Shown here one piece after another: positions 1 to 14,066 of a DNA stretch of 14,066 nucleotides. The stretch is from an uncultured Fibrobacterales bacterium (GTDB taxonomy: Bacteria; Fibrobacterota; Fibrobacteria; Fibrobacterales; CAWVXU01), in contig CAWVXU010000070.1 of assembly GCA_963934255.1 (NCBI GenBank), forward strand, positions 1 to 14,066. The letters are read 5' to 3'. The notes under the pieces were generated by a model. That model did no database searches, was not told the DNA's origin, and was given only the letters and a program-made list of their open reading frames with translations. Within the stretch, counting starts at the first letter, position 1; every line of letters starts with the position of its first letter. Made by a program: the position numbers and the translations under genes.

Positions 1-44
1 TCACAATGTGCAGATATTACTTACACTCAACTTAAGTCTTATCT

Positions 45-1178
45 TTATACTGAAGCGCGGATTATTCCACCACCCACCACTCGGTCACCATCATAAAATA
101 CAGCTGATTGACCTGGAGTCACAGACATCGCTGGACTGTCCAAAAGAACCTTCACACTGCCATCTAAATTGACTTCAAATTCAAGATGACCTTCAATGGC
201 CGGAGATCGATATCTCACTTGAATTTTAAGATCCATACCCTCGGTTGATTTCTCTTTTGGGAACCAATTGAGTTCATCGACATGAAACTCTGAACTTTTC
301 AATGCACCTTTTCGGCCCAACATCAGAGTATTTGTCTCACGGTCGAGTTGAGTAACGTAAAGAGGCTCACCCGCAGCCACACCTAGGCCTTTGCGTTGCC
401 CCACAGTGAAATATTGTAGACCATCATGCTTACCTAATTCTTTACCATCAGGGCCTTGAATTTTACCCTTTTCAAATACATCTCCACGCTCATCTGCACG
501 GTTTTGTAAAAACTTATTTTTGTCACCATCAGGAATAAAGCAAATATCCATAGACTCACTTTTATCAGCTGTCTGAAGACCTGCTTGGCGAGCGATATCG
601 CGAACTTCAGACTTGGTCATTCCAGTGACAGGAAATAGTGTGCTTTGGAGATTCTCTGGAGGGATACCCCATAAGAAATAACTTTGATCTTTGGCTCTGT
701 CTTGACCGCGATAGATATAAACTCTGCCATCTGCATTTTCTGTTTCGGCATAATGTCCAGTCGCTAAATGTGACACTCCAATTGATTTGACCTTGGACCA
801 AAGTGCGTCCCATTTGACAAATGAGTTACAGTTGACGCATGGATTGGGAGTTTGTGCTTTGAGATATGCTTGGTAGAAAGGCTCCATCACAAGACGATCA
901 AAATCTTCAGTCATATCCAAAGTATAATGGGCAATACCTAATTGATCACAAACCCGTCTAGCATCCATTGAGCTATCAAGCGTACAACAAGTCTTATCAT
1001 TAAGCTCTCCTGATTTGCCAGCGTCCCAAAGCTTCATCGTCACACCAATGACATTAAAACCTTGAGCCTTCCCTTGTTCAGACATAAGAGCAGCAGCAGT
1101 AGAACTATCTACACCGCCGGACATAGCAACTGCCACTGTTGTGACCTCACCAAGTATTTCAATAAAACGATCTTCCAA
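45..1178 (-). CDS. mnmA: tRNA-specific 2-thiouridylase MnmA
   Basis: PP-loop AMSGGVDSS, TPNPCVNCN, ATGHYA, KDQSYFL, ESMDICF, FTVGQRKGLG, C-terminal VTPGQSAVFYDGDRVVGGG. TTG start. Confidence 0.97.
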   Translation of the reverse strand: MEDRFIEILGEVTTVAVAMSGGVDSSTAAALMSEQGKAQGFNVIGVTMKLWDAGKSGELNDKTCCTLDSSMDARRVCDQLGIAHYTLDMTEDFDRLVMEPFYQAYLKAQTPNPCVNCNSFVKWDALWSKVKSIGVSHLATGHYAETENADGRVYIYRGQDRAKDQSYFLWGIPPENLQSTLFPVTGMTKSEVRDIARQAGLQTADKSESMDICFIPDGDKNKFLQNRADERGDVFEKGKIQGPDGKELGKHDGLQYFTVGQRKGLGVAAGEPLYVTQLDRETNTLMLGRKGALKSSEFHVDELNWFPKEKSTEGMDLKIQVRYRSPAIEGHLEFEVNLDGSVKVLLDSPAMSVTPGQSAVFYDGDRVVGGGIIRASV

Positions 1179-1194
1179 AAAAAAATCTCACTTT

Positions 1195-3549
1195 CTAATT
1201 TTTACGAGCGCAACACCTAAATGATATAGATGGGCTTTTGTGAAAATTAACGGCTGACTGACTAACAGTCTCTAAAATATGAACTTCATTCAGTCTTGAA
1301 GTGATTGTGGCTTCAAGACCCGCAAAATAAACTTGAGCAAAATGAACAGAGTCACGGCGGTACTCATTATAATCAACAGGGAAGTCGGTGTACAAAACCT
1401 CAGCTCCATCAGTTATTTTAAACAATAAAATTTGATCCGTATAAGAGGCAACATCAAGAGTGTCATTGATGGCAACTTTGATAACCGTATCAAGCAAGAG
1501 TGAATCCATGCCTAATAATACTCGTCCATCATTTAAGCGAACTAAGGTTGTAGTGGTATCTACGTACCTGGGTATTTGACGAATCGGGAAATTTGAAGAG
1601 CGACATTGAGCAATTCGGTTAAGCGCAGAGGCTGAAACCCCATCGCCTTGAGCATATGTCCCACCTTTGAGGCTATAAGGGCTAGAAGCTTCGATACTAC
1701 TTGACCTCACCCACTCTTGATAATGGCCAGCCATATCATAAACACCTGACTCAGTGACACATCTCGTGGAGCGAGTGTTAATTTGGCTATGATGTGCACC
1801 ATCGCTATCATTGGTGCCATGATTACAATCACTAAAAAGTAAACCCTCAGAGGTCGCCGTTGATTCGTATTCGACAAGACCATAAAGCCTGGCACTATCT
1901 TGCCCGATGCAGGTATTTTGCCATACTTCATCACTACAAAGATCATAAGTCCAATCACCTAAGCTACTTTTAGCTTGACAGAAATCACTTGCGTCTTGAG
2001 CTCGTATATCTGTTTTAAATTGAGTCGGGTTGGCAGTATTTTGTCCGACTCGACGCTCTAATTGGTCGATACAATAAATTCCTAAAGAATCTTGAAGCGC
2101 AACCATATTTAACTCAGGACAAACATCACTTAACAGCGGAGCCACAGCTTGAGATATGGATCGAATGAAACTTTTGTACCCAGTTCTATCAACAGCTTGA
2201 ACTTGAACTTCAACACTTCTACCAGGTATGAAATAATCTAACGTGTCTTGGAGCCAGGCTCTTGGCTTCGCGCTTGAATCATCACCATCTAAATTAATTA
2301 ACGTGTCATTTAATGTTTCAATAATCGCTGTTGTTGTATCAAAACCTTGATAACTTGAATCAATTTGAGTGACTATATAATGGGAAATCCCTGAAGGATC
2401 ATTAGTTATTGGTAGCCAATAGAAAATTCGACGACTCGCATCTACCGAATCAGGTTTCAGTTGAAGATTGTCTGCTAGCTCAGGACGGGTTGTATCTGTA
2501 GTTGAAAACTGCATAACCAATGGACTGATAAATGAATTGCTTTCTAGATCCAAAGTGTTGCCTAGTGAGTCAAGAGCGATAATAGATAATTCATAAGTCC
2601 TGATTGGAGTGAATCCATCAAGGTAAAGCACAAATTCATCATCGGCTTCACCTGAACGACCACTATCTAAAATTGCAATATTTAAGGTTCCATAGTCATT
2701 GCCATCGTTGGGCTTGTTAGTAATGTAATCGGAGTTGTCTCTAAGAGGCTGACCATCATTTTTGGTTTTGATGAAACTCTCTGTTAAAACATGCTGGGAA
2801 TCAAGTTGACTTGAGCTAGAGTCTAGTTGCCATTTGACCGCGCTCAGCTCACTCGGCGCCGAGAGTTGATCAACATAGCTGACGGAAATATTATATCCAA
2901 AAATCATCCCATTTTCACGATTAGGAATACGCGAGAACAAATCCTCAGGGCGAGTCCAAGAGAGCTTGGCGAATTCAGGGCCGGTTTCAACTCGGACGCC
3001 CACTTGGTCGGCAGGAAAGACATCTTGAAGGTAAAATTTGGTAGGGATTCTAGCTGCTCGAAAGTCAATGCCAAAGTCGGCCCATACGACCAAAGTTATA
3101 GATCTTGTGCCGCGTTCATTGGCTTCATTAATTAATTCGGAAGTAATCTCAAAGCGTGGTAATTCACCCTCTTTGATGGTTGGCTTGAATAACAAAATAT
3201 CTTTGGACCAGCTAGTCTCATTGTAATCTTTGAGGTCACTCGAACTCGGTGTCTCACGCTCAAGAAAGGCTTCTTGAGCTTCTGCATCTAACACTACCCA
3301 CACATAGTATGACTTGAACTTATCAGGCTCAGTAAGCATCGCTACTGGCTCATCCCAACTCACAAAATACTTTGACTCTTCACCGAGTCCTTCAAATTCA
3401 ATGCGAAGCCCTGGGATCTCCCGTTCAAGGGCAAAGTTGTCTTCTTTATTTTTATCAGTGCAAGCAGACAGGAAGCTTAAAACTAATACACACATCCAGC
3501 CCAATATGACTTGATGGAATTTGGATTTTATTAGATTAATAGCATTCAT
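1195..3549 (-). CDS. Large lipoprotein with FN3/Ig-like beta domains and a C-terminal FGE-sulfatase (SUMF1/C-type-lectin fold) domain
   Basis: Start moved from 3639 (which lies in the rpmA terminator loop) to ATG 3549. Signal peptide with lipobox LSAC (Cys codon 3462-3460). FN3-like segments LSWTRP..GYNI..YELSIIALDSLGN and YW..SGISHYIV..VQVQAVDRTG. FGE-like motifs CPELNMV, YCIDQLE, LCSDEVWQNTC, CVTESGVYDMAGHYQEWV, LKGGTY, SFRCC. Confidence 0.75.
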   Translation of the reverse strand: MNAINLIKSKFHQVILGWMCVLVLSFLSACTDKNKEDNFALEREIPGLRIEFEGLGEESKYFVSWDEPVAMLTEPDKFKSYYVWVVLDAEAQEAFLERETPSSSDLKDYNETSWSKDILLFKPTIKEGELPRFEITSELINEANERGTRSITLVVWADFGIDFRAARIPTKFYLQDVFPADQVGVRVETGPEFAKLSWTRPEDLFSRIPNRENGMIFGYNISVSYVDQLSAPSELSAVKWQLDSSSSQLDSQHVLTESFIKTKNDGQPLRDNSDYITNKPNDGNDYGTLNIAILDSGRSGEADDEFVLYLDGFTPIRTYELSIIALDSLGNTLDLESNSFISPLVMQFSTTDTTRPELADNLQLKPDSVDASRRIFYWLPITNDPSGISHYIVTQIDSSYQGFDTTTAIIETLNDTLINLDGDDSSAKPRAWLQDTLDYFIPGRSVEVQVQAVDRTGYKSFIRSISQAVAPLLSDVCPELNMVALQDSLGIYCIDQLERRVGQNTANPTQFKTDIRAQDASDFCQAKSSLGDWTYDLCSDEVWQNTCIGQDSARLYGLVEYESTATSEGLLFSDCNHGTNDSDGAHHSQINTRSTRCVTESGVYDMAGHYQEWVRSSSIEASSPYSLKGGTYAQGDGVSASALNRIAQCRSSNFPIRQIPRYVDTTTTLVRLNDGRVLLGMDSLLLDTVIKVAINDTLDVASYTDQILLFKITDGAEVLYTDFPVDYNEYRRDSVHFAQVYFAGLEATITSRLNEVHILETVSQSAVNFHKSPSISFRCCARKN

Positions 3550-3623
3550 GATTGACAATTTAGAAATTTTTATCCGACTAAACCCGCCGAGATAAGGGTA
3601 TTTCAAAATGATTCTATAAAAAC

Positions 3624-3649
3624 AAAAAAGACCACTCATCAGAGCAGTC
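3624..3649 (-). terminator. Rho-independent terminator after rplU-rpmA
   Basis: Minus-strand RNA GACUGCUC-UGAU-GAGUGGUC (8 bp, two G-U pairs) followed by UUUUUUGUUU. Confidence 0.85.
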
Positions 3650-3686
3650 TTTTTTAAAATTCAAAATATCCCTTGAAAAGCTTAAT

Positions 3687-3947
3687 TTAAGCTTCTACTG
3701 GGTAAACTGAAATCTTTTGGCGTCTTTTGTCTTTTTGTTCGAAAGTAACTTTTCCGTCGATAAGAGCAAAAATAGTGTGATCTTTTCCAAGACCGACATT
3801 ATTACCAGCGTGAAATTTAGTACCGCGTTGACGAACAATGATGTTCCCAGCGATGACAACTTCTCCACCAAATTTTTTAACTCCAAGATACTTCGGATTT
3901 GGATCTCCGGAATTCTTGGTAGCACCTTGACCTTTTTTGTGAGCCAT
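3687..3947 (-). CDS. rpmA: 50S ribosomal protein L27
   Basis: MAHKKGQG..., [49 protein letters not shown] upstream, directly after rplU. Confidence 0.99.
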
Positions 3948-3976
3948 ATTAGAATCTTCCTTTCAAAGTTAAGCGA

Positions 3977-4453
3977 TTAAACGCGTGTAGAGTTTTTCTT
4001 AATCTTAGCAGGCTTAGGTATGCCAGCAGCGATTTTCTCTTTACGTGTTAAACCAACAGGAGTTACTTTCTGAGCTGCAAGTGCGATAGCGCGAGCGCGA
4101 GCACGTACTACAAGCGTAGGATCTACAACAGCAGATTCTGAGCCAGATTTAACTTCAGTGATAATTACTTCTGTGAAACCTTGACGGTGACCGTTCTTTT
4201 TTTCGTAGCCTTGGCGACGTTTTTTCTTATAGACGATCACTTTTTTCTCACGACCGTGAGAAAGAATTTCACATTTTACTAGGGATTCTTCAACAACAGG
4301 GGTGCCTACTTTTACTTCACTACCATTAGTGTATAGTAAAACGGACTTGAACTCAACCTCAGACCCGACATCACCTTGATTAGAAGGGATTCGAATTGTT
4401 TGGCCGAGAGCAACTTTTTGCTGAAAACCCGCTGCTTCAACTATTGCGTACAT
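3977..4453 (-). CDS. rplU: 50S ribosomal protein L21 with ~55-aa C-terminal extension
   Basis: MYAIVEAAGFQQKV, VGTP, KVIVYKKKRRQGYEKKNGHRQGFTEV. GAGG SD. Canonical rplU-rpmA pair. Confidence 0.98.
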   Translation of the reverse strand: MYAIVEAAGFQQKVALGQTIRIPSNQGDVGSEVEFKSVLLYTNGSEVKVGTPVVEESLVKCEILSHGREKKVIVYKKKRRQGYEKKNGHRQGFTEVIITEVKSGSESAVVDPTLVVRARARAIALAAQKVTPVGLTRKEKIAAGIPKPAKIKKNSTRV

Positions 4454-4490
4454 GTTTCCTCGTTCAGTTTGTTTTATAACAGACTTCGCA

Positions 4491-4518
4491 ATTATAGTAA
4501 TTCAAGGTTAAAATTCAA
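4491..4518 (-). promoter_or_regulatory. Putative sigma70 promoter for rplU-rpmA
   Basis: TTGAAT (4518-4513), 16 nt spacer, TATAAT (4496-4491). Confidence 0.65.
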
Positions 4519-4572
4519 TACTTTATTCGTAATTCCCCCATTTCTAACCTGACTTTACCGGACTTTACTGGT

Positions 4573-6294
4573 CTAATATTCACCTTGGAACCTTATACAG
4601 TAATCTAAAAACTCATCCGCTTGCATTGGCTTGGCGTAATGGGCGCCTTGCACAACTTCACAACCTAATTCTTTTAGCTTTTCAACTTGCTTCATGTTTT
4701 CAGCACCGTCAGCGACGACTTGAAGAGATAGACCTTGAGCGAGCTTAATGATACTTGTAATAATTTTTTGATCCACTAAATCATCCACTAAGTCTTTTAC
4801 AAACACTCGATCAATTTTCAAATAATCTAACGGCAAATTTTTGAGATAAGCTAGTGAAGAATACCCAGTCCCAAAATCATCCAAGGCAATATGATAACCT
4901 TCTGATTTAAGTTTTTTAAGAGTATTAATTGACTTTTCCTGAGAACTCATGAGATGCGTTTCGGTGATTTCTAGGATAAACTGAGCTGGCTTGACTCCAT
5001 GGACATGAATCGCATGTTGCAAAACATCGTATAATGATAGTGTTTCAAATTGGCGTGGACTCAGGTTGACGCTCATTAATATATCGGCCAAACCCTTAAG
5101 TCCTAATTGGCTGCAAAATTTAGCTGACTCTTCAATGACCCATTTGCCAATGCTGACAATTAAAAAGCTTTGCTCTGCAAATGGAATAAAATGCAAGGGA
5201 GCAATTAGTCCGCGTTCGGGATGGTTCCACCTTATTAAAGCCTCACACCCGTGGATTTTCATTGTGTCTAAATTAATTTGTGGCTGAAAATAAAGTTCAA
5301 ATTGACCTTGCTCCAGGCCAATCCTAATTTCGCGCTCGAGCTTGGCTTTTTCTTGAACATTCTCACCCATTTTAGCAGAAAAATACTGAAATCTTCCTCT
5401 TCCTAAATTTTTAGCTGAATACATTGCTGTATCAGCTTTTTGTAATATTATCCTTCCCGTTGTTCCGTCTTCAGGAAAAACAGAAATACCTATTGAAACA
5501 CCCACACCTACTTCATTATCTTCAATGATCCATTTAGATTTAAAACCTTCAATAAGTTTAGCAGCAACTTGTGCAGGCTGATCTTCTTTCACAATATTAT
5601 CAATTAAGATGATAAATTCATCACCACCAAAGCGACCCACAATATCATTTTTACGAAGTACTCTTTTTAGATAATCTGAAACTCTCTTGAGCAGCTCATC
5701 ACCTATATTATGACCATATTTATCATTGACTTCTTTAAAGCGATCCAAATCCAAAAACATGATGGCAAATCTGGTTTTCATTCGAGTAGATTGAGCAACA
5801 AATTCCTCCAACCTTTGATTGAAATAGCGTCTATTCATAATCCCAGTTAATGGGTCATAATTTGCTAATTTCTGCAAATGTAACGCTTGTGACTTGAGTT
5901 CGTTTTCTCGGCGATAATTATTGGTAACGTTGTGAATATCAATATATGTAAAGTTTTCATCTTTAATTTTGATAGGATAAATTGATATGGATTGTAGAAG
6001 TTGTTTTTCTCTTTCCAAAAGATCAAACAATGGAAATGGCGTATCAAGGAGTCTTGTTGCAATTTTTTTGGATAACCCAAATTCTAAACATTTGATAATC
6101 GTATGGTGAATTCGTTTTCCCACCATATCAGGAAAAGCGGCCATGAATGTATTACCTTGAATTGCCACCCCACCATATAAATGCTCTTTTAACCATTCAT
6201 TTACATAAAGAATTTTTAATTCTTTATCAAGTATAATGACACCACTCTCAAGCGCATCAAGAGCCAAAAGAGAAAGTTCTTTTAATTGTATCAC
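4573..6294 (-). CDS. PAS-GGDEF-EAL c-di-GMP signalling protein
   Basis: PAS-like N-terminus (LDALESGVIILDKELKILYVN). YDPLTGIMNRR, DLDRFKEVND, RKND I-site, RFGGDEF. EALIRW, SVNLS, LEITE, DDFGTGYSSL, LKID, VVADGAE. GTG start 3 nt after the cheC-like stop, with a GGAG SD. Confidence 0.95.
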   Translation of the reverse strand: MIQLKELSLLALDALESGVIILDKELKILYVNEWLKEHLYGGVAIQGNTFMAAFPDMVGKRIHHTIIKCLEFGLSKKIATRLLDTPFPLFDLLEREKQLLQSISIYPIKIKDENFTYIDIHNVTNNYRRENELKSQALHLQKLANYDPLTGIMNRRYFNQRLEEFVAQSTRMKTRFAIMFLDLDRFKEVNDKYGHNIGDELLKRVSDYLKRVLRKNDIVGRFGGDEFIILIDNIVKEDQPAQVAAKLIEGFKSKWIIEDNEVGVGVSIGISVFPEDGTTGRIILQKADTAMYSAKNLGRGRFQYFSAKMGENVQEKAKLEREIRIGLEQGQFELYFQPQINLDTMKIHGCEALIRWNHPERGLIAPLHFIPFAEQSFLIVSIGKWVIEESAKFCSQLGLKGLADILMSVNLSPRQFETLSLYDVLQHAIHVHGVKPAQFILEITETHLMSSQEKSINTLKKLKSEGYHIALDDFGTGYSSLAYLKNLPLDYLKIDRVFVKDLVDDLVDQKIITSIIKLAQGLSLQVVADGAENMKQVEKLKELGCEVVQGAHYAKPMQADEFLDYCIRFQGEY

Positions 6295-6297
6295 TAG

Positions 6298-6921
6298 CTA
6301 TGACTCCATTTTGTTTTGAATCAACCGAGTCAATGGATCAATTATATTCTGAAAATCAGAATGTGTTTGGACAAATATCAACTCACTCAATGCATTTTTA
6401 TCAGCTAATTCAACACTCACTTTAACAAGAAGATATAAATCTTCTTTGGCGTCTTTGCCCATCATTTCATTTAAAATACTTCCTAGTGTGCCCTCTAAAT
6501 ACTTTGGAAGTCTCGAAGTTAACTTCAGATCTAAACTGCTTTTTAGAACTGCTAAAACACCATTGGTTATCTCAGAACAAAGGTCAACTATCACATCTTT
6601 TTCAGTTTCCGTCATATACTCACAGTGAAATTCATCATTGAGTAAATAACGAACTAATCTAATACTTGATTCCTGATCAATAATCAAAAACCCCTTACCC
6701 TCTAATTCACCTATAAATTCATGGTAAATGGCGACTACGTATCGAGTCACCCCACCTAATTCTTGAGCGATCTGATTGAGCGGACAAAAGTTCGCTGAAG
6801 CAACTGAGAGTTTGACTTCAGAGTCAACGAGTTGACTTATTTCTTCAGTGGCATGCCCTAGACCAAGATCAAACAATTCTTTGGTTTGGTCTAAAATAAG
6901 TTCTGCAGTCACTTTAATCAT
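6298..6921 (-). CDS. CheC-like family protein with degenerate phosphatase motifs
   Basis: About 200 aa with two CheC-type repeats: DQTKELFDLGLGHATEEISQLV..VKLSV, FIGELEGKGFLI, and TETEKDVIVDLCSEITNGVL..LP. Confidence 0.8.
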   Translation of the reverse strand: MIKVTAELILDQTKELFDLGLGHATEEISQLVDSEVKLSVASANFCPLNQIAQELGGVTRYVVAIYHEFIGELEGKGFLIIDQESSIRLVRYLLNDEFHCEYMTETEKDVIVDLCSEITNGVLAVLKSSLDLKLTSRLPKYLEGTLGSILNEMMGKDAKEDLYLLVKVSVELADKNALSELIFVQTHSDFQNIIDPLTRLIQNKMES

Positions 6922-6973
6922 CTTAGCTATTCACCTGTTTAAGAATTCCATTTCAACCTCATTTACACTTCAA

Positions 6974-7002
6974 ATTATAAGCAATTTTGAGTCAAATAAC
7001 AA
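6974..7002 (-). promoter_or_regulatory. Putative sigma70 promoter for the cheC-like/GGDEF-EAL pair
   Basis: TTGTTA (7002-6997), 17 nt spacer, TATAAT (6979-6974), downstream of the glyA terminator. Confidence 0.5.
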
Positions 7003-7033
7003 AAAAGCTTAGTAAATTAGCACTATTAGCTTT

Positions 7034-7067
7034 AAACAAAAAGGAGCCCACTCGCTTGAGTGAACTC
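7034..7067 (-). terminator. Rho-independent terminator after glyA
   Basis: Minus-strand RNA GAGUUCACUC-AAGC-GAGUGGGCUC (10 bp, two G-U pairs that form only on this strand) followed by CUUUUUGUUU. Confidence 0.88.
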
Positions 7068-7137
7068 TTTTGTGTTTAAAGGATTGCTTTCTTAATTATC
7101 AAGAAGAGTATAAGAAGGAATTCCGTTATTTAAATTT

Positions 7138-8652
7138 CTAGTTAATCAAAAATTGTTCTTTTAAGAAATCAAGGTCAAGTTCTGGGTAGAGAGGGTATTT
7201 TGCTAAAAGCAATTTAACTCGACCTAAAGCTTCTTCTTTAACCGAATCAGCAATTAAATAGTTGATTTTAGAAGGTTTACCAGCATTAGGCCCTGAAGCG
7301 ACAACACCTGATTGGGTATTTTCAATGACAAGCTTCACAATCGAAGCAATTTCTTTCATATCGTCAACGCCCATTCCAAGAGATGTCATTGCAGGGGTAC
7401 CAAGACGAAGCCCTGAAGTGATCATTGGTGATAATTTATCAAATGGTATGCCATTTTTGTTACACGTGATCCCACAATCCCGCAGCGCAGAAGCACCTTG
7501 ACGGCCAGAGACACCAAATGGCGTCACATCTACAAGCATGAGGTGGTTTTCTGTCCCGCCAGTTGTAATGACCATTCCTAGATTTTGAAGTTCAGCAGCA
7601 AGAGCAGCAGCATTATCTACAACATTCTGAGCATATTCTTTAAAATCATCAGATAAAGCTTCTTTGAAAGCAACTGCTTTAGCTGCCATCACATGAGAAA
7701 GTGGCCCCCCAAGTACTAATGGACAACCTTTATCCATGAATGGTCCAAATTCTTTCGTAGAAAGAATGATACCACCACGAGGTCCACGTAAAGTTTTGTG
7801 AGTAGTTGATGTTACAACATCGGCATATCCAAATGGAGACTCTTCGCCTTTAAAGACTCCACCAGCTACTAGGCCCGAAAAATGAGCCATATCACACATA
7901 AGTACTGCACCCACTTTATCTGCGATCTCACGCATGCGTTTGAAATTAATTGCGCGAGGGTAAGCTGAGTAACCAGCAATGAGAATGAGAGGTTGAACTT
8001 CAATCGCTTGAGCTTCGATTGCATCATAATCATAAAGCCCCGTCTCTGCACTGACACCATGGCTGTGTGCGTCAAACATTTTACCGGAAACATTATGCCT
8101 ATAGCCATGAGTCAAATGACCACCAGCTGCTAGATTTAGACCTAAAATCGACTGATTTCCCAGCTTAGTGCGGATTGTCTCCCAATCTTCTTGAGAAAGT
8201 GCGTCCGGATTTTTCACTTTTAAAATTTCTAGTTCAGGAACTTGAATACGAGCCTGAAGGATTCCCCAGAAGGCTACCATATTGGCATCTGCGCCTGAGT
8301 GAGGCTGTACAAATGCGTGCTCTGCACCAAAAAGTTCACAAGCAAGTGCACAGGCGCGAGCTTCGATTGAGTCTACATTGTCACAACCCTCGTAAAAACG
8401 AGCATTGGCAAAGCCTTCTGCGTATTTGTCTGTGAGTAAGTTACCCATAGCCAGCTGAGTTGAAAGTGAACAATAATTTTCAGAAGCAATCAGCTTAAGG
8501 TTAGAACGTTGATCGTCAAATTCTTGAACAATCGATGATACTATCTCAGGTGCTACTTTAGCGACAGAAGTGAGGTTTGCAACATAGGCAACCATCTCAG
8601 TGTTTATTTTCTCTGATGGGGTTTTAGCCAAATAAGTATTTAATGCGTTCAT
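7138..8652 (-). CDS. glyA: Serine hydroxymethyltransferase, long form (~504 aa)
   Basis: LKLIASENY, DKYAEG, VQPHSGADAN, GGHLTHG, DMAHFSGLVAG, PLP-lysine motif STTHKTLRGPRGG, SGLRLGTPA. Start set at ATG 8652 because the GGAGA SD overlaps the TTG at 8664. Confidence 0.97.
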   Translation of the reverse strand: MNALNTYLAKTPSEKINTEMVAYVANLTSVAKVAPEIVSSIVQEFDDQRSNLKLIASENYCSLSTQLAMGNLLTDKYAEGFANARFYEGCDNVDSIEARACALACELFGAEHAFVQPHSGADANMVAFWGILQARIQVPELEILKVKNPDALSQEDWETIRTKLGNQSILGLNLAAGGHLTHGYRHNVSGKMFDAHSHGVSAETGLYDYDAIEAQAIEVQPLILIAGYSAYPRAINFKRMREIADKVGAVLMCDMAHFSGLVAGGVFKGEESPFGYADVVTSTTHKTLRGPRGGIILSTKEFGPFMDKGCPLVLGGPLSHVMAAKAVAFKEALSDDFKEYAQNVVDNAAALAAELQNLGMVITTGGTENHLMLVDVTPFGVSGRQGASALRDCGITCNKNGIPFDKLSPMITSGLRLGTPAMTSLGMGVDDMKEIASIVKLVIENTQSGVVASGPNAGKPSKINYLIADSVKEEALGRVKLLLAKYPLYPELDLDFLKEQFLIN

Positions 8653-8670
8653 TTGTTTCTCCAAATTAAA

Positions 8671-8747
8671 TCTGACCCAGACACACGATCAAATTGAATT
8701 AAGGCTTCCCTAAGGTTGTTTCCTAAAACGTGTCGGTTGCAATTGAT
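8671..8747 (-). ncRNA. ZMP/ZTP (pfl) riboswitch, divergent, in the glyA leader
   Basis: RNA: AAUUGC-AACC-GACAC-GUUUU-AGG aaacaa CCU-UAGGGAA-GCcuuAAUU-linker-UGAUC-GU-GUGUC-UG-GGUCA. It has the P3 stem, the terminal CUGGG signature and a 5-bp pseudoknot GACAC/GUGUC. glyA is a known target of this class. Confidence 0.8.
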
Positions 8748-8951
8748 ACTAATTTAGATTTTGAGGTTCATTTTAGGGGTAATTTAGGGAGGTAAAATGA
8801 AAAAAGCTTGCCACATTGAAGCGCCTCATTCATTTCAGATATGATAAGTCACTTACCCAGCTAACCTTCTTGGGTATTTGAAAAATCGCTAAGTCTATGG
8901 TATTTAATCACTTAGAAGCGCAGGAGTAAAACATTGATGTGGGCCAACTAC

Positions 8952-10181
8952 TTAAGTTGAATATTCGGCATTAATTCTCACATACTCATAAGATAAATCT
9001 GAGGTCCAAATTGAAGTACTTGCATCACCAAGATCTAAGGAAATGTCGATGACAAATTCTTTTTTTAAAGCAATTGCTTCTAATTTGTCGCTTGGAGTTG
9101 AGGCTGGCTCGCCTGCCATCAGCACATAGGCGTCATCGTATTTAATTGAAATTTTCTCTGGATGAATAGGAACTCCAGTATTTCCTATTGCCGCTATGAT
9201 TCGTCCCCAATTTGGATCGTTTCCAAACAACGCGGTTTTGACGAGTTTAGAATTGGCAACATATCGAGCAATCAGGCGAGCTTCTTGGCGACTTCTGGCC
9301 TGGCGAACTTTAATTTCTACAAATTTGGTTGCACCTTCACCATCACGGATGATTTTCTGAGCGAGATCCGCAAATACATAAAAAATGGCTTTTCTGAATT
9401 CACCTTGCTCAGCCAAAGATAAATCTTCATATTTGATTCCTGAACCTTTGGACGACATCAAAAGAGCCGTATCATTAGTTGAGGTATCGCCATCTACGGT
9501 AATTGAGTTAAAACTATCATCAACTATCGCTTTAAACTCGGCTTCAAAATCAGCACTTAGCTCAACATCTGTGGTGACAAATGCCAACATCGTCGCCATG
9601 TTCGGGTGAATCATCCCGGACCCTTTAGAGGCACCAGCAATTCTAATTTCGCCTAAGTGAGTGTCAATCTTCACTGCAATTTCTTTGCGGCAAGTGTCAG
9701 TTGTTAATATCGCCTCAGCAAAAAGTCCACTTGCATCCAATGTATCTGTGTCTTTGGAAAGCTGATTTTTGAGTTGAGGAAGAGCGTTTTTAATGGTTTC
9801 CATCGGGAGTTGTACGCCGATAATTCCCGTTTGACATATTAGTATACTTCCGGGCTCGAGATCAAAAAAAATTTCAGTCAATTGCACGAGCTCTTGAGCA
9901 TTCTCCATCCCCAAGGTCCCGGTACATGCGTTGGCATTACCTGAGTTAATCAAGCACCCCCGAGTCATAGAGTTTTCACCTAAAATTTTTTGACTTAAAA
10001 CCACCGGTGCCGCCACCACTTGGTTTTGAGTAAATGCTCCAAATGTTCTAACATCTTCATCAGAAATAATAATAGCCAAATCATGCTTCTTGGAAGCTTT
10101 GATACCTGCTTTGATACCTGCAACTTGAAAGCCCCGAGGCCAAGCGACACCTGAATTTTCAACAATATGAAACTGATTCAT
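8952..10181 (-). CDS. argJ: Glutamate N-acetyltransferase / ornithine acetyltransferase ArgJ
   Basis: FTQN..AAPV, INSGNANACTG, TGIIG, AILTTDT, autocleavage motif KGSGMIHPNMATML, VDGDTSTNDT, DGEGATK, LVKTALFGNDPNWGRI, YVRINAEY. ATG 10181 follows a GGAGA SD (ORF track uses TTG 10193). Confidence 0.97.
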   Translation of the reverse strand: MNQFHIVENSGVAWPRGFQVAGIKAGIKASKKHDLAIIISDEDVRTFGAFTQNQVVAAPVVLSQKILGENSMTRGCLINSGNANACTGTLGMENAQELVQLTEIFFDLEPGSILICQTGIIGVQLPMETIKNALPQLKNQLSKDTDTLDASGLFAEAILTTDTCRKEIAVKIDTHLGEIRIAGASKGSGMIHPNMATMLAFVTTDVELSADFEAEFKAIVDDSFNSITVDGDTSTNDTALLMSSKGSGIKYEDLSLAEQGEFRKAIFYVFADLAQKIIRDGEGATKFVEIKVRQARSRQEARLIARYVANSKLVKTALFGNDPNWGRIIAAIGNTGVPIHPEKISIKYDDAYVLMAGEPASTPSDKLEAIALKKEFVIDISLDLGDASTSIWTSDLSYEYVRINAEYST

Positions 10182-10248
10182 CAGTATCTCCAAAATATTT
10201 TTCCAAAAAATTAGTCTTTATTTGGTGAAAAGGTATATTTGAAGGAAT

Positions 10249-10291
10249 AAAAGCAGAACCTAGTCCTCACTAGGGGTTGTTTTGTACTTTT
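10249..10291 (+). promoter_or_regulatory. Terminator-like hairpin in the argJ/greA divergent spacer (greA leader)
   Basis: CCUAGU-CCUC-ACUAGG core, extendable by AAAGCAG/UUGUUUU, followed by a U-rich run. Candidate -10 TATATT at 10234-10239 lies upstream. Confidence 0.5.
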
Positions 10292-10313
10292 AAAATAAGA
10301 ATTAAAGAGGTTT

Positions 10314-10787
10314 ATGATGAGTGAATCAGTTCCAATGAATCAGTCTACCCACGACGATCTTAGTGCTGAAATGCACAACCTAAAAAAGGTTGAACGTCCT
10401 ATAGTGATAGAAGCTATTACGGTTGCTCGTGAAAATGGTGATTTAAAAGAAAATGCAGATTACCATGCAGCTCGTGAAAAGCAAGGTCATATTGAAGACC
10501 GCATCAAGTATATTGAAGATCGTCTGGCACGTTCAGAGATTATATCTGTAGACACTGCTTCTGCCGAGCACATCATCTTTGGCGCTATTGTGACTGTTCA
10601 AAATTTGGCCACTTCTAAAGAACAAGTTTTTGAGCTAGTTTCTCAAGACTCAGTCGAGCCGCTGAAAGGCAAAATCAGCTCAACATCTCCAATTGGTAAA
10701 GCACTCATTGGTAAAAAACGTGGTGAAGTTGCTGATGTGCAAACTCCTCGGGGTTTGAAACAATTTAAGGTCATCGATTATAATTGA
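10314..10787 (+). CDS. greA: Transcription elongation factor GreA
   Basis: ARENGDLKENADYHAARE (catalytic D and E present), FGAIV, ISSTSPIGKALIGK, TPRG. AAGAGG SD, start at 10314 or 10317. Confidence 0.96.
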   Translation: MMSESVPMNQSTHDDLSAEMHNLKKVERPIVIEAITVARENGDLKENADYHAAREKQGHIEDRIKYIEDRLARSEIISVDTASAEHIIFGAIVTVQNLATSKEQVFELVSQDSVEPLKGKISSTSPIGKALIGKKRGEVADVQTPRGLKQFKVIDYN

Positions 10788-10831
10788 GTCCTCAAAGTTT
10801 TAATGGTTTCTGAAAGTTTTAAGGCAATACA

Positions 10832-11809
10832 ATGATTAATCTTTACAAAGGTGATGATGCCGTTTCTAGAAAAAAAGCTCTCAACAAAGATGTTGAGAAA
10901 TTTCTAGGTACGCTTATTTCTGACCCTTTTAGTAAAGAGGTTATTCAATGCCAGGATACTTCGTCAGAAACTCCCGCACTTGATCGTTTTTTTCAATCAG
11001 GCAGTGGAAATTCAATGTTCGCCGATAAAAAGGCAATTATACTTAAAGGCGTTGAATCACTTGGGGTCAACCAACTCAAAGAGTTGAGCAACTTTTTAAA
11101 AACAGCTTCTGAGACTAATGGTTACTTCTTTGAAGGGGCCAAAGTAGATGCTCGGAGTGAATTTTCTAAAACCATCAAAAAAATGGGTGAAATTAAAGAT
11201 TTCAAAGCTCCGCGCGATTATGAATTACCCAAATGGGCAATGGGAAGAGCGCGCGATTTTCAATTTAAGATGCATGAGTCCGTCGCCAAGCATTTAATTG
11301 AACTCACCGGACCCGATATTCCTCGAATTGACAACGAATTCGAAAAACTTCGCAACTTTGCCCCAGATTCTTCTGAAATTTCCATTGATATGATTCGAGA
11401 AGTGGTCGTTTCAAATAATGAAGGCAATATTTTTGACTTAATTAACGCTTTTGGACATCGAAATGCACTTGATTTTGTCAAAAACTTCCGTTTGATTGAA
11501 AATGCGAGTAAACCTGGAGCACAACTTGGATCTAGTATGATTGTTCAATTCATGAATCATGTCCAGACTCTGATTATCACCAACGGTTTATTAAAAGAGG
11601 GTGTGGCACCCAATCAAATTGCCAAAGAAATGAAAATCCACGAATACTTATTTACCAAGATTAATAACGTACCTGCTCAATCGGCCAAAAGACCCTTAGC
11701 CCTTTTAGAACGAATTTTGGTTCGTCTTTCTGAAATTGATGCTCAACTCAAAGATGGTACAATCAGGAATAATTTGCAGTTTGAAACCGCTCTTGTGGCG
11801 ATGTTATAG
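10832..11809 (+). CDS. holA: DNA polymerase III delta subunit
   Basis: LYKGDD N-terminus, SMFADKKAIILK clamp-binding segment, LIELTG.D...IDNEFEKL, NIFDLINA, LSEIDAQLKDG. Typical length. Confidence 0.85.
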   Translation: MINLYKGDDAVSRKKALNKDVEKFLGTLISDPFSKEVIQCQDTSSETPALDRFFQSGSGNSMFADKKAIILKGVESLGVNQLKELSNFLKTASETNGYFFEGAKVDARSEFSKTIKKMGEIKDFKAPRDYELPKWAMGRARDFQFKMHESVAKHLIELTGPDIPRIDNEFEKLRNFAPDSSEISIDMIREVVVSNNEGNIFDLINAFGHRNALDFVKNFRLIENASKPGAQLGSSMIVQFMNHVQTLIITNGLLKEGVAPNQIAKEMKIHEYLFTKINNVPAQSAKRPLALLERILVRLSEIDAQLKDGTIRNNLQFETALVAML

Positions 11810-13584
11810 TGAAAACTCTGTTACAATCTTTATATAAATCCGCCTTCACAGCACTTTTTGTGTGTTTTAGCTTGGCGTTTTCTTGGCCTGTAGCTGTGGA
11901 TCACCCCGTAAATGCATTTATCAAAAAAATGGAACTCAAAGGCCTCATTGACATTCAAGGTTTAAATACTTTGCCCTTGCAATCTGGTGTCATCCAAGAT
12001 GCATTGATCCTACTTGCAAAGAAATCATCTCAACTTGCTCCCCTACAAAGAAAAAAACTGAGGTATTTTTTAATTGAATACGGGATCACAAAAGACCCTT
12101 CGTTATACCCCTTAAGGTATAAAGAGAGGTATAGTAAAATAAAAACTTCAGACGCTGGATCAACAAGAAGATCGGAGCAAAAGTCATTTAGTCGAGATGT
12201 AAAAAGCATTCATTTTTCCGGTTTTTATGATTTGGACTATGCTCAATCAGACTCAAATGATGCACAATATGGTACACTATGGGATATAATTGGAGGGCAA
12301 TTTGAAGGACAATGGGGTGAAAACATCTCTTATCAAGCCCAAGCAGGTGTCATCAGAGACTATTCTAGCGAAGCTAGATTTAGTGACACCTATGACCCCT
12401 CGCTCGGCCTTCCTTATAATACTCCCGATAATCGCCTAGGTGAGGGCGCGGTTTTCACTAATGCTTCTCAAGATGCTTTTCGCGCAATATTCTCTTGGAC
12501 ACCGGATATCTTTACTCTTGAATTTGGCCAAGATTGGAATCAGTGGGGGCCAGGGATTGAACAGCACTCAGGAATTTCGTCTTCAGGGTATTTGTGGTTA
12601 CAAGATTCTCTTAATAACGATCAGATCATCGGTCCCAATAATAGCCTAACAGACTCCAGTCTCTACACTCCCTATTGGAAAGGTGTGCGAAGAGGATATT
12701 TTAAGCCAGGGCAAGCGCCTCCCATGCCACAATTTCGAATAAGAATGGATTGGGGTAAAGTTACCTATCTTCAATTTGCTGCACAAAGACAAGGTCTTAT
12801 CCACACTCCCAAGGCCATGCTTTTTGGACACCGTATTGAAGTCAAGCTCCATGATTGGAAGCTCGGTATTTATGAGCTTATTTCTACATCGAGAGAAGAC
12901 AACAGTTGGACTTATTGGACTCCTTTAGTCCCCTATTTCGTTGCAGAGCATCACACAGGTGATCGTGATAACACGACTCTAGGTCTTGATGTTGATTATA
13001 AAATCATCAACAATTTAAGAGCTTATGCCGAATTATTCCTTGATGATATGTTGTCTCCTACTGAAATTCACAAAAACTATTGGGGTAATAAGTACGCCTT
13101 GACCATTGGCTTTGAATGGATTGACTTCTTTACCTGGGGGAATTCATTTCAACTGGAATATGCTCGCGTAGAGCCCTGGCTTTTTTCCCATGTGACTGCA
13201 GATAATCAATTTCAAAATCATGGTTTCCTTATCGGTAGCTCACTTCCACCTAATTCCCATCAAGTTTTTAGTTCCTACACCCAAAACATATTTGATATCC
13301 TAGCAATCAATTTAGCTTACACTTGGCAGCAACATCAATTGTACGATAGAGGAAGCTCTATCTTAGATTTACACAGTGAAGAATTTGATTCTGCCACTAA
13401 GGTATTTCTCGGCGAAAAACCAAAAACGTCTCACATTGTAGATGCTAGTGTAGTCTGGGCACCATGGTATTATAGTGACTTTGAAGCTGGCTTGAGATAT
13501 GTTAATAATTCAAACCAAGGTGTTTTAGCGAACCAATCATCTGAAATTAATACAATTTGGCTCAAAACCTCAGTAAGATATTAA
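11809..13584 (+). CDS. Capsule assembly Wzi-like outer-membrane beta-barrel protein
   Basis: Sec signal peptide, helical N-terminal region, GQDWNQWGPG, FGHRIE, GDRDN, YAELFLDD, EYARVEPW, IGSSLPPNS, C-terminal aromatic residue (KTSVRY). GTG overlaps the holA stop. Confidence 0.7.
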   Translation: MKTLLQSLYKSAFTALFVCFSLAFSWPVAVDHPVNAFIKKMELKGLIDIQGLNTLPLQSGVIQDALILLAKKSSQLAPLQRKKLRYFLIEYGITKDPSLYPLRYKERYSKIKTSDAGSTRRSEQKSFSRDVKSIHFSGFYDLDYAQSDSNDAQYGTLWDIIGGQFEGQWGENISYQAQAGVIRDYSSEARFSDTYDPSLGLPYNTPDNRLGEGAVFTNASQDAFRAIFSWTPDIFTLEFGQDWNQWGPGIEQHSGISSSGYLWLQDSLNNDQIIGPNNSLTDSSLYTPYWKGVRRGYFKPGQAPPMPQFRIRMDWGKVTYLQFAAQRQGLIHTPKAMLFGHRIEVKLHDWKLGIYELISTSREDNSWTYWTPLVPYFVAEHHTGDRDNTTLGLDVDYKIINNLRAYAELFLDDMLSPTEIHKNYWGNKYALTIGFEWIDFFTWGNSFQLEYARVEPWLFSHVTADNQFQNHGFLIGSSLPPNSHQVFSSYTQNIFDILAINLAYTWQQHQLYDRGSSILDLHSEEFDSATKVFLGEKPKTSHIVDASVVWAPWYYSDFEAGLRYVNNSNQGVLANQSSEINTIWLKTSVRY

Positions 13585-13672
13585 TTCGCTTCAGTTATAA
13601 ACCTCGGATTCTTAGCCTAAATCACCCCAAAAGACTTTTCTTTCTCAAACTTCAATAAAAACTATTTTTTAC

Positions 13673-13701
13673 TTGTTTGAGCTTTGGCTTTGTTGTATCA
13701 T
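13673..13701 (+). promoter_or_regulatory. Possible sigma70 promoter for the patatin gene
   Basis: TTGTTT (13673-13678), 17 nt spacer, TATCAT (13696-13701). AT-rich context makes this weak. Confidence 0.3.
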
Positions 13702-13734
13702 ATTTTTAGGACTCTTTCCCGATTGATGTATTAT

Positions 13735-14066
13735 ATGAATAAACCCAAAAGAATCGGACTTGCACTTGGAGGTGGTGGCGCTAGAGGCTTCGCTCATCTA
13801 GGTGTTTTAAGAGCTTTGGAAAAAGCAGGCATTCCTATTGCTGTTTATTCAGGAACATCTATGGGGGCCATTCTTGGAGCGGCGTTTTTACAAACCAAAG
13901 AGTTCAAGAAATCTCACCGAAAAGTAAAAAATTTCGTCATTAATTATGCCCAAAAATTTAGTGGACTCAACTATGTGGAAACCGACAAAAAACCGAACAC
14001 GAATTTATTTGAAACTTTGGGTCGGCAATTTTCACGGGGTAAAACACTTTATAACTTTCTGAGACA
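13735..14066 (+). CDS. Patatin-like phospholipase (RssA/NTE family), truncated by the window end
   Basis: Manual translation MNKPKRIGLALGGGGARGFAHLGVLRALEKAGIPIAVYSGTSMGAILGA gives the oxyanion GGGGARG and nucleophile GTSMG motifs. Alternative in-frame ATG at 13726. Confidence 0.93.
   Translation, partial: MNKPKRIGLALGGGGARGFAHLGVLRALEKAGIPIAVYSGTSMGAILGAAFLQTKEFKKSHRKVKNFVINYAQKFSGLNYVETDKKPNTNLFETLGRQFSRGKTLYNFLR

Follow-up and report, generated by a model that had tools for sequence, protein, structure and literature searches.

The leader of the glyA gene in the window, the whole 14,066-nucleotide stretch of DNA from an uncultured Fibrobacterales bacterium that was analysed, carries a divergent ZMP/ZTP riboswitch aptamer, which is likely ZMP-sensing and likely acts as a translational ON switch; we put the probability of this reading at roughly 0.72. 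The aptamer corresponds to a full-length match to the ZMP/ZTP (pfl; RF01750) motif on the minus strand (8750-8668), and it ends 16 nt ahead of the glyA start. Two-digit position numbers follow the C. beijerinckii switch, as taken from the supplement oligos of PMC11894091, unless another numbering is named. The aptamer, its parts and its surroundings are as follows.

8668..8750, minus strand: ZMP/ZTP (pfl) riboswitch aptamer (Rfam 23.5 bits; lineage model 41.3 bits)
8669..8695, minus strand: P3 with its loop; 9 bp, 8695-8687 with 8677-8669; loop 8686-8678, GUGUGUCUG
8730..8734, minus strand: pseudoknot 5' strand GACAC, in which A8731 places a rare A at position 26
8684-8680, minus strand: pseudoknot 3' strand GUGUC in the P3 loop (sequence, pair counts)
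8739..8744, minus strand: P1 5' strand, with G8740-C8704 and C8739-G8705 (sequence, pair counts)
8735..8738, minus strand: AACC of the conserved P1 extension, with C8736-G8708 and C8735-G8709
8713..8724, minus strand: P2 hairpin, AGG 8724-8722 with CCU 8715-8713, loop AAACAA (alignment)
8704..8711, minus strand: J2/1 and P1 3' strand, AGGGAAGC (alignment)
7138..8652, minus strand: glyA, serine hydroxymethyltransferase of the PRK13580 type (NCBIfam 746.1 bits, cut-off 735)
8751..8756, minus strand: candidate -10 hexamer TAAATT (positional comparison with relatives)
8659..8662, minus strand: Shine-Dalgarno-like GGAG, 6 nt before the AUG (sequence)

The gathering threshold of RF01750 is 39 bits, and an Rfam search of the window at gathering score gave 0 matches. 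When a 361-nt region was searched against the Rfam families at a relaxed threshold, a sole RF01750 match was obtained at 8668-8750, covering model positions 1-86 of 86 with 23.5 bits (E 0.066 over all families), and a search of the 2.67-Mb genome gave this match alone (E 0.118). Since 23.5 bits lie below the cut-off, the aptamer falls outside RF01750 by gathering threshold and is classed as a variant, and the poor score against the standard model is the one that had been foreseen. A covariance model built from 35 glyA leaders of the phylum, with the window excluded (lineage model R1), gave a significant full-length match of 41.3 bits, with a genome-wide E of 1.9e-8 that is to be read as rough, and the second-best site in the genome reached 12.6 bits. 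The full-length match and the R1 score bear out that the glyA leader contains a divergent ZTP aptamer. When folded without the pseudoknot, the aptamer was no better than shuffled sequences (z +1.39).

The letters and helices described in the original prediction (P3, its loop, the pseudoknot, ACCG, P2 and a bulged P1) were all confirmed, on the minus strand. The P3 core pairs UGAUC (8691-8687) with GGUCA (8677-8673) as had been stated, but the stem is longer, extending to 9 bp. GACAC (8734-8730) and GUGUC (8684-8680) form the J1/2:L3 pseudoknot through five Watson-Crick pairs, starting with G23-C93. In the RF01750 alignment, non-pairing marks are confined to P1 and P2, and C8735 is taken as a C-G pair with G8709. 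P1 consists of two G-C pairs, to which four A-U pairs can be added only across a 3-nt bulge (8703-8701); this optional AAUU extension, which pairs with 8700-8697, did not form spontaneously in constrained folds. The GC/GC core of P1, its non-canonical extension and C21-G45 are present, and the P2 loop holds the conserved adenines A8721 and A8716, the latter being the A-minor A; both helices are short. C8735 occupies position 22 (U22 in C. beijerinckii), in the middle of ACCG, and its P1 partner is position 44.

In an alignment of homologous aptamers, 14 tabulated core columns never vary among the 73 full rows other than the window, once 6 partial or misaligned ones have been dropped; the aptamer agrees with every one of the 14, and the ligand-contact letters U8679, G8678, G8686 and C8680 likewise fall in unvarying columns and match them. 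Two features of the motif are missing, the U at position 22 (ACUG) and the pseudoknot pair G26-C90; the latter is replaced by A8731-U8683, with pairing kept. The roles of A34/A38 are assigned as reported in PMC12126503, and the ligand contacts as reported in PMC12126503, 10.1101/521930 and 10.1101/2024.09.13.612887. As the aptamer retains the U that contacts the ligand, the Gs that stack on it and the A-minor A, an altered ligand specificity appears unlikely, and the aptamer would likely still sense ZMP/ZTP, although its affinity may possibly be weaker than usual. The form of P1 and P2, which had been put forward as a peculiarity, turned out to be ordinary. Two-pair P1 helices occur in 14 of the 39 leaders examined and three-pair ones in 13 of 39, so that a short P1 is usual in the phylum and the bulged extension optional; the P2 sequence is highly variable across the phylum, and P2 was flagged as weakly supported or conserved in the original motif paper (Weinberg et al. 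2010, PMC2864571).

The aptamer is located between argJ (8952-10193) and glyA, 5' of a purine/one-carbon gene. The likely start of glyA is the ATG at 8652-8650, its stop lies at 7138, and its N-terminus agrees with that of the ortholog in G001, the only other genome of the same family. A sigma-70 scan found no promoter on the minus strand; TAAATT lies approximately at the position where relatives have a TATTTT-like hexamer, and the transcript is thus taken to start near 8745. The GGAG motif begins 7 nt past P3 and is predicted to fall within a weak hairpin (8666-8651), and a terminator search of the leader found none. The genome (GC 38.6%) carries homologs of purE, folD and purH, and fhs and pfl gave no match with the fragments used. 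The leader lies outside the coverage of RNA runs X14, X17 and X18, which have no bearing on its expression. Elsewhere in the window, a CheC-like gene followed by a GGDEF-EAL gene (4573-6921, minus strand) stands directly downstream of glyA on the same strand, and two long open reading frames have no NCBIfam match, one of 814 aa (1195-3639, minus strand), with an N-terminus that looks lipoprotein-like by eye, and one of 591 aa (11809-13584, plus strand).

Close glyA relatives and the marine runs that contain the stretch point to a likely marine member of Fibrobacterota. The aptamer is spanned in full by contigs of four runs from four studies, the source sample perhaps being one of them, and the contig of a fifth run reaches 8737. 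The single aptamer position that differs among the contigs of the five runs is 8702, in the P1 bulge, in 3 of 5, and this agreement rules out an assembly error. In run X7, 18 of 200 positions differ in the upstream region 8752-8951 versus 0 of 98 in 8653-8750 (p 0.001; one haplotype), and in run X1 the differences number 3 of 200 upstream and 1 of 98 in the leader. The signal from the single X7 haplotype suggests that the leader is under purifying selection.

In G001, an ACUG aptamer of 50.6 bits directly precedes the glyA ortholog, which is 72% identical. Among 151 genomes of the phylum, 41 had an RF01750 match at E <= 0.05, giving 42 matches in total; 41 of these are ACUG aptamers and the remaining one lies inside a coding sequence. 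An SHMT N-terminus, read by eye, follows 39 of the 41 ACUG aptamers. The glyA leaders of relatives, whose alignment the original prediction had proposed as a check, proved conserved and covarying. In an 80-row alignment, fitted to the lineage model and enriched in ACCG, so that its figures are to be read with the caution that related rows inflate covariation, 97.7% of pseudoknot cells and 99.2% of P3 core cells were paired, three pseudoknot pairs had two-sided changes, and the whole-structure covariation score was reached by 0 of 500 shuffles. Controls with slid partners paired at 39-46%, versus 86% for the real structure.

Several further observations were made among these relatives. In the own-phylum glyA leaders L207-L247 the ribosome site follows closely behind P3, and they look as if they share a translational expression platform. 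The P3 3' strand can form at least 5 pairs with bases just before the AUG in 16 of 37 phylum leaders; in L227, where P3 has GGGU, the spacer has ACCU in place of GCCU. A recurrent TATTTT(T/G) hexamer, in some leaders TATTTTTG, lies about 13-15 nt upstream of the L207-L247 aptamers; it resembles the TAnnTTTG promoter element of Bacteroidota, and is a candidate promoter consensus for the phylum. A pattern search of the large sister family f3 of the same order (151 genomes) found no convincing ZTP aptamer in the members searched, with a single chance-like match, and the 35 f3 members checked have a more distant glyA (44-50% identity); the riboswitch and the glyA type thus appear to go together within the order. 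Another glyA leader (L114:1318-1416, plus strand), in which ACGG replaces ACUG and P3 otherwise resembles that of pfl, gave a weak match of 14.4 bits and is possibly another rare variant.

The U-to-C change at position 22 converts a U·G pair of P1 into C-G; in the 80-row alignment this 22:44 pair (columns 15-101) is UG in 56 rows, CG in 13, UA in 1 and other in 9. A metagenome scan for letters other than U at position 22 returned at least 120 stretches, of which 80 loci were listed and 39 of these 80 passed through cmscan. Among the 39 loci checked, 15 ACCG aptamers were above the Rfam cut-off, with 42-63.8 bits, and one further reached 38.5 bits; the aptamer of L099, at 42.7 bits, is a 16th above the cut-off. 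Four picked candidates (L277, L296, L304 and L321) were not detected by cmscan. These 15 metagenomic aptamers above the cut-off lie upstream of purE, fhs, folD, pfl, a PFL-activase-like gene or purH. When the 38.5-bit aptamer and L296 are counted with the 15 above the cut-off, 17 of 17 ACCG candidates are followed by a gene of the standard purine/folate set: purE-type in 5, folD in 4, fhs in 3, purH in 2, and pfl, a radical-SAM PFL-activase-like gene and glyA in 1 each. As ACCG aptamers pass the cut-off and precede standard genes, ACCG neither causes the low score nor marks a new gene set, and U is not strictly required at position 22, as the 16 C-bearing aptamers above the Rfam cut-off demonstrate.

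The view of ACCG as a lineage-specific sign of altered specificity was not supported, given at least 16 such aptamers above the cut-off, 15 of them before standard genes. C8735 forms a C-G pair in P1, and the contact reported for this nucleotide (10.1101/2024.09.13.612887) is through its phosphate: in F. ulcerans numbering, the phosphates that hold the Mg2+ ion are those of U16, which maps to 8735, and of C35. A C22:G44 pair built by Kelly and Strobel in the C. beijerinckii switch folded as a P1 pair and was reported to restore termination, without ZMP, presumably by stabilising P1 against pseudoknot misfolding (PMC11894091). C remains a minority at position 22, with 4 of 109 aptamers in the genome samples. 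A pattern search of the own phylum accepting either letter gave 43 genomes with U and 4 with C (64 rows from 296 genomes, 16 rows being judged chance by eye and one a duplicate). Other either-letter searches gave 14 U, 2 U with one chance row, and 46 U with a duplicate register and a chance row, and a pattern search of 151 genomes around G159 returned nothing. A strict covariation in which every ACCG would have G44 was rejected, since 9 of the 16 above the cut-off have G44, against 4 with U, 2 with A and 1 with C. Where position 22 read G or A, the metagenome matches were dismissed, on pairing and by eye, as chance or mis-registered ACUG aptamers, and pattern matches in viral contigs, used for tuning the pattern, were mostly chance, with 0 of 20 loci checked reaching the gathering score.

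The original prediction called the pseudoknot rewired, which overstates the case: register and topology are standard, and what stands is that one pair, G26-C90 replaced by A-U, is truly rare. Within the 80-row alignment, A24-U92 (22 cells) and C27-G89 (41 cells) are common, and the 26-90 pair (8731-8683; columns 19-138) is GC in 72, GU in 3 and AU in 2 of 77 cells. A26-U90 occurs in 3 of 109 sampled aptamers, those of the window and of its order-mates G002 and G005; the latter two also have ACCG, at a locus of 67% GC, and G001 has G·U at 26-90. The window and G002/G005 amount to two distinct sequences, too few to show a coupling of C22 with A26-U90. In the consensus library of Kelly and Strobel, according to the supplement oligos of PMC11894091, G26:C90 is held fixed. 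An assignment to the 'weak' pseudoknot class of these authors was rejected, as their oligos vary 24/92 and 27/89, not 26/90. A search of literature titles and abstracts found none on natural ACCG or A26-U90 variants, which the founding biochemical and crystal-structure papers may cover. The aptamer of G002 (L033:3029-3121, minus strand), identical in G005, is an ACCG aptamer before glyA with the pseudoknot GGCAC/GUGCC and an extra hairpin inserted in P2; it was missed by Rfam and scores 28.2 bits with the lineage model, and in G005 it occurs twice, at two contig ends.

On the analogy of the family, ZMP would accumulate when formyl-folate is short, bind the aptamer and raise glyA expression; it would pair with U8679 and be sandwiched by G8734 and G8678 through stacking, while phosphates of the backbone would hold the Mg2+. 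Bound ligand would lock the pseudoknot and P3, while C8735-G8709 may stiffen the top of the very short P1 and A8731-U8683 may weaken the pseudoknot, so that sensitivity is perhaps lower. Control is likely translational, and ON, because a terminator is absent; since the ribosome site moreover lies 7-20 nt after P3, the start region is likely covered by a refolded structure when no ligand is bound, the weakest step of this scheme, and the ligand would prevent such refolding. In the candidate OFF state, the P3 5' strand and loop (8693-8683) would pair with codons 2-5 (8648-8639) around the Shine-Dalgarno hairpin. Longer transcripts are predicted to have a free fold with this codon 2-5 pairing, which excludes the aptamer.

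In the relatives, forcing the aptamer fold made the ribosome site cheaper to open, by a predicted average of 2.9 kcal/mol versus 1.0 in shuffled controls, and 27 of 37 leaders, which as kin are not independent, gained more access than the controls did on average. The gain often stems from a P3 3' strand that is able to pair just ahead of the AUG. The GCCC/GUCC-like stretch that many relatives have there is absent from the window leader, in which no ribosome-site gain was predicted (-1.5 kcal/mol), and folds at three lengths and four temperatures gave differences that were small and varied in sign. Folds from 8760 contain a 10-bp helix that joins 8758-8749 to the Shine-Dalgarno region; this helix was set aside, the start being placed near 8745; it would become relevant again if the transcript starts further upstream.

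The missing prediction of a ribosome-site switch could also reflect a decaying remnant, drifted in an AT-rich genome (GC 38.6%), with poor ZMP binding or no glyA control and a constitutive glyA. The low Rfam score, the two contiguous pairs of P1, the three of P2 and the single chance-like match in 151 f3 genomes fit such a history, which we nevertheless judge unlikely: the changes are paired, not random, with A-U at two pseudoknot pairs and C-G at a third, and those of P3 are paired too (an A-U pair and a stem extended to 9 bp). Every invariant column is kept, strain variation avoids the leader, and the two-pair P1 is shared by 14 of 39 leaders. It is quite unlikely, again, that the aptamer binds ZMP/ZTP normally and acts on glyA by another route, be it Rho-dependent termination, RNA stability or transcription-translation coupling. 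Only about 16 nt of leader remain after P3, which is short for Rho loading, relatives trend to ribosome-site opening, and the alternative fold over codons 2-5 exists; in favour of such a route stand the absence of an intrinsic terminator, folds without a clear ribosome-site switch and a 9-bp P3 that would be hard to invade.

A change of ligand is a further alternative, whereby U-to-C and the new pseudoknot would have adapted the pocket to a different purine nucleotide, for example AMP or IMP. C8735 adjoins the pocket, and ACCG and A26-U90 coincide in three genomes of one order, whether their DNA is AT-rich or GC-rich. Such retuning is nonetheless highly improbable, as no change affects U8679, C8680, G8686, either stacking G or the A-minor A, the contact reported for the position-22 nucleotide is a phosphate, and the gene is a standard glyA as in the ACUG relatives, just as 17 of 17 genes behind ACCG candidates are standard.

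A ZMP-sensing aptamer that likely controls glyA translation remains the preferred reading. Within it, one may speculate, with considerable doubt, that the window and G002/G005 represent a retuned ZTP subtype in which C22-G44 offsets the weaker A26-U90, with the G·U of G001 as an intermediate, and which lacks a terminator, has a clearly shifted ZMP threshold and is missed by Rfam; the A-U pair is kept in a genome of 39% GC and at a locus of 67% GC, so AT drift alone is insufficient. The Rfam cut-off misses real ZTP riboswitches, as in the window and G002/G005. Either pyrimidine, and not U alone, is accepted at position 22, and the nearly fixed G26-C90 can be swapped in nature. G-C in most aptamers, G·U in G001 and A-U in the window and G002/G005 offer a natural series relating pseudoknot strength to ZMP sensitivity in switches without a terminator. 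The results give no pointer to a new ligand, gene link or pathway, and their importance is modest.

In comparison with the ZMP/ZTP pfl motif (RF01750) as described in PMC2864571, where glyA is among the five commonest genes named, the aptamer has the same P1-P2-P3 arrangement, the same J1/2:L3 pseudoknot register and all invariant nucleotides; it differs in its score of 23.5 bits, U22 to C, G26-C90 to A-U, a G-C to A-U change in P3, a 9-bp stem, a P1 of just 2 contiguous pairs and the lack of a terminator. The pfl switch of C. beijerinckii, as reported in 10.1101/521930 and PMC11894091, has A24-U92 and the 22:44 pair in P1 in common with the window, but possesses a terminator that invades P3, absent here, and has U22·U44, G26-C90 and G27-C89 where the window has C-G, A-U and C-G, respectively. 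Among own-phylum aptamers, 43 of 47 have ACUG with G26, unlike the window, and many of the leaders have a pre-AUG stretch able to pair with the P3 3' strand, which the window lacks. With the glyA leaders of its own phylum (G001, G052, G116 and others) the window nevertheless shares the same gene, a short leader with a candidate promoter just upstream, the same short P1, C27-G89, an extended P3 and a ribosome site close behind P3.
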